Shown here: in pieces, positions 1 to 64,000 of the stretch
How the letters are laid out: every line of letters begins with the position of its first letter
Numbering within the stretch: position 1 is the first letter of the stretch
From: Calditrichaceae bacterium
GTDB lineage: Bacteria; Calditrichota; Calditrichia; Calditrichales; JBFXGD01
Length of the DNA stretch: 64,000 nucleotides
NCBI GenBank assembly: GCA_050173015.1
Contig: JBFXLE010000006.1
Coordinates: 64,001 to 128,000, forward strand
Direction: 5' to 3'
Translations under genes and position numbers: made by a program
The notes under the pieces: generated by a model
Database searches by the model: none
Told to the model about the DNA's origin: nothing
Seen by the model: the letters and a program-made list of their open reading frames with translations, nothing else

Positions 1-2
1 GG

Positions 3-791
3 GTATTAGAATACGATGTTGACGGATTTCGCTGTGATGTGGCAGAACGGGTTCCTTTAGAATTCTGGGAGCAGGCGCGCGCGGAGCTTGAGAAGATAAG
101 GCCGGTATTTATGCTGGCGGAAGGGGAAAATCCTGACCTTCAAATTGCGGCATTCGATATGACATACAGTTGGGGAATTCACCACGCCATGAATAAGATC
201 GCCAAAGGTGAAGATAACGCGGGGATCGTAAACGAATATTTGAAAAGGGAGAGCAGGGAATACCCGGAGAACGCATTCCGAATGCGGTTTACATCCAATC
301 ATGATGAAAACAGCTGTAATGGAACCGTCTTCGAACGTCTGGGTGAAGGTGCAAAGGCTTTCGCGGTCCTTTCGGCGACCATTCCCGGAAAGCCACTTTT
401 ATACAGCGGGCAGGAAACGGGCATGGATAAGCGGCTTGAATTTTTCGAGAAAGATCCCATTGAATGGAAAGAGAGCGATTTCCGTCCATTCTATACAAAA
501 TTGTTTAATCTTTATCAGCAAAACCCCGCGCTTTATTCGGGAAAATATTCAAAAATCAAAACGGATGAGGACGAGTCAGTCTATATCTTCATACGGGAAC
601 AGGCCCGGAACAAAATTATGGTTGTCCTCAATCTGTCCGAGCAAAGAATAAAAGTAAATGTGAAATCGGATCTCCTCACCGATTCCTACACGGAGCTTTT
701 TAGTGATGTGCGCGTCGAATATGTCAGTCCTCATCAATTTGATCTTGAACCGTGGGCTTATCGGATCTTTGTGAAAGAACAACGGGATTAG
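3..791 (+). CDS. GH13 alpha-amylase family glycoside hydrolase (5'-partial)
   Basis: Frame is open from the window edge: VLEYDVDGFRCDVAE (nucleophile region), MLAE (acid/base), NHDE (third catalytic residue), then a C-terminal beta domain. Confidence 0.9.
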   Translation, partial: VLEYDVDGFRCDVAERVPLEFWEQARAELEKIRPVFMLAEGENPDLQIAAFDMTYSWGIHHAMNKIAKGEDNAGIVNEYLKRESREYPENAFRMRFTSNHDENSCNGTVFERLGEGAKAFAVLSATIPGKPLLYSGQETGMDKRLEFFEKDPIEWKESDFRPFYTKLFNLYQQNPALYSGKYSKIKTDEDESVYIFIREQARNKIMVVLNLSEQRIKVNVKSDLLTDSYTELFSDVRVEYVSPHQFDLEPWAYRIFVKEQRD

Positions 792-839
792 ACGCGGGAT
801 GGCAACCGACTAAGGCAGAGTTTGTAAATAAAATAAGGA

Positions 840-1454
840 TCACTTCGCGCGGCTGACCCACGGGTTGTCTCTGATCATAAAGCGCCGGTGCAGTTTTGCA
901 TCCTCACCGGCGTAGCCGACGCCAACGCGGGGCGCCGCGATAATATCGTCATTATCAATATTGATTCCCCGGTCTTCTACCCAGATATTTCCATCAAACA
1001 GCGACATACCCGAATGCGATGTGTTAATTCCAAGAGCAATGGTCAAAAGTCCCGGTCCGCCGGTGATGCTCCTGTCCGGTTTGGATTTTTTACGCCGCTT
1101 AAGCATAATATGGACGCCGTCAATGGGTTGCAGGGCGCGGATCAGGACGGCATGCGGCACCCCAATGTGGTTGGTGACAATATTGAACAATGAATATATT
1201 CCATAAATCAAATAGACATAAGCGGTTCCGCCCTCATGATACATTACCTCGGTTCTTTTCGTCTTTCTGTGATTGTAGGCATGAGAAGCGCGGTCTGTCA
1301 CTCCGGCGTAGGCCTCCGTTTCGACAATCATTCCGGCTGTATATTGCCCGTCAAATTCTGTAACAAGGAATTTCCCCAGCAGTGATTTGGCAGTTTCCTC
1401 CACGTCCTGCCGCATATAAAAAGATTGCTCTAATTTCATATAAACAAGCTCCAT
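840..1454 (-). CDS. mpg: DNA-3-methyladenine glycosylase (MPG/AAG family)
   Basis: IVETEAY, DRASHAY, AYVYLIYG, AVLIRA, GPG and PRVGV motifs; alternative start at 1439. Confidence 0.92.
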   Translation of the reverse strand: MELVYMKLEQSFYMRQDVEETAKSLLGKFLVTEFDGQYTAGMIVETEAYAGVTDRASHAYNHRKTKRTEVMYHEGGTAYVYLIYGIYSLFNIVTNHIGVPHAVLIRALQPIDGVHIMLKRRKKSKPDRSITGGPGLLTIALGINTSHSGMSLFDGNIWVEDRGINIDNDDIIAAPRVGVGYAGEDAKLHRRFMIRDNPWVSRAK

Positions 1455-1516
1455 TGTCCATCATCCATCTGGAATAGGATTAATATAAGGGGTCGGAAAA
1501 AAATCCCAAAATAATC

Positions 1517-1545
1517 TTGATTACTAAAATTGATTCAATTAGATT
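1517..1545 (+). promoter_or_regulatory. Putative sigma70 promoter for the riboswitch-btuB transcript
   Basis: TTGATT(1517-1522)-N17-TAGATT(1540-1545), immediately upstream of the riboswitch. Confidence 0.5.
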
Positions 1546-1549
1546 GCCT

Positions 1550-1773
1550 CCAGTCTAAAATTTTATGTTCTTATAAAATTAAGATTTCAGTAACGGGAAG
1601 CGCGGTGAAAAACCGCCACTGCCCCGCAACTGTAAGAGCGGACGAAAGCCAAATTGATGCCACTGTTCTGGTAACGGAATGGGAAGGGTTGGCGAGTAGA
1701 ACGATGCTTAAGTCAGGAGACCGACTGAAATTGAATATCCCAGGCAAAGTTTACGTGGGTAAATTTTGGGATT
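1550..1773 (+). promoter_or_regulatory. Cobalamin (B12) riboswitch, class I-type, with P13 hairpin
   Basis: Conserved blocks GGGAA-gcGGTGAAAaaCCgc-CACTGCCCCGCAACTGTAA, GCCACTG...TGGGAAGG, and B12 box AAGTCAGGAGACC. The loop CGTGGG of hairpin 1737-1772 can kiss the L5 loop CCCCG. Lies upstream of a TonB-dependent receptor. Confidence 0.95.
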
Positions 1774-1909
1774 TCCGCTTGGTTAAATTTGATCATATCG
1801 AATTACCGGCCGGAAGTTAATTCCACACATCCATCCACGGATATTCAACTCAGTCCGTTTCCTCAAAATCCCTTCCATATTAAATTCACATTCGCGACCG
1901 GAAACGCCC

Positions 1910-4030
1910 ATGTTTCGAAATTATTTGTTTGTCATATTACATCTCGTAATCCTGACGGATTTTACTCTGTGCGGGGAGAGACATATGATTGTCTGTGATT
2001 TATGGAATGGAATGCCGCTCACGGGCGTCACTATAGAATCTCATTCAGATACAACATCCACAAAGACAGACGGGAAATTTATTCTGAAAGATGACCCGGT
2101 CAAGTTAAGCCGCAAAGGATATTTCGATGTAAATATAAATCCCTCGGAGTTTTCAGGCGGTCTGGTTTATATGGAACCCGTCCAGAGTACTGATCTGATT
2201 ACAGTGGCGCGCTCAAAGGAATCGGACAGCCGGTTAATGCTGCCGGCTCATATCAGCCGGATCGATATTCCTGATTACCGCTCCGGATCGTTGAAGAGTT
2301 TAGATAAACTGTTATCGGTTGAGTCGGGCATATTGATCAAATCATACGGCGGGCAGGGGCAGCTACAGACAATATCAATTCGTGGAATGAGTTCGGAGCA
2401 GACACAACTCCTGTTTGACGGTGTTCCCTTGAATAGTTTACAGCTTGGCGGCGCGGATTTGGGACAATATGAAACCGGTCAGATAGGGTCTCTGGAAATT
2501 TATCGTGGCGGAAACGCTCTTTTCGGAGGAAGCGGGGCAATCGGGGGGAGCGTGAATCTGCACCCGGAAAGGCCGGCCGATCAAATCGGATATAAACTAA
2601 ATGCCGGTTTGGGATCATTCAATACCGCTAATTATGGATTTTCAGTGGATCTGCCTTTAAAAAATTACAAACAAAAAATAAGTATTGGTAAATCATCGGG
2701 GGACAATGATTATAAGACGCATTATGATAATGAAAATATAAAATTGCGGAACCGGGATTTCGAAAGGCTGAATTTCAATTATAACGGCATTCTTGACTTA
2801 AATAAGAACAAACAGATTGATATTTTTCTTTCGAATTACCGGAATGAAGCCGGCGCCCCGGACCCGTTTGTGAGTCCCGTGGCTGAATCGGCCAATCTTG
2901 CCAGGAGAGATGATGATTATACCTTACTTAAACTACGGTTTAACCAACAGAGCAAGCGCGGCGGTTACAGTGTTCAAACGTACATCCGGAATGAATGGAT
3001 GGGGTATGATGATCCTTCCGTCATTTTAAATAATCAGGCGCTGCACAGCCTTCATTTTAACAGGGAAAGAGGCGTGCAGGCGCGCGGGAATTATTTAGCG
3101 ACTCATCATTTGCTGATTCATACCGGATTTGAAGGGGCATGGCAGTATATCAAGAGCACGGACGCGGGCGAGCATGAAAAAAGACGATTGGCCGGGTATC
3201 TGCTTCTGGACTGGGAGGCCTTCCGCGATTCAGGCCGTCTGGAAGCGGTACACCTGAACGCGAGCGCGCGGATGGAGTCAGATTCACAATTCGGAGAGGC
3301 GCTGCTGCCCGGTATCGGCTTCAGCGCGAATATGAATCATACACAGATTTATGGCTCTGTGACCAGAAATTACAGGGCCCCCACATTTAATGATTTATAC
3401 TGGCAGCCCGGTGGAAATTCGGATCTGGATGCGGAAGAGTCGGTGAACGCGGAACTGGGAATTGATTTTGAACAGAGATATCGCCCCGGAATCATTCATA
3501 TTAATCTCACCGGCTATATGAATCGTGTTGATAATCAGATTAAATGGCTGCCGGCAGGTAATTACTGGACCCCGGAAAATATCCTTGAAGTTTTTAGCAG
3601 AGGATGGGAATTTGAAATCGGTCTCTCGGATCAGGAGCGTGTGACCAGTCTGCAATTCAATTATACCCGGGGGAAATCCGAAAAAAGCAGACCGGAATTT
3701 AAAGGAGATAAAAAGGATGGGAATCAGCTTCCCTACATCCCGCGCGAACAATGGAGTATCAGGGCGCAAACAGGCTGGAAATTTACAAGAATCGGATTGC
3801 AGGGAACCGGGATGGGTTTTCGCTATGAAACGCTGCAAAATAATTTTGATGAAATTTTACCGTCGAATACTGTCTGGCGGATTTGGAGCGGTTTTGATTT
3901 CCTGGTATCCGGTCACGAGTTGACGTTTGATCTGGCGATGGAGAACATTTTTGATCTGGAATACGAACTGATAAGCGGCTATCCGATGCCGCCGGTACAA
4001 TATTCTATTTCAATTGGCATTGCCCGTTAA
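1910..4030 (+). CDS. btuB: TonB-dependent cobalamin receptor (BtuB-like)
   Basis: Plug motifs ISIRGMSSEQTQLLFDGVPLN and LEIYRGG..LFG.GAIGGSVN; barrel motif YRAPTFNDLYW; short N-terminal carboxypeptidase-regulatory-like segment; follows a B12 riboswitch. Confidence 0.85.
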   Translation: MFRNYLFVILHLVILTDFTLCGERHMIVCDLWNGMPLTGVTIESHSDTTSTKTDGKFILKDDPVKLSRKGYFDVNINPSEFSGGLVYMEPVQSTDLITVARSKESDSRLMLPAHISRIDIPDYRSGSLKSLDKLLSVESGILIKSYGGQGQLQTISIRGMSSEQTQLLFDGVPLNSLQLGGADLGQYETGQIGSLEIYRGGNALFGGSGAIGGSVNLHPERPADQIGYKLNAGLGSFNTANYGFSVDLPLKNYKQKISIGKSSGDNDYKTHYDNENIKLRNRDFERLNFNYNGILDLNKNKQIDIFLSNYRNEAGAPDPFVSPVAESANLARRDDDYTLLKLRFNQQSKRGGYSVQTYIRNEWMGYDDPSVILNNQALHSLHFNRERGVQARGNYLATHHLLIHTGFEGAWQYIKSTDAGEHEKRRLAGYLLLDWEAFRDSGRLEAVHLNASARMESDSQFGEALLPGIGFSANMNHTQIYGSVTRNYRAPTFNDLYWQPGGNSDLDAEESVNAELGIDFEQRYRPGIIHINLTGYMNRVDNQIKWLPAGNYWTPENILEVFSRGWEFEIGLSDQERVTSLQFNYTRGKSEKSRPEFKGDKKDGNQLPYIPREQWSIRAQTGWKFTRIGLQGTGMGFRYETLQNNFDEILPSNTVWRIWSGFDFLVSGHELTFDLAMENIFDLEYELISGYPMPPVQYSISIGIAR

Positions 4031-4067
4031 ATATGTTGTTTTATTCAAATATAAAAGGGGAGGATTC

Positions 4068-5126
4068 ATGTTTTTACGGATGATGATTTTAATTACAGCC
4101 GCAACCGGTCTGTTTTTCGCGTGCGAAGATGATCCAACGGGGCCGGATTCAAGCGCAACCGTGCCGCGGCCGTCGGGGGCTTTTATTATTAATGAGGGTA
4201 ATTACGGGCATTCTAACGGATCATTGTCCTTTTATAGCTTTGAAGAAGATACAATCACAAATAATATTTTTAAAGGAATTAACGGACGAAATTTGGGAGA
4301 TGTGGTTTTTAGCATGACGATTATTGACTCTCTTGGATATATTGTTGTAAATAATTCGGATAAAATAGAAGTGATCAGCACAAAAACATGGAAGAGCAAA
4401 GGCACTATCAACCTCGCGGCAGGATCAAGTCCCCGTTACCTAAGATCGGGAAGGGACGGAACGGCGCTGGTGACAAATTTATACTCTAATTCTGTATCCA
4501 TCATCGATCTATCGAATCTACAGGTGACAGGGAGCGTACCCGTTGGTTTAAATCCCGAAGGAATTGCAATTTCAGGCGATAAAGCATATGTTGCCAACAG
4601 CGGATTTGGATCGGATAATACGGTCTCCATAATAGATTTAAACTCAGAATCGGTTATAAAAACAATACGGGTCGGAGACTATCCGACGGTAATCGAATCT
4701 GATAGTCAGGGGAATCTTCAAGTGATGTGCAGCGGAAGCAACGGAGACTGGAACGATCCGAACGACGACTCCGATGGAAGTATTTATGTGATAGATCCCT
4801 TATCTGATAATGTAACCGACTCGTTAATTATTGCCGGGCATCCTTCCAGACTTTCCATCGAAGGGGGCGGGACAGGTTTTTATCTTGACGGCTTTTTTGG
4901 AAATGTCATGTCATATTCGGCTGAAAACATGACTTCTGATCCGCGGCTTCTCATATCGGGTTTATATTATGGTCTGAGGTATGAACCAGTCGCGGAGCGA
5001 TTGTTCGCGCTCGATGCCCTGGATTTTGTACAAAACGGATTGCTCAAAATCTATGACAAGAATGGAAACTTGCTGAACGAATTTGAGGCCGGAATAGGAC
5101 CCGGTTCATTAACCTTTATCTATTAA
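4068..5126 (+). CDS. YncE/BtuG-like beta-propeller lipoprotein (surface B12-binding)
   Basis: RBS GGGAGG before ATG 4068; lipobox FFAC; INEGNYG..NGSLS and VVNNSDKIEVI motifs; YVTN-type repeats; btuB context. Confidence 0.8.
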   Translation: MFLRMMILITAATGLFFACEDDPTGPDSSATVPRPSGAFIINEGNYGHSNGSLSFYSFEEDTITNNIFKGINGRNLGDVVFSMTIIDSLGYIVVNNSDKIEVISTKTWKSKGTINLAAGSSPRYLRSGRDGTALVTNLYSNSVSIIDLSNLQVTGSVPVGLNPEGIAISGDKAYVANSGFGSDNTVSIIDLNSESVIKTIRVGDYPTVIESDSQGNLQVMCSGSNGDWNDPNDDSDGSIYVIDPLSDNVTDSLIIAGHPSRLSIEGGGTGFYLDGFFGNVMSYSAENMTSDPRLLISGLYYGLRYEPVAERLFALDALDFVQNGLLKIYDKNGNLLNEFEAGIGPGSLTFIY

Positions 5127-5139
5127 CAGAGAGTAGAAA

Positions 5140-6036
5140 ATGAAAAAAAGAATAATTTTAATCATATTATCGGCCTTTCTGATCATCCAATGCTCGGGAG
5201 AACAGAAAAACGACGCGCAATTATACCCAAACGGGAAAAAAGTGCCGGACAGGATTATTTCGCTTTCTCCCAATATCACGGAAATCATCTATGCGTTGAG
5301 TCTGGAAGACAAGCTCGTCGCTGTAACGGATTATTGTAATTATCCGCCGGAAGCGCGCCAAAAAGAGAAAGTAGGCGGGTTGCTCAATCCGAATCTCGAG
5401 CTGATTGTTGCGTTAAAGCCGGATCTTATCATCGGTCCTCCCGCATATCACGATACTGCTGAAAAGCTGTCTGCGCAGGGAATCAGATCACTTTTGCTTC
5501 CGATGGATAATGTAAATGACATTTACAGTTCCATCGACTCGGTCGGCAGCGTTTTTCAAAGTGAAAAGCGAGCTGAGGATCTGAATCAGGCCATCAGGGA
5601 TTCTATAACGTATTATAATAGTAAAATAAAAGAGTTATCAATTGAAATGCCTTCGGCCATGCTGGTATTGGGACGGGAGCCGGGTACGACAAGAAATATT
5701 TCCGTACTGGGTCCCGGGAGTTTTGTCAATGAGATCTGGGAAGGGGCCGGAGGAATTAATTCCTTTTCTGATATGAAGATGGCATTCGCGCAGGTCAGCA
5801 GGGAAGCGGTGATTACCCGTAAGCCGGAGCTGATTCTAGAGTTTAAATTTAATGAAGAATGGAGTGATCAAAAAAATCAGCGGAACCTGGAGGAATGGGG
5901 CGATGTCAATGAGACGCCCGCGGTTTTGAAAAAGCATATTTATGTTTTGACAGGGGATTATACACTTATACCCGGACCGCGAACCTATTTGCTGGCGAAG
6001 GATTTTTATCAGATATTAAAAGAATACGGGGAGTGA
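5140..6036 (+). CDS. btuF: Cobalamin ABC transporter substrate-binding lipoprotein (BtuF-like, helical backbone)
   Basis: RIISLSPNITEIIYAL, VTDYCNYP, PNLELIVALKPDL and PGPR motifs; lipobox-like IIQC. Confidence 0.85.
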   Translation: MKKRIILIILSAFLIIQCSGEQKNDAQLYPNGKKVPDRIISLSPNITEIIYALSLEDKLVAVTDYCNYPPEARQKEKVGGLLNPNLELIVALKPDLIIGPPAYHDTAEKLSAQGIRSLLLPMDNVNDIYSSIDSVGSVFQSEKRAEDLNQAIRDSITYYNSKIKELSIEMPSAMLVLGREPGTTRNISVLGPGSFVNEIWEGAGGINSFSDMKMAFAQVSREAVITRKPELILEFKFNEEWSDQKNQRNLEEWGDVNETPAVLKKHIYVLTGDYTLIPGPRTYLLAKDFYQILKEYGE

Positions 6037-6304
6037 AAGGTTGTTCTTTCAGGAAATCAATAATTCTAAATAATTGATAGTTTTGATCGAATTATTGATG
6101 TTTTGATCATTGCTGAGATGATGTAAATCACGCGGGGAAAAGTCGGAGAAAATTAAATTTATTTATGAAATTTCCGGCTTTTAAAATGGGTTCTCATATA
6201 CAGATTTTTATTTTAAGCGGATCCGGTTATAGAAAATGGCACTCAAATTTAATCAAAGATAAGATGTCTGTCCCGATTTTAAAGGCCTGATTCAGATTTA
6301 ATTG

Positions 6305-6322
6305 TCGTGGAATAATTCACAA
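6305..6322. promoter_or_regulatory. Candidate Rex operator upstream of nrdJ
   Basis: TCGTGGA-ATAA-TTCACAA versus consensus TTGTGAA-N4-TTCACAA (2 mismatches). Confidence 0.4.
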
Positions 6323-6360
6323 AAAAATGATTCCTGAAATTTGTTTTATTCAAGGGTAGA

Positions 6361-6457
6361 ATTCTTTATATTGGGTTTTATTAAGTCGTAAAAAAATCAG
6401 AAATAGGATTTACTCAGGAACCGATTTACGGCAAGATAGAACCTCAGTATATCGTAT
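6361..6457. promoter_or_regulatory. Two candidate NrdR boxes
   Basis: attCTTTATATTGggt (6361-6376) and cctCAGTATATCGtat (6442-6457) resemble acaCwAtATaTwGtgt; the 81-bp spacing is atypical. Confidence 0.3.
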
Positions 6458-6515
6458 CAAATGTTTCCGATTTACATATTTTTGGAATGGAATCGCTGAT
6501 TTTGGGAGATGATTT

Positions 6516-9017
6516 ATGTTTTTAGACATGTTTAAACACAAAGGTAAATTTACCAAACTCTCAGGGAAGGATAATTTGAAAAGTTATCAAAATCTTTACC
6601 TGATGCTTAAGAAAAAGCAGACAAGCGGTGAATTGCCTGTTCATCCCGAAAATAACTATCTGGGGGATAACGATTTAGCAAAAAACATTTATGAAAAAAA
6701 ATATTATGTAAAAGACCTAGAGAATCGTCTTATGGAAAAAAATCCTGAAGACGTCTTTACCCGTGTAGCATCGTTTATCGCGTCTGTGGAACCTGATGCG
6801 GAACGAGGGGAAAAATGGGCGATTGAATTTTATAAATACCTGTATGACGGGAAATTTGTCCCCGGCGGAAGAGTCCTTGCCGGAGCGGGCGATTTGTATC
6901 GCTTAAAAACCCTCGCGAACTGTTTTGTAACCCTCATAGAAAAAGACAACATTGAATCCATCTACAATGCCGGTTACGAATGCGCGCGTACATATTCTTA
7001 TGGTGGCGGTATCGGAGTGGATATCTCGCCTTTGCGTCCAAAAAACTCGGTGGTCCATAACGCTGCCGACAGCTCGACGGGAGCGGTGTCTTTCATGGAG
7101 TTATATTCGCTCACAACCGGTTTGATCGGACAGAGCGGTCGCCGCGGAGCGCTAATGCTGACGATAGATGTAAAGCATCCGGATATCAAAGAATTCATCC
7201 GGGTCAAAAAAATTCCAAACTGGGTGACTGAACAGATTATCGAACAAATACGCTGGAGCGGAAAGTTTGATGATCTGCAACTTAAAGATATAGAACGACA
7301 GGTCATGGAAAATACCCAGGTAAGGTTCGCGAATATCAGTATTAAGGTTTCTGATGAATTTATGCAGGCTGTGGATGAGCAGAACCGCTATGGAAGGAAT
7401 AAAATTCTTGTTTACAAAAAATTTGATAAAACAATCCTGAATAAAGCTTACCAGGATGAGAACTATCACTATTCATATCAGATTCCGGCAAAGGACATCG
7501 AAAAATATGAACTGTTTCATGTCCTCGAAAATATAAGTTCACTCAATGATTATCTTTATAAGAACTATGAGCTGATGCTGACGGAAAAAGATCTGCAGGA
7601 TGCCTTTAAAAGAGATGTTTACGGCGATCTTGTTCTTCCATTGGAAAACGAGCCTTATGATCTGGCGGTCCGTTATAGCGGTGATTTTATGTTGTATTTC
7701 GGATCAGAACCCACCGGTGATATCAGACATCTGATCAAAGCAAGGGATGTTTGGGATTCGTTTGTTGAAGGTAATTACAAAACAGCGGAACCCGGATTGA
7801 TTTTCTGGAGCCGAATGAGTAAGTATTCGCCTTCAAACTATGTTGGCAGACCTATATCGAGCACAAATCCATGCGCGGAAGTGCCGCTTGAAAACGGCGG
7901 AGCCTGTAATCTGGCTTCAATTAATCTGTCACGATTTGTCATAAACGGTTTTCGGCCGGATGCTGCCCTGGACTGGGACGCGCTAAAAGATGTAACCAGC
8001 ACGGTTGTGCGCTTTCTGGATAATGTGGTGAGCTGGAATGAAGTCCTTAATCCACTTGAAAAGCAAAGGAAAGCGGCTGCCGAAACCCGCCGTTTGGGGT
8101 TGGGGATCATGGGGGCGGCGGACATGCTTAATCAGCTTGGAATCGCTTATGATTCTCAGGAAGGGATTGATCTGGTGGAGAAAGTGATGCAGGCGATTGC
8201 CAATGACGCCTATCAGGCATCAGCGGGTCTGGCGGAGGAAAAAGGCCCATCAAGCATCTTCAAATTTGAAGATTATTCCAGGGGGCCCTTCTTCAAAGAA
8301 ACGCTTTCACCCGAGACGCAAGCAGTAATTAAGGAGAAGGGTTTGCGTAATATCGCTCTCCTGGCAATAGCTCCCACGGGTTCGATCAGTAATATCGTTC
8401 TTGGATTTAATAATGGAAATACTAATTATCTGGGAGTAAGTAGTGGCGTCGAGCCGATTTTTGCATTATTTTATACACGCAGATCGGAATCATTCGGGAA
8501 TAAATTTTTTAAAGTATTTCACTCGACCGTACAGGCATATATAGATATACATAATGTCACCGATAAAGTAGCGAAGGCGCAGACAGAAGCTGAACTTACC
8601 GAATATCTGCCAAGTTACTTTTTCAGAACAGCTCATCATATTGTGGCCCAGAAAAGAGTTGATATTCAGGGACGTTGTCAAAAATATGTTGATCATAGTA
8701 TATCTTCTACCGTAAATTTATCGGAATCCATTGAGCCGGAAGTCATTTCGGATATATATCTGAGCGCCTGGAAAAAAGGATTGAAGGGGATTACGATTTA
8801 TCGCGACGGAAGCCGTTATCCCATACTGAGCGTAGAATCAGAGAAAACGGAATTTCAGAAATTAAAGGATAAAACGTTCCGGCTGAAAATAGACGAGGAG
8901 TCAGAAGAAGTTACCCTGAAGGGTGACGATATTCTTGTGATGCCAAATGGAAAATTGACAACGGTCTATCATTATGTCAAAAATAATAAAAACAAACAAT
9001 CACTGGTTGACGCCTAA
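6516..9017 (+). CDS. nrdJ: Adenosylcobalamin-dependent (class II) ribonucleotide reductase, catalytic chain NrdJa
   Basis: PGGRVL, LANCFV, GGGIG, QSGRRGALM, TNPCAE (thiyl Cys), CNLASINL, IAPTGSIS, VDHSISSTVN and KGITIYRDGSR motifs; no ATP-cone. Confidence 0.95.
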   Translation: MFLDMFKHKGKFTKLSGKDNLKSYQNLYLMLKKKQTSGELPVHPENNYLGDNDLAKNIYEKKYYVKDLENRLMEKNPEDVFTRVASFIASVEPDAERGEKWAIEFYKYLYDGKFVPGGRVLAGAGDLYRLKTLANCFVTLIEKDNIESIYNAGYECARTYSYGGGIGVDISPLRPKNSVVHNAADSSTGAVSFMELYSLTTGLIGQSGRRGALMLTIDVKHPDIKEFIRVKKIPNWVTEQIIEQIRWSGKFDDLQLKDIERQVMENTQVRFANISIKVSDEFMQAVDEQNRYGRNKILVYKKFDKTILNKAYQDENYHYSYQIPAKDIEKYELFHVLENISSLNDYLYKNYELMLTEKDLQDAFKRDVYGDLVLPLENEPYDLAVRYSGDFMLYFGSEPTGDIRHLIKARDVWDSFVEGNYKTAEPGLIFWSRMSKYSPSNYVGRPISSTNPCAEVPLENGGACNLASINLSRFVINGFRPDAALDWDALKDVTSTVVRFLDNVVSWNEVLNPLEKQRKAAAETRRLGLGIMGAADMLNQLGIAYDSQEGIDLVEKVMQAIANDAYQASAGLAEEKGPSSIFKFEDYSRGPFFKETLSPETQAVIKEKGLRNIALLAIAPTGSISNIVLGFNNGNTNYLGVSSGVEPIFALFYTRRSESFGNKFFKVFHSTVQAYIDIHNVTDKVAKAQTEAELTEYLPSYFFRTAHHIVAQKRVDIQGRCQKYVDHSISSTVNLSESIEPEVISDIYLSAWKKGLKGITIYRDGSRYPILSVESEKTEFQKLKDKTFRLKIDEESEEVTLKGDDILVMPNGKLTTVYHYVKNNKNKQSLVDA

Positions 9018-9038
9018 GATCAGGAGAATTGAAGCATC

Positions 9039-9647
9039 ATGATTAAAATCAAGGATCCGAAGTTTGAGATTAAAGAAGTAAAACACGAAGAAGCGCTCGA
9101 CCATGCGGTTGAACATATTGCCGAAAGGCCTGATATTGTTGAAGCCAAGGTTTATAAACTTCGAAGCGGCTTTGTAAAACAGGGTGTTTACATCACACTC
9201 GGTTATATTACTCAGAATGGACGTAAACGGCCCATCGAAATTTTTATAAACAGCAAGGATTTGACTAAGAACGCTGAATATGCTGTTTTAACGCGTCTGA
9301 TCTCCGCCATTTTCCGAAAATCAGCCAATCCTGTTTTTATATTGGAAGAGCTCAGCAGCATCCATGATCCCAACGGCGGGTACTATAAGAATGGTAAATA
9401 CATTCATTCCTTCTATTCTGAAATCGCGGATGTCATAGAACAGTTTTTCAAAGAAATCGATTGCATGGACACTGAAGCAAAAGTAGCATTGGATCCAAAG
9501 GTCGAAGAAGTACTTGCTTCGGCCCGGCCTCCCGCGAATACGGATTTTCAAATCTGTCCGGACTGCAGCCAGAGAAGCGTTAAGATGGAAAACGGGTGTT
9601 TAACATGTGTAAATCCTGAATGCGCATACAGTAAGTGTGACAAGTAA
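9039..9647 (+). CDS. NrdJb: TSCPD-like domain with Cys-rich C-terminus (second chain of split class II RNR)
   Basis: YITL...RPIEIFINSK...TRLISAIFR TSCPD-like pattern; ends CPDC-x10-CLTC-x4-CAYSKC; RBS AGGAG, 21 bp after nrdJ. Confidence 0.85.
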   Translation: MIKIKDPKFEIKEVKHEEALDHAVEHIAERPDIVEAKVYKLRSGFVKQGVYITLGYITQNGRKRPIEIFINSKDLTKNAEYAVLTRLISAIFRKSANPVFILEELSSIHDPNGGYYKNGKYIHSFYSEIADVIEQFFKEIDCMDTEAKVALDPKVEEVLASARPPANTDFQICPDCSQRSVKMENGCLTCVNPECAYSKCDK

Positions 9648-9668
9648 ATTTTTTTGATTGCCCAGTTT

Positions 9669-9709
9669 ATAAGCCCTGTTTGATTTCGTCAACAGGGCTT
9701 TTATTTTTA
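9669..9709 (+). terminator. Rho-independent terminator after nrdJb
   Basis: AAGCCCTGTT(9671-9680)/AACAGGGCTT(9691-9700) stem followed by TTATTTTT. Confidence 0.85.
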
Positions 9710-9728
9710 TAAAAAAGCGGTCCGGAAC

Positions 9729-10514
9729 ATGGAAAAAATTATTAGTCTCGAAAATATAGGATTTTCATTTAACGGGAAACCGGTGGTTAAGGAGGCGAAT
9801 TTTTCCATCGCTTACGGAGAATTTGTCGGAATTATCGGCCCGAACGGGGCCGGAAAAACGACGCTGTTAAAGCTGATGGCCGGATTGCTCGCGCCCGATG
9901 AAGGACGGATTGAACTTGCAGGGAAAAATATCAGTGAGTTCAGCCGGAAAAAAATCGCGGGAATCTTAGGATATGTGCCGCAATCGGTTGATCTTGCCTT
10001 TTCATTTTCGGTGCGGGAAGTCGTTATGATGGGACGTTTTCCGCATCAGCATGGTCTGCTGCATATCGATACAGACGCCGGTGATAAAATTAATTCAGCC
10101 ATGAGCTGGATGAACCTGCAGATGCTCGCGGATCGACCGTTTACAAATCTGAGCGGCGGGGAGAAACAGCGCGCCATCATAGCAAGTGTTTTGGCTCAGG
10201 AAGCGGAGTTGCTTTTGCTGGATGAACCTACATCCGCCCTCGATCTGAAACATCAGCAGGGAATTTACCGGATCTTAAAAAGATTAGGTGAAGAAGATCA
10301 TAAAGCAATCGTGCTTGTCACTCATGATATAAATCTGGCAGCCCAGTTTTGTGATCGCTTAATTCTTATGCATAACGGATGTATTCTAAAAGACGGCAAG
10401 CCCGAGGATGTCCTAAAGTTTCCAATTATACAGGATGTTTACGGAGTCAAGGTGTATATTGATATCAATCCATTCACAAATTCAATATATATCCTGCCGT
10501 ATGAAACTATATGA
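9729..10514 (+). CDS. ABC ATPase of the cobalamin/iron-chelate family (BtuD/FepC/HmuV-like)
   Basis: Walker A GPNGAGKT, LSGGEKQR, LLLDEPT, VTHDINLAAQFCD. Confidence 0.9.
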   Translation: MEKIISLENIGFSFNGKPVVKEANFSIAYGEFVGIIGPNGAGKTTLLKLMAGLLAPDEGRIELAGKNISEFSRKKIAGILGYVPQSVDLAFSFSVREVVMMGRFPHQHGLLHIDTDAGDKINSAMSWMNLQMLADRPFTNLSGGEKQRAIIASVLAQEAELLLLDEPTSALDLKHQQGIYRILKRLGEEDHKAIVLVTHDINLAAQFCDRLILMHNGCILKDGKPEDVLKFPIIQDVYGVKVYIDINPFTNSIYILPYETI

Positions 10515-10613
10515 TATAAAATGAATTATAAGATTGAATACATAATTTGAAGCGGCCCGATTGTTTTAATATATTAGCCAACATTAGCCGGTAATATCCG
10601 TTATTAGTATTTG

Positions 10614-10640
10614 TGTATCTTAAACGGAAATATTACATCA
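10614..10640 (+). promoter_or_regulatory. Putative ECF-sigma promoter (autoregulatory)
   Basis: TGTATC(10614-10619)-N16-CATCA(10636-10640); the same motif and spacing recur before trxA. Confidence 0.65.
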
Positions 10641-10659
10641 GAGGAAAGAGAGACAGTTC

Positions 10660-11238
10660 GTGGATGAATCATTACTTGTTGAACAAGCGAAAAGTGGAGA
10701 TAAAGCCGCGTTATCGCAGTTAGTTCATCTGTATAGTGAACGTATATATAATCTTTCGTTGCGTATATTGCGCAAACGCGAAGATGCCGAAGATGTATTG
10801 CAGGAGACATTTTTAACGGTAATTGAAAAGCTGCATACATTTGATGGCCGGTCAAGCTTTTTTACCTGGATTTACAGGATTGCCACAAATGCCAGTCTAA
10901 TGAGATTGAGAAAAAAGAAGGTGGTTTTTCAGGAGCTAAATGAGAACCCGGAATACAACGAGAGCGTCGAAAGCCGATTATTTATTGACTGGTCACAGGA
11001 TCCGTCAATTAATATTTATGATGCCGAGGTTAAATCTAAGCTTGATGAAGCGATTAACAAGCTTTCGGATATTTACAGAAGCGTGTTTATATTAAGGGAT
11101 ATTGAAGGTCTTTCTATTAAAGAAACCAGCGCCATTCTCAGTATCACGGAAGAAAATGTAAAAATCAGGCTGCGGCGCGCGCGGCAATTTTTAAGAGATT
11201 CATTGTCGGATTATTTCGAGGAAAGGGTAATTAAATAA
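10660..11238 (+). CDS. ECF RNA polymerase sigma factor
   Basis: GTG start; region 2 DAEDVLQETFL...FDGRSSFFTWIYRIATN; region 4 YRSVFILRDIEGLSIKET...VKIRLRRAR. Confidence 0.95.
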   Translation: MDESLLVEQAKSGDKAALSQLVHLYSERIYNLSLRILRKREDAEDVLQETFLTVIEKLHTFDGRSSFFTWIYRIATNASLMRLRKKKVVFQELNENPEYNESVESRLFIDWSQDPSINIYDAEVKSKLDEAINKLSDIYRSVFILRDIEGLSIKETSAILSITEENVKIRLRRARQFLRDSLSDYFEERVIK

Positions 11239-11239
11239 G

Positions 11240-11497
11240 ATGTTACATGAACATAGTGAAGAAAAAATAAAACTAATATGCGAATATCTCTCGGAAGATA
11301 TTGACGCGCTGGCATGTCAGGAAATGATGGAACATTTAAAGAATTGCCCGACATGTAAAGTCTACTTTGATACAGTGCGGAAGACTGTAATCTTGTGCAA
11401 GGAAAACGACTGCCCCGAAAAACTTCCTGAAGAGGTGAGTAATCGCTTATTGAAAGTTCTGGACCTGGAAAATATTAAGTGGAAGCCGGCCAAGTGA
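11240..11497 (+). CDS. Soluble zinc-binding anti-sigma factor (ZAS, zf-HC2)
   Basis: HLKNCPTC (HxxxCxxC) plus four more Cys; no TM segment; 1 bp after the sigma stop codon. Confidence 0.85.
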   Translation: MLHEHSEEKIKLICEYLSEDIDALACQEMMEHLKNCPTCKVYFDTVRKTVILCKENDCPEKLPEEVSNRLLKVLDLENIKWKPAK

Positions 11498-11614
11498 TTT
11501 CGGGCTTAATCCCAATTTAACATCATCTCCTGCACGGTATATTTAAAAGTTTTAACACCCGTAAATGTTGTGTTCTTCGGATTTTCCCGCCTGTATTGTA
11601 GCAACAACCCTTAA

Positions 11615-11641
11615 TGTATCCTTTTAATTAATAACGCATCA
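11615..11641 (+). promoter_or_regulatory. Putative ECF-sigma promoter of the trxA cluster
   Basis: TGTATC(11615-11620)-N16-CATCA(11637-11641). Confidence 0.65.
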
Positions 11642-11686
11642 AATTCAACAAATTAAAAAAATATAAAACTTTGCAGAGGGTAAAAA

Positions 11687-12028
11687 ATGAAACCTGTCAC
11701 AGTAACTGATGCCACTTTCCAGAAAGAAGTAATAGAATCAACTTTACCCGTCATTGTTGATTTTTGGGCGCCATGGTGTGCTCCATGCAGAATGATCGCT
11801 CCAATTTTGGAAGAGATAGCTGCTGAATATGAAGGAAAAGTAAAGGTGGTAAAATTGAATACGGATGACAATGCCGGGACAGCCATGAAATTTGGCATCA
11901 TGAGCATTCCAACCATGATCGTTTTTAGGAATGGCGAAGCCCTGGATAAAATTATCGGTGCTGTGCCCAAAAAGCAAATAACTGATAAATTGAATTACTA
12001 TCTACAGGGTGCTTCCGTTCTGAATTAG
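11687..12028 (+). CDS. trxA: Thioredoxin
   Basis: VDFWAPWCAPCRM active site; SIPT cis-Pro loop. Confidence 0.95.
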   Translation: MKPVTVTDATFQKEVIESTLPVIVDFWAPWCAPCRMIAPILEEIAAEYEGKVKVVKLNTDDNAGTAMKFGIMSIPTMIVFRNGEALDKIIGAVPKKQITDKLNYYLQGASVLN

Positions 12029-12042
12029 AAAGGAGATACAAA

Positions 12043-12690
12043 ATGAGTTTTTTACAGGAAAAAGATAAGGATTACATTCGTAATCTCTTTTCAGGGATGA
12101 AAAATGAAGTTAAGCTGCTCTTCTTTACACAGGAAATCGAATGTCAGTACTGTAGGGAAACAAGACAGATTCTTGAGGAAGTCAGTGAATTGGGTGATAA
12201 GGTAACCCTTTCGGTGTATAATTTTGTCACTGACAAGGAAGTCGCGGAGAAATACAATATTGATAAAATTCCCGCCACCGTTGTTGAGGGCGAACGGGAC
12301 TTTGGAATCAGGTATTACGGGATTCCTTCCGGGTATGAATTTTCTTCATTGCTGGAAGATATTACAGATGTCTCAAAGGGTGAGTCCGGATTGTCTGCTC
12401 AGGCAAAGGAGCTGCTGAAACAGGTTACCGCTCCGCTTCATCTGCAGGTGTTTGTAACACCGACTTGTCCATATTGCCCGGCTGCTGTTCGAATGGCGCA
12501 TAAAATGGCCATGGAAAATGAATTTATCACCGGTGATATGATTGAGGCGACAGAGTTTCCGCATCTTTCTATGAAATATAATGTACGAGGGGTGCCGAGA
12601 ACAATAATTGGAGAAGATACTCCGATAGAGGGAGCGTTGCCCGAGATGGCATTTGTGGAAAAAGTAGTTAATACCTTCAAAAACGCCTAA
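12043..12690 (+). CDS. Protein disulfide oxidoreductase (PDO; two thioredoxin units, AhpF N-terminal-like)
   Basis: CQYC and CPYC active sites; YYGIPSGYEFSSL; GVP. Confidence 0.88.
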   Translation: MSFLQEKDKDYIRNLFSGMKNEVKLLFFTQEIECQYCRETRQILEEVSELGDKVTLSVYNFVTDKEVAEKYNIDKIPATVVEGERDFGIRYYGIPSGYEFSSLLEDITDVSKGESGLSAQAKELLKQVTAPLHLQVFVTPTCPYCPAAVRMAHKMAMENEFITGDMIEATEFPHLSMKYNVRGVPRTIIGEDTPIEGALPEMAFVEKVVNTFKNA

Positions 12691-12705
12691 CAAAAAGGAT
12701 CAATT

Positions 12706-13263
12706 ATGGCGAATCAAACCAGTAAAAATATTTGGCTTCTATTAATCGGCGCGGCGGCAGTATTAATTGTCCTCGGCTATATGTTCCTGCCGGATCAGAA
12801 TGTGAATCCGACATCTGCAAAAGCGTCAGTTCAGGTGAAAAATGAAAGTAATCACCCGGTCGCGCCCGTGTTTACTTTAAAAGATCTGAACGGCAATGAT
12901 TTGACGTTGAGTGATTACCGCGGTAAAGTTGTATTCGTAAATTTTTGGGCAACCTGGTGTCCTCCCTGTCGAGCTGAAATACCTTCATTCATTGAGCTTG
13001 TTGATAAATATGGAAAAGATGGGTTTGAAGTGATCGGTATTGGGGTGGATCCACGCGATTTTTCGAAAGTACCCGGATTTGTGGAACAGTATAATATCAA
13101 TTATCCGGTGGTGTACGCCACCGGTGAAGTCGTTACCGCCTATGGTGGAATTGAAAGCATCCCGACCACATTTGTTGTTGACAGAAACGGGCGGGTGGTG
13201 GAAAAAATAGTTGGATCCCGATCTAAGAGTACCTTCGAGAGTATTGTGACCGGTCTGTTGTAA
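12706..13263 (+). CDS. TlpA/ResA-family membrane-anchored thiol-disulfide reductase
   Basis: N-terminal TM helix; LSDYRGKVVFVNFWATWCPPCRAEIP; SIPTTFVVD. Confidence 0.9.
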   Translation: MANQTSKNIWLLLIGAAAVLIVLGYMFLPDQNVNPTSAKASVQVKNESNHPVAPVFTLKDLNGNDLTLSDYRGKVVFVNFWATWCPPCRAEIPSFIELVDKYGKDGFEVIGIGVDPRDFSKVPGFVEQYNINYPVVYATGEVVTAYGGIESIPTTFVVDRNGRVVEKIVGSRSKSTFESIVTGLL

Positions 13264-13281
13264 CAATTATTTCGGAAAAAT

Positions 13282-13319
13282 AAACAAAAGGCGCGCTTTA
13301 AACGCGCCTTTTCTGTTTT
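13282..13319. terminator. Bidirectional intrinsic terminator between the tlpA-like gene and mmdB
   Basis: AAAAGGCGCG(13286-13295)/CGCGCCTTTT(13303-13312) stem, flanked by A and T tracts, between convergent genes. Confidence 0.85.
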
Positions 13320-13325
13320 GTGATC

Positions 13326-14453
13326 TTACTTCACCAGAATGGACCACAGGATGCCGGCTCCGATAGCTGAACCGATCACCCCGGCCACATTTGGAGCCAT
13401 GGCGTGCATGAGCAGATAATTTCCGGGATCTTCTTTTTGTCCTTCAGTATGGACAACCCTCGCGGAATCGGGAACCGCGGAAACCCCGGCAGCTCCGATC
13501 ATCGGATTTATTTTATCTTTCAGAAATAGATTCATGAATTTTGCGAATAAAACGCCTCCCGCAGTCGCAATCACAAACGAAAATGCGCCAAGCACAAAAA
13601 TTCCCAGTGATTTAGGGGTTAAAAATATATCCGCCTGTGTGGATGCTCCCACGGTCAAGCCCAGAAGTATAGTAACGATATCGATTAGAGCGTTCCTCGC
13701 TGAATTTGCCAGCCTCTCCGTTACACCGCTCTCTTTCAGCAAGTTGCCAAAAAACAGCATACCGAGAAGAGTACTTGATCCGGGGGCAATCATTCCGCAG
13801 ATGATAAAACCGATTACCGGAAAGATGATCTTTACTTTTTTTGACACCTGTCGGGGCGGCTTCATGCGGATAAGACGTTCACTTTTTGTGGTAAGCAGTT
13901 TTATAATAGGCGGTTGAATGACGGGTACAAGGGCCATGTATGAATAGGCCGCGATCGCGATGGCGCCGATAAGATGAGGCGCCAGTTTCGAAGATAAAAA
14001 TATTGCCGTCGGACCATCAGCTCCGCCGATAATTCCAATGGCTCCGGCCTCCGTCGGCGAAAATCCGAGCGCGAGCGCGCCGATCAATGTCAGGAAAATT
14101 CCGATTTGAGCAGCAGCTCCCAGCAGTATAAGTTTTGGATTTGACAACATGGTAGAAAAATCAGTCATCGCTCCGATGCCGAGAAAGATGAGAGGCGGAT
14201 ATATCCCTTTAAGCACACCGTAGTAGAGGTAGCTCAAAACGCTGCCTTCTTCATAAATACTGATCTGCATCCCAAACAAGGCGGGAATATTGCCAAAAAT
14301 GATGCCAAAACCGATGGGAACAAGGAGCAAAGGTTCATAATGCTTTGCAATACCCAGGTAAATAAAAAGACTTCCAATACATAACATTACCGTATGACCG
14401 AATGTCAGATTGACAAATCCGGTGGTATTGATAAAGTTGAGAATTTCTGTCAT
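13326..14453 (-). CDS. mmdB: Na+-translocating decarboxylase beta subunit (OadB/MmdB)
   Basis: YEPLLLVPIGFG, FLGIGAMTDF, IGIIGGADGPTAI and GVSAVP motifs. Confidence 0.93.
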   Translation of the reverse strand: MTEILNFINTTGFVNLTFGHTVMLCIGSLFIYLGIAKHYEPLLLVPIGFGIIFGNIPALFGMQISIYEEGSVLSYLYYGVLKGIYPPLIFLGIGAMTDFSTMLSNPKLILLGAAAQIGIFLTLIGALALGFSPTEAGAIGIIGGADGPTAIFLSSKLAPHLIGAIAIAAYSYMALVPVIQPPIIKLLTTKSERLIRMKPPRQVSKKVKIIFPVIGFIICGMIAPGSSTLLGMLFFGNLLKESGVTERLANSARNALIDIVTILLGLTVGASTQADIFLTPKSLGIFVLGAFSFVIATAGGVLFAKFMNLFLKDKINPMIGAAGVSAVPDSARVVHTEGQKEDPGNYLLMHAMAPNVAGVIGSAIGAGILWSILVK

Positions 14454-14929
14454 CCGGCCTCTCCCAATATGACCAGTTCCGCGCCTTCAAGAACGGAATC
14501 CGATTCCTTAACAAGGATTTTTTTTACAAAACCGGAACTGGTTGCTTTTATTTCATTTTCCATTTTCATCGCTTCCATCTTGATGACAATCTGGCCGGCT
14601 TCAATTTTTTGACCTTCCTCCGCCAGAATTTTCAGGATGGTCCCCGGAATGGGGGCGACAATCGATATTACCCCTTTCGCGCCCGCGTGTGATTTAGAAG
14701 CCTGTGCCGGAGAAGATATATGCATGCTAGGCGGCTCAATGTAAGGAGACGCGGCCGCGCTTTTCTTTATGGGATTTATCATCAGCGGTGGCGTGGAGAT
14801 TGATGAAATCGCATCAATTTGAACATCATACCGGTTGCCGTTTACCACAACATCCGCCCGTTCTTCAGTAATGTTTTTGATGGATACTTTATAGGGATTA
14901 CCATTTATTGTAAATTCATAACTACGCAT
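14450..14929 (-). CDS. mmdC: Biotin carrier subunit (MmdC)
   Basis: EAMKMENEI biotinylation motif; Ala/Pro/Ser-rich linker. Confidence 0.9.
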   Translation of the reverse strand: MRSYEFTINGNPYKVSIKNITEERADVVVNGNRYDVQIDAISSISTPPLMINPIKKSAAASPYIEPPSMHISSPAQASKSHAGAKGVISIVAPIPGTILKILAEEGQKIEAGQIVIKMEAMKMENEIKATSSGFVKKILVKESDSVLEGAELVILGEAG

Positions 14930-15350
14930 TGGTTTGTCCTTTCACGGTAGAAATATTCGATCGCTGTGTCAATGCCTGAACGATACCGGACACACTCCAC
15001 GGTGATTGTTCATACGAATCATCTTCCCATGTCAATCGCTGCTTTTCACCTTCAATATATGAATGGCATAATGAAATGGCGGTTGTAATGGCAATGATAA
15101 CCTCCTCGGGAAGGGGATTGTTTTCTTCATTGCTCAGCGGTGTGATTTCAGATGATTCATTTTCGTCAACACCGATAGTTTTTGAATCTAATTTCGTCAG
15201 TAATTTAATGCTCAGACTTATCAGGAGAAGACCGGAGAAAACGATGGACATTCCGATGACTGATATTAGAAAACCGTTACCTTTCATAATGTTCTGAATC
15301 CATTCGCCCGAGCCGGCGGATAAAAGAACTATTTTTAAACTAAAAGACAT
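14922..15350 (-). CDS. mmdD: OadG/MmdD-family membrane subunit
   Basis: IGMSIVFSGL TM helix; EEVIIAITTAI; SPW C-terminal motif; operon position. Confidence 0.8.
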   Translation of the reverse strand: MSFSLKIVLLSAGSGEWIQNIMKGNGFLISVIGMSIVFSGLLLISLSIKLLTKLDSKTIGVDENESSEITPLSNEENNPLPEEVIIAITTAISLCHSYIEGEKQRLTWEDDSYEQSPWSVSGIVQALTQRSNISTVKGQTNA

Positions 15351-15364
15351 TGTCTTTTCACTCC

Positions 15365-16915
15365 TTATAGAGGGATGTTTCCGTGCTTTTTCATAGGCAT
15401 TGTTTCGCGTTTGTTTTTCAGCATCTCCAATGCCTTGATGATCCTGAAGCGGGTTCGTCTGGGTTCAATGATATCATCAATATACCCCCGGCTGGCCGCG
15501 ACGTAGGGATTGGCAAATTTATCAAAATACTCCTGTTCTTTCTCTTTTAATAGCCCTTCAGGATCGTCTGATTCCGTAATCTCTTTGGCCGACAGGATTT
15601 CGACGGCTCCTTTGGGGCCCATAACAGCAATCTCGGCGCCGGGCCAGGCGTAGTTGATATCACCACGAAGGTGTTTGGAGCTCATGACACAATACGCGCC
15701 CCCATAGGCTTTACGTGTGATCACTGTGATCTTTGGAACGGTAGCTTCGGCGAAAGCGTAGAGAAGTTTTGCGCCGTTTCTGATGATGCCGTTGTACTCC
15801 TGATTGGTACCCGGTAAAAATCCCGGCACGTCCACAAAAGTGATGATTGGGATATTGAAAGCATCACAAAAGCGTACAAACCGCGCTCCTTTTATGGATG
15901 AGTTATTATCAAGAACGCCGGCGAGATAGTTTGGCTGATTGGCAACAATACCAACAGAATGGCCGTTATAGGAGGCGAAACCAATCACCAGATTCGGTGC
16001 AAAGTCTTCTTGCAGTTCCAGGAAGGAATGATCGTCAACGGTGCGGAAAATGACATCCTTGATGTTGTATGGAAGGTTCGGATTTTCAGGAACAATATAA
16101 TTTAATTCGTCCTCAAAGCGATCCACAGAATCGGTTGTAGGGATCGGGTGAGGGTTTTCCATGTTGTTTTGCGGGATGTATTTAATCAGTGTTTTTATAA
16201 ACTGGATCGTATCCTCTTCTGTATCCAGCGCGATGCTTGCCACGCCGCTTTTGGTTGTATGGATCGAAGCGCCGCCCAGCTGTTCAACCGTGACATCCTC
16301 ATTAGTTACCGTTTTTACAACTTTGGGACCGGTAAGAAACATATAGCTGTTATTTTTAACCATGGCGACAAAATCGGTAAGCGCCGGTGAATAAACCGCG
16401 CCTCCCGCGCATGGACCAAAAATCCCTGTGATTTGCGGAACTACACCCGAGGCCATGACATTTCGCAGAAAAATATCAGCGTATCCGGCGAGACTTTCAA
16501 TGCCCTCCTGGATTCGAGCGCCGCCGGAATCGTTTAATCCTATCACCGGAGCGCCGTTTTTCATCGCCAGATCCATAATTTTACAGATTTTTTCCGCGTA
16601 GGTTTCTGATAGTGAACCGCCGAAAACGGTGAAATCCTGTGAGAATACGTATATCAGTCTGCCGTTTACCGTGCCGTACCCGGTGATGACTCCATCGCCG
16701 TCTATTAATTTTTTATGCAGACCAAAATCATGAGAGCGGTGAGTTTTAAACATATCGAACTCTTCAAAGCTTCCGTCGTCAAGAAGTCTATGAATTCTCT
16801 CCCTTGCAGTCATGCGCCCTTTGGCATGCTGTTTTTCTATGGCTTTTAACCCGCCGCCCAATCGCGCGTTGTCACGCCGTTTCTGCAGATAAGCCAGTTT
16901 TTCATCTATAGTCAT
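15365..16915 (-). CDS. mmdA: Acyl-CoA carboxyltransferase; methylmalonyl-CoA decarboxylase alpha subunit
   Basis: [61 protein letters not shown] and KKHGNIPL motifs. Confidence 0.9.
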
Positions 16916-17011
16916 GTAAATCTCCGCAATAATATAAAATTAAACCAATGAAATATTATGCATTTTTGTGAAATTTAAATACATTAAATATAGCAACTTA
17001 AGTCAATTTAA

Positions 17012-17082
17012 TTGTGAACAATTTAACAAATAATATCGGCAAAAAGCAATGAAAGATTAATATATTGCTAAAAATTTCACAT
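17012..17082. promoter_or_regulatory. Two candidate Rex operators upstream of the mmdA operon
   Basis: TTGTGAA-CAAT-TTAACAA (17012-17029, 1 mismatch) and TTGCTAA-AAAT-TTCACAT (17065-17082, 3 mismatches). Confidence 0.55.
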
Positions 17083-17337
17083 TAAGTTTAATTTTAAAGA
17101 TTTTTTATACAGAATGAGAAAAATATTCTATGGCAGCAATTATATTTAAAAGGATCCGGTTTAAGAATATGTGACTAAAATATGATTAGAGGGGATCGAA
17201 ATAATTTTGGAATTGAAATGGAAAATCCTTAATTTCTTTTACTTTTTTAGCGGGTTATATCTGATATTAATTTATTTTTCCTTCCGCTGATTTTTTTCAA
17301 TATTCGGTTTAGATTTTAGTTTCCGGAGACCAGTAGT

Positions 17338-18606
17338 ATGGATTTAAAAATTCAGTTTGAACAATATTTTTTGGATAATGGTCTGCGTGTGATTCTGCAT
17401 GAAGATCACCGTATTCCCGTTGTTGCTGTTAATCTTTGGTATCATGTGGGTTCCGGAAATGAACGCAAAGGCCGGACAGGATTCGCGCATTTGTTTGAAC
17501 ATATGATGTTTCAGGGGAGTGAGCATGTGGGAAGCGACAAGCATTTCAAACTTGTTCAGTCCGCCGGTGGCAATCTGAACGGATCGACTTTTTTTGACCG
17601 AACCAATTATTATGAAACCCTGCCTTCACATTATCTGGAAATGGGGCTCTGGCTGGAATCAGACCGTATGGGATTTCTTCTGCCGGCCATGACTCAGGAA
17701 AAACTTGATAATCAGCGTGATGTCGTTAAGAACGAACGACGTCAGCGAGTTGACAATCAGCCTTATGGTCTATGGCTCGAAAAGATTCTTGAGCTCTCAT
17801 ATCCTGATGATTTTTCGTATCACTGGCCCATTATAGGTTATATGGAGGATCTTGAGGCGGCAACCCTGGATGATATCCGGCAGTTTTTCAAAATGTATTA
17901 TGCCCCACGAAACGCTTCACTGACGCTGGCCGGAGATTTTGATCCGGCTCAGGCCCGGGCGCTTATAGAAAAATATTTCGGTGAAATTAAAAATGATGAG
18001 GTAAAACCTCCCGCGGTCGTGCCGTTTGAAGGCTTTTACAAGGGGGAAAAACGGGATGTATTGATGGATAACGTTCAGCTCCCCCGGATATATATGGCGT
18101 ATCATGTACCGCCTTACGGAACCGATGAATGGTACGCGCTGGATCTAATGTCAGATATCCTTTCAGCAGGAAAAAGTTCACGACTGTATCAGTCTCTGGT
18201 TTATGATTTGCAGATTGCTCAGGACGCATTCGCGTTTATTCTTCCGATGCAGCGAAGTTCTCTGATGATATTTATAATCACTCCAAAACCGGGGGTAGAA
18301 ATCGATTTTCTGGAGTCAGCGCTTGAAAAGGAAATTGAAAGAGTGAAATCGGACCTGATTGAAACCGGAGAGCTGGATCGTGTCGTAAACCAAATTGAGG
18401 CGAGAAAAACACGAGAACTTCAATCAAATGCATCTAAAGCCGATATGTTAAATATGTTTGCCACCTATTTTGATAAACCTGAACTTATCAATGAAGAAAT
18501 TGATCGCTATCATTTAGTAAACCCGGAAAAGATGAGAGACGCGGCGCAAAAATATCTGAATATTGACAACCGCGCGGTTGTAACTTTTTTACCAAAAACG
18601 AAATAA
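17338..18606 (+). CDS. M16 (pitrilysin family) zinc peptidase, catalytic subunit
   Basis: GFAHLFEHMMFQGS (HxxEH); DRTNYYE; VVKNERR. Confidence 0.93.
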   Translation: MDLKIQFEQYFLDNGLRVILHEDHRIPVVAVNLWYHVGSGNERKGRTGFAHLFEHMMFQGSEHVGSDKHFKLVQSAGGNLNGSTFFDRTNYYETLPSHYLEMGLWLESDRMGFLLPAMTQEKLDNQRDVVKNERRQRVDNQPYGLWLEKILELSYPDDFSYHWPIIGYMEDLEAATLDDIRQFFKMYYAPRNASLTLAGDFDPAQARALIEKYFGEIKNDEVKPPAVVPFEGFYKGEKRDVLMDNVQLPRIYMAYHVPPYGTDEWYALDLMSDILSAGKSSRLYQSLVYDLQIAQDAFAFILPMQRSSLMIFIITPKPGVEIDFLESALEKEIERVKSDLIETGELDRVVNQIEARKTRELQSNASKADMLNMFATYFDKPELINEEIDRYHLVNPEKMRDAAQKYLNIDNRAVVTFLPKTK

Positions 18607-18624
18607 ATTATTTAAGAGGAATAG

Positions 18625-19998
18625 ATGAATCGGACCATTGATCGCAAAAAAATACCGGCGCCGGGGGAATACAGACCCTTCCATTTCCCGGAATATGAGA
18701 GCTTCACAATTGCAAACGGTCTAAAGGTCATACACGCGCCGTACGGCGATCTGCCTCTGGTCAGTATCAATCTTTGTATCCGAACTGGCGCATTGATTGA
18801 GAAGGAAGGCCGTGAAGGGCTGGCGAATTTTACTTCGGAATTACTATCTGAAGGCACAAAGTCCCGATCATCAGTGAATATTGCCAATGAACTTGAATTC
18901 CTTGGCGCGCATCTGGATATATTTTCTGATTGGAATGCCACATATGTGGAAATAAATACGCTCAAGAAGCATTTGGAAAGCGCAATGGATGTTTATGCCG
19001 ACATTTTATTTAATCCGACTTTTCCGGAGAGAGAATTTGAAAGGATAAAAAAGGAATTACTCACCGATAGACTTCAGGGCATGGATAATCCGTCAAAAAT
19101 CGCGAATGAGCGGTTCGCGGAATTCCTTTACGGAGATTTTAGATATGCGCGTCCGCTGGAGGGAAATGAAAATTCGCTTCAGAATATTACGCTGGAGGAG
19201 ATAAGAACTTTTTATCTCGACCAATATATACCGAATAATGCCGTGCTGGTGGTAGTAGGGGATATTTCCCGGGGGGAAGCGGAAGAACTTGTCAAAAAGT
19301 ATTTTTCTGAGTGGCGGCGAGGAACTTCTGTTGATTTTAAGGTGCCTGAGTTTAAAAATCCGGAGAATACATCCGTAAAACTGATACATAAAGAGGGCGC
19401 TGTTCAGACAGAGTTGAGAATAGGTCATCATGGTATTGAAAGAAACCACCCCGACTTTTATTCAGTGGCGTTAATGAATGAAATACTGGGCGGGTATTTC
19501 CTTTCCAGGATCAATATGAATCTCAGAGAAGAACATGGTTATACTTATGGCGCCGGTTCAAAATTTAATTTTAGACGGGGAACCGGACCCTTTCAGATTT
19601 CCACCGCGGCGGATATTCGTTATACCTTTGAAACGATCACCGAAATATTTAACGAGATAAGGGAAATACAGCTCGCGGAAGTGACCGATGATGAAATTCA
19701 GAATTCGAAAGGTCATCTCACCGGAATATTTCCGGTGGCATTTGAAACCGCGGATCAAATTGCTCTTGGTCTGGCGAATATTGTGGTGTTTGATTTGCCT
19801 CATGACTATTACCGTACTTTCAGGGATAAAATTAACAAAGTAACAAAGGAAGATATCCGGCGCGCGGCAAATAAATTTATCAATCCCGAGCAAATGTTTA
19901 TCGTCGCTACTACTGACCGCGTTAAAACGGAGGACAGACTCCGCGAATTATTTGATGTTACAGTATATGATATTATGGGGAATAAAATCGATTCCTGA
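18625..19998 (+). CDS. M16 peptidase non-catalytic partner subunit
   Basis: HxxEH replaced by NFTSE; SRINMNLREEHGYTYG R/Y motif; tandem with the active M16 gene. Confidence 0.88.
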   Translation: MNRTIDRKKIPAPGEYRPFHFPEYESFTIANGLKVIHAPYGDLPLVSINLCIRTGALIEKEGREGLANFTSELLSEGTKSRSSVNIANELEFLGAHLDIFSDWNATYVEINTLKKHLESAMDVYADILFNPTFPEREFERIKKELLTDRLQGMDNPSKIANERFAEFLYGDFRYARPLEGNENSLQNITLEEIRTFYLDQYIPNNAVLVVVGDISRGEAEELVKKYFSEWRRGTSVDFKVPEFKNPENTSVKLIHKEGAVQTELRIGHHGIERNHPDFYSVALMNEILGGYFLSRINMNLREEHGYTYGAGSKFNFRRGTGPFQISTAADIRYTFETITEIFNEIREIQLAEVTDDEIQNSKGHLTGIFPVAFETADQIALGLANIVVFDLPHDYYRTFRDKINKVTKEDIRRAANKFINPEQMFIVATTDRVKTEDRLRELFDVTVYDIMGNKIDS

Positions 19999-20080
19999 AA
20001 ATGAATATGGGACGATCTGCATGCAATGAACAAGAAAGCGCTATGTGGGTATATTTTTATCAATAAGCGATAATTAATTC

Positions 20081-20110
20081 TTGACATATATCAAGTCGTT
20101 AGCCTATTTT
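20081..20110 (+). promoter_or_regulatory. Putative sigma70 promoter
   Basis: TTGACA(20081-20086)-N18-TATTTT(20105-20110). Confidence 0.45.
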
Positions 20111-20159
20111 TATATAAGCCCTCCTTTCACGGCAACAAATATCTGTAGGATTAAGAATC

Positions 20160-20732
20160 ATGCACAAAAAACTGATGTTTGAGACCAAAGGAAATGTAGA
20201 ACTATTAAGTCAGAAGAGAATAGCTGTTTTTGCGTCAAAAAACACACCTGCTGAGCTGTTCAGAGCCGCTGAAGAGCTTTTTGACATCATGTCCAATCTT
20301 CCCCTGAGTATCGCCGGAGGATGGCAGGCGCCTCTTGAAAAGTCATTGCTTCAACGCGCGGATTCCGATAAATGCGCCAATTACATTATCTATCTTGCCC
20401 AAAATATCAGTAATTTTAAATTAAGTTTATTTATGGAAAAAGTAATGACGGAGAAAAAGTTACTGATTGTTTCACCCGGAATTCATCAGGCAAGAGCATC
20501 CGCTTTTGAGATAAAAAAGCGTGACAAATTGATATTTACGCAAATCAAAACGATCTTATTTTTATATATCTCGCCGGGTGGAATGCTCGAAAAATATTTC
20601 AACGAATTGAGCCAACTAAAATACCAGATATTTGTTCTGGATCATCCCCTGAACCATGCTTTTTTTACAAAAGACAGTATTCCGGTCAATCAGGATAATA
20701 TTGAACATCTACTGGGTGAAAGAAAGGCTTAA
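20160..20732 (+). CDS. Short DprA/SMF-like (SLOG Rossmann-fold) protein
   Basis: GNVELL...IAVFAS..P and IAGGWQAPLEK resemble degenerate DprA-core motifs; 190 aa. Confidence 0.5.
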   Translation: MHKKLMFETKGNVELLSQKRIAVFASKNTPAELFRAAEELFDIMSNLPLSIAGGWQAPLEKSLLQRADSDKCANYIIYLAQNISNFKLSLFMEKVMTEKKLLIVSPGIHQARASAFEIKKRDKLIFTQIKTILFLYISPGGMLEKYFNELSQLKYQIFVLDHPLNHAFFTKDSIPVNQDNIEHLLGERKA

Positions 20733-22642
20733 CGCGCTTTTTTTCCTAAAAACCGGACGATAAAAATAATCACTGTCCCACCGGCCAGAAGAGCCTCCCA
20801 GCCATGCAGGCCAAACCCTACCGGCAGATATCCAAACAGCATGCTGATCGCTGCTACCATAAGAGCATACGGTAATTGTGTACGCACATGGTCGATATGA
20901 TCCGCGCCCGATGCCATCGATGACATGATGGTTGTGTCGGAAATGGGTGAACAGTGATCGCCGAAAGTTGCTCCGGCAAGTATGGATGCAATCGAACTGA
21001 GAAATATTTCCATTTTTAACGCCTCGGATAACGACGGATCCGCTGCCGGGAGATGGTAAGCAAGAGGAATGACGATTGGTGTAAGGATGGCCATCGTTCC
21101 CCAGGAAGTTCCCGTGGCAAAGGCAATAACACCGGCTATCGAAAAAGACAATAAGGGTAAAAAATGCGGTGACAATAAATTGCCGGTGATACTTACAACA
21201 TAATCAGCCGTTTGAATATCAGCGCAAATATTGCCTATGGCCCAGGCCATCGTGAGAATAAGCGCGGCCATGACCATGGATTTAACACCGCCGACCCAGG
21301 CCATTATGGATTCGTTAAGATCAAGAATGCGTTGACTCACCGCCAGAATGATAGCCGCAATACTACCAAAAAATGCAGCCCACATAAGAACAGCAAATGA
21401 GTCGGCATTTCCTATTATTGTACTTGTAAAACGGATAAATCCCATGGAATCTATCTGCTGCTGGGAAAGCTGAGTGTTATTGATTCCGGTAAACCAAAGC
21501 CCTAACAAGGTCGAAAGGGTGACGACCGCGATTGGGATGAATGCATTGTACCATCTCAACGGGGCGCCTTCTCGAACAGATAATTCGGCATTATTGATGT
21601 CGGCCAGCGGAACAGCGCCGTCGCGCATCAGACCTTCAGAACTGGCAGCGCGTTTTTCCGCCCGATACATTGAAAAAAAATCACGTCCGAAAAAAGCGAT
21701 TGCAAAACCGAAAAGTAGTCCGAACAGGGGATAATAATTAAAGGGGATCGTTTTAAAAAATACAATATAGGCGTTTTCCTTAAGACCTATCGTTTGGAAG
21801 GCACTGCTTATAAGGCTTAATTCGTAACCGATCCAGGTTGAGATGATAGCGATATTTGCCACCGGCGCCGCGGTGGAATCGACCAGGTAAGCTAGTTTTT
21901 CACGGCTGATTTTAAGGCGGTCGGTCAGAGGGCGCATGGTGTTGCCTACAATAAGAGTGTTGGCGTAATCATCAAAAAATATCAGAACACCCATCAACCA
22001 TGTCGCGATTTGGCCGCGTCGGGCCGTCGATGCGTGACGTGATAACTTTTCAACGATCCCCTGGGTGCCTCCCGATTTACTAATCACACCAACCATGCCT
22101 CCGAGGGTCAGGCTGAAGATCAGAATAGAAGTTCGTTCGGGATCTGCGGGCGCTTTCGCGATATATTCCGTCAGACTATATAAAAATCCTGTAAAAAGAT
22201 TGTAATCGTAGATGAATGTGGCTCCGATCCAGACTCCGGCAAATAGGGCAATAAGCACCTGTCGCGTAACAAGAGCAAGGATAATCGCGATAAGCGGGGG
22301 CAGAAGACTCAGCCAACCGGGAATGACAACAATCTCCTGATCAAAATTATGGTGCTCATCGAACAGCCTGTATGTGCCGGATTCCGTAAACTTAACATCC
22401 GGTGCCGTCATCTTATTATCCAGAACAGGTAATTCCCGTTTAGATAAGATGACGCCTTCCCGCTCAATAAAAATAACGGTGGAAGAGTCATCTCCGGAGT
22501 CCGTCCGGAATGATAACTGATAAGTCACACCGGAAATATAAACCGCTTTTTTATTAATAAAATGATCTGTCCCGGGCTCTCCGGACAGAGTATAATGGAC
22601 GAACAGAAATAAGAAGATTAAAACGGATCTGACTAATGACAT
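20729..22642 (-). CDS. Na+/H+ antiporter, NhaC family
   Basis: IFFDDY, ISREKLAYLVDSTAAP, FATGTSWGT, FGDHCSPISDTT and HVRTQLPY motifs. Confidence 0.92.
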   Translation of the reverse strand: MSLVRSVLIFLFLFVHYTLSGEPGTDHFINKKAVYISGVTYQLSFRTDSGDDSSTVIFIEREGVILSKRELPVLDNKMTAPDVKFTESGTYRLFDEHHNFDQEIVVIPGWLSLLPPLIAIILALVTRQVLIALFAGVWIGATFIYDYNLFTGFLYSLTEYIAKAPADPERTSILIFSLTLGGMVGVISKSGGTQGIVEKLSRHASTARRGQIATWLMGVLIFFDDYANTLIVGNTMRPLTDRLKISREKLAYLVDSTAAPVANIAIISTWIGYELSLISSAFQTIGLKENAYIVFFKTIPFNYYPLFGLLFGFAIAFFGRDFFSMYRAEKRAASSEGLMRDGAVPLADINNAELSVREGAPLRWYNAFIPIAVVTLSTLLGLWFTGINNTQLSQQQIDSMGFIRFTSTIIGNADSFAVLMWAAFFGSIAAIILAVSQRILDLNESIMAWVGGVKSMVMAALILTMAWAIGNICADIQTADYVVSITGNLLSPHFLPLLSFSIAGVIAFATGTSWGTMAILTPIVIPLAYHLPAADPSLSEALKMEIFLSSIASILAGATFGDHCSPISDTTIMSSMASGADHIDHVRTQLPYALMVAAISMLFGYLPVGFGLHGWEALLAGGTVIIFIVRFLGKKAR

Positions 22643-22843
22643 TTTTTCTCCGGGAACTATTCAAATTGCGATTATAAGATATTTTTACCGGCAGTTTAAA
22701 AATAAAAATACAAACATTTAAAGTAAAGCAAAATTTACACGCCGGACAGCGCTAATAAGGCAAAATAAAGAATTAATCAAGTTATATGACTTGATTTGAT
22801 ACACTAAGCTGGTTAAATTATGCGTTTTAATCGGGGTGATAAA

Positions 22844-24157
22844 ATGAGAATATATCTGTGCCTAGTGATCATTTCAGTGTTGATCTCTTCGTCGATGGCT
22901 CAGGAACAGCAGGATGTACTAAAGGTTAAGACCCGGTACGGTTACGAGATTAACCGTAGACCAGCCATCAACTTCAACATTTTTGTGAATAATGATCATA
23001 TTGTCAATAATCCACATGTTTCCCTGGCCGTAGCGATTCAAAATGACGTTCTTCAATTTGAGAGGAAGGGGTCTGAATTTAAATCGGCTTTTCAGACCAC
23101 GATAGCTATCAGAAGTAAAGAGGGAGAACAGACCATTCTCACTGAAACATTTTCAGAAGATGTGGTCATAGAAAATTTTGAAGAGACGAATTCCCGGCAT
23201 AAATACCAATATAAATTATACAAATTAACCGATCTCAATTCATCGGGCATAATAAAGCTGGTCCCCGGCGAATATGAATGTTTGCTTGAAATAAGAGATT
23301 TGATCAGCAAAAAAACATATAATAGTAAACGTCCGTTTTCTGTCAAAAAAAAATCTGCTGAAGAAAAATATCAAACTTCCGAAGTAACGTTTTTAATAAA
23401 AAATCCGACAAATATAGATGATATCCCACTTCTCCCGAGTTTCTCCGCGATCGACTTTGCAGGGGATAATTACGCTTATCTCCGATTAATGGCGGTCCCG
23501 GATGACAGTCTTGTGATAAATGTCAGAATGTACCGCACGCGGAAGTTGGAAGATCAACTAATCCATCAGGAATTTATCAGTGTCATTCCTGACTCAGAGA
23601 TTGCTGACATCATTTACAAGATGCCGTCCAATCTTCTGGAAGAAGGAGAATATAAAATCAGGTTTAGTACGGGCGGTGAAAAATATCCTGTTAACCAGGT
23701 AAAAGAATTCTCGGTGGTGTGGTTCACAAAACCGGTATATCTGTACAGGACGGATCTGGCTCTGAGGCCGATGAAATATCTTCTTAAAGAAGATGAATTG
23801 AAAAATGTAAAAAAGATGAACGCGGATAAGATGACGGCCTGGTTTACGAATTACTGGAAAGAAAAAGATCCCTCTCCCGAAACGGTTTATAATGAACTTC
23901 AGGACGAATTTTATCAGCGCGTTGATGAGGCAAACAGAAAATTTCTGTCCCGGTTTAAGGAAGGCTGGGAAACGGACAGAGGGCAGATTTTTCTTCTTTA
24001 CGGAGAGCCGCAGAAAATAGAGAACCGCAGGTACGCGACCTCGACAGTTCCATATATTGTCTGGCTTTATAATGAAGGTAAGGTGTCGTTTATTTTTGTT
24101 GATCAGGATAAAAATGGAGAGTTCCGGTTGTTGAAAAATGTGAATGGAAAGGAATAA
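22844..24157 (+). CDS. GWxTD domain-containing exported protein
   Basis: Signal peptide; WKEKDPSPET..NE...RV..AN..F...EGWETDRG.I...YGEP motif. Start set at 22844 because TTGATT-N17-TAAATT (22791-22819) abuts the upstream ATG and a GGGGTG RBS precedes 22844. Confidence 0.85.
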   Translation: MRIYLCLVIISVLISSSMAQEQQDVLKVKTRYGYEINRRPAINFNIFVNNDHIVNNPHVSLAVAIQNDVLQFERKGSEFKSAFQTTIAIRSKEGEQTILTETFSEDVVIENFEETNSRHKYQYKLYKLTDLNSSGIIKLVPGEYECLLEIRDLISKKTYNSKRPFSVKKKSAEEKYQTSEVTFLIKNPTNIDDIPLLPSFSAIDFAGDNYAYLRLMAVPDDSLVINVRMYRTRKLEDQLIHQEFISVIPDSEIADIIYKMPSNLLEEGEYKIRFSTGGEKYPVNQVKEFSVVWFTKPVYLYRTDLALRPMKYLLKEDELKNVKKMNADKMTAWFTNYWKEKDPSPETVYNELQDEFYQRVDEANRKFLSRFKEGWETDRGQIFLLYGEPQKIENRRYATSTVPYIVWLYNEGKVSFIFVDQDKNGEFRLLKNVNGKE

Positions 24158-24163
24158 TTATTT

Positions 24164-25174
24164 ATGGATAAGACCAGAGTCGGAGTAATCGGTGTAGGTC
24201 ACCTGGGTAAACTGCACGCTTCTCTTTACAGGGAAGTTGATGACGCGTACCTGGTTGGCATCTATGATGTTGATACAGAAAAATCAAAAAAAGTCGCGGA
24301 AGAATTACAGATAAGCGTGTTTGAAAATATGGACAGTTTGATTAAGCAGGTTGACGCGGTAAATATCGTTACTCCGACAATCACGCATTTTGAAATTGCG
24401 TTAAAAGCTTTGGAACAGGGTAAACATGTTTTTTTGGAAAAGCCGATTACTTATAAGGAAGAAGAAGCCCGGGCGTTGATCGAATCCGCGGCAAAAAACA
24501 ATTGTAAAATTCAGGTTGGACATATTGAGCGATTCAATTCCGCATTACTCGCGCTTGAGGATGTAACTTTGAATCCCTTGTTTATAGAAGCTCATCGTCT
24601 GGCTTCCTTTAATCCGAGAGGAACCGATGTGGCTGTGATTCTTGATCTGATGATTCATGATTTGGATCTGATTCTGCATCTGGTAAAGAGCAAGCCCGTA
24701 CATATCGATGCCAGCGGTGTCGGTGTTATTTCATCCACCATTGACATTGCCAACGCGCGGATTGAATTTGAAAACGGATGTGTGGCAAATGTAACCGCGA
24801 GCCGAATTTCGGCGAAAAAAATGCGAAAAATGCGAATTTTCCAGAAAAATGCGTATATATCACTGGATTTCGCGGATGGTTTTTCTGAAATCTTTTTTAT
24901 ACCGTCTGAAAATCAGATGCCGTTTCATGATGGTACTCTGGCTTTTTCACTCGGGCAGATAGATGAAGGGGAGAATAAGCGTGAAATTAAGTATAACCGG
25001 CTGCAGCGTTCAAACACAAATCCGCTAAGGTCGGAATTGAGTCATTTTGTTGACGCGATTCGTAACGATATTCCGGTTGCGGTTTCCGCCGAAGACGGGC
25101 TTGAAGCATTGAGCCTCGCTAACCAGGTACTTCAAAAAATAGAGAGTCACAGAATAAAAATAAAGGAACTTTAA
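24164..25174 (+). CDS. Gfo/Idh/MocA oxidoreductase, GnnA-like (UDP-GlcNAc 3-dehydrogenase)
   Basis: GVIGVGHLG, EKPI, GHIERFN, HRLASFNPRGTDV.VILDLMIHDLD and ANVTASRIS motifs. Confidence 0.75.
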   Translation: MDKTRVGVIGVGHLGKLHASLYREVDDAYLVGIYDVDTEKSKKVAEELQISVFENMDSLIKQVDAVNIVTPTITHFEIALKALEQGKHVFLEKPITYKEEEARALIESAAKNNCKIQVGHIERFNSALLALEDVTLNPLFIEAHRLASFNPRGTDVAVILDLMIHDLDLILHLVKSKPVHIDASGVGVISSTIDIANARIEFENGCVANVTASRISAKKMRKMRIFQKNAYISLDFADGFSEIFFIPSENQMPFHDGTLAFSLGQIDEGENKREIKYNRLQRSNTNPLRSELSHFVDAIRNDIPVAVSAEDGLEALSLANQVLQKIESHRIKIKEL

Positions 25175-25189
25175 TCGAAAGGATTTAGA

Positions 25190-25762
25190 GTGAAAATTGG
25201 TGAAATTCTATTCAAGACCCGCGGATATCTGCCTGTTCCGTTTATCATTGTCGCCCTGATTTGGGCGGAGCCAAACAGTATTTTACTCATTACCGGAGTA
25301 TTAATGGTGATTTCGGGTGAACTCATTCGGATATGGGGGGTGAGTTATGCCGGAGGCGCCACAAGAACAAGAAAAGTCGGCGCGAAGAAACTTGTGACGA
25401 ACGGCCCGTTCGCTTTCGTGAGAAATCCCCTGTATCTGGGTAATATGTTAATGTATAATGGCGTTATGGTTCTTAGCGGGAGTTTACTGCCATATTCCCT
25501 GATCCTGATGTTCATTTTCTCTTTTGTACAGTATCACTTTATTGTCAAGCTGGAAGAGGGAAAACTCAGTGAATTATTCGGAACTGAATATATACAGTAT
25601 CACGATAATGTGCCGAGGTTTTTTCCGAAACTGATACCATACAAAAATAAATCAGATTTTATACCCGATGTAAAGGGCGCGATAAGATCAGAACGCAGCA
25701 CCTTTTACGCGCAATTTGCCGTTCTCATGGTTTTTGCGATGAGATTTTATTTGGGCGCGTAA
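25190..25762 (+). CDS. ICMT/PEMT-family membrane methyltransferase, LmtA-like
   Basis: GTG start; LFKTRGYLP, GELIRIWG..YAG, LVTNGPFAFVRNPLYLGN and EE..L...FG.EY..Y...VPRF motifs. Confidence 0.75.
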   Translation: MKIGEILFKTRGYLPVPFIIVALIWAEPNSILLITGVLMVISGELIRIWGVSYAGGATRTRKVGAKKLVTNGPFAFVRNPLYLGNMLMYNGVMVLSGSLLPYSLILMFIFSFVQYHFIVKLEEGKLSELFGTEYIQYHDNVPRFFPKLIPYKNKSDFIPDVKGAIRSERSTFYAQFAVLMVFAMRFYLGA

Positions 25763-25800
25763 AAAATTATGTAAAAAGTAACGATAAACAATAAATCCGC

Positions 25801-27231
25801 ATGTCCGGAGGTATTATGTTTAGTGGATCAAACGGAAAGTATCATCTTGATGGTATTAAATCATATATTGTCGGTTATGATAAATCGGTTCCACTTCTGA
25901 ATGGAGAGAAGAAAAGATATATTAATTTTGACAACGCCGCAAGCACCCCCACACTCCGACCTGTCTTAGACACCGTAAATGACTTCATGAACTGGTATTC
26001 GAGCATTCATCGCGGTACAGGATTCAAATCACAGTTAAGCACACACCTTTATGAACAGAGCAGAGATATTGTCAGACAATTCTTCAATGTTCATGATGAT
26101 GAACACACTATTATTTTTGGGAAAAACGCGACCGAGGCCATTAATAAGCTGGCGCGGAGAATACCATTAAAAGATGACAGCGTCATACTTGTTTCGAAAA
26201 TGGAGCATCATTCAAATGATTTACCATGGAGAATGCGCGCCAAAGTAGCGCACATAGATGTTGACGGAAGCGGGCGACTGAATATGGATGATCTGAAGCA
26301 AAAACTGGTTGAGTATGAAGGACGTATTCAGCTGGTGGCGATAACCGGCGCATCGAATGTGACCGGGTTTATCAATCCGATGAAAGATATCGCGCGAATG
26401 GTACATGCTCACGGCGCGGAGTTAATGGTGGATGCGGCGCAGCTTGCTCCGCACCGGTCCATTGATATGGGAGCGCAAGATGATCCGGCGCATATAGATT
26501 ATCTTGCTTTTTCAGCTCATAAGATCTATGCGCCATTTGGTTTGGGGGTCCTTGTTGCCAATCGCAAAGCTTTTTCCGAAGGCAGCCCTGATTATGTCGG
26601 TGGAGGCACGGTGGATATTGTCTCCATTGATCATGTATTCTGGACCGATGTTCCGGAGAAGGAAGAAGCCGGAACTCCAAATGTTGTGGGAGCGATCGCT
26701 CTTGCAAAAGCGCTGCAGATCGTTTCAGAAATCGGCATGGATCAAATCGCCGCACATGAGGCAAGGCTCACGGCGTACTCACTGAAAAAAATGAAAAAAA
26801 TCCCCGGGATGATGATCTACGGCTCCATCGATGAATCGGAGGTCGAAAACCGTCTTGGAGTGATATCATTCAATCTGCTGAATAAAGACCACGCGCTTGT
26901 GGCGGCGATAATGAATTATGAAAGCGCTATAGGTGTTCGAAATGGTTGTTTTTGCGCGCATCCGTATATTAAATGCCTGCTTGGTGTCACGGTCGATGAG
27001 AATTTACAGCTGGAAGAACGTATTCTCCACAAAGACCGCAGTCTTATCCCGGGGGCGGTTAGAATGAGTTTTGGCATGTATAATGATGAATCGGAAATCG
27101 ATCAGTTTATCGAAATGATCGAAAAAATCGCCAGAGATGAATACAAAGGTAAATACATACAGGAAAAGTGTACCGGGGAATACAAGCCGGAAAATTTTGA
27201 CTTAAAGTTTGATCAGTATTTCAAGCTATAA
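25801..27231 (+). CDS. Class V PLP-dependent enzyme (cysteine desulfurase/SufS-like)
   Basis: NFDNAAST, EHHSNDLPW, DAAQ, FSAHK (PLP Lys), EAGTPN and VRNGCFCAHPY motifs; possible start at 25816. Confidence 0.85.
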   Translation: MSGGIMFSGSNGKYHLDGIKSYIVGYDKSVPLLNGEKKRYINFDNAASTPTLRPVLDTVNDFMNWYSSIHRGTGFKSQLSTHLYEQSRDIVRQFFNVHDDEHTIIFGKNATEAINKLARRIPLKDDSVILVSKMEHHSNDLPWRMRAKVAHIDVDGSGRLNMDDLKQKLVEYEGRIQLVAITGASNVTGFINPMKDIARMVHAHGAELMVDAAQLAPHRSIDMGAQDDPAHIDYLAFSAHKIYAPFGLGVLVANRKAFSEGSPDYVGGGTVDIVSIDHVFWTDVPEKEEAGTPNVVGAIALAKALQIVSEIGMDQIAAHEARLTAYSLKKMKKIPGMMIYGSIDESEVENRLGVISFNLLNKDHALVAAIMNYESAIGVRNGCFCAHPYIKCLLGVTVDENLQLEERILHKDRSLIPGAVRMSFGMYNDESEIDQFIEMIEKIARDEYKGKYIQEKCTGEYKPENFDLKFDQYFKL

Positions 27232-27263
27232 AAATCAGCGGAATTCATTCAATTCATTGAGAT

Positions 27264-28442
27264 ATGATGGTCACAGAAAAAGTATATTATCAGGACAGCT
27301 ATTGTTATCAAATTGACGCCACCGTCCTGGATATACAAAGGGATCAGGACGGTATATGGGTTCTTCCCGACCGGACAATATATTTTCCCGGGGGAGGCGG
27401 ACAATCCGGGGATGAAGGAAAAATAAATGGTACAGCGGTGCGCGGGATCAGGATTGAAGATGATAAAATCTGGTACGGTCTCGCAACTGAAGCTGATTTT
27501 TCAGTCGCTGAAAAGGTCGGAATGGAAATTGACCGGCAAAAACGCCTGTATAATATGCGCCAGCATACCGGCCAGCACCTTCTGTCCCATGTGCTCGATC
27601 AGTTGGGACAAAAAACCGTGTCGGTGCATCTTGGCGATTCCTATACTTTAATCGAAGTTGAAGGCCCATGGCCTGATGAGAACCTGTTAAAAAAAGCTGA
27701 AGAAGAAAGCAACGCGTACATTCGCAAATCCATACCGGTGACCTGCCAGTGGGTCAGCCGTGAAGATATCCATAAGTTTCCTTTGCGGCGACCTGCGGGA
27801 GAGTGGCAGACACTTCGACTGGTTGAGATTGAAAATACAGATTATTCGGCGTGCGGCGGAACCCATGTAAAAAATACGGCGGAGATAGGATATATTAAAA
27901 TAACCGCTCTTGAAAAAATACGCGGGAGAGCGAGAATAAAGGCGCTAACCGGCCGGAAAGCCGATGATTATTTTGAACAGCTGCATTTACTTAATACCGC
28001 TCTAAAAATTGAGTTAAGTTCCGAAACGGAGCATATTGTTGAAAGAGTCCGGGGACTGAAAAGCGATGTCGAAGGGCTTGGGAAAGATGTAGAATTTTAT
28101 CGGCAAACATATATTGACAGCAAATGCCGGGATATTATAAACGAGACTGAATCGGACCCTATTCTGATTGTTTACCGGTTATCCGAAGGTAAACTTGCCG
28201 ACGCGCGGGATCTTGCCAGGACACTGTCCGGTAAGTTTGCAAAAATTGCTTTTATTACTTTTGCCGATCGTTTTTATCTGACTGCGCCGGTGGATTCAAA
28301 GTTCAGCACGCGGAACTTTTTAAAATCCCACGGCGCATCCCTCAATCTTCGCGGCGGCGGGCCTGAAGGATTTGCGCAGGGGATTGCAGAGGGGAGTGAC
28401 ACGGAAAAAATAAAAGAAATGATCTTAAATCAAATATTTTAA
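27264..28442 (+). CDS. Alanyl-tRNA editing protein AlaX with DHHA1-like C-terminus
   Basis: YFPGGGGQSGD, HTGQH and CGGTH (Zn ligands); RGGG...AQG. Confidence 0.88.
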   Translation: MMVTEKVYYQDSYCYQIDATVLDIQRDQDGIWVLPDRTIYFPGGGGQSGDEGKINGTAVRGIRIEDDKIWYGLATEADFSVAEKVGMEIDRQKRLYNMRQHTGQHLLSHVLDQLGQKTVSVHLGDSYTLIEVEGPWPDENLLKKAEEESNAYIRKSIPVTCQWVSREDIHKFPLRRPAGEWQTLRLVEIENTDYSACGGTHVKNTAEIGYIKITALEKIRGRARIKALTGRKADDYFEQLHLLNTALKIELSSETEHIVERVRGLKSDVEGLGKDVEFYRQTYIDSKCRDIINETESDPILIVYRLSEGKLADARDLARTLSGKFAKIAFITFADRFYLTAPVDSKFSTRNFLKSHGASLNLRGGGPEGFAQGIAEGSDTEKIKEMILNQIF

Positions 28443-28470
28443 TCTTTGTGATAGAGGAAAGTGAAACGGT

Positions 28471-29025
28471 ATGAGCGGAATTAAAGGTTTGGTTGTTTTA
28501 TCGCGTTTCGATTATATAGAAAAAACATACGGAAGGGAAAAACTGGTTCAATTCTTTGATAGTGTTAAAAGTGAAGATAAAGATCAATTGACTCAGCCGA
28601 TCGGTATTTCAAAGGAATATCCTGATGAATATCTTAAAATTATTGATGAGTACATTCAGAAAGAATTTTTTGCCAATGATGAATCATCTTTTCTTCTACT
28701 TGGAAACTGGAACGCCGGTCATCTGATGCCCCGTTATTTTCAGATCTACATGGATGACAAAAATCCTCCCGGGTTTTTGAACCAGATGGCAAATATGCGA
28801 AAAATTTTAATCGGAAGCGGAGAAATGAAAATCAGGGATCTTGATTCAAATTCCTATGATGTGATTATCGACTACGGCCAGACCTTTCTTGAATCGGTTC
28901 GGCTCAGTGAGCTTGGATTTATTGAAGAAGGTCTGCGACTATGCGGAGCAAAAAAAGTAAAAACTGAAATAAAGAGATTAAATGAAATAACGGCAGAGTA
29001 TAAAATTGGCTGGGTATTAAAATGA
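28471..29025 (+). CDS. Hypothetical V4R/H-NOX-like ligand-binding protein (DUF2378/TIGR02265-like)
   Basis: N-terminal IKG..V...FDYIEKTYG, central EYP and LG.WNA, C-terminal GFIEEGLRLCGAK.V...YKIGW pattern; ATGA overlap with the next gene. Confidence 0.5.
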   Translation: MSGIKGLVVLSRFDYIEKTYGREKLVQFFDSVKSEDKDQLTQPIGISKEYPDEYLKIIDEYIQKEFFANDESSFLLLGNWNAGHLMPRYFQIYMDDKNPPGFLNQMANMRKILIGSGEMKIRDLDSNSYDVIIDYGQTFLESVRLSELGFIEEGLRLCGAKKVKTEIKRLNEITAEYKIGWVLK

Positions 29026-29699
29026 AACCTTATGCTGTAATTATTGCTGACATAAAAGGCTCCCGAAAGATGCATGACAGGGAGAGGTACGAATGGCAGC
29101 TATTTCTAAAATCTGCGATTGTTCAGGTAAACGAAAACTGGGCTGATTGTATCGATGCTCCATTTATGATCACTAAGGGTGATGAATTTCAGGGGGTTTT
29201 GGTTAATGTGGCGGATGTGCATGCGGTTATGATGGAATTCGAACGTCTTTTGTTCCCGTTGATCATGCGTTACGGAATAGGATACGGCAGCATTCAGAAA
29301 ATGGGCAGTAATATTCCGATCGAGATGGACGGACGGGCATTTCATCGCGCGAATGCGGCGCTCAATACCTGTAAAAAGAAAAAATGCGTGGTTCAGTTTA
29401 GCACTGGTGATGATTGGTTTGATTTAAATATTAACACTTTTTATCAGTTGATTTACGCGATAAAAGGACGCTGGAGCGAGATCAATTTTAAGAGATACTG
29501 GAAATATAAAGAGATGGGAACCTATGAACGTGTGGCGGAACAGGAAGGCGTATCACCGCAGGCCGTATGGGATTCGCTACACAATGCCAGCGCTGTGGAT
29601 GTGATAAACGCCGAGCAGGTATTGATGAAGATTATCCAAAAGAAAGAGAAGGAAATTACTCCGGAACTTGCTGATAAAACCTTGAAATCTGGCGGATAG
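29022..29699 (+). CDS. SatD-family protein (nucleotide-cyclase-like palm domain + C-terminal HTH)
   Basis: YAVIIADIKGSR, FMITKGDEFQG, RYGIGYG and MDGRAFHRA motifs; HTH TYERVAEQEGVSPQAVWDSL. Confidence 0.82.
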   Translation: MKPYAVIIADIKGSRKMHDRERYEWQLFLKSAIVQVNENWADCIDAPFMITKGDEFQGVLVNVADVHAVMMEFERLLFPLIMRYGIGYGSIQKMGSNIPIEMDGRAFHRANAALNTCKKKKCVVQFSTGDDWFDLNINTFYQLIYAIKGRWSEINFKRYWKYKEMGTYERVAEQEGVSPQAVWDSLHNASAVDVINAEQVLMKIIQKKEKEITPELADKTLKSGG

Positions 29700-30468
29700 A
29701 CAGCACGAGCGTCGCAAGGGCCGCTATCACCACGATTGGCGATACATGTTCTCCCCAGAGATACCATCCTGCTTTTTCATCAATTTTATAATTTATAAAA
29801 ATCAGAGCCAGAAAATTATTTGTGCCGTGCACAATGATGGATGGTATGATAGAATCAGTCCGCCAGGCCAGAAATCCCATAATAATCCCCATCAAGAAGA
29901 TTTGAATCGCCCAGTAAGGATTCATGTGAATTATGGTCCAGGTCAGTGATGAGAGCATCACCGCCCGTGTTGCATCACCCTTTTTTTCCAGAGTTACCTG
30001 AAAAAATCCTCTGAATAATCCTTCTTCGGCAATGGCCGCAACGAATACAGCGCCGCCGATAACAAGCGCCCAATCAGTCCATCCTTCAACAACAAGTGGA
30101 CGCATCTGTTCAAGGATCCAATCCGGAATGGGGATGATCCGGCTCAACAGACGGTCAAGCTCATCACCGACAATGCTAAGCGAAATACCGGTTGTGACGC
30201 TTAGGAAAATGACTTCACGGGAAACCGGATTGAAACGGAAAAGTGACTGAATAGGATATTTTTTCGCTCGGGAATACAGCAAGGGTATAATCAGAAAGAG
30301 GCTTCCTCCAAAAATAAAAAATAGCCGGGTATTTTTTTCTATTGATTCCGGTGAGATCACGGTGCTTGATACAAATGCATAGACCGCCGCCAAAACGATC
30401 AGGCCGGCAAATACCGCCAGTACAAGTATCAGCGCTTCAACCGGTTCAGGATAAGATTTATTATTCAT
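29656..30468 (-). CDS. CPBP (CAAX/Abi) intramembrane glutamic protease
   Basis: AEEGLFRG, WTIIH and IIVHGTNN motifs; multiple TM helices. Confidence 0.9.
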   Translation of the reverse strand: MNNKSYPEPVEALILVLAVFAGLIVLAAVYAFVSSTVISPESIEKNTRLFFIFGGSLFLIIPLLYSRAKKYPIQSLFRFNPVSREVIFLSVTTGISLSIVGDELDRLLSRIIPIPDWILEQMRPLVVEGWTDWALVIGGAVFVAAIAEEGLFRGFFQVTLEKKGDATRAVMLSSLTWTIIHMNPYWAIQIFLMGIIMGFLAWRTDSIIPSIIVHGTNNFLALIFINYKIDEKAGWYLWGEHVSPIVVIAALATLVLSIRQISRFYQQVPE

Positions 30469-31504
30469 GAATTCCTCTAATCTGTGTATTGAGAGCCCGC
30501 GCGATAGGTTTCAACTGCTCGAGAAGGCGATCAAATCCATCAAATGACAAAGACTGCTGACCGTCAGAGAGCGCCTTATCCGGCTGCGGATGAACTTCCA
30601 CCATTATCCCATCAGCCCCCACCGCGAGCGCGGCTCTCGAAAGCGGAATGATGCGATCCCGGTTTCCTGTGGCATGACTGGGGTCGATAAGCACCGGCAG
30701 ATGCGTCAATTCTTTTAAGGCGGGAACCGCGTTGATGTCGAGCATGTTCCGGGACTGGTTATCGAATGTCCTTACCCCTCTTTCACACAGAACAACATTC
30801 CCGTTTCCTTCGCTTAATATGTATTCCGCGGAAAGAAGCAGTTCTTCAAGAGTCGCTGAAAAACCACGTTTTAGCAGGACGGGTTTATTTAATTTGCCGG
30901 CGGCCTTTAAAAGAGAAAAATTTTGCATATTTCTTGATCCGATCTGTATCATATCGGCGAAATCGCCCACTTCCAGGAGACTTACCGGATCCATGGCTTC
31001 GGTAACGATTTTCATATCAAACCTGGCCGCGGCAACGGACAATAATTTGAGACCCGTTTTCCCGAGGCCCTGAAACGAATAAGGGCTGGATCTGGGTTTA
31101 TATGCTCCACCTCGCAGTATTTTTACACCCCTTGATGCCAAAAATTCCGCGGTTTTCATAATCTGTTCTTCTGATTCAACTGAGCACGGTCCCGCGATCA
31201 GGGTAAAATTCTGATCGCCTATGGGATGCCCATCCAACATGACAACGGTATTTTCGGGATGAAAATCCCTGCTTGCCAGTTTGTAAGGCTTCGCGCCATG
31301 ATAGATGTCCTGAATTCCCTCCAGCCTGCGCAAAGGCGTATCATCAAAAACCGGGGTTTCTTCGTTTGTGCCAATGACCCTGGTTTCACCACTGATCATA
31401 AGGCGGGATTCCATCCCCAAAGAATTAATGGTATTCTGTATCCTTAATATTTCATTTTCTGAAACGTCTTTTTTCAGAACAACTAGCATCCCGACTCCTG
31501 ACAT
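30461..31504 (-). CDS. aroF: DAHP synthase, type I-beta, with N-terminal ACT-like domain
   Basis: IAGPCSVES, RGGAYKPRSSPYSFQG, QIGSRNMQNF, LCERG, DPSH and SDGQQ motifs. Confidence 0.95.
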   Translation of the reverse strand: MSGVGMLVVLKKDVSENEILRIQNTINSLGMESRLMISGETRVIGTNEETPVFDDTPLRRLEGIQDIYHGAKPYKLASRDFHPENTVVMLDGHPIGDQNFTLIAGPCSVESEEQIMKTAEFLASRGVKILRGGAYKPRSSPYSFQGLGKTGLKLLSVAAARFDMKIVTEAMDPVSLLEVGDFADMIQIGSRNMQNFSLLKAAGKLNKPVLLKRGFSATLEELLLSAEYILSEGNGNVVLCERGVRTFDNQSRNMLDINAVPALKELTHLPVLIDPSHATGNRDRIIPLSRAALAVGADGIMVEVHPQPDKALSDGQQSLSFDGFDRLLEQLKPIARALNTQIRGIHE

Positions 31505-31577
31505 CTAAATAACTATTTTAATTCAGATTGCTAAAAATGCCATAAGTTACAAATGAATCGATAAAAATAAAATTCAA

Positions 31578-32369
31578 TTAAATCTGAATTTTTGACATTT
31601 GAATCTGATATAAAACCAGAGCGACCGAAACGCCAAGATTGAGCGATTCCCCATGCCCGGGTTTTGGAATTGTGATCTGTGAACCGGCGACCTCACTTAG
31701 AACCCGGTTAACCCCATCGGCTTCGGCGCCAAACAAAATGATCTGTTTACCCGCGGGTTTAAATTCACGCAGACTGGTGCCTCCTTCGACGATGGTTGAA
31801 ATCACCGAATAATTCCCGCTGCGGCTAAATTCCGAGAGCGTTTGTATATCGACTTCCTCATAAAGATGTAAATGTGTTATATATCCCGTTGATGCTCTTA
31901 CGACCTTGGGATTATAAGGATCCACCGATCCCGGACTCAGCAAAATAGAATTAACGCCGAACCAGAGAGCGGTTCTTATGATGGTACCCAGATTTCCGGG
32001 ATCGTTTATCCGGTCAAGATAGATAATGACAGAATCATCGGGCGGATTTTCCCGGAAATTTAACCGCGGAATTCGCGCTACAAGCGCTATACCTTGCGGG
32101 GACTGTTCATCGGTGATCCTGTTAAAATCATTTCCCCCCGCCATGAATACTGGAATATTTGATTCATATATTTTTTTTAGTTCCGGGTGCGCGGCCGGAT
32201 CAATTCGGCTTTCATCGAGAATAATTTGTCGCGCTGACAAAAAACCGCTTTCAAGCGCGCTGCTGACCGCGCGGATACCGGAAATCAGATAAGACCCGGT
32301 CAAATCTCTGTATTTTTTTTGCTTCAGTTTCGCGAGCTCGCGAAACTGATTTTTTGAAATAGTATTCAT
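31578..32369 (-). CDS. TrmH/SpoU family RNA methyltransferase
   Basis: DPGNLGTIIRTA, KVVRAS, FGAEADG and ESLNLGVS motifs. Confidence 0.92.
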   Translation of the reverse strand: MNTISKNQFRELAKLKQKKYRDLTGSYLISGIRAVSSALESGFLSARQIILDESRIDPAAHPELKKIYESNIPVFMAGGNDFNRITDEQSPQGIALVARIPRLNFRENPPDDSVIIYLDRINDPGNLGTIIRTALWFGVNSILLSPGSVDPYNPKVVRASTGYITHLHLYEEVDIQTLSEFSRSGNYSVISTIVEGGTSLREFKPAGKQIILFGAEADGVNRVLSEVAGSQITIPKPGHGESLNLGVSVALVLYQIQMSKIQI

Positions 32370-32374
32370 TGAAA

Positions 32375-34168
32375 CTAGTCTCCGCTTTCAGTCAGCATCA
32401 GATTTTCTTTCGCGTATCGTTTCAATATAGCGTCCTTGGTCACCACACCCAGATAAAGCATGTTCTCCGCTGATTCAATGACCGGAAGCAGTTCATTGTC
32501 ATCAATCTCTAGTTTTCTCAAAGCGTCAGCCATAGTATCTTCAGGTTTCAGAACAAAAATGGTCGCGCTCATTACATCCGTTGCAAGCAAAAGTGGGGCC
32601 ACATCCCGGTCAAAAAGGACAGGCCGGATATCACGAAGGGTTATGATACCTGTTACTTTGTTGCTTTTGTCAACCACCGGAAAAGCCGAATAATGAGAAC
32701 TCATAAGCGTGTCAAGTATCTTCTCGAAGCTTGTGTTTTCATGGACGACAGGGGCGTCACGGATGATCAGTCCGCGTATTTTTGTGTTCCGAAGCAGATC
32801 CAGATTCCGGCCCCCTGAAATCCGGTTGGAAAACAGGGATATTTTCATTGTATAAATGGATTCAGGTTCCAGCCATCTCGCGATAAGCGTAGCCGCCACC
32901 GTACCAAGCATCAACGGCAAGATGATCTGATAACTCGCCGTCACCTCAAATATAATCAAAAAAGCGGATAAAGGCGCGTGGATAGTACCGGCCACAATGA
33001 CGCCCATCCCCACCAGAGCGTACGCGCCGGGCGGAGCGGTTATTTCCGGGAAAAAATAACCGGCAATTTCACCAAACAGCGCCCCGTACATCGCGCCGAT
33101 AAAGAGGGATGGTGTAAACAGCCCTCCTGTTCCCCCTGAACCAAGCGTAAAAGAAGTGGCCAGTATTTTTGCCAGCATGAGAATCAGCAGCAGGTACATC
33201 TCAGGATAACCGGTCAGCGCGGTATAGGTGGCGGAATCGTCAAAACCGTATAGTTCCGGCAGTTTAAATGCCAGTAATCCCGCGAAGAGTCCGCCTATAG
33301 CCGGTTTGAGATATTCAGGTGTTTTTAGTTTTTGTTCAAATACATCTTCAACCTTGTACAGCGTTTTTATAAATAAGACCGCTACGACGCCACCAAGCAG
33401 GCCCATCAGAAGATAGAGCGGATATTCCGCCACGCTGTTTAACGAATATGACGGAATCGAAAAAACGGGACTTGAATCGATAAAATGTCTGGAAATTGCC
33501 GTAGCTATCACCGAAGATATCACAATCGGGGTAAAAGCCATCAGACTGAAATCAGCCAGAATAATTTCGACGGTAAATACCACTCCCGCGATAGGGGCAT
33601 TGAACACAGCGGCCAGTCCCGCCGCGGCGCCGCAACCCACAAGTATTTTAAGTCTCTGTTGTGAAACATGGAAGTACTGACCGATCGCCGAGCCGATGGC
33701 GGCGCCGATTTGCACTATCGGTCCTTCTTTTCCGGCCGAACCACCCGAGCCGATCGTGGTTCCGGAGTTGATGGAAGTGAGTATGGACACCCTTCTGCGG
33801 ATCATGCCGCCCTTATTGGCAACCGACTCCATGACACCGGGAATGCCGTGGCCCTTAACTTCCGGCGAGAAATAATAAGTGAGTAAACCCACAGCGAGGC
33901 CGCCAATGGCCGGAAAGATAATCCTCAGGTAATCAGATAACACATCCGGAAAAATACTGAAACCGGCCTGTTCAAAAAGAATGTGATGCACACCGTCAAC
34001 GATGATGTTGAGAAGGTACGCGCCGAATCCCGTAAAAATTCCGATCAGACTTGCCAGGAATAACAGGTAGAGGTCGGAAGGAGCATCAATCTTATACAGT
34101 GATCTGATGAATTTAATTTGCCAGACTCTGAATTTTCTGGTCCAGGTCATGATCTTTTGCGCATTCAT
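32375..34168 (-). CDS. ClC chloride channel/H+ antiporter with CBS domains
   Basis: GHGIP, GKEGP, AVFNAP and GGLFTP motifs; C-terminal CBS pair. Confidence 0.93.
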   Translation of the reverse strand: MNAQKIMTWTRKFRVWQIKFIRSLYKIDAPSDLYLLFLASLIGIFTGFGAYLLNIIVDGVHHILFEQAGFSIFPDVLSDYLRIIFPAIGGLAVGLLTYYFSPEVKGHGIPGVMESVANKGGMIRRRVSILTSINSGTTIGSGGSAGKEGPIVQIGAAIGSAIGQYFHVSQQRLKILVGCGAAAGLAAVFNAPIAGVVFTVEIILADFSLMAFTPIVISSVIATAISRHFIDSSPVFSIPSYSLNSVAEYPLYLLMGLLGGVVAVLFIKTLYKVEDVFEQKLKTPEYLKPAIGGLFAGLLAFKLPELYGFDDSATYTALTGYPEMYLLLILMLAKILATSFTLGSGGTGGLFTPSLFIGAMYGALFGEIAGYFFPEITAPPGAYALVGMGVIVAGTIHAPLSAFLIIFEVTASYQIILPLMLGTVAATLIARWLEPESIYTMKISLFSNRISGGRNLDLLRNTKIRGLIIRDAPVVHENTSFEKILDTLMSSHYSAFPVVDKSNKVTGIITLRDIRPVLFDRDVAPLLLATDVMSATIFVLKPEDTMADALRKLEIDDNELLPVIESAENMLYLGVVTKDAILKRYAKENLMLTESGD

Positions 34169-34186
34169 CTCAGAATTAACCTAAAT

Positions 34187-35458
34187 TCAGGCATGATCTT
34201 GCCTCTTTTTAAGAAACGGTATGATGTCATCAAATGGCACATTGATTTGATCACCCTTATCCATCAGTTTTACGGAAAAAACCTGTTCCCGCAATTCATT
34301 TTCACCGAGAATCATCACAAAACGCGCTTTTTGGCGGTTGGCTTCACGCATCTGAGCCTTTAAACTTCTGCCCAGATAATCCTGTTCTGTTTTCCAGCCT
34401 CCGGAACGGAATTTTTTTAGCCACTTAAGACCCTCCTGTTGCGCCTCCGCTCCAAGAGTGACAAGAAAGATATCGATCCGGTCATCAGGGGACAATCTTA
34501 TTTTTTGCTTTTCCAACACCATTAAAATACGTTCGATTCCGGATGCAAAGCCCACGGCGGGCGCGGGAATTCCCCCCAGTTCTACAGACAGAAGATCATA
34601 TCTGCCGCCTCCGCAGATGGCATTTTGCGCGCCGAGATCATCGCTGCTGATTTCAAATACGGTACGGGTGTAATAATCTAATCCGCGAACCAGAAAGGGA
34701 TCCAGTTCGAAGCCGATCCCGATAGCGGTTAAACCTGATTTAAGTTTTTCAAAATGATCACTACAGTCATTACAAAGATGTTCGGATAACTTCGGAGCTT
34801 TTTGATTCATAGCGGCACAGGATTCATTTTTACAGTCAAGAATTCTCATTGGATTTTCTTCAAACCGCCGCTGACAGTCCTCGCAGTATTCGCTCAACAG
34901 GGGACGCAGATAATCCTGCAGCTTTTTTCTGTAAGGATCTCTGCAGGTTGGATCACCGACACTGTTAATTTTTAGTTTTAAATTTTTGATGCCCATGCGG
35001 TCATAAACGGTCCAAACGAGATCAATCATTTCAACATCGGCAAACGGTTCCGCGGAGCCAAGCATTTCAGCGCCGAACTGATGAAACTGTCTCAGCCTAC
35101 CGGCCTGCGGATTCTCCTGTCTGAAAAGCGGAGCGATATAGTAAAATTTATTGAGCGGATTTATGGCGTATAGTTTATTTTCCAGAAATGCCCGGATTAT
35201 CGGAGCGGTCATCTCCGGTTTTAGAGTCAGCTGCTTTTTACCACGGTCAAGAAATGTGTACATTTCCTTTGAGACTATATCCGTTAACTGTCCAATCCCT
35301 CTGGCAAAGAGTTCCGTCTGCTCAAAGATCGGAGTCCTGAGCTCCTTATAATTATAAGTCTGCATCACTTCACGAATAACGTTTTCAATCGCGATCCACT
35401 CCGGAGATTCCTCCGGTAATATATCCTGTGTTCCTTTAATCCGTTTGAGCTGCTTCAA
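34187..35458 (-). CDS. hisS: Histidyl-tRNA synthetase
   Basis: TTG start; KGTQDILP, FRQENPQAGRLRQFHQ, LVRGLDYYT, GGGRYD and GIER motifs. Confidence 0.97.
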   Translation of the reverse strand: MKQLKRIKGTQDILPEESPEWIAIENVIREVMQTYNYKELRTPIFEQTELFARGIGQLTDIVSKEMYTFLDRGKKQLTLKPEMTAPIIRAFLENKLYAINPLNKFYYIAPLFRQENPQAGRLRQFHQFGAEMLGSAEPFADVEMIDLVWTVYDRMGIKNLKLKINSVGDPTCRDPYRKKLQDYLRPLLSEYCEDCQRRFEENPMRILDCKNESCAAMNQKAPKLSEHLCNDCSDHFEKLKSGLTAIGIGFELDPFLVRGLDYYTRTVFEISSDDLGAQNAICGGGRYDLLSVELGGIPAPAVGFASGIERILMVLEKQKIRLSPDDRIDIFLVTLGAEAQQEGLKWLKKFRSGGWKTEQDYLGRSLKAQMREANRQKARFVMILGENELREQVFSVKLMDKGDQINVPFDDIIPFLKKRQDHA

Positions 35459-35542
35459 AATTCGGCCCTTTCTTTTATAAATAACCTTTAATTTACAAAA
35501 TTATGGGTTGAAATAAAAACAAAGTTCGCCGGAAATGAGATG

Positions 35543-37003
35543 CTATTCTTTAAGAAGGGTATAGTGAAGGGTATAACTTTTAGCCTGTTGCAAAAAGCGC
35601 TTGTCATTTATGGGGATATAGCCGTCTTTTCGTATCTCAAATGTGTGAAAACCGGATTTTAGCTGAATGCTCCGGGTCGGGGTGATGTCCCAGGGATGCC
35701 CGTCGATGGTTAGATCTGCATTATCTGGGGTACTTACAATACTTACCGTGGGAACGATGGTGCTTTTTTGGGTATCTATTTTGATTTTTGATGTGTCATT
35801 AGCGGTAACGGGAATTCTCGCTATAAATGTACTATTGTTGATCGTATCCGTAATTTCCAGATCGTGGTAGCCGGCAAGCACGGGGCCGATTACCGGGGCT
35901 GAATCACCGGAATTATTATACTTATTCTTATCCAGACGTATTTCAAGGTTGTTTTGTAAACCTACCAGCTTGATATACCCCAGTTCGTTCATATAAAACT
36001 GATAGTAGAACTGCGCCATCAGGTACAGGACCGTGGTGATGATAAAATAGCGCAAGGCGCTCCAGATTTTACTATGCGATCTGGCAAGCATGGCGAATTT
36101 GACAGTATCGTCAGTTGAAGGCGGTTCATTTTTGTTTAACTGATTCAAGAATCGGCCGAGCAGTTCTTTTTTATGACTTCTTTTTTGCCACGGAATAAAT
36201 CTTTCCAGATCATGAATAAGTTCCGCCGCCGATTTATACCGTTTTTTGCGATTTGTCCTCAATGATTTTTTTATTATCCGACGCAGGCGGATGGGTACGG
36301 CAGGATTTATACGTTCCGGTGGAGTATATTTACTTCTGACGATTTTAGCCAGAATCTCTGTGTTGTTTTCACCGTGAAAAGGTTTCACGCCTGTCAGCAT
36401 CTCATACAGCAATATACCAAGAGAGTAAATGTCACTCTGAGCGTTCAGCGGTTCCCCGTTAGCCTGTTCCGGAGACATATACGCGGGTGTGCCCACAATA
36501 AGTCCGGTCATTGTCAGGCGGGTCGCGGTGTCGTCTTTTGCGACGCCGAAATCTATAATCTTGATGCTACCGTCGTAGGAGATCAGTATATTACTGGGTT
36601 TGATATCTCTGTGAATAATATTTTGGGAATGTGTGTACTGAAGTCCCCGGGCGATCTCATAGCTGATGAGGGCGGCAACCTGTACCGGCAAAGGAGACAT
36701 ATAATCGATAATCGTTCTCAGATCCTCGCCGTCAACGTGTTCCATAATCAGATAATACGATTTTCCGCTATTCATAAAGTCATAGATAGCAATTAGATTT
36801 TCATGATTGAAGGAGGCGCTGAGGAGGGCTTCTTTTTTAAATCGGGCAATTATTTCACGGTTGGGATCTTTTAATTTTTTAACGACAACGTTTCTTTTTA
36901 GCGCGGGTTGAATGGCTTTGTAAATTTCCGCCATTCCGCCCTCACCGATTTTATTCAGAATTTTATAGTTTCCAACATGGTCATCTGTGCTTAAACGGCT
37001 CAT
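35543..37003 (-). CDS. Hanks-type Ser/Thr protein kinase with TM helix and C-terminal PEGA domain
   Basis: IGEGGMA, HRDIKPSN, DFG and GTPAYMSPEQ motifs; TM helix near aa 315-335; STPDNADLTIDG...TP...GFHTFEIRKDGY PEGA pattern. Confidence 0.92.
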   Translation of the reverse strand: MSRLSTDDHVGNYKILNKIGEGGMAEIYKAIQPALKRNVVVKKLKDPNREIIARFKKEALLSASFNHENLIAIYDFMNSGKSYYLIMEHVDGEDLRTIIDYMSPLPVQVAALISYEIARGLQYTHSQNIIHRDIKPSNILISYDGSIKIIDFGVAKDDTATRLTMTGLIVGTPAYMSPEQANGEPLNAQSDIYSLGILLYEMLTGVKPFHGENNTEILAKIVRSKYTPPERINPAVPIRLRRIIKKSLRTNRKKRYKSAAELIHDLERFIPWQKRSHKKELLGRFLNQLNKNEPPSTDDTVKFAMLARSHSKIWSALRYFIITTVLYLMAQFYYQFYMNELGYIKLVGLQNNLEIRLDKNKYNNSGDSAPVIGPVLAGYHDLEITDTINNSTFIARIPVTANDTSKIKIDTQKSTIVPTVSIVSTPDNADLTIDGHPWDITPTRSIQLKSGFHTFEIRKDGYIPINDKRFLQQAKSYTLHYTLLKE

Positions 37004-37033
37004 TAAAGCAATTCGTAAGTATTACATATATGA

Positions 37034-37366
37034 TTATTCTAATTTAAGACCTTTGACAAAATCAACAGGAATAGAAACAAAGATACCGTTTCCCGATATA
37101 TCAAGGTTTCCGACAGTTTGCTCAATGGCCCTGATCATGGGGTGAACCTTGTTTTCAGGAACAACCGTGAGAATGGTTTTATTTCCCGGACGGCTGTCCT
37201 GAAGCAGGTTTCGAAATCCCGCGAAAATGGGGATATCATGGGCCAGTATTCTTCCCATCCCAATACTATCCAAAATAGTGGCGCCGGTAATTCCAAGCTC
37301 AAGAAAGGCTTCCATTACTTCCACCAGTTGTTCTTCTTTGTTGAGGATAAAGAGGACGAGTTTCAG
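37034..37366 (-). CDS. PII-like (GlnB-fold) signalling protein; probable CTG start
   Basis: (M)KLVLFILNKEEQLVEVMEAFLELGITGATILDSIGMG...GNKTILTVV...GNGIF; an in-frame CTG at 37366 restores the first beta-strand. Confidence 0.7.
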   Translation of the reverse strand: MKLVLFILNKEEQLVEVMEAFLELGITGATILDSIGMGRILAHDIPIFAGFRNLLQDSRPGNKTILTVVPENKVHPMIRAIEQTVGNLDISGNGIFVSIPVDFVKGLKLE

Positions 37367-37373
37367 ACCGGGC

Positions 37374-37841
37374 TCAGTCGATGTCGAAGAAATAATTCTC
37401 CTCCTCTTTGATCAGTTCCATTGCCGCATCGGGAGTTTTGCAGTCCAGCAGCTGATCACGTAATTCTTCATTGCTCATTAAACGGGAAATTCGGCTGAGC
37501 AGTTTAATATGTAAACCGGGATTGTTTTCGGGACCGACGAGCAGAAAAATAATCTTCACTTTTTTCTTGTCGATAGATTCAAAGTCAACACCCTTGCGGA
37601 AGATGCCCATGGCTACAGCGAAATTGGGGCATGAACTATGCTTGCAGTGCGGGATGGCAATCCCGTTGCCAACACCGGTTGTCATTATTTTTTCACGTTC
37701 AAGAACTGCTTCATAGGCCTTATCGACATCACTGATCTGGTCGCCGACAAGAGTGATTAACTCTTTGATAGATTCGTTTCTTGTTCCTGATTTGAGTGGA
37801 ATCTGAATATATTTATCCAGTAAAATATCCGTTAATCGCAT
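37374..37841 (-). CDS. PTS EIIA (Ntr/fructose-mannitol type) protein
   Basis: LEREKIMTTGVGNGIAIPH (phospho-His), GVDFESID and HIKLLSRISR motifs. Confidence 0.92.
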   Translation of the reverse strand: MRLTDILLDKYIQIPLKSGTRNESIKELITLVGDQISDVDKAYEAVLEREKIMTTGVGNGIAIPHCKHSSCPNFAVAMGIFRKGVDFESIDKKKVKIIFLLVGPENNPGLHIKLLSRISRLMSNEELRDQLLDCKTPDAAMELIKEEENYFFDID

Positions 37842-37912
37842 TGGTCCTCCATAGACTTATTTTAATAAATTTAATTAATTATCTAAAAGATACCAATAGT
37901 TTTATTAATTGT

Positions 37913-37941
37913 TTGACATAAAAAATTGATTTAGGTAAATT
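37913..37941 (+). promoter_or_regulatory. Putative sigma70 promoter for the second EIIA operon
   Basis: TTGACA(37913-37918)-N17-TAAATT(37936-37941). Confidence 0.6.
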
Positions 37942-37964
37942 TTAAGCTACATCAGGGAGGTTAT

Positions 37965-38417
37965 ATGAATTTAAGCGAATATTTGCCGGCAAATCACATT
38001 AAGGCAAAATTGGAAGGCGAGACAAAATTTCAGATTATTGAAGAACTGCTGGATGTTCTTGTAAGCAGTAAAAAAATTGTAAATAAGGAAGCGGCTCTTC
38101 AGGATGTGCTTGCGAGAGAAGGTTATCTCAGCACAGGGCTCGAAAACGGTCTGGCCATTCCTCACGCGAAAACAGACGGAGTTGATAAACTCGTAGTGGC
38201 GTTTGGTCTGAAAAAAGGCGGGGTTGATTTTGAATCATTGGACGGCAAACCCGCGAATTTGATTTTTTTGGTTCTCTCTCCAAGGGATACATCAGGGCCT
38301 CATATCCAGGCGTTGGCGAACATCTCACGCACGTTAAAAGAACGTACGATTCGGGACGCTATCCTGAATGCCGAAACCTCCGAAGAGATTGGTGATTTAT
38401 TTAAAGCTGAATTTTAA
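37965..38417 (+). CDS. PTS EIIA (Ntr/fructose-mannitol type) protein, divergent paralog
   Basis: LAREGYLSTGLENGLAIPHAK, GVDFESLDG and HIQALANISR motifs; RBS GGAGG. Confidence 0.92.
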   Translation: MNLSEYLPANHIKAKLEGETKFQIIEELLDVLVSSKKIVNKEAALQDVLAREGYLSTGLENGLAIPHAKTDGVDKLVVAFGLKKGGVDFESLDGKPANLIFLVLSPRDTSGPHIQALANISRTLKERTIRDAILNAETSEEIGDLFKAEF

Positions 38418-38443
38418 TCCACACACCGTGTCTGGAATTACGC

Positions 38444-39385
38444 ATGGATATAGAAAAGAAATTTAAGCCTTATCTTCGTTTGATCGATGATGAGCTCAGT
38501 CAGATTCACGGTAATGAACGTGTCACGCAATTCTATGAACCGATCCGATATGTGCTGGGGCTCAGGAGCAAAAAGATCAGGCCGCTTCTGGTTATGCTGT
38601 CGGCAGGCGCTGTCGGAGGGAATATTAAAGATGCCAGATTCCCGGCGGCGGCAGTCGAACTGCTCCATGACTTTACACTGGTCCATGACGATATCATGGA
38701 TAATGACAATACCAGAAGGGGACTGCCCACCGTTCATGTCAAATGGGATATAAATACGGCGATATTGGCTGGTGACGGACTGGTAGGATTTGCGTTTCAA
38801 AAATTATTAAAAACCCCGTCAGGGCCTATCCGGGAAATGGCGAGCCGTTTTACCGACGCGATGATTGTGATCTGTGAAGGGCAGGGTCTGGATAAAATGT
38901 TTGAAGATCAGGCCTACATTACCGTTGACGACTATAATGACATGATAGCGAGAAAAACCGCCGCGCTGATTGAATTGTCCTGTGAGCTTGGAGCCATGGC
39001 AGGTAACGGCAGCGAATCAGATGTCCGGCATCTCAGAGAATTTGGTTTTGCCCTTGGAATGGGCTTTCAGATCCAGGATGATTTGTTGGATATTATGGCG
39101 GATGAAAATTTGCTTGGAAAGAAAGTCGGCAGTGATTTTGCCATGCATAAACAGACCATTCTTACATTAAAGCTGCAGGAAAGAATCGGGCGGGAAAAAT
39201 TCAACCATCTGAAACTTGAAGACTACAGGAGCGCGCTTAGCGAATCGCGGGTTCTTGACGAAGTAACGAGTATTTATGAAGAATATTTCAAGACCGCTTA
39301 TAGTCGATTAAAAAATCTGCCTCAGAATGATGAAACCAGTTTGCTTTATCAATTAACAGACTATATTAAAAATCGCTCATGGTAA
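38444..39385 (+). CDS. Polyprenyl diphosphate synthase (GGPP synthase-like)
   Basis: ELLHDFTLVHDDIMD..RRG, GQGLD, KT and FQIQDDLLD motifs. Confidence 0.92.
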   Translation: MDIEKKFKPYLRLIDDELSQIHGNERVTQFYEPIRYVLGLRSKKIRPLLVMLSAGAVGGNIKDARFPAAAVELLHDFTLVHDDIMDNDNTRRGLPTVHVKWDINTAILAGDGLVGFAFQKLLKTPSGPIREMASRFTDAMIVICEGQGLDKMFEDQAYITVDDYNDMIARKTAALIELSCELGAMAGNGSESDVRHLREFGFALGMGFQIQDDLLDIMADENLLGKKVGSDFAMHKQTILTLKLQERIGREKFNHLKLEDYRSALSESRVLDEVTSIYEEYFKTAYSRLKNLPQNDETSLLYQLTDYIKNRSW

Positions 39386-39867
39386 AATATATTTTTGCCG
39401 TAGTTATTCTTATTTCACTGAATGCGTGTGTCTCGACGTCCGGGATGTCTCGTAACCGTATCACCGCAGACAGAAATGATCCAGTGAGGCAGCGTCTGCT
39501 GGATGTTTCCGCGGATTGGATCTCCGTTCCTTATGGATACGGCGGGACAGACAGAAACGGCGTGGACTGCTCCGGATTGGTTAAGCAAATATTTGATGAA
39601 GCATTTCAGCTGGATTTACCCCGAACCACCGATGAACTTTACGCTAGCGGACAATTTGTGCGTGATCCGTGGATCATGCCCGGTGATCTTCTGTTTTTTA
39701 AGAACATACGGGGCAGGGGAGTGGATCATGTCGGGATTTATCTTGGTGATGGTGAATTTCTTCACGCGTCGAGTCAACAGGGTGTCATCATATCTGATTT
39801 CAATACACCATACTATAAACAACATTATTCCGGCGCCCGCCGTTATTTGTCTTCCCCGAGTAAATGA
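39379..39867 (+). CDS. NlpC/P60 (C40) cell-wall peptidase lipoprotein
   Basis: Lipobox LNAC; PYGYGG, DCSG, HVGIYLG and HAS motifs. Confidence 0.92.
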   Translation: MVKYIFAVVILISLNACVSTSGMSRNRITADRNDPVRQRLLDVSADWISVPYGYGGTDRNGVDCSGLVKQIFDEAFQLDLPRTTDELYASGQFVRDPWIMPGDLLFFKNIRGRGVDHVGIYLGDGEFLHASSQQGVIISDFNTPYYKQHYSGARRYLSSPSK

Positions 39868-40208
39868 TTTATAAGCGTCTCGATCGACTGCCGGACCGAA
39901 GCGGGCATTAAGGCGATCTTTTTCGCGAGAGCTAAATCGGCATCATAATACAAAGAATTGTCCCTGACTTTTCCGCTTTTACTTTCATTAGAATAGAGAT
40001 AACTTTTCTCGCCGGTTAGTATCCATTCCACCGTGGTCTGCCCCATTTTTGCGATTTCCAGAAGGATTTGCGGAGGGGGAATGCGGTTTTTTAAATATTT
40101 GCTGACGGCCGGCTGACTTATGCCGAGTTCCTCGGCCAACTGCTCCTGATTATATCCTCTTTGTCTTCTGATAAGATCAACGCGTCGCGCGATTTCTGTC
40201 TGATTCAT
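39843..40208 (-). CDS. XRE/Cro-CI family HTH transcriptional regulator
   Basis: NQEQLAEELGISQPAVSKY helix-turn-helix; VEWILTG. Confidence 0.88.
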   Translation of the reverse strand: MNQTEIARRVDLIRRQRGYNQEQLAEELGISQPAVSKYLKNRIPPPQILLEIAKMGQTTVEWILTGEKSYLYSNESKSGKVRDNSLYYDADLALAKKIALMPASVRQSIETLINHLLGEDK

Positions 40209-40296
40209 AATAATTATTGGAATTTTTTATAATGGTTGTTATATTGTGATTGTTATAATAAAATTACATTTGGAATATATATAAAAATCTAACAAC

Positions 40297-41601
40297 ATGC
40301 AAGAAACAGAATTATATCAATACTGGCAGTATTATGCAAGAAAAGGTTCCTCATTTAATACGCAGGGGCACACGCTCAAAATATTGAGTCAGGGACAGTT
40401 CAATTTCTCCAGAGGGCCTGATATCCGCGGAGCAAAGTTTAATCTTGACGGAGTGATTTATCACGGAGATGTGGAGTTCCATGTTCTACCGGTGGACTGG
40501 TATCGTCATCAGCATCATCTTGACAGAGCTTTTCAAAATGTGATTCTTCATCTGGTGGGTGATGATCCCGGTTCCGAGTCCGGAAAAATCAGCCACGGTC
40601 TTGATGGCCGGATTATCCCAACCTTTATCCTTCCCAAGCCTGATACATCCCGTTTTCCGGCTCATCCTGGTACATACTGCCGGGAGCGCGCATCCTTCCG
40701 GACAGGGTTAAAAAAGAATCTTGAACTGCTTGCTCTTGAACGTCTTCGGATCAAAGTCCGGCAATTTACACATTTATTAAATTATCAGTCGCCGGAAGAC
40801 CTTCTTTATAAGTACATTTTCAGGGCATTGGGTTATCCTCATAACGCAAACGCGTTCGAGCAATTGGCCGAAAGACTCGAATGGCCGTGGATGCTCTGGT
40901 GGACAGAAAATATATCCGACAATCCTGAGATATTGTATTCGGTTTATGCCGGACACGCGTCTTTTCTTCCAGAGAAATCTCCGGATCCTGAAATCGCGCA
41001 AATGATCAATATTTATAAAAATGCAAAAAGTTACTTTAAAAGCGCTCCGATTGACCCCGGGCAATGGCAGTTTGCTTCAACACGTCCCGTAAATCATCCA
41101 CATTTCAGGTTGGCGGCCTGGGTATGGTTATTAAATCATAATCATTTTGAATCACCTCACTCTGTATTTACGGAAATTCTGAGTTCGAGGAGCGGGTACC
41201 ATCTAACCTACCGGAAAATTCTGGATTATTTCAGAATAAAAGTGAATCATTACTGGTTGAAACATTCTGCTCTTGGAAGAGTACGTACGGGTGTTGTGCC
41301 TGACTATTTTTTCGGGGAAGCGAGAATAAGCGAACTTATTGTTAACGTATTGCTTCCTATCTACATCGCGATCGCCGGCCGGAATGGAAGTAGCGGCTTC
41401 CAAACCTATCTTGAGTCATTTTATCTCTGGCTTCCCATGAGGGTTTCGTACAGATCCTTACAGCAAAATTTCTCGTTTTATTCAGATTGTAAAACTGTCT
41501 GGAACGGGCAGGGGATGCAGCAGGCGCTTTTGCATCTCGAAAGCGGCTTCTGTTTGTTAAGGGTTTGTAACCGTTGTCCGCTTAAACGTAAAAACGATTG
41601 A
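40297..41601 (+). CDS. DUF2851 family protein
   Basis: E.ELYQYW, GQFN...GPDI, GDVEFH...DWYRHQHH.D..F.NVILHLV, RPVNHP..RL and NVLLP motifs; C-terminal C-x4-C-x2-C. Confidence 0.85.
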   Translation: MQETELYQYWQYYARKGSSFNTQGHTLKILSQGQFNFSRGPDIRGAKFNLDGVIYHGDVEFHVLPVDWYRHQHHLDRAFQNVILHLVGDDPGSESGKISHGLDGRIIPTFILPKPDTSRFPAHPGTYCRERASFRTGLKKNLELLALERLRIKVRQFTHLLNYQSPEDLLYKYIFRALGYPHNANAFEQLAERLEWPWMLWWTENISDNPEILYSVYAGHASFLPEKSPDPEIAQMINIYKNAKSYFKSAPIDPGQWQFASTRPVNHPHFRLAAWVWLLNHNHFESPHSVFTEILSSRSGYHLTYRKILDYFRIKVNHYWLKHSALGRVRTGVVPDYFFGEARISELIVNVLLPIYIAIAGRNGSSGFQTYLESFYLWLPMRVSYRSLQQNFSFYSDCKTVWNGQGMQQALLHLESGFCLLRVCNRCPLKRKND

Positions 41602-41626
41602 CAGTTAGTTTAAAAATATTTATACT
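41598..41626 (+). promoter_or_regulatory. Near-consensus sigma70 promoter for the MgtC-like gene
   Basis: TTGACA(41598-41603)-N17-TATACT(41621-41626), overlapping the DUF2851 stop codon. Confidence 0.7.
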
Positions 41627-41676
41627 TAAAATGTATGAGTTAAATTTTAGTATCCGCGCTATTCTAAGGAGCATGG

Positions 41677-42117
41677 ATGAGTATCGATTCCGGCTGGATT
41701 GAAATCGCGTATATGCTAATAAAGCTTGCAATCGCGGGTTTGTGCGGCGCGATTATCGGTTTGGAATACAAAAGCAATCCGACTACTTATGTTATTGTTC
41801 TGATAAGTGTGGGCTCGGCAGTTTTTACCATGGTTCCCCTCAGTAACGGATTCGGGGTAATGACCGGACCGCAATCCGGATTAATTTCCCCGGTGGTTGT
41901 CTCTATCGGTCTGATAACAGCAGGTGTGATTGTCAAAAATCATGATATTCGGGCCGGACTAAAAATGGGCGCAGCCATGTGGATTTCCGGCGCGGTTGGG
42001 CTGGCGGTGGGAGCCGGCGCTTATATTCCCGCCGTAATTGTCACTCTCATCGGATATGTTCTGATTGGTAAAATGGAGCCGGTGGAGGACAAGGATTCTG
42101 ACAGTGATCGCTTTTAA
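41677..42117 (+). CDS. MgtC/SapB-family membrane protein (short, divergent)
   Basis: LAIAGLCGAIIGLE, GSAVFTM, IGLITAGVI and GLKMGAAMWISGAVGLAVGAG motifs. Confidence 0.75.
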   Translation: MSIDSGWIEIAYMLIKLAIAGLCGAIIGLEYKSNPTTYVIVLISVGSAVFTMVPLSNGFGVMTGPQSGLISPVVVSIGLITAGVIVKNHDIRAGLKMGAAMWISGAVGLAVGAGAYIPAVIVTLIGYVLIGKMEPVEDKDSDSDRF

Positions 42118-42177
42118 TCATAAAAGATTTAATTAAAGTTATTAAGGTCGTAACTCAAAAAACAGGATGAAAAGCAT

Positions 42178-42414
42178 ATGGAATTTGTATGGTTTGATCC
42201 AATCATGATCAGAAATTTTATCTATGCCATCTTCGGGGTACTGGTTGGCATGTTTTCATCAATCGGCACCTATAAGCTGGTGAACAGAACAACACGCTTC
42301 GATATACCGAACGAATTGGAAAAAGGCAATCTGGCGGTTGGTGTCGTCGTCGGCGGAATATTTATTATGATCGGATTAATTGTTGGATTAATCATTGGAA
42401 TGAGCCTGAATTAG
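42178..42414 (+). CDS. DUF350 small membrane protein
   Basis: Two TM helices flanking T.FDI..ELEKGNLAVGVV. Confidence 0.8.
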   Translation: MEFVWFDPIMIRNFIYAIFGVLVGMFSSIGTYKLVNRTTRFDIPNELEKGNLAVGVVVGGIFIMIGLIVGLIIGMSLN

Positions 42415-43161
42415 ATGAAATACCTTAGTATTATAGCGGCAGGTGTATTTTTGATGCTGCTTGGGTCATGTCAGTCTCCTTCCTCCAGACAATCAGCTTT
42501 CATGAATGATGACAGCCTGAAGCAGCAAATCGAAAAACATATCGCTGAAAAGAAACGACTCGGGCAGCTCAGCCTTCAGATTTCGGAGGGCCGGATGGGG
42601 GAGGCTATTGCCAAATATAAACCGATCATTAAAAAATATTCAAAGAGATATGGATTTGACTGGAGATTGATCGTTGCTCAGATCGTCCAGGAATCAGGTT
42701 TCAATACACAGGCGAAGAGCAGGGTGGGCGCGCACGGATTGATGCAGATAATGCCGGCGACCGCCAGTGAAATAAGCAAGGAACTGGACATTGACTATAT
42801 TATGAAAAATCCCCGCGAAAATATAACAGCAGGTATCTATCATTTGAAAAAGCAGTACCGGTATTATCCGGACGCTGACTTTCCGGATCGGACACGTCTC
42901 GCGCTTGCCAGCTATAACGGAGGCGCAGGCCGGGTGTTTGATGCACAGGATATCGCGAGATATTATAAACTTCCTCCCAACCAATGGACGACAGTCCGCC
43001 CTTATCTGACGATGCTTAAAAAAACCGACTGGGAACTTCATTTGCAGGTCTGGCCGGAAGGAAGACCCAAATACGGTTATTTTTACGGTTATAACGAGAC
43101 AATCAATTATGTTGATAATATTTGGGATTTATACCAATCCTTTATACATATTTTAATGTAA
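42415..43161 (+). CDS. Lytic transglycosylase lipoprotein (MltF-like SLT domain only)
   Basis: Lipobox LGSC; DWRLIVAQIVQESGF, GAHGLMQIMPATA, ASYNGG and ETINYV motifs. Confidence 0.9.
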   Translation: MKYLSIIAAGVFLMLLGSCQSPSSRQSAFMNDDSLKQQIEKHIAEKKRLGQLSLQISEGRMGEAIAKYKPIIKKYSKRYGFDWRLIVAQIVQESGFNTQAKSRVGAHGLMQIMPATASEISKELDIDYIMKNPRENITAGIYHLKKQYRYYPDADFPDRTRLALASYNGGAGRVFDAQDIARYYKLPPNQWTTVRPYLTMLKKTDWELHLQVWPEGRPKYGYFYGYNETINYVDNIWDLYQSFIHILM

Positions 43162-43319
43162 TCTCGTTGTTCTCACCTCAAAAAGTAGTTCAATTCTAAA
43201 TTTTTTATTGATTGTGCCGTAATATTAATGATGTGACTCAGGTCATTGTTATCAATTATGTCATTTTAAATATTGATATTGAAAAGGAAATCATCATCAG
43301 GTAAAGGGAAATTACATAT

Positions 43320-46300
43320 ATGAAATTTAAAATACTATCAACCCTCATATTACTTTTAGTGTTATCACTGTTCTGTGAGATAAATATATTGTACGCTCAG
43401 GATATTACAGAATCCTTTTGGGTGAGTCCGTCGGGCAATGATACGAATGACGGAAGCAGGACCACACCGTTCGCTTCGATAAATTACGCCATTTCAAAAA
43501 TCAGCGCCGGCGACACGGTTTTTATTGAGCCGGGGGATTACTACGAACAGATTATTATTCATAATCAGCCCGATTTTTTACTGACGGGATCCGATCCGCA
43601 ATTCCCAGCAACCGTCATAGCGCCCGGAGCCGGGCCTGTTTTATCAGTGAACAGCGATACCCTGTCAAATTCTAATAATATGGAGATCCGGAATCTCAGG
43701 TTAACCCATGCGGACAAAGACAGCCTTGGAGTCGGTATCGAGATTATCAACAGCGGGCCCTCTATATCAAATTGTATCATTGTGAACAATAAATCGGTTG
43801 AGGGCGGTGGGATTAAAATATTATCAGCAGGCGTGTCGGCTAAACCGCTGATACAAAAATGCGATATTTTTGGAAACAACGCCGATTCGGGCGCCGGTGT
43901 CTATGCTGAAAACAGCTCGGTCACGATATTAGATTCTAGAATCCACGAAAATGATTCGAGGCTTGGCGGCGCCTTAGGATATTTTAATTCATACGGTTTA
44001 ATTTTTCAAAATAATCAGGTATATAACAATCACGCGGAAAGCGGCGGCGGGATATACATTGACGCGCAAACTGCCGCAGAAGTTATCCGGAACGAATTGA
44101 ATGAAAATACGATTTTCCATAATCAGTCGTCAAAGGATGGTGGTGGAATATATGCCACAGGTGACGCGGTGGATTTGCTGTTAAACGCAAACAGTATCGC
44201 AGAAAACCGGGCGGATTCGAATGGGGGAGGTCTTTTGGTTTCCGGTGCCGGCGAATCATCTCTTCAGGATAATATTATTGTCGGAAACACCGGAGCAAAA
44301 AAGGGCGGAGCGATTTATCTATCCGCCATGCTTAAATCGGTAAATCTCTGGTCAAATCATATTTCAGGCAATCACGCCGGCGCGCAGGGCGGGGCCGTAT
44401 ATATTCACTCCGCGGCTGCATTGATCGCGGGTGGAGCGGCGGAACTTCAAAACGATTTTTTTCATAATCATGCCAGCGGCGGACTTAATAATATATATTC
44501 TGAAAACACCATATCATTTCTTGAGTTAAGCCTTAATTACTGGGGAAAAACACAGGAATCCGAAATATTAGCTACAATTGCTGTTCCTGATCTGATGAAC
44601 AATGACACATGGAAAACAGCCGCCAAGACTCCAAAACCGGTGATACTGAAACTTCAGCCGGAAAGACCATTCTACTGGTTTGGCGACGGGTCAATAGAAC
44701 TGATGGAGGAAGGATTCAATTTTCTCAATGACAGCTTAATAACAGTGACGACTTTTACCGACACATCATTCGCGACCCCTCCGGATGATACCGGTTTTCC
44801 AAAACTATATGAGTTTGATTTTTCCGGCATGTCTGAAAACAATGTATTCAATTTAAGGCTCACTCCTGATTTTGATGAACTGGCCTTAGCGGGAAATCCT
44901 GATTTAAAAAATCTGAATATTATATTCGAAGACACCCTGAATTCAAACTGGTTTTCACTGCCCACGCTTACCGATATGTCAACCGGAGAACTAAAGACAT
45001 TCATTACTGTGGTGCCGGGAAAGAAATTTACGATCGGCCGGCTGGCGCCGGTTCAGGATTCGCTTTTTTATACATGGCCGTTGCCAAATCAGGCGGATGT
45101 TCCAAATAATTCGGATATACAAATCTGGTTTCAAAAAACAATGGATGAATCCACCATACTTGCGGAAAGTATATCCATTTACGGAGGTCAGAGTGGATTT
45201 ATAAGATTCAATCACTTTTATGATTCCGACGCGGGTCTGCTCACTCTCCGATCCGAAAAACCCTTTATAAACGGGGAGGAGATACGGGTAACACTGAAGG
45301 ATACTATCGCAGCCGGCGATGGTTCAACCCTCGCGGACGGATATAGCTGGAGATTCATCACGGCTGCTTTTCGCGGCAGCGGTGATTTTCTGAAGCGGGA
45401 CATTCCGCATCAGTCGGGAGGCTTTTATCAAATAAGACCCGTACATTTGAACGATGACCGAATCCCCGAATTACTGCAGTTCGGTGGCAATCATCTCACC
45501 GTTTACCAAAAGGAAGATAATCTTTTATATTCACAGCAGTTCGATACTGTTCTCGCCGAGACCTACAATATTATCAGAACCGCGGATATTAATTATGACA
45601 GTCGGGCCGACCTTCTGTTGTTTAATGATTCAAAAATGATAGTGTATTATTATGATTCCCAGGCGGGGGGACTCACAGAAGTACTTCAGAAGAATATCGG
45701 TACCGGCGCAGGGTTAAAAGACGTTGTCATCAGAGATTTCAATAATGACGGTGTTCTGGATATCAGTCTCCTGTGGTCGGGAATTGTTTTAAATCAGCTT
45801 GATCTTTATCAGGGAAGTTTTCAGCCGGTTCTGGATTGGTCCGGCCCCAATTCAACGATTCTCAGCGGCAATTCGGACGCATTGGCGCCGATGGACATCG
45901 ACGGTGACGGCCTGATAGATCTGGCGCTGACAAGAGGTTTGGCTGATGATAATATTACACTCCTAAAAAATCAAAGCGGTGCATTTTTAGACCTCATGTC
46001 ACTCTTTTCGGGAATCGGGAATCAAAGCAGGATTGACGCGGCAAATATCTGGCATGACAATAACTATGCAAACCAAAAAGAAATCATACTTTCAGGGTGG
46101 AATTTTTTATCGGGCAAACATGAAATCAGCTTGTTCAATAGTGATGCTGATGGGAATTTATCACCGGCTTTCCAGGGTGAATTACCCGATTCAATTATGG
46201 ATGTTACCACCGCGGATTTCAATTCAGACGGATATCTTGACCTGGCGGTAAGTCTGGCAAACGGTGATGTAATAGTATATCCAAGCAGAGACGGCGGGCT

Positions 46301-49300
46301 GGATTTTGGATTGAATACCCGCTTCGCGGGGGATATACGCGCGGAAAATATAGCGGGCGCCGATCTTGATGATGATGGTGATATAGATATGTTGATCAGC
46401 GATTTTAAAGACGGACTCACATCATGGCAGGTTCTTGAAAATGTAACCCGAAGCTCCCGTTCCTGGTTCGTTGACTGGCAGTCTTTGTCGGGTGACGGTG
46501 ATTACTTTTCTCCCTTTCCGGAAATCGGGATGGCTCTGGCAAGAGTTTCTTCGGGAGACTCCGTTTTTATCAGAGGCGGGGATTACAAAGAACAACTTTT
46601 GATTAACGAAAGCATCACGATAAGCTCAGCTGATTCCCTGCCGGTATTTATCGGGCCGCCGGCCGATTTAGTAACAGCAGGTGAACTCATCAGGATAGAG
46701 AACGCGGATAGTTTACTGATAAGAAATATTCGCGCTTATGCTGATTCAGGCGGTAATCAACTGACAGGTTTTTCAATAAAAAATACAATCGGATCATCGT
46801 TTGAAGCGGTCGCGTCAGAATGGCTAAAGACTGGATTTTTGATTGAAAACAGCAATATCAGTTTTGATTATCTGGAAATACGTCATTGTGAAACGGGCCT
46901 CGACGCGGCATTCTCTCAGCTGGAACTCTCGGGATTTGATCTTGAGCAAAATTTGATTGCCGGAGGAATACTTAATGAAACCCACGCTAATTTAATGGAT
47001 GGAAATATCTCCGCAAACGGTTTGGATCAGACCAATGGTCTCGGCGGATTAATTGTTGAGTCAAATTCCGTCCTCAACATGAACTATTTTTATTTGGACG
47101 GAAACGGGCTTGCGAATATAATTGCAAACGGCAGCAGTGTGTTTTTGCAGTTTGGCATGATTATGAACGCGAATGATCTCGGTATCGCAGGGAAGGGCGA
47201 TGGAATTGTATTAAACTCCTGCCCGGAATACTCCATGAGGAATTTACAGATAGCCGGACAGCCGGGATTTGGAATTCGCTCCATTAACAGCAGTGGACAT
47301 ATCCGTAACAATATATTCGAAAATAATGACGAGTCCGGCAGTTTCGGCGGCGGGGGTGTTAATTTTGAATCATCCGCTACCGGATCGATTTCCAACAATG
47401 TCTTTAGCTCAAGCAATACCGCCATCAAATCCGTCGGCGGTGCAGCGGAAATAAAATACAATGACTTCTACTCAAATATAAAGAATTTTGACGGAGCCGT
47501 ACCCGGGATCGGAAACATATATGAAGATCCCATGTTTGTAAGAGACTATTACCCGTTTGAAGATGTATTTCCTGTGATAGATCCATCAGATCCCCCGTAT
47601 CATCTCAAGCTGGCTCCGGGTTCACCACTTATTGATGCCGGTGATCCGGCGCATTTCAGCGGTGACGGATCACGTTCCGATATGGGAATGTTCGGGGATG
47701 CGGGCCTGCCCTTCAACATGCTCGAAGTTCCCCAGGTTACCTTAAACAAAACGGAGACAAATATTACTCTCACCTGGAATTCGCCGGCCCCGGAGTCCGA
47801 TTCATTGCTGCGCGGGATTGCAGTGTTCAGGGATACGGTTTTGACAGCCCTGCCGGATTCGGGTTCTCTGGTTGTTATTACAGATAAATACACCACACAG
47901 TTTGTTGACACATTGCCTGATCTGAACGGGATCTACTTTTACCGTCTCGCGTTTATTGACAGCATTGGCGGTTGCACGGGTTATTCGAATATCGTTTCCG
48001 ATGCTCTGTTATTAAATACGGTTTTGGTCGGAACAAATCCGGACACTGTTTCTCAGGCAAAGTTGAGTTTTCAGTTTGCCGCGATTGATCCCGTGGATAA
48101 TTCTCTCATGGGCGACCTGATTCCGGTAACATTTCAATATCGTTTTTCCAGGATCGATTCAACCGTTGCGAGTGTACTGGATTCAGGACAAACATTAGAA
48201 CGAAAAATGGATTTTTATCCGCTGGAGAACGGTAAATATCGGTTTGAAGTGGCCGCGGTTGATTCAGCAGGCCTGGGTGGACTGGGATTAAATGAGGTAA
48301 ACGTGGAATCTGTGGTGTCCGCCGGATATTTGGATATTTATCGATATATATGGCAGATGATATCCATCAGCCGGGAAGTTTCCAAAATTCCTCAAAATCT
48401 GTTTGAAAACAAGTTGCTCGCCTTCAAAACATGGCGAAACGGAGCGTATAAAAGCGTACCGGCGGATTCGGTGATACCGGGAAAAGGATATTGGATTCTT
48501 TCAAATGAAAAAATAGTTGTCGATATGTCAAAAAATAAATTTTTGGCGATTGATAAACCCGTATCCGTGCCGCTTGAAAAAGGCTGGAATCAGGTAGGGA
48601 ATCCCTGGGGGTGGGATATATCATGGAATAACTGCTCGTTTACGACCATAAAGGGTGATGTCTTCGGATTCCGGGAGGCCATTGACAAAGGGCTGCTGGG
48701 TTCAGGAATATACAAATGGGGTATCTTTCCCTTTAGAACCTATTTCAGAGAAACCGATGATATGATCGAGCCGGATCAGGGTTTTTGGATAAAAGTATCT
48801 GAACCGCTTCAAATTAATTTTAACTCAGCGCCGCAATCCGTGGAGAGTACTGAAACGCCGGAATATTTTAATAAAGCTGCTCAAACCGCGGCGAATTTAA
48901 CCGGATCGGATGTGATTCTTAGTCTGAACGCCTCAGGCGGCGACATGGCTGATATGGATAATTTTTACGGCGTATGCGCTGATCGTTCACAGTATCCGTT
49001 TTATTATCAACGGGCGTCGGAACCTCCCGCTCTTTCGGATTTTATAAAAGTTTATTCTGTTGAAAACGGCGAAAAGATTTCAGGAGATCTTACGGAGTTT
49101 GCGGCGGAATCCGATTCAAAGGAATGGCAGATTTTTGTTGAAACATCAAATCCTGACAACAAAATTACTCTGACCTGGGATTGGAAAGTGGCATCTTCAG
49201 GAACCAGACTACTTTTATATCATCTTGATTCCGGAGTCTGGTTTGATATGTCCGATCAGAATTCCTACTCAATCGAAAATCCTGAGATGGTCAATCACTT

Positions 49301-49637
49301 TAAAATGATCGCGACAACGGATGCCGACTTTGAGCCTCATATCCTACCGGTTGAATTTAATCTGTTTCAAAATTACCCGAATCCATTCAATCCGGTCACC
49401 AAAATCAGACTGGCAATTCCATTTTTTGCTGATGGTCAGGAGGCAAGCCTCATTGTGTACGATATCCTCGGTCGTAAAGTTAAAACCTTATTGAATAAAC
49501 GGGTGGAAAGCGGTTATATCGAAATGAGCTGGGACGGAATGAATGATCGTGGGATAAGACAGGCAAGCGGTATGTATATCTATCATTTTCATTCGGGTAA
49601 TTTTTCAACGTCCAAAAAAATGATATTAATAAAGTAA
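43320..49637 (+). CDS. 2105-aa secreted multidomain protein: beta-helix, SbsA-like Ig, FG-GAP repeats, second beta-helix, FN3-like, T9SS-A/FlgD-like C-terminal domain
   Basis: Signal peptide; VSPSGNDTNDGS..PF and GGGI/GGAI repeats; DFNNDGVLD, DIDGDGLID, DFNSDGYLD and DLDDDGDID motifs; GSPLIDAG; QNYPNPFNP...YDILGRKV...SGMYIY...KKMILIK. Confidence 0.85.
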   Translation: MKFKILSTLILLLVLSLFCEINILYAQDITESFWVSPSGNDTNDGSRTTPFASINYAISKISAGDTVFIEPGDYYEQIIIHNQPDFLLTGSDPQFPATVIAPGAGPVLSVNSDTLSNSNNMEIRNLRLTHADKDSLGVGIEIINSGPSISNCIIVNNKSVEGGGIKILSAGVSAKPLIQKCDIFGNNADSGAGVYAENSSVTILDSRIHENDSRLGGALGYFNSYGLIFQNNQVYNNHAESGGGIYIDAQTAAEVIRNELNENTIFHNQSSKDGGGIYATGDAVDLLLNANSIAENRADSNGGGLLVSGAGESSLQDNIIVGNTGAKKGGAIYLSAMLKSVNLWSNHISGNHAGAQGGAVYIHSAAALIAGGAAELQNDFFHNHASGGLNNIYSENTISFLELSLNYWGKTQESEILATIAVPDLMNNDTWKTAAKTPKPVILKLQPERPFYWFGDGSIELMEEGFNFLNDSLITVTTFTDTSFATPPDDTGFPKLYEFDFSGMSENNVFNLRLTPDFDELALAGNPDLKNLNIIFEDTLNSNWFSLPTLTDMSTGELKTFITVVPGKKFTIGRLAPVQDSLFYTWPLPNQADVPNNSDIQIWFQKTMDESTILAESISIYGGQSGFIRFNHFYDSDAGLLTLRSEKPFINGEEIRVTLKDTIAAGDGSTLADGYSWRFITAAFRGSGDFLKRDIPHQSGGFYQIRPVHLNDDRIPELLQFGGNHLTVYQKEDNLLYSQQFDTVLAETYNIIRTADINYDSRADLLLFNDSKMIVYYYDSQAGGLTEVLQKNIGTGAGLKDVVIRDFNNDGVLDISLLWSGIVLNQLDLYQGSFQPVLDWSGPNSTILSGNSDALAPMDIDGDGLIDLALTRGLADDNITLLKNQSGAFLDLMSLFSGIGNQSRIDAANIWHDNNYANQKEIILSGWNFLSGKHEISLFNSDADGNLSPAFQGELPDSIMDVTTADFNSDGYLDLAVSLANGDVIVYPSRDGGLDFGLNTRFAGDIRAENIAGADLDDDGDIDMLISDFKDGLTSWQVLENVTRSSRSWFVDWQSLSGDGDYFSPFPEIGMALARVSSGDSVFIRGGDYKEQLLINESITISSADSLPVFIGPPADLVTAGELIRIENADSLLIRNIRAYADSGGNQLTGFSIKNTIGSSFEAVASEWLKTGFLIENSNISFDYLEIRHCETGLDAAFSQLELSGFDLEQNLIAGGILNETHANLMDGNISANGLDQTNGLGGLIVESNSVLNMNYFYLDGNGLANIIANGSSVFLQFGMIMNANDLGIAGKGDGIVLNSCPEYSMRNLQIAGQPGFGIRSINSSGHIRNNIFENNDESGSFGGGGVNFESSATGSISNNVFSSSNTAIKSVGGAAEIKYNDFYSNIKNFDGAVPGIGNIYEDPMFVRDYYPFEDVFPVIDPSDPPYHLKLAPGSPLIDAGDPAHFSGDGSRSDMGMFGDAGLPFNMLEVPQVTLNKTETNITLTWNSPAPESDSLLRGIAVFRDTVLTALPDSGSLVVITDKYTTQFVDTLPDLNGIYFYRLAFIDSIGGCTGYSNIVSDALLLNTVLVGTNPDTVSQAKLSFQFAAIDPVDNSLMGDLIPVTFQYRFSRIDSTVASVLDSGQTLERKMDFYPLENGKYRFEVAAVDSAGLGGLGLNEVNVESVVSAGYLDIYRYIWQMISISREVSKIPQNLFENKLLAFKTWRNGAYKSVPADSVIPGKGYWILSNEKIVVDMSKNKFLAIDKPVSVPLEKGWNQVGNPWGWDISWNNCSFTTIKGDVFGFREAIDKGLLGSGIYKWGIFPFRTYFRETDDMIEPDQGFWIKVSEPLQINFNSAPQSVESTETPEYFNKAAQTAANLTGSDVILSLNASGGDMADMDNFYGVCADRSQYPFYYQRASEPPALSDFIKVYSVENGEKISGDLTEFAAESDSKEWQIFVETSNPDNKITLTWDWKVASSGTRLLLYHLDSGVWFDMSDQNSYSIENPEMVNHFKMIATTDADFEPHILPVEFNLFQNYPNPFNPVTKIRLAIPFFADGQEASLIVYDILGRKVKTLLNKRVESGYIEMSWDGMNDRGIRQASGMYIYHFHSGNFSTSKKMILIK

Positions 49638-49649
49638 AGAGGCATATAA

Positions 49650-51107
49650 ATGAGATTTCTTTTATTCAAAACAGTGTTCCTGCTGTTGTTTCTATTGTTG
49701 AATTTGTACGGACAGGATGATACAAGCGCAAAAGTAAAATTTGTCATCGGTGATGTCAGCCTTATGACAGACGGACAGACGAATTGGAATGCGGTCAGAA
49801 TCAATTCGGATGTTAAAAAAGGAGACCGTATAAGAACAAAACTCAATTCACGCATAGAAATAGAAATGCCGGATGGTTCCGTCATTAAAATAAATGAAAA
49901 CTCCGTATTTGATGTTACTGAGATTCGGTTACCGGAAAACGGTGGTGAAAACAAGATGAGTTTTACACTCTGGGCGGGCAACATTTGGGCAAATTTTAAG
50001 AAAATAATCGACAACCGGGATGTCCGTGAAGTGGAAAGTCCGACTGCTGTTGTGGCGGTTCGGGGAACCACTTTTGAAGTCGATGTGGACCAAAGTCTTA
50101 CAACACGCGTCCGAGTGGAAGAAGGTAAAGTGGCCGTCAAATCAAAAGATGTGGCGGAGGAAGTAATGGTCGAGAGCAACCAGGAAACGGTGGTTGCCAA
50201 AGGTAGCGCTCCCACGAGGCCGGGTGCTTTTAGAAGATTACGACAGGATGACCAGACAGATAATGACGGATTTGCTTTTAATGTCAATTTATCAAGTTTT
50301 CAATTTGTGGACCAGGCGGTCATAGGAAGCGGAGTTCCTGTCAGCGGCAATCTGCCACCGGGTACTGCTCTCACCGCCGATGGAATCCCTGTAAATGTCG
50401 ATCCCAATGGCAATTTCGCCGGTAATCTGCGGGTTAAGGAAGGTCTGAATGAAATCCGCCTTGTGGCGGAGAAGGACGGCATTAAGAACGCAAAGGTGGT
50501 TAAGCTGTTTGTCAATACAAAACGGCCGGAAATCAGGCTGTCAACGCCGTTGGTTGCGGGCTACTACAACCGCCGTGATTACAGTCTGAGCGGAGCTGTA
50601 TTTGACCAGACTCCGAACGACCGTGTCAAGATATTTTTAAACGATGATGAAGTGGCGGAAGTCCGGGGGCAGGGAACTTTTAACCGCACTATCATCCTTA
50701 ATGAGGGTAAAAATGATATCAGGATAGCGGCAGAAGATTTGTCAAAGAACAGATCTGAGATTTCTCAAAGATTATTCCTGGATACGGTTAAGCCGATCGT
50801 CACATTGACCGAACCCGCCCAGCAGACCCTGGTAAGATTTGAACCGCCCATGCCGCCCTTGGACAATCTGACAACGGCGGTCACGGAAAGGTTTACGCAG
50901 GGTATCCGCGGCATCATCACAGATCCTCAGCCTTCATCCGGTATTAAAAGGGTTGTTATAAACGGTATGGATGTAAAACCGAAATCCGATGGAAGTTTTG
51001 ATGTAAAAATTAATCTGCAGCGCGGCGAAAATCGTCTTTCATTCTATGTGGAAGATATGGCGGGAAACATTGCCCGGGATAATTCACGACTGGTTATTGT
51101 CCGATAA
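49650..51107 (+). CDS. Exported FecR-domain protein with three Ig-like repeats
   Basis: Signal peptide; GDRIRT..NSR....PDGS and TAVVAVRGTTF...VEEGKV FecR pattern; three repeats of the G.F......G.N type. Confidence 0.8.
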   Translation: MRFLLFKTVFLLLFLLLNLYGQDDTSAKVKFVIGDVSLMTDGQTNWNAVRINSDVKKGDRIRTKLNSRIEIEMPDGSVIKINENSVFDVTEIRLPENGGENKMSFTLWAGNIWANFKKIIDNRDVREVESPTAVVAVRGTTFEVDVDQSLTTRVRVEEGKVAVKSKDVAEEVMVESNQETVVAKGSAPTRPGAFRRLRQDDQTDNDGFAFNVNLSSFQFVDQAVIGSGVPVSGNLPPGTALTADGIPVNVDPNGNFAGNLRVKEGLNEIRLVAEKDGIKNAKVVKLFVNTKRPEIRLSTPLVAGYYNRRDYSLSGAVFDQTPNDRVKIFLNDDEVAEVRGQGTFNRTIILNEGKNDIRIAAEDLSKNRSEISQRLFLDTVKPIVTLTEPAQQTLVRFEPPMPPLDNLTTAVTERFTQGIRGIITDPQPSSGIKRVVINGMDVKPKSDGSFDVKINLQRGENRLSFYVEDMAGNIARDNSRLVIVR

Positions 51108-51120
51108 TAAAGGAGTATGA

Positions 51121-52851
51121 ATGCAAAAATTGTTCCTGATCGTTCTTATGCTGATTCCGCATTTAATTATCGCGCAGTCCGATTTAAATGTAACGGGGCG
51201 TGTCTCGTTGCGTACGACTAATACGGAATATGATGAACATTCGGAGATCAAACCCGATTCGATCGCCGACAGAGAATACGGAAAAACAATGCTGATCCCG
51301 GGGCTTCAGCAAAATCTTAATCTTGCGCTGTTCGCGCGGACTCAGAAGATGGATCTGACGCTTTTAGGGGATATTCGCAATGATGACTGGAATCAGATGC
51401 AGTTATCCGATTTTAGAACAATAAACCGGTTGACTTTAAGCGCGCGCTTTGGTTCAAACGAAATAGTAATCGGTGACTTTTTTGAAGCGGGTAGTGAGTA
51501 TTTTATACAGAGCCGTGAAATCCGCGGAGCAAAGATTGATCTGAAATTTGATAATATTTGGAATTCCAAATCCTACCTTCATACAAAATCTACGGGAGGC
51601 ATCGTTCAAAAAGCATTTGATCAGGGCAGCCGGTTGTTGTCCCTCTATAAGCAGTACGAAACCTCGGGTCAGTACCGCCGTTACTTTGCGTCGTCAGAAA
51701 TAGAACTGGGGGAGTATGACCGCTATTCATTGGGAGTAAGTTATTTATATTCAAAAGATGATGAAAGCTCGATCGACGAATCCATAAATGATCCTCTCGC
51801 CAATCAAACCCTCGGTGTTCATAGCTCGGTTTATTTGTGGGGTAATCATTTAAAGGTGTTTGGTGAAGGTTATTTGAGTCATAAGGATACGCTAACGGCA
51901 TCCGGGTCGGATGATAACGCGTACAAGGCGGGCTTTGATCTTAGGATGAACCGCCTGAAATTTATAGCCTACTATCACCGAATCGGTTACGACTATTATA
52001 CCGCGGGTTATCCATTCCTCCTCAATGATTTGCAGGGGGCAAAACTGATCGGAGCGTATCGGGTATCCGAGCAGTTGACGCTCGGATTCGAAGCAGAACA
52101 ATATGATAATAATCTGAACGATTATGCTGATATCCCAACTACCACGACAAAAACGGGTGATCTGGAATTCACCACAAATGTTGAAGGCTGGCCGGAATTG
52201 TCAATCAGGTATGGAATCAGGGATGATAATAGTAATACAATCACTCTGGAAGATACCTTGAAAATTAAAACTTCAAAGATTTCGAGAAAATGGGAAGGCC
52301 GGATCACCCATAAGTTCGCGGTGAACCGGTTATCATTATCCGCGACATGGATTGATCTGGATGACGGCAGTCTCCTTGCCGCCGGCGCGCCGCTTGGGAC
52401 AGAACAATTCGTTAGTACTTTCAATTTTTACACCCGTCCGTCAAACTCTCTTTTTGTGTCGGCAGGAGCTGTTTACAGCAGGTTGTTGATGAGTAATGCT
52501 CAGGATAACCGGAATATTTATTTTTATGAATCCAGCCGGTGGGATATCCTGCCGCAAAAACTTAAGTTTGAATCAACGCTAAGCTATATTTATAACGATG
52601 CCGCAAACGGAGGCGTTCAGGATTATCTCAGTGATTATGACCAGATCGGTCTTGAATTATCCCTGGAATATTTCTTCACATCAGGGTTATCGCTTAAGAT
52701 TATTGCAGGCACAGATCAGCGTGATATGAAATACACTACTGAAGAAGCGCTCAGTGTCATTGCGGATCCGGACTATGGTCCCACTTATTTTAACGTTAAT
52801 GAATCATATAACGCCATGATTTACGGAGCGGAAATAAACTGGATTTTTTAG
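51121..52851 (+). CDS. Probable outer-membrane beta-barrel protein
   Basis: Signal peptide; alternating hydrophobic/aromatic strands; YYTAGYPFL; C-terminal YGAEINWIF (BAM-type terminal Phe). Confidence 0.65.
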   Translation: MQKLFLIVLMLIPHLIIAQSDLNVTGRVSLRTTNTEYDEHSEIKPDSIADREYGKTMLIPGLQQNLNLALFARTQKMDLTLLGDIRNDDWNQMQLSDFRTINRLTLSARFGSNEIVIGDFFEAGSEYFIQSREIRGAKIDLKFDNIWNSKSYLHTKSTGGIVQKAFDQGSRLLSLYKQYETSGQYRRYFASSEIELGEYDRYSLGVSYLYSKDDESSIDESINDPLANQTLGVHSSVYLWGNHLKVFGEGYLSHKDTLTASGSDDNAYKAGFDLRMNRLKFIAYYHRIGYDYYTAGYPFLLNDLQGAKLIGAYRVSEQLTLGFEAEQYDNNLNDYADIPTTTTKTGDLEFTTNVEGWPELSIRYGIRDDNSNTITLEDTLKIKTSKISRKWEGRITHKFAVNRLSLSATWIDLDDGSLLAAGAPLGTEQFVSTFNFYTRPSNSLFVSAGAVYSRLLMSNAQDNRNIYFYESSRWDILPQKLKFESTLSYIYNDAANGGVQDYLSDYDQIGLELSLEYFFTSGLSLKIIAGTDQRDMKYTTEEALSVIADPDYGPTYFNVNESYNAMIYGAEINWIF

Positions 52852-52958
52852 AAATAACAGCATTTTAATGATGCAGCCCTGATAATTATTGAATTTTTGA
52901 TTATAAATCGATAACTTTCTGCACTTACCAAAATCAGAGACAAACAGGAAAATTTTTT

Positions 52959-54122
52959 ATGTATCAGGGCGTAGATTTTTATTCCGTAAATGAAATGTTT
53001 TCGGAAGAAGAAATAATGATTCAGCAAACCGTTCGCGGGTTTGTGGAAGAGAAATTTTTACCGTTTGTCTCAAAATATCATCGTGAATGTTATTTTCCCG
53101 CGGAAATCATTCCGGAATTGGGAAAGCTGGGATTGCTGGGTATTACGGTTCCCGAAGAATATGGCGGCCCCGGCCTGAGCCATTTTATTTATGGTATTGT
53201 GATGCAGGAACTGGAACGCGGAGATACAGGGCTGCGTTCGTTTGCTTCTGTTCAGGGCAGCCTGGTGATGTATCCGATTTATACCTACGGTTCTGAAGAG
53301 CAGAAAAAATATTGGCTGCCAAAACTGGCCGCCGGCGAAAAAATAGGTTGTTTCGGACTCACTGAACCGGATTTCGGATCCGATCCCGGCGGAATGATCA
53401 CGCGGGCGAAAAAGGTCAAAGAAGGATGGTTGCTGAACGGAACAAAAATGTGGATCACTAATGGCTCGGTCGCTGATGTGGCGGTGGTTTGGGCAAAGAC
53501 AGATGAAGGAGTGAGTGGTTTTCTTGTAGAAAGGGACAGACCCGGATTTAATTCCCGCTCAATCCCCGGGAAATTTTCGCTCCGCGCCTCCGATACCGGT
53601 GAACTCAGTTTCCAGGATTGTCTGATTCCGGATAAGAATCGTCTTCCCGCGGCAAAAGGATTAAAAGCGCCGCTCTCTTGTCTGAATGAAGCGCGCTACG
53701 GTATTGCCTGGGGAGCATTGGGCGCGGCCATGGCTTGTTATGACGAAGCCCTTAGGTACGCGGGAGACCGGATACAGTTTGACAGACCCGTCTCCGGGTT
53801 TCAGCTGACGCAGCAAAAGCTGGTGGAGATGATCACCGAGATCACCAAGGGACAGCTGCTTGCTTATCAGCTCGGAAGATTGAAAGACAGCGGTAAGGCA
53901 AAATTTTATCACGTGTCATTGGCTAAACGAAACAACGTGCAAAAGGCGCTTGAAATCGCCAGAAGCGCGCGAACCATTCTCGCCGCGAATGGAATATCTG
54001 ATGAATATCAGACAATCCGCCACATGCTTAACCTGGAATCCGTGCTGACATATGAAGGCACTCATGAAATACACACACTCATCGTCGGCGAACAGTTGAC
54101 AGGCCAGAGCGCGTTTCGGTAA
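52959..54122 (+). CDS. gcdH: Acyl-CoA dehydrogenase, glutaryl-CoA dehydrogenase-like
   Basis: ELERGDTGLRSFASVQGSLVM, GCFGLTEPDFGSDPGGM, KFSLRAS, ARYGIAWG and TYEGTHEIH motifs. Confidence 0.85.
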   Translation: MYQGVDFYSVNEMFSEEEIMIQQTVRGFVEEKFLPFVSKYHRECYFPAEIIPELGKLGLLGITVPEEYGGPGLSHFIYGIVMQELERGDTGLRSFASVQGSLVMYPIYTYGSEEQKKYWLPKLAAGEKIGCFGLTEPDFGSDPGGMITRAKKVKEGWLLNGTKMWITNGSVADVAVVWAKTDEGVSGFLVERDRPGFNSRSIPGKFSLRASDTGELSFQDCLIPDKNRLPAAKGLKAPLSCLNEARYGIAWGALGAAMACYDEALRYAGDRIQFDRPVSGFQLTQQKLVEMITEITKGQLLAYQLGRLKDSGKAKFYHVSLAKRNNVQKALEIARSARTILAANGISDEYQTIRHMLNLESVLTYEGTHEIHTLIVGEQLTGQSAFR

Positions 54123-54224
54123 ACAAACACATCCTTTTCCATCAAACCAAGAAAAAAATATTCCTGAAATAGATATGACTCTCTTAATAGTTTGAATATT
54201 ACGTTAGCTCATCATTTGGAATTT

Positions 54225-54253
54225 TTGCATCCGGCAACTAACAGAATTAAGAT
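54225..54253 (+). promoter_or_regulatory. Putative sigma70 promoter of the S8 protease gene
   Basis: TTGCAT(54225-54230)-N17-TAAGAT(54248-54253). Confidence 0.5.
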
Positions 54254-54271
54254 TACCGTATAAGAATAAAT

Positions 54272-54353
54272 TGTCTTCGGAGTCGCTTCCTGAAAAGGCA
54301 ATCAATCAGACCCGATCAACCGGTTTCAGCGCTCCTGCCTGATTCTGAAGATA
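54272..54353 (+). other. Candidate structured 5'-leader RNA element
   Basis: 13-bp stem TGTCTTCGGAGTC/GATTCTGAAGATA (3 G-U pairs) enclosing an AGGCA/TGCCT stem; matches no family I recognise. Confidence 0.4.
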
Positions 54354-54474
54354 TATTATTCAAAAAACAACTTGTATTTCATAAACAGGAAATGAAAGGA
54401 GGTGAGTGATGGTGATTTGAGATTTAACTTCGAATACACTCATTAAATTAAACATTTTTTTTTGGGGGGACCAA

Positions 54475-57426
54475 ATGAAGAATTTAATTTTTACATGTTT
54501 TCTAGTCATCTTTTCCGTTTCCGCGCTTTTTTCCGAAGATCTAAAAACAAAAAAAGTTGATTCAGTGAATGAGGCGCCTTCATTCGCCGGTTTTGTTGAA
54601 AATGAAATAGTTGTTAAGCTCGACAGGTCATTCCTAAACAGAGTGACTCTCGTGGCCGAAAAACTGGAGGGAGGTTTATTTGGAATCTCCGAACTGGACA
54701 AACTCGGCAGCCGCATGGGAGTTGAAAAGATTTGGCAAAAAATTCCACATCTGAAAGCGAGAAACTTGAACGGGCGTATCATTGACCCTTCTTCCTGGTT
54801 CAATATAAAATTCAAAACAAATACCGATATTGATTTGGCGGTAAGGGCATATAAATTGCTGGCCGGTGTTGTTGACGCGCAGCCGATTGGCATCCACAAG
54901 ATATATACCCGAACCCCGAATGACGCCAATTACGCGGATCAGTGGCACCTGAACCAATCAAATGACGCGGATATCGACGCGCCTGAAGCCTGGGATGTTC
55001 AGACGGGAAACAGCAGTATTATTGTCGCGATTTTGGACACAGGCGTCCGCTATTACCATAAGGATTTGGGAGGCGCTAATGCCTCTTCTTCTAATCCGGG
55101 CGCCACTCAGGGAAATATGTGGATCAACACTGCGGAGAAGAACGGCACAGCCGGTGTGGATGATGACAATAACGGATTCATAGATGACTGGATCGGATGG
55201 GATTTTGTTGACGGAGTCACCGGGTGGACCGGTGAAGATGTGAGCACGCCCGACAATGATCCAAGGGATTTTAATGGACACGGTACTCACTGCGCGGGAA
55301 TTGTGGGCGCGATTAACAACAATAACTACGCTGTTTCTTCGCCGGCCGGCGGTTGGGCGAACGGAAGCCAGCAGGTCGAGGGAAATGGTGTCAAAATAAT
55401 GCCCTTGCGGATCGGATATTCAGGACGTTATTTGTTCTTTCTGGAGGTCGGCTATGTCCGTATGGATTTTGCCGCTGCCGCTTTTTACTATGCCGCGGAT
55501 AATGGCGCGAAAATCGCCTCCTGCAGCTGGGGTTCATCAAACACAGGCGGGCTTGGAGATGCCATAGATTATTTTGTCGCTGGCGGAGGACTGATTTTTA
55601 AGGCGGCGGGAAATGATGATAATCAGGATTCGGATTATATGCTTGACCGCGTTGATGTAATCGGCGTGGCTTCAACCGATGAGAATGATGTAAAATCCGA
55701 TTTCTCAACATACGGCGATTTTGTAGATATATCCGCGCCCGGGAGCAATATTTACAGTACCTATCATGATCATACCGACGCGGCAAATGATTATGTGGCA
55801 TCACTCAGCGGAACATCGATGGCCACACCTCTGACTGCTTCTGTGGCGTCATTAATCTGGTCACAAAATCCTTCATGGAGCGCTGACCAGGTCCGTCAGC
55901 AGTTGTATGATACAGCCGATGATATTTATGGAATATCGGGGAATGCAAGCTATGCAGGCAAATTGGGAGCAGGACGGATAAATGCTTATCAGGCGGTGAG
56001 TGTCGGTTCGGGACCCGCGGCTCCGGTGGCGGGATTCAGCGGTTCGCCGGTGGCCGGGTGCGGTCCGCTAACCGTTCAGTTTAATGATGAGTCAACGGGG
56101 GGTGTCACCGACTGGTCATGGGACTTTGGTGACGGCGGCGCCTCCGGTTTACAAAATCCCGATCATCAGTACGCGGATCCCGGTAAATATACTGTCGTAT
56201 TGACGGTGACGGGAGATGGGGGTTCGGATGCAGAGACCAAAACCGACTATATAATGGTTTACGCGCCGATCACGGCGGATTTTAACGGAACTCCGGTATC
56301 AGGGGATGCTCCTTTAACCGTTGATTTTACAGATCTCTCTGCCGGTGATGTAACGGATTGGTCCTGGGATTTTGGGGATGGTGGAACATCCTCAGTTCAA
56401 AATCCCTCCCATGAGTATTCTAACGCGGGGACATACACGGTTTCGCTCACCGCTTCAAATTCCTGCGACAATGATGTGATTTCAAAAACAGACTATATCA
56501 CGGTTACAGAACCGCCATGTGACGCGCCGGTGGCGGATTTTACCGGAAGTCCTCTTTCCGGCGCCGCGCCGCTTACGGTCTCTTTTACTGACAATTCCAC
56601 AAATAATCCGACATCCTGGAGCTGGAACTTTGGTGATGGGGCAACTTCGTCTGAACAAAATCCTACTCATGAATACGCAAACAGCGGTGATTTTACCGTT
56701 GAACTGAGTGTAAGCAATAGCTGCGGATCAGATGTTGAAACCAAAACAAATTACATTAGTGTAAGCGAGCCGTCCGCAAATATGATGCATATCGGCCAAA
56801 TGACCGTAACGGTTCAATCAACCTGGATTTTTAGAAGAGCTAAAGCGGAAATTAAAATTGTTGACAGCGGGGGAGCTGCTGTCGCAAGCGCGGGAGTGAG
56901 CGGAGCCTGGTCCGGGAAAACCACGGATACGGATAACGTCACCACCGGATCCAACGGAGTCGCCGTGGCCTATTCCAACTGGACCACAGGAGCGGGAACG
57001 TTCACATTTTGCGTCGAGAATGTTTCAAAATCGGGATGGACGTATGATCAAAGCGCCAACGTGGCTACTTGCGCCGGTTCGGATGGAAGTACATCCGCAA
57101 CCGAACTGGTAGCGAATGTCTCACTGGATGAAATAGAAGGCGAGCTCGATTTTAAACTGGCCACTAATTCACCCAATCCTTTCAATCCGTCGACAACGAT
57201 ATCTTTTATAGCGCCGGTTGAGTCATTTGTAACGGTTGAGCTTTATAATATTTTGGGACAAAAGGTAAACACCATTCTGAATGGACAAATTTCCGCAGGG
57301 TTAAATTCGGTTACCTGGAATGGTGATGACACATCCGGGCAACTCGTGAGTTCAGGATTTTATTTTTACCGGATTACCTACAATGGAAAACATTCAATAA
57401 TAAGAAAAATTCTGATGATAAAATAA
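54475..57426 (+). CDS. Secreted S8 (subtilisin-like) serine protease with three PKD domains and a T9SS-A/FlgD-like CTD
   Basis: Catalytic triad ILDTG / HGTHCAG / GTSMA; three WSW[D/N]FGDG PKD repeats; NSPNPFNPST...SSGFYFY...RKILMIK. Confidence 0.93.
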   Translation: MKNLIFTCFLVIFSVSALFSEDLKTKKVDSVNEAPSFAGFVENEIVVKLDRSFLNRVTLVAEKLEGGLFGISELDKLGSRMGVEKIWQKIPHLKARNLNGRIIDPSSWFNIKFKTNTDIDLAVRAYKLLAGVVDAQPIGIHKIYTRTPNDANYADQWHLNQSNDADIDAPEAWDVQTGNSSIIVAILDTGVRYYHKDLGGANASSSNPGATQGNMWINTAEKNGTAGVDDDNNGFIDDWIGWDFVDGVTGWTGEDVSTPDNDPRDFNGHGTHCAGIVGAINNNNYAVSSPAGGWANGSQQVEGNGVKIMPLRIGYSGRYLFFLEVGYVRMDFAAAAFYYAADNGAKIASCSWGSSNTGGLGDAIDYFVAGGGLIFKAAGNDDNQDSDYMLDRVDVIGVASTDENDVKSDFSTYGDFVDISAPGSNIYSTYHDHTDAANDYVASLSGTSMATPLTASVASLIWSQNPSWSADQVRQQLYDTADDIYGISGNASYAGKLGAGRINAYQAVSVGSGPAAPVAGFSGSPVAGCGPLTVQFNDESTGGVTDWSWDFGDGGASGLQNPDHQYADPGKYTVVLTVTGDGGSDAETKTDYIMVYAPITADFNGTPVSGDAPLTVDFTDLSAGDVTDWSWDFGDGGTSSVQNPSHEYSNAGTYTVSLTASNSCDNDVISKTDYITVTEPPCDAPVADFTGSPLSGAAPLTVSFTDNSTNNPTSWSWNFGDGATSSEQNPTHEYANSGDFTVELSVSNSCGSDVETKTNYISVSEPSANMMHIGQMTVTVQSTWIFRRAKAEIKIVDSGGAAVASAGVSGAWSGKTTDTDNVTTGSNGVAVAYSNWTTGAGTFTFCVENVSKSGWTYDQSANVATCAGSDGSTSATELVANVSLDEIEGELDFKLATNSPNPFNPSTTISFIAPVESFVTVELYNILGQKVNTILNGQISAGLNSVTWNGDDTSGQLVSSGFYFYRITYNGKHSIIRKILMIK
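56020..56770 (+). repeat. Three tandem PKD-domain coding repeats (about 80 aa each)
   Basis: P.A.F.G.P..G..PLTV.F.D.S......WSW.FGDG......NP.H.Y...G..TV.L repeated three times. Confidence 0.85.
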
Positions 57427-57450
57427 GTTGGACTTATAATTTAGAAGAAT

Positions 57451-57487
57451 ACGGCGGGATGATATTTTCCATCCCGCCGTTTTTTTT
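57451..57487 (+). terminator. Rho-independent terminator after the S8 protease
   Basis: ACGGCGGGATG(57451-57461)/CATCCCGCCGT(57470-57480) stem followed by T7. Confidence 0.9.
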
Positions 57488-58484
57488 AAGGCAAATATTT
57501 TACGGTTTTTCGGCCGTCATCCATTATATAAACCAACATTTCCAGGTTGGCTGAATTGGGAATGGCGAAGGCGCATACCCCGTCGATACGGCTTCTTGGT
57601 TCGATGGCGAGTTCTTTCATCAATCCGTTCTGAAATTTTTCTGTTTGAGTTGCATCAATCGAATATTCATTCTTTTCTGTATCGATTAACTTCAGATTTG
57701 CCGGGCGGAAGGTAATGCTTTCACCTGTATTGTTTACCGCGGTCAGATCCACCATCAGAAGACTTCCGTTCTTTTTCATCGCTACGATGCTGATCGGAAG
57801 GTCTTTGGTAACGTCCAGAATACTCATTGTCTGCTGGCGCGCCAGTTTAAGGTTCTTTTTTGCGTCCTTGCTTTCCGGATTAAATGAAACGGCGCGAGCC
57901 AGATATCTTTCTGCCGTCAGGTATAGATCGCCGTTTGTTTTTTCCTTTTTCGCCTGTTCAAAGAATTTAATCCCTTTTTCATACATGGCATTAAAATTCT
58001 GCTGTTTAACCGCCGATAACAACGAATCAGCAGATTTGTTCTCAGGATAATTTTCAAGCGCGACTTCAAGATTGTCGAGCATTTTTGTAAAATACTGTTC
58101 CTTTTGGATTTCATTGGATGGTTTTGCTTTTTTATATGCCTCGGCAAACTTGAATAATAGCATGCTATATTGTTTCTTAAATTCAGGGCTTGTTTCGCCG
58201 GCAGGCACAAGACGTTCACCACGCTCAAAATTTCCGGAAAAAGAATCGATATTTTTTGTCCGCGTATAAAGCATTAATCCTTTTTGCATGTAAGTCAATG
58301 CGATTTTTTCATTAATTTTTGCATTTTCCGGTTGATTTTTTTTAACTTCCAGGTAATGTGTTCGCGCCCGATCATACTCTCCGCTTGCAAAAGCAGCATC
58401 ACCATCGGCTTCGGGTTTGCTACCGCATCCGAATAACATCAAGCTGAGTGACGAGGCGAGAAAAAAAACGATCCATGATCTCAT
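57486..58484 (-). CDS. TPR-containing lipoprotein with a C-terminal Ig-like (DUF4352-like) domain
   Basis: RBS AGGAG before ATG 58484; lipobox LFGC; TPR-like helices; VDLTAVNNTG...LKLIDTEKNEY...GVCAFAIP. Confidence 0.65.
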   Translation of the reverse strand: MRSWIVFFLASSLSLMLFGCGSKPEADGDAAFASGEYDRARTHYLEVKKNQPENAKINEKIALTYMQKGLMLYTRTKNIDSFSGNFERGERLVPAGETSPEFKKQYSMLLFKFAEAYKKAKPSNEIQKEQYFTKMLDNLEVALENYPENKSADSLLSAVKQQNFNAMYEKGIKFFEQAKKEKTNGDLYLTAERYLARAVSFNPESKDAKKNLKLARQQTMSILDVTKDLPISIVAMKKNGSLLMVDLTAVNNTGESITFRPANLKLIDTEKNEYSIDATQTEKFQNGLMKELAIEPRSRIDGVCAFAIPNSANLEMLVYIMDDGRKTVKYLP

Positions 58485-58587
58485 CCTTTTCTCCTGTATT
58501 TTTGTGTAAATTTTAAAGTGGACAAAAATATACCAATGCAATTTAAAAAAAAATATTCTTAAATAAAAGTTTTTATGAGATTCGAAA

Positions 58588-59328
58588 ATGAAGATAACCA
58601 TTCTTGGTTCAGGAACCACGACTTCAGATTTTAATAGAAATCCATCGGGTTATTTGCTGGAGGAAGGGCGGATGAGCGCACTTCTGGATATGGGGCCGGG
58701 CATTCTGAAACAGCTTAAATTTCTGAAGAAAAACCTGCTGGAGATAAATAAAATTTTTCTCTCACACTTTCATTTAGATCATTCCGCGGATGTTTTCCCT
58801 TTTATGATGAACAGATATCTTTTAGAGAATTCTTCAAATAGTCTCCTGACCATTGCCGGTCCTCCGGGATTAACCGGATGGTTTAACACGATCGCCTCCA
58901 CTCAGGGATCCTGGCTGAGCGAAAACATACCTTCACTGGTAGAGCTGGGAAAAACATCCTATGATTGGGCGGGCTTAAGTATATCCGTCATGCCCACCGG
59001 TCATACCAGAGAAAGTATCGCCTTTAGGTTTTCCGGGAAAAAATCTTTTTTTTACAGCGGAGACACCGGGTACAATATGGAGCTGACCCGGTTGGCTGCT
59101 GACACGGATATCGGTATATTGGAATGTTCGGTGCCGGAAGAACTAAAAACACCGCGTCATTTATCACCATCGGAAGCAGGCCGGCTGGCTGCGGCGGCGC
59201 GGATCAAACATCTGGTGATTACTCATGTAAATCCCGAAAATGATACTGAAGATCTGGAATCCAGAATCAGTAAATATTATGCGGGTAAAATTATTATAGC
59301 TGAAGATTTTATGGAAATTAATCAGTAA
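58588..59328 (+). CDS. MBL-fold hydrolase, RNase Z/BN-like
   Basis: ITILGSG, LLDMG, SHFHLDHSAD, YSGDTG, HLSP and ITH motifs. Confidence 0.88.
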   Translation: MKITILGSGTTTSDFNRNPSGYLLEEGRMSALLDMGPGILKQLKFLKKNLLEINKIFLSHFHLDHSADVFPFMMNRYLLENSSNSLLTIAGPPGLTGWFNTIASTQGSWLSENIPSLVELGKTSYDWAGLSISVMPTGHTRESIAFRFSGKKSFFYSGDTGYNMELTRLAADTDIGILECSVPEELKTPRHLSPSEAGRLAAAARIKHLVITHVNPENDTEDLESRISKYYAGKIIIAEDFMEINQ

Positions 59329-59362
59329 AAGTCTGACTCTCACAACTCAAAAGTAAAAAATT

Positions 59363-61765
59363 ATGCAATGGACTGAATCTTACCGCTCCTTCGCGGCTTT
59401 ATGGATATTTGCCATATTTTCGACAGGAATATTTCTTGGCAATATATTTCTGATTAATCTCAATTTTACGATACTTCTGATGATTCTTACTGTATTAATT
59501 CTCTTTTCAATCGTGATTAACTTCAGCTATCCGCGGATGTTACCCTATTCAATGTTCCTATTTATTTTTATGGCGGGAATTGCATCAGGCTATGATTCGC
59601 TTGCCCGTTTTCCGGACCGCCATCTTGTTCTACAGGACAACCAATCTATTGAACAATTCAGAGGCTGGATAAGTGAAACGCACTATCGCGCTGACGGAAG
59701 AAATAATTATGTGATGGAGTGTGATTCGATATATGTTAATAATAAGGCGCGGCCCGCTGAAGGCAAAATCTTTCTTAATCAGGGACGGTTTGACGGAAAA
59801 CTGAATTATGGCGATGTAATTCTTCTGGAAGGGTTTCCGGAACGGCCCGCTCTGCCCGGCAATCCGGGTGAATTTAATTACCTGAAGTATCTTCAGATGA
59901 AGGATATCTATTTCCATTATAGCCTCTCCGATGAAAATACAAAAATTCCGGATGAAGTGGGGGGGGATATTGTAAATCGTACTCTGCTTGTTCCTCTAAG
60001 ACAATATCTGCTTAATAGGATCGATTTTTATTTAGATTCACCTGCCCGTGAAGTGACTAAAGCGCTGTTGTTGGGTGAGCGTCAGGATATCGAAGATTCG
60101 GTCATGGAAGATTTTCAGACATCAGGTGTCATACACGTTCTCGCGATCTCAGGCCTGCATGTGGGATTTATCCTGATGTTGTTCCTTCTGTTTTTTACAT
60201 TTCTGCGATTACCGTATCCTCTTAGGATTTCATTGAGTCTTTTTTCCCTTTTTATATTTGTGGCGCTGGTGAATTTCAAAGCGCCGGTGGTCCGGGCTTC
60301 AGTGATGGCGTCCATTTATTTGATCGGAAAATTATCCGAACGATTTCCAAAACCGCTCAATCTGATCGGGGTCGCCGGTCTTATGATATTGTTTTTTGAA
60401 CCCAGGCAAATCTTTCAGCCGGGATTCCAGTTCTCTTTTACGGCTGTCGGCGCTATTCTATACGGTTATCCTCGTTTAAAAAAAATCATACCCTGGCCAT
60501 TTGACGATTCAGGCTGGCAAGGATTCATTAATCAATACCTCCGAATACCGTTAATTGTTTCTCTGGCGGCGGTACTTGGAACGGTGCCGCTGACATGGCT
60601 TTACTACGGAACGTTACAAACCGGCGCGATTATCGCTAACCTTTTCGTGATACCGATGATCGGAAGTTATGTAATCCTCAGTCTGTTGTTTTTGATTTTA
60701 AGCCTGATAATTCCGGGTATTTTGGAAGGGTTTGCTTTTTTGTTGAATGAATATATAAAATTCATCCTCGATACCGTGGGCTTCTTTGCGGATCAGCCTT
60801 TCGTCCAGGTATATTTACCGCATCCGTCCGTGTGGATCATTATTCTCGTGATTCTTGGAGTGTTTTTGATATTCAACATGCGGAAGAGAATAAACAGATT
60901 CTATCTATTTTTCATTCTAATCATTTTGACATTTTACATGAATGGATGGCTCCTGCGCGCAGATCAGAAACTTTCGGTTACTTTTGTTGATGTGGGACAG
61001 GGAGACGCCGCCATTATTAAAATTCCGGGAGGAGAAACAATAGTTATTGATTCGGGAGACAATGTGAGAGGACATGACAAAGGGAAAGATGTTGTTCTTC
61101 CTCTGCTGCGATATTATGGGATTAACCGGATAAAGTATCTGATTGGTACACACCCGCATAGTGACCATATCGGCGGCTTCCAATCACTAATGAAAGAAGT
61201 CATGGTGGATACGCTTGTTCTGAGCGGTTATAAGGATGAGTCAAAATTCTATGAGAACATGATTCGAACGGCAGAAATAAAATCAATTCCGATCCGGTAT
61301 GTTCAAAGAGGACAGGTTTTGTTTGTGAATCCGGTTTGCCGGATTTATGTCCTGCATCCTGCTAAAAGATTTCTTGATGGCGGTGAGGAAAATAACGGTA
61401 AGGTGAACAATACATCCATCGTTTTGAAAATAGTTTACGGCGCCACCTCATTTCTGCTGGTCGGTGACCTTGAAAGGGAGGGCGAAGCAGATCTTGGATG
61501 TTATTCTGACTTCCTCGATGCCGATGTTTTAAAAGTCGGTCACCATGGAAGTAAAACTTCCACATACGATGAATTTCTGGACCTGGTAACTCCGGAATTC
61601 GGAATTATATCCGTGGGCCGCCGCAACCGGTTTTACCATCCGAACCGATCGACCGTGACAAGACTGGGTGATCATGGGGTGATCCCGCTGCGTACTGATC
61701 ATTTTGGAGCGATCGTCATAGAGAGCGACGGAAGAGAGATTAGCGTACTTAACTGGCGTCAATAA
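59363..61765 (+). CDS. comEC: DNA uptake competence protein ComEC/Rec2
   Basis: NPGEFNY, GVIHVLAISGLHVG, PVVRA, GFQFSF, DVGQGDA, THPHSDHIGG and KVGHHGS motifs. Confidence 0.95.
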   Translation: MQWTESYRSFAALWIFAIFSTGIFLGNIFLINLNFTILLMILTVLILFSIVINFSYPRMLPYSMFLFIFMAGIASGYDSLARFPDRHLVLQDNQSIEQFRGWISETHYRADGRNNYVMECDSIYVNNKARPAEGKIFLNQGRFDGKLNYGDVILLEGFPERPALPGNPGEFNYLKYLQMKDIYFHYSLSDENTKIPDEVGGDIVNRTLLVPLRQYLLNRIDFYLDSPAREVTKALLLGERQDIEDSVMEDFQTSGVIHVLAISGLHVGFILMLFLLFFTFLRLPYPLRISLSLFSLFIFVALVNFKAPVVRASVMASIYLIGKLSERFPKPLNLIGVAGLMILFFEPRQIFQPGFQFSFTAVGAILYGYPRLKKIIPWPFDDSGWQGFINQYLRIPLIVSLAAVLGTVPLTWLYYGTLQTGAIIANLFVIPMIGSYVILSLLFLILSLIIPGILEGFAFLLNEYIKFILDTVGFFADQPFVQVYLPHPSVWIIILVILGVFLIFNMRKRINRFYLFFILIILTFYMNGWLLRADQKLSVTFVDVGQGDAAIIKIPGGETIVIDSGDNVRGHDKGKDVVLPLLRYYGINRIKYLIGTHPHSDHIGGFQSLMKEVMVDTLVLSGYKDESKFYENMIRTAEIKSIPIRYVQRGQVLFVNPVCRIYVLHPAKRFLDGGEENNGKVNNTSIVLKIVYGATSFLLVGDLEREGEADLGCYSDFLDADVLKVGHHGSKTSTYDEFLDLVTPEFGIISVGRRNRFYHPNRSTVTRLGDHGVIPLRTDHFGAIVIESDGREISVLNWRQ

Positions 61766-61852
61766 CGATGGATTAAAAATTGGCGCTATTGAATGTAAAT
61801 TGCCGGTGTGTTAAATTGAAAAAACGTATAGATTTCCGTGAAATCGATATGA

Positions 61853-62560
61853 GTGAGGACAAATTTTACGAAAGCCGGTGAACTAAAATTCGATCAGCCC
61901 ATATGGGATTCAGGTATAGAATGGCTTTGCGGAGTTGATGAAGCCGGCCGGGGGCCTCTCGCCGGCCCGGTAATCAGCGCGGCGGTTATTTTGCCGGCAG
62001 GGTGCGCGATCCCGGACGCGGATGATTCAAAAAAACTGTCAGAAAAAGAACGTCTCCGGCTTGAAGATGAGATTATAAGCAGGGCGGTGAGCTGTGGGAT
62101 TGGTTCAGCGTCAGTGGCCGAGATAAATTCATTAAATATATTGCAGGCAACTTTTCTGGCAATGAAACGCGCTGTAAATGAATTAAGGGTTAAACCACAA
62201 TATATTTTAATAGACGGCAGGGATTTTCCGGCGATACTTTATCGAAAAGAAACCGGTTCTCTGAGAGGTCAAGCAGTCATAAAGGGTGATCAACAGTCTC
62301 TCAGCATAGCCTGCGCGTCCATTCTGGCAAAAGTTCATCGTGACCGTTTAATGTGCGAATACGCGAAAAAATATCCGGAGTATCATTTTGAACGTCACAA
62401 AGGATACGGGACAAGCGAACACAGAAGGAATATTTTGGATCATGGTCCGAGTCCCCTTCACAGAAAAACATTTTTAAGAAAACTAATGAATGAAAATTTC
62501 AGGCAATATGATGAAGACGCATCTCTTTTTAACGGGTTTTATGGGGGCGGGAAAAAGTAA
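61853..62560 (+). CDS. rnhB: Ribonuclease HII
   Basis: GVDEAGRGPLAGPV, DSKKL, IDG, KGD, ASILAKV.RD and KGYGT motifs. Confidence 0.95.
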   Translation: MRTNFTKAGELKFDQPIWDSGIEWLCGVDEAGRGPLAGPVISAAVILPAGCAIPDADDSKKLSEKERLRLEDEIISRAVSCGIGSASVAEINSLNILQATFLAMKRAVNELRVKPQYILIDGRDFPAILYRKETGSLRGQAVIKGDQQSLSIACASILAKVHRDRLMCEYAKKYPEYHFERHKGYGTSEHRRNILDHGPSPLHRKTFLRKLMNENFRQYDEDASLFNGFYGGGKK

Positions 62561-63053
62561 AATCGGTCCGTTGTTGGCTGATAAATTTGGCTGTCCGTTT
62601 TATGATTCCGATAGTTTGATAGAAGATAAAACAGGAATGACCATTTCGGATATTTTTAAAGAATACGGTGAACCCTATTTTCGTTCGATCGAATCGGACA
62701 TCATATCCCGTCTCGTTCATTATGACACCCGTTCTGTGATAGCCCTGGGCGGGGGCGCTCTGATAAATGATGATAGTTTTAAGCAAATTAAGGATAACGG
62801 AATTCTGATTTATATCAAAAGTTCACCGGAGGAGATTTATAAACGGGTTAAAGATTCCGGAAAACGGCCGCTTTTATCCGGGAGCGCTGATAGTAGTCGG
62901 GAAGAAAGTATGCTGATCCGTATTCGAACTCTTTTGACAGAAAGAGCCCCGGTTTATGAAAAGGCGAATATTATAATCGATCGCGATCCGTTAACGCTTG
63001 AAGAAATAGTGACCGAAATTTTTAATAAGGTAAATGAATGCCGGACAAATTAA
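62508..63053 (+). CDS. aroK: Shikimate kinase
   Basis: LTGFMGAGKSKIG, DSD, GEPYFR..E, LGGG and RPLL motifs; start at 62508 or 62511. Confidence 0.93.
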   Translation: MMKTHLFLTGFMGAGKSKIGPLLADKFGCPFYDSDSLIEDKTGMTISDIFKEYGEPYFRSIESDIISRLVHYDTRSVIALGGGALINDDSFKQIKDNGILIYIKSSPEEIYKRVKDSGKRPLLSGSADSSREESMLIRIRTLLTERAPVYEKANIIIDRDPLTLEEIVTEIFNKVNECRTN

Positions 63054-64000
63054 ATATGGAATTAATTCAGGTAAGTCTTGCCGCCAATCCGTATCCGGTG
63101 TACGCGGGTATGGATGTTCTGGATAAATTGGCGGAAGTATTGCGGCAGCATGGCGATTACTCACAGATTGCTGTCATCACGAGCAAATCGATATTTCAGA
63201 TGCACGGTAAAAAGCTGATGAAGGGATTTTCTTCAGATCAGGAAGTGATCACACTTTTTGTTCCCGATGGTGAAAATGCCAAGTCGTTTGATCAGTTGCA
63301 GCATTTATATTCTCAGCTTCTGGAGAAAAAATTTGAACGAAAAGCTCTTATAATAGCTTTCGGCGGCGGTGTGATCGGTGATTTGGCCGGATTTGTGGCG
63401 GCGACGTACCTTAGAGGAATCGCGCTCGTGCAGGTTCCCACAACGTTGCTCTCTCAGGTGGACAGCAGCATAGGCGGAAAGGTCGGTATAAATCACCCGC
63501 TTGGAAAAAATCTGATCGGAGCGTTCAAACAACCCCTGTTTGTTTTCAGTGATATTTCTGTTTTAAAAACCCTGCCGGATTCAGAGATTCGATGCGGTCT
63601 GGGTGAAGTTATCAAATACGGGATGATTCAGGACAGAGATTTTTTTTCATATCTTGAAGAAAATCTGGAAAATGCTTTGAACAAGGATGAGCAAATTCTG
63701 CTTCACATCGTAAAAACATCCGCGTCGCTCAAGGCGCGGGTAGTTGCGCAGGATGTTCATGAACACGGTATCAGAATGATCCTGAATTTTGGTCATACTT
63801 TTGGTCACGCGCTCGAAGCTGAATTTAAATTTGGTGAATTAAAGCATGGGGAAGCGGTAATACTCGGAATGAAATGCGCGATGAAGTATTCTTTGGATAA
63901 AGGGGCGTTAAGCCCGGCTGAGTATGAAAAAGGCATGTCTCTTCTCAACCGTGTTCCGATAAATTATGACAAAACAAAAATCTATGCAAAGCGATTGATT
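63038..64000 (+). CDS. aroB: 3-dehydroquinate synthase (3'-partial; absent from the ORF track because it runs off the window)
   Basis: Translated by hand: PDGENAKS, FGGGVIGDLAGFVAATYLRG, QVPTTLLSQVDSSIGGKVGINH, KNLIGAFKQP, LNFGHTFGHALE, HGEAV; start at 63038 or 63056. Confidence 0.95.
   Translation, partial: MPDKLNMELIQVSLAANPYPVYAGMDVLDKLAEVLRQHGDYSQIAVITSKSIFQMHGKKLMKGFSSDQEVITLFVPDGENAKSFDQLQHLYSQLLEKKFERKALIIAFGGGVIGDLAGFVAATYLRGIALVQVPTTLLSQVDSSIGGKVGINHPLGKNLIGAFKQPLFVFSDISVLKTLPDSEIRCGLGEVIKYGMIQDRDFFSYLEENLENALNKDEQILLHIVKTSASLKARVVAQDVHEHGIRMILNFGHTFGHALEAEFKFGELKHGEAVILGMKCAMKYSLDKGALSPAEYEKGMSLLNRVPINYDKTKIYAKRLI

What the first reader, a model, noticed from the sequence alone, without database searches (positions are those of the whole stretch)
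28471..29699. Coupled V4R/H-NOX-like sensor + SatD cyclase-fold/HTH protein: candidate undescribed signalling module
Seen: two ORFs overlap by ATGA (29022-29025). The second has both palm-domain metal-binding Asp motifs (IIADIKGSR and TKGDEFQG), a DGRAFHRA segment placed like the class III cyclase catalytic helix, and a C-terminal HTH. The first resembles soluble H-NOX/V4R-fold proteins but lacks the YxSxR heme motif. Known: SatD belongs to the nucleotide-cyclase/GGDEF-like fold and has no established biochemistry; as I recall it usually pairs with a DUF3307 membrane protein, which is absent here. H-NOX proteins regulate adjacent cyclases or kinases. Inference: a ligand sensor controls a nucleotide-synthesising or nucleotide-sensing DNA-binding protein, like a split soluble cyclase with direct transcriptional output.
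Basis: partly seen in the sequence, partly recalled or inferred. Interest (0 to 1): 0.72.

Follow-up and report, generated by a model that had tools for sequence, protein, structure and literature searches.

The report
Partnerless SatD beside heme-less H-NOX
Two unstudied genes, one for a protein predicted to fold like a nitric-oxide sensor but without its heme anchor and one for a likely DNA-binding protein with a predicted nucleotide-cyclase-like front half, sit side by side across one bacterial phylum, but each is kept in genomes that have lost the other, so they are more likely old operon neighbours than a two-part signalling switch.

Summary
Both ORFs and the ATGA overlap are real. ORF1 is predicted to have the H-NOX fold (Z 16.6) but lacks the heme histidine and YxSxR. 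ORF2 is a SatD protein whose palm fold ties between class III cyclases, GTP cyclohydrolase III and GGDEF. It keeps both metal aspartates, but on my motif register the class III catalytic Arg and base-reading Lys/Glu are absent.

In 86 Calditrichota genomes the two genes are adjacent in 61 of 61 that hold both. Functional coupling is nevertheless weak. SatD is found alone in 16 genomes and ORF1 alone in 5, and SatD evolves no faster without ORF1. Flanking genes stay put almost as well (66/75, 51/55). ATGA is this genome's commonest junction. No pair was found outside the phylum.

The distinctive part is this SatD. It is a strongly conserved phylum-wide paralogue without the membrane partner and operator array of ordinary SatD (a second, ordinary copy is in this genome), and it has a changed recognition helix. 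Best reading: a stand-alone, likely nucleotide-sensing regulator, with ORF1 a co-transcribed neighbour. The scan reached this reading before on another genome (e1-7895606).

The parts
28471..29025 (+). ORF1, 184 aa: heme-less H-NOX/V4R-fold protein related to DUF2378 (TIGR02265). No proximal His, no YxSxR; the V4R-type Cys cluster of relatives is reduced to C158.
29022..29699 (+). ORF2, 225 aa: SatD (PF16264) of the partnerless Calditrichota-core clade. Predicted palm domain (about residues 1-148) plus a predicted HTH.
29022..29025 (+). ATGA overlap of the ORF1 stop and the SatD start. Exactly -4 only in this genus among the loci measured; the commonest junction type in this genome.
29040..29066 (+). 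Strand 1 motif IIADIKGSR with D10 (likely first metal ligand) and S14, both invariant.
29172..29195 (+). Hairpin TKGDEFQG with D54 (likely second metal ligand); GDEFQ invariant in 50 of 50 orthologues.
29322..29363 (+). E101-MDG-x-AFH-R-A-N-A-A-L. On my register E101 is at the class III base-specificity position, H108 at the catalytic Asn and A112 (variable) at the catalytic Arg.
   Evidence: register inferred by hand
29478..29585 (+). Predicted three-helix HTH. Recognition helix S/T-x-Q-A-V-W/C-D, against S-Q-P-A-V-S in most ordinary SatD.
27264..28442 (+). Upstream AlaX-like alanyl-tRNA editing gene (context). Adjacent to ORF1 in 51 of 55 genomes that hold both.
29656..30468 (-). Convergent CAAX/Rce1-like protease gene (context, synteny control). 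Adjacent to SatD in 66 of 75 genomes that hold both.

Best explanation
This SatD is a phylum-wide, vertically inherited paralogue that lacks the membrane partner and upstream operator array of ordinary SatD, and it likely works on its own as a one-component regulator that senses a nucleotide, while the predicted heme-less H-NOX gene before it is likely a co-transcribed neighbour rather than its controller. Shown: gene order, distribution, independent losses, invariant residues, and absence of the operator array. Predicted: palm plus HTH fold; H-NOX fold. Inferred: a SatD dimer holds a nucleotide (an NTP or a derivative) on Mg/Mn bound by D10 and D54, with R22, Q26, E101 and H108 reading the ligand. 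Ligand binding would move the two HTHs and switch DNA binding at sites other than the ATAA[CG]-N7-[CG]TTAT operator of ordinary SatD. Whether the site also turns the nucleotide over is open (about one in three); canonical cAMP, cGMP or c-di-GMP synthesis is unlikely. ORF1 likely binds an unknown small ligand in a heme-less pocket and acts on a target not identified here.
For: Distribution: core SatD in 77 of 86 genomes, ORF1 in 66, both in 61, SatD only in 16, ORF1 only in 5, neither in 4. Losses are clean. In single-contig G030 (98% complete) AlaX abuts SatD; in G044 and G045 ORF1 abuts the YjbQ gene that otherwise follows SatD in that family. The SatD tree groups by family and needs 7 changes of ORF1 state (at least 2 forced by well-supported branches; quick tree). 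No relaxation without ORF1: SatD identity to outgroups is 0.44-0.48 without and 0.43-0.49 with ORF1 (f4 against f1-f3), and 60 of 61 conserved columns stay at 80% or more in the 15 ORF1-less proteins. Controls: SatD-CAAX (convergent) 66 of 75, AlaX-ORF1 51 of 55. Ordinary SatD is followed by a membrane gene in 15 of 15 Calditrichota loci, 19 of 23 other loci and 9 of 10 in a second phylum. An operator array lies upstream of ordinary SatD and was the top hit of an unbiased genome scan; it is present at 0 of 58 core satD and 0 of 49 ORF1 upstream regions. D10, S14, R22, Q26, G53-D54, F56 and M102-D103-G104 are invariant across both SatD clades, archaeal-type loci included.
Against: The pair was never found apart when both genes exist (61 of 61; 56 of 62 informative metagenome loci carry ORF1). 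It survived replacement of the downstream neighbour in f5 and loss of the upstream neighbour in f7, while both control pairs do break. In one SatD-less lineage (G023, G024) ORF1 has changed three otherwise conserved aromatic residues and is the most diverged of its family (0.22-0.23 against 0.23-0.29); the other SatD-less lineage shows no such effect. Relatives of ORF1 are fused to a chemoreceptor and to a histidine kinase, so it is a plausible sensor. No DNA target for the core SatD was found, so its regulator role rests on a conserved predicted HTH and on its relatives. Most genomes are incomplete assemblies, and kin are not independent.
Confidence: 0.6

Rival explanations
1. Accessory sensor. 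ORF1 binds a small ligand and modulates SatD by direct contact, like a split one-component regulator (sensor + palm + HTH, as in CdaR/PucR proteins). SatD still works without it, so ORF1 can be lost.
For: Adjacent in 61 of 61 genomes; gaps of -13 to 4 bp throughout f1-f3 and f5. Losses are asymmetric (16 against 5), with a hint of ORF1 decay in G023/G024. H-NOX/V4R-like folds are the sensor domains of VirS, CdpR and DmpR. Foldseek aligns SatD end to end with the C-terminal fragment of the regulator Rv2242 (234 columns, E 4.6e-4, TM 0.29).
Against: No SatD surface relaxes when ORF1 is lost. No fusion appeared among the best 120 of 635 near-length hits, nor in a weak search of 421-2000 aa proteins. 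ORF1 is tied as closely to AlaX. ORF1-family genes in a second phylum sit among unrelated housekeeping genes.
Confidence: 0.22
2. ORF1 switches on a nucleotide-synthesising SatD, like a split soluble cyclase whose product or conformation drives the HTH.
For: Class III cyclases are the top fold matches (3et6 Z 13.4, rmsd 3.0, 135 aligned). Both aspartates are invariant. mCpol/OptS shows that a minimal palm with two aspartates (D6, D57) and no full GGDEF motif can make cyclic dinucleotides (PMC12657218, passages).
Against: The fold ties with GTP cyclohydrolase III (Z 13.0) and GGDEF (Z 12.1). The class III Arg and base-reading Lys/Glu are absent on my register, and the GGDEF FKxxND..GH..GD guanine motif is absent. 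ORF1 lacks heme ligands. Independent losses as above.
Confidence: 0.1
3. The core SatD works in trans with the ordinary SatD cassette (its membrane protein, or as a heterodimer).
For: Both paralogues coexist in this genome and in many f1-f4 and f6 genomes. One metagenome locus (L145) joins a core N-half to an ordinary-type C-half followed by the membrane gene.
Against: All 16 f7 genomes show only one SatD, the core one, with its conserved residues intact. L145 may be an assembly chimera.
Confidence: 0.08

Closest known systems
SatD family (Pfam PF16264), ordinary SatD plus membrane-protein cassette, named after the streptococcal sat operon
   Same: Over the Pfam cut-off; same invariant D, S, R, Q, GD(E)F and MDG residues and HTH position.
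   Different: Only 25-35% identical to ordinary SatD. No membrane gene downstream, no ATAA[CG]-N7-[CG]TTAT array upstream, a changed recognition helix, and a fixed core locus in 77 of 86 genomes of one phylum.
Class III adenylyl/guanylyl cyclases, including H-NOX-regulated soluble guanylate cyclase
   Same: Palm fold (Z 12-13.5), two aspartates in strand 1 and the hairpin, and a helix after the G of MDG.
   Different: Asn is replaced by His, the Arg position is variable, and the base-reading Lys/Glu is absent (inferred register). It carries an HTH. Its neighbour has no heme ligands.
GGDEF diguanylate cyclases and mCpol/OptS (Panoptes)
   Same: GDEF hairpin aligns with GG(D/E)EF; two-aspartate palm as described for OptS (PMC12657218, passages).
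   Different: No GGDEF guanine-binding motif. No mCpol family match at SatD loci (2 of 86 genomes matched, elsewhere). No PADLOC match. No membrane effector at this locus.
H-NOX gas sensors (PF07700)
   Same: Whole-domain fold match: 4u99 Z 16.6, rmsd 2.5, 167 aligned; Foldseek top hits are all H-NOX.
   Different: No conserved His (at most 16 of 44 in any column; 7 of 44 near the heme-His helix), no YxSxR in place, and no adjacent kinase, chemoreceptor or canonical cyclase.
DUF2378 / TIGR02265 and V4R-type domains
   Same: 28 of 44 orthologues touch DUF2378 and 14 of 44 touch V4R at E up to 0.1; nearest Atlas models are DUF2378-like, TM 0.80-0.88.
   Different: This protein is under the DUF2378 cut-off (15.5 against 22.2 bits) and has lost the Cys cluster that f5, f6 and f8 orthologues keep. 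DUF2378 is described as of unknown function and myxobacteria-only (PMC9257966, passage).
CdaR/PucR-type regulators (GGDEF-like domain + HTH, e.g. Rv2242)
   Same: Same domain order; end-to-end Foldseek alignment, E 4.6e-4.
   Different: TM only 0.29, rmsd 13.5; no fused N-terminal sensor. That their palm is catalytically degenerate is recalled, not tested.

Membership tests
SatD (PF16264) | Score over the curated cut-off | tested here: met
   72 bits against 29
Ordinary SatD cassette | Membrane-protein gene directly downstream | tested here: not met
   A convergent CAAX or YjbQ gene follows core SatD; the membrane gene follows ordinary SatD in 15 of 15, 19 of 23 and 9 of 10 loci
Ordinary SatD cassette | Upstream ATAA[CG]-N7-[CG]TTAT operator array | tested here: not met
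   0 of 58 core satD and 0 of 49 ORF1 upstream regions; 16 of 37 ordinary ones, with a matrix built from those same sites
Class III nucleotide cyclase | Palm fold | tested here: met
   3et6 Z 13.4, rmsd 3.0, 135 aligned; tied with GTP cyclohydrolase III and close to GGDEF
Class III nucleotide cyclase | Two metal-binding aspartates | tested here: met
   D10 and D54 in 50 of 50; aligned to the cyclase aspartates by hhalign at low probability
Class III nucleotide cyclase | Transition-state Asn and Arg; base-reading Lys/Glu | tested here: not met
   H108, A112 (A25, E9, R4 of 50) and I50 at those positions; register set by hand from the G motif and helix start, not by superposition
Class III nucleotide cyclase | Makes a cyclic nucleotide | not testable with these tools
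   Needs an enzyme assay
GGDEF diguanylate cyclase | GG(D/E)EF plus the FKxxND..GH..GD guanine site | tested here: not met
   KGDEF aligns, the guanine-site motif is absent
mCpol / Panoptes | mCpol family match and adjacent effector | tested here: not met
   PF18182 matched 2 of 86 genomes, not at SatD loci; no PADLOC hit
H-NOX | H-NOX fold | tested here: met
   Z 16.6, TM about 0.7
H-NOX | Proximal His and YxSxR | tested here: not met
   No conserved His; YxSxR in 2 of 44 rows, both at unrelated positions
H-NOX | Binds heme or NO | not testable with these tools
   Needs spectroscopy
DUF2378 / TIGR02265 | Score over the curated cut-off | tested here: not met
   15.5 against 22.2 and 16.6 against 25 bits; related by orthologue hits and structure
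DNA-binding HTH regulator | HTH that binds a defined site | tested here: inconclusive
   Predicted helices and invariant G166/T167/Q180/A181; only weak profile hits; no site found
Obligate two-gene signalling module | Genes gained and lost together | tested here: not met
   16 SatD-only and 5 ORF1-only genomes of 86

The most novel reading that the evidence does not exclude
The Calditrichota ancestor rewired a SatD: it dropped the membrane partner and self-operator and took on a soluble heme-less H-NOX as a detachable sensor. The result would be a core, phylum-wide switch in which an unknown ligand controls a palm domain that binds or makes a non-canonical nucleotide and drives its own HTH. 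This would be the first biochemical role for both SatD and the DUF2378-like clan.
Probability: 0.2. Interest if true: 0.75.

Novelty: new variant of a known kind. Interest (0 to 1): 0.38.

Why it matters
SatD has a conserved two-aspartate palm site from bacteria to archaea, and I found no biochemistry for it (the library lacks most subscription papers). The Calditrichota-core paralogue is soluble, partnerless and strongly conserved (44-74% identical outside this genus), so it is a clean test protein for what SatD binds or makes. Setting it beside the ordinary copy in the same genome, whose operator array is now located, makes ligand and DNA-binding assays direct.

Tried and rejected
Complex prediction of SatD(1-212) with ORF1: no verdict, score 0.00 in both runs; not used as evidence either way. 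RNA runs: no RNA holder listed. Sequence searches of the PDB gave nothing significant for either protein; the broad ORF1 profile gave MopR (E 9e-4) and a probably spurious FliG hit. hhalign of SatD against cyclase and GGDEF alignments gave probabilities of only 0.6-2.4%, and one of three misplaced the hairpin, so the residue register is manual. Fusion search: none among 421-2000 aa proteins, a weak search; the best 120 of 635 near-length hits were 209-254 aa; none of the long ORF1-family hits carries a SatD half. De novo palindrome search upstream of 26 core satD and 13 ORF1 regions gave no consistent motif, whereas the control recovered the ordinary operator. A genome scan for triple dyad arrays gave only the ordinary satD promoter and two AT-rich hits. 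Promoter and terminator scans were at chance level. Y177F in SatD-less ORF1 looked like a lost contact but also occurs with SatD present and is F or Y in the wider family. Defence role: no PADLOC hit, housekeeping context. DUF3307 (PF11750) did not match the membrane partner here, so that label is recalled. mCpol structures were not listed in the fold searches, which excludes nothing. Paper searches for SatD with cyclase, and for heme-less H-NOX/V4R, found nothing relevant. The careful tree did not finish; the quick tree was used. In one search my threshold mislabelled 7 ordinary-type loci as core; I removed these and L161 before counting (72 of 80 kept: 56 pair, 6 no ORF1, 10 uninformative).

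Full report
Observation. The window holds ORF1 (28471-29025, 184 aa) and ORF2 (29022-29699, 225 aa), overlapping by ATGA. They close a same-strand run of seven genes: GWxTD protein, an oxidoreductase-like ORF (label recalled), methyltransferase, SufS-like, AlaX-like, ORF1, SatD, with gaps under 40 bp. A CAAX protease gene converges on them. Contigs of three runs of one study show no indel or joint. Homologue names point to Calditrichota.

Folds. The ORF1 model (pLDDT 94) matches H-NOX domains (4u99 Z 16.6, rmsd 2.5, 167 aligned; then VirS Z 10.8 and V4R-type proteins about 8). No column of 44 orthologues has a conserved His, and YxSxR occurs only twice, at unrelated places. Aligned with a true HNOB protein, the heme-His helix of ORF1 has no His. 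Orthologues touch HNOB (32 of 44), DUF2378 (28) and V4R (14) weakly. The Atlas neighbours are DUF2378-like clusters, and the wider family has 1558 representatives, with fusions to a chemoreceptor and a histidine kinase. So it is a heme-less member of a sensor-type clan. ORF2 is SatD (72 bits). Its model (pLDDT 93) matches class III cyclases (Z 13.4), GTP cyclohydrolase III (13.0) and GGDEF (12.1) over residues 1-149; these are near ties. The HTH was not covered by those searches and rests on predicted helices, weak profile hits and invariant residues.

Active site. D10, S14, R22, Q26, GDEFQ, E101, MDG and AFH are invariant in 50 of 50 core orthologues. Most are also invariant in ordinary SatD from bacteria and archaeal-type loci. 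Against 16 class III cyclase domains of related genomes, setting G104 on the G of GDxVN puts H108 on the catalytic Asn, a variable A112 on the Arg, E101 on one base-specificity position and I50 on the other. This register is mine, from motif and helix start; hhalign was too weak to fix it. The GGDEF guanine motif is absent. The site therefore looks kept for a metal-nucleotide ligand but not for canonical cAMP, cGMP or c-di-GMP synthesis. Non-canonical catalysis is not excluded: OptS uses two aspartates in a minimal palm (PMC12657218, passages; PMC12657230, passages).

Is the pair a unit? In 86 genomes, core SatD occurs in 77 and ORF1 in 66. Both occur in 61 and are adjacent in all 61, three of them at contig ends with one gene partial. 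Metagenome loci agree: 56 of 62 informative core loci carry ORF1. Against a unit, first, SatD stands alone in 16 genomes and ORF1 in 5, with clean deletions in G030, G044 and G045; I inspected the loci of 15 of the 16, and G029 and G047 lie near contig ends. Second, the SatD tree groups by family, with about 7 changes of ORF1 state, and SatD is no more diverged without ORF1. Third, SatD-CAAX is adjacent in 66 of 75 and AlaX-ORF1 in 51 of 55, some misses being contig breaks. Fourth, the junction is -4 only in this genus, -13 to 4 in f2, f3 and f5, and 21-415 bp in f6-f8 (one exception of 3 bp); in all 9 f8 loci read, ORF1 overlaps AlaX instead. ATGA is the commonest junction here (119 of 1770). 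Fifth, outside the phylum none of 23 ordinary-type SatD loci has an ORF1-like neighbour, and 0 of 10 such genomes had an ORF1-family match. In a second phylum (167 genomes, centre G093) 21 have the ORF1 family and 59 have SatD; 4 have both, never on one contig, and none has the core clade. ORF1-family genes there sit among unrelated housekeeping genes (35 neighbours scanned). One hint in favour of coupling: ORF1 of G023/G024 has lost three conserved aromatics, but the other SatD-less lineage has not diverged.

What is distinctive. This genome has a second, ordinary SatD followed by a membrane gene, as in 15 of 15 Calditrichota loci, 19 of 23 others and 9 of 10 in the second phylum. Following a lead from earlier scan notes, I found ATAA[CG]-N7-[CG]TTAT sites at 27-29 bp spacing upstream of ordinary satD. 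An unbiased genome scan picked that promoter first. The core clade has no such sites (0 of 58; ORF1 0 of 49), no other shared palindrome, and a different recognition helix. So the core SatD is a partnerless, retargeted paralogue under strong constraint.

Mechanism. Most likely (0.6) core SatD is a stand-alone regulator. A dimer would bind a nucleotide on D10/D54-held metal, and this would switch its HTH on unknown sites; ORF1 is a co-transcribed gene with its own ligand and target. An accessory-sensor link (0.22), an ORF1-controlled synthase (0.1) and action in trans with the ordinary cassette (0.08) remain. Gene order, distribution and residues are shown; folds are predicted; ligand, DNA binding and dimer are inferred.

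Literature. SatD is annotated only through the streptococcal acid-tolerance operon (PMC10326533, passages; search listing). DUF2378 is called of unknown function (PMC9257966, passage). My searches found no paper on the pair or on SatD biochemistry; among the 11 listed, no Panoptes or mCpol paper mentions SatD. No supplements were read. The CdaR/PucR and DUF3307 labels and the class III residue roles are recalled. An earlier scan note on another genome reached the same reading; it is not independent support.

Verdict. Real genes, correct folds, a real phylum-wide adjacency, but weak support for a coupled module. New variant of a known kind; interest 0.38.

Noticed in passing
G000:C16:61190-61293 (L002, upstream of 1489): Four ATAA[CG]-N7-[CG]TTAT-like sites at 29 bp spacing upstream of the ordinary satD and its membrane gene; top hit of an unbiased genome scan; the same motif occurs before archaeal-type satD loci (L154, L160). 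Likely an autoregulatory operator array.
   Followed up: yes
L002:1489-2897; L167-L181; L336-L345: The ordinary SatD plus membrane-protein cassette resembles the synthase plus membrane effector layout of Panoptes/Pycsar, but had no PADLOC hit. The membrane protein (116-260 aa; conserved G.LER...K...RF...FAEY.L.G.L.S) matched no Pfam family here, DUF3307 included.
   Followed up: partly
L145:2598-3929: SatD with a core-type N-half (102 of 112 identical to a core copy up to MDGPAFH) and an ordinary-type C-half, preceded by ORF1 and followed by the membrane gene: recombination between paralogues at the shared motif, or an assembly chimera.
   Followed up: partly
G000:C31:12820-13317 (L162:4288-4875); L080, L163-L165: Stand-alone ORF1-family paralogues in this and four other genomes, none beside a SatD.
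   Followed up: partly
L326:1417-3510; P0172; P0074: ORF1-family domain fused to GAF-PAS-HisKA, to a methyl-accepting chemotaxis protein, and as three tandem copies; supports a sensor-type role for the clan.
   Followed up: partly
alignment A1, ORF1 residues 144-175: A V4R-type Cys cluster (3-5 Cys in the last 50 residues) is kept in f5, f6 and f8 orthologues but reduced in most f1-f3 and f7 proteins, this one included.
   Followed up: partly
L148 / L197:3001-3660: A SatD without membrane partner in a Desantisbacteria record, with a tandem duplication of about 58 bp just upstream; a possibly independent partner loss.
   Followed up: no
L053, L054, L056, L057, L069-L071, L119, L124, L128: In several f6 and f7 loci large HAMP/PAS histidine-kinase genes lie just upstream of ORF1, AlaX or SatD on the same strand.
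   Followed up: no
window 29656-29699: The 3' ends of satD and the convergent CAAX protease gene overlap by 44 bp; the scan found no terminator for the plus strand there.
   Followed up: no
L166:3277-4388: Two tandem H-NOX-like genes in G068 beside a histidine kinase gene, the first a true HNOB match (145 bits); canonical H-NOX signalling exists in the phylum apart from this locus.
   Followed up: partly
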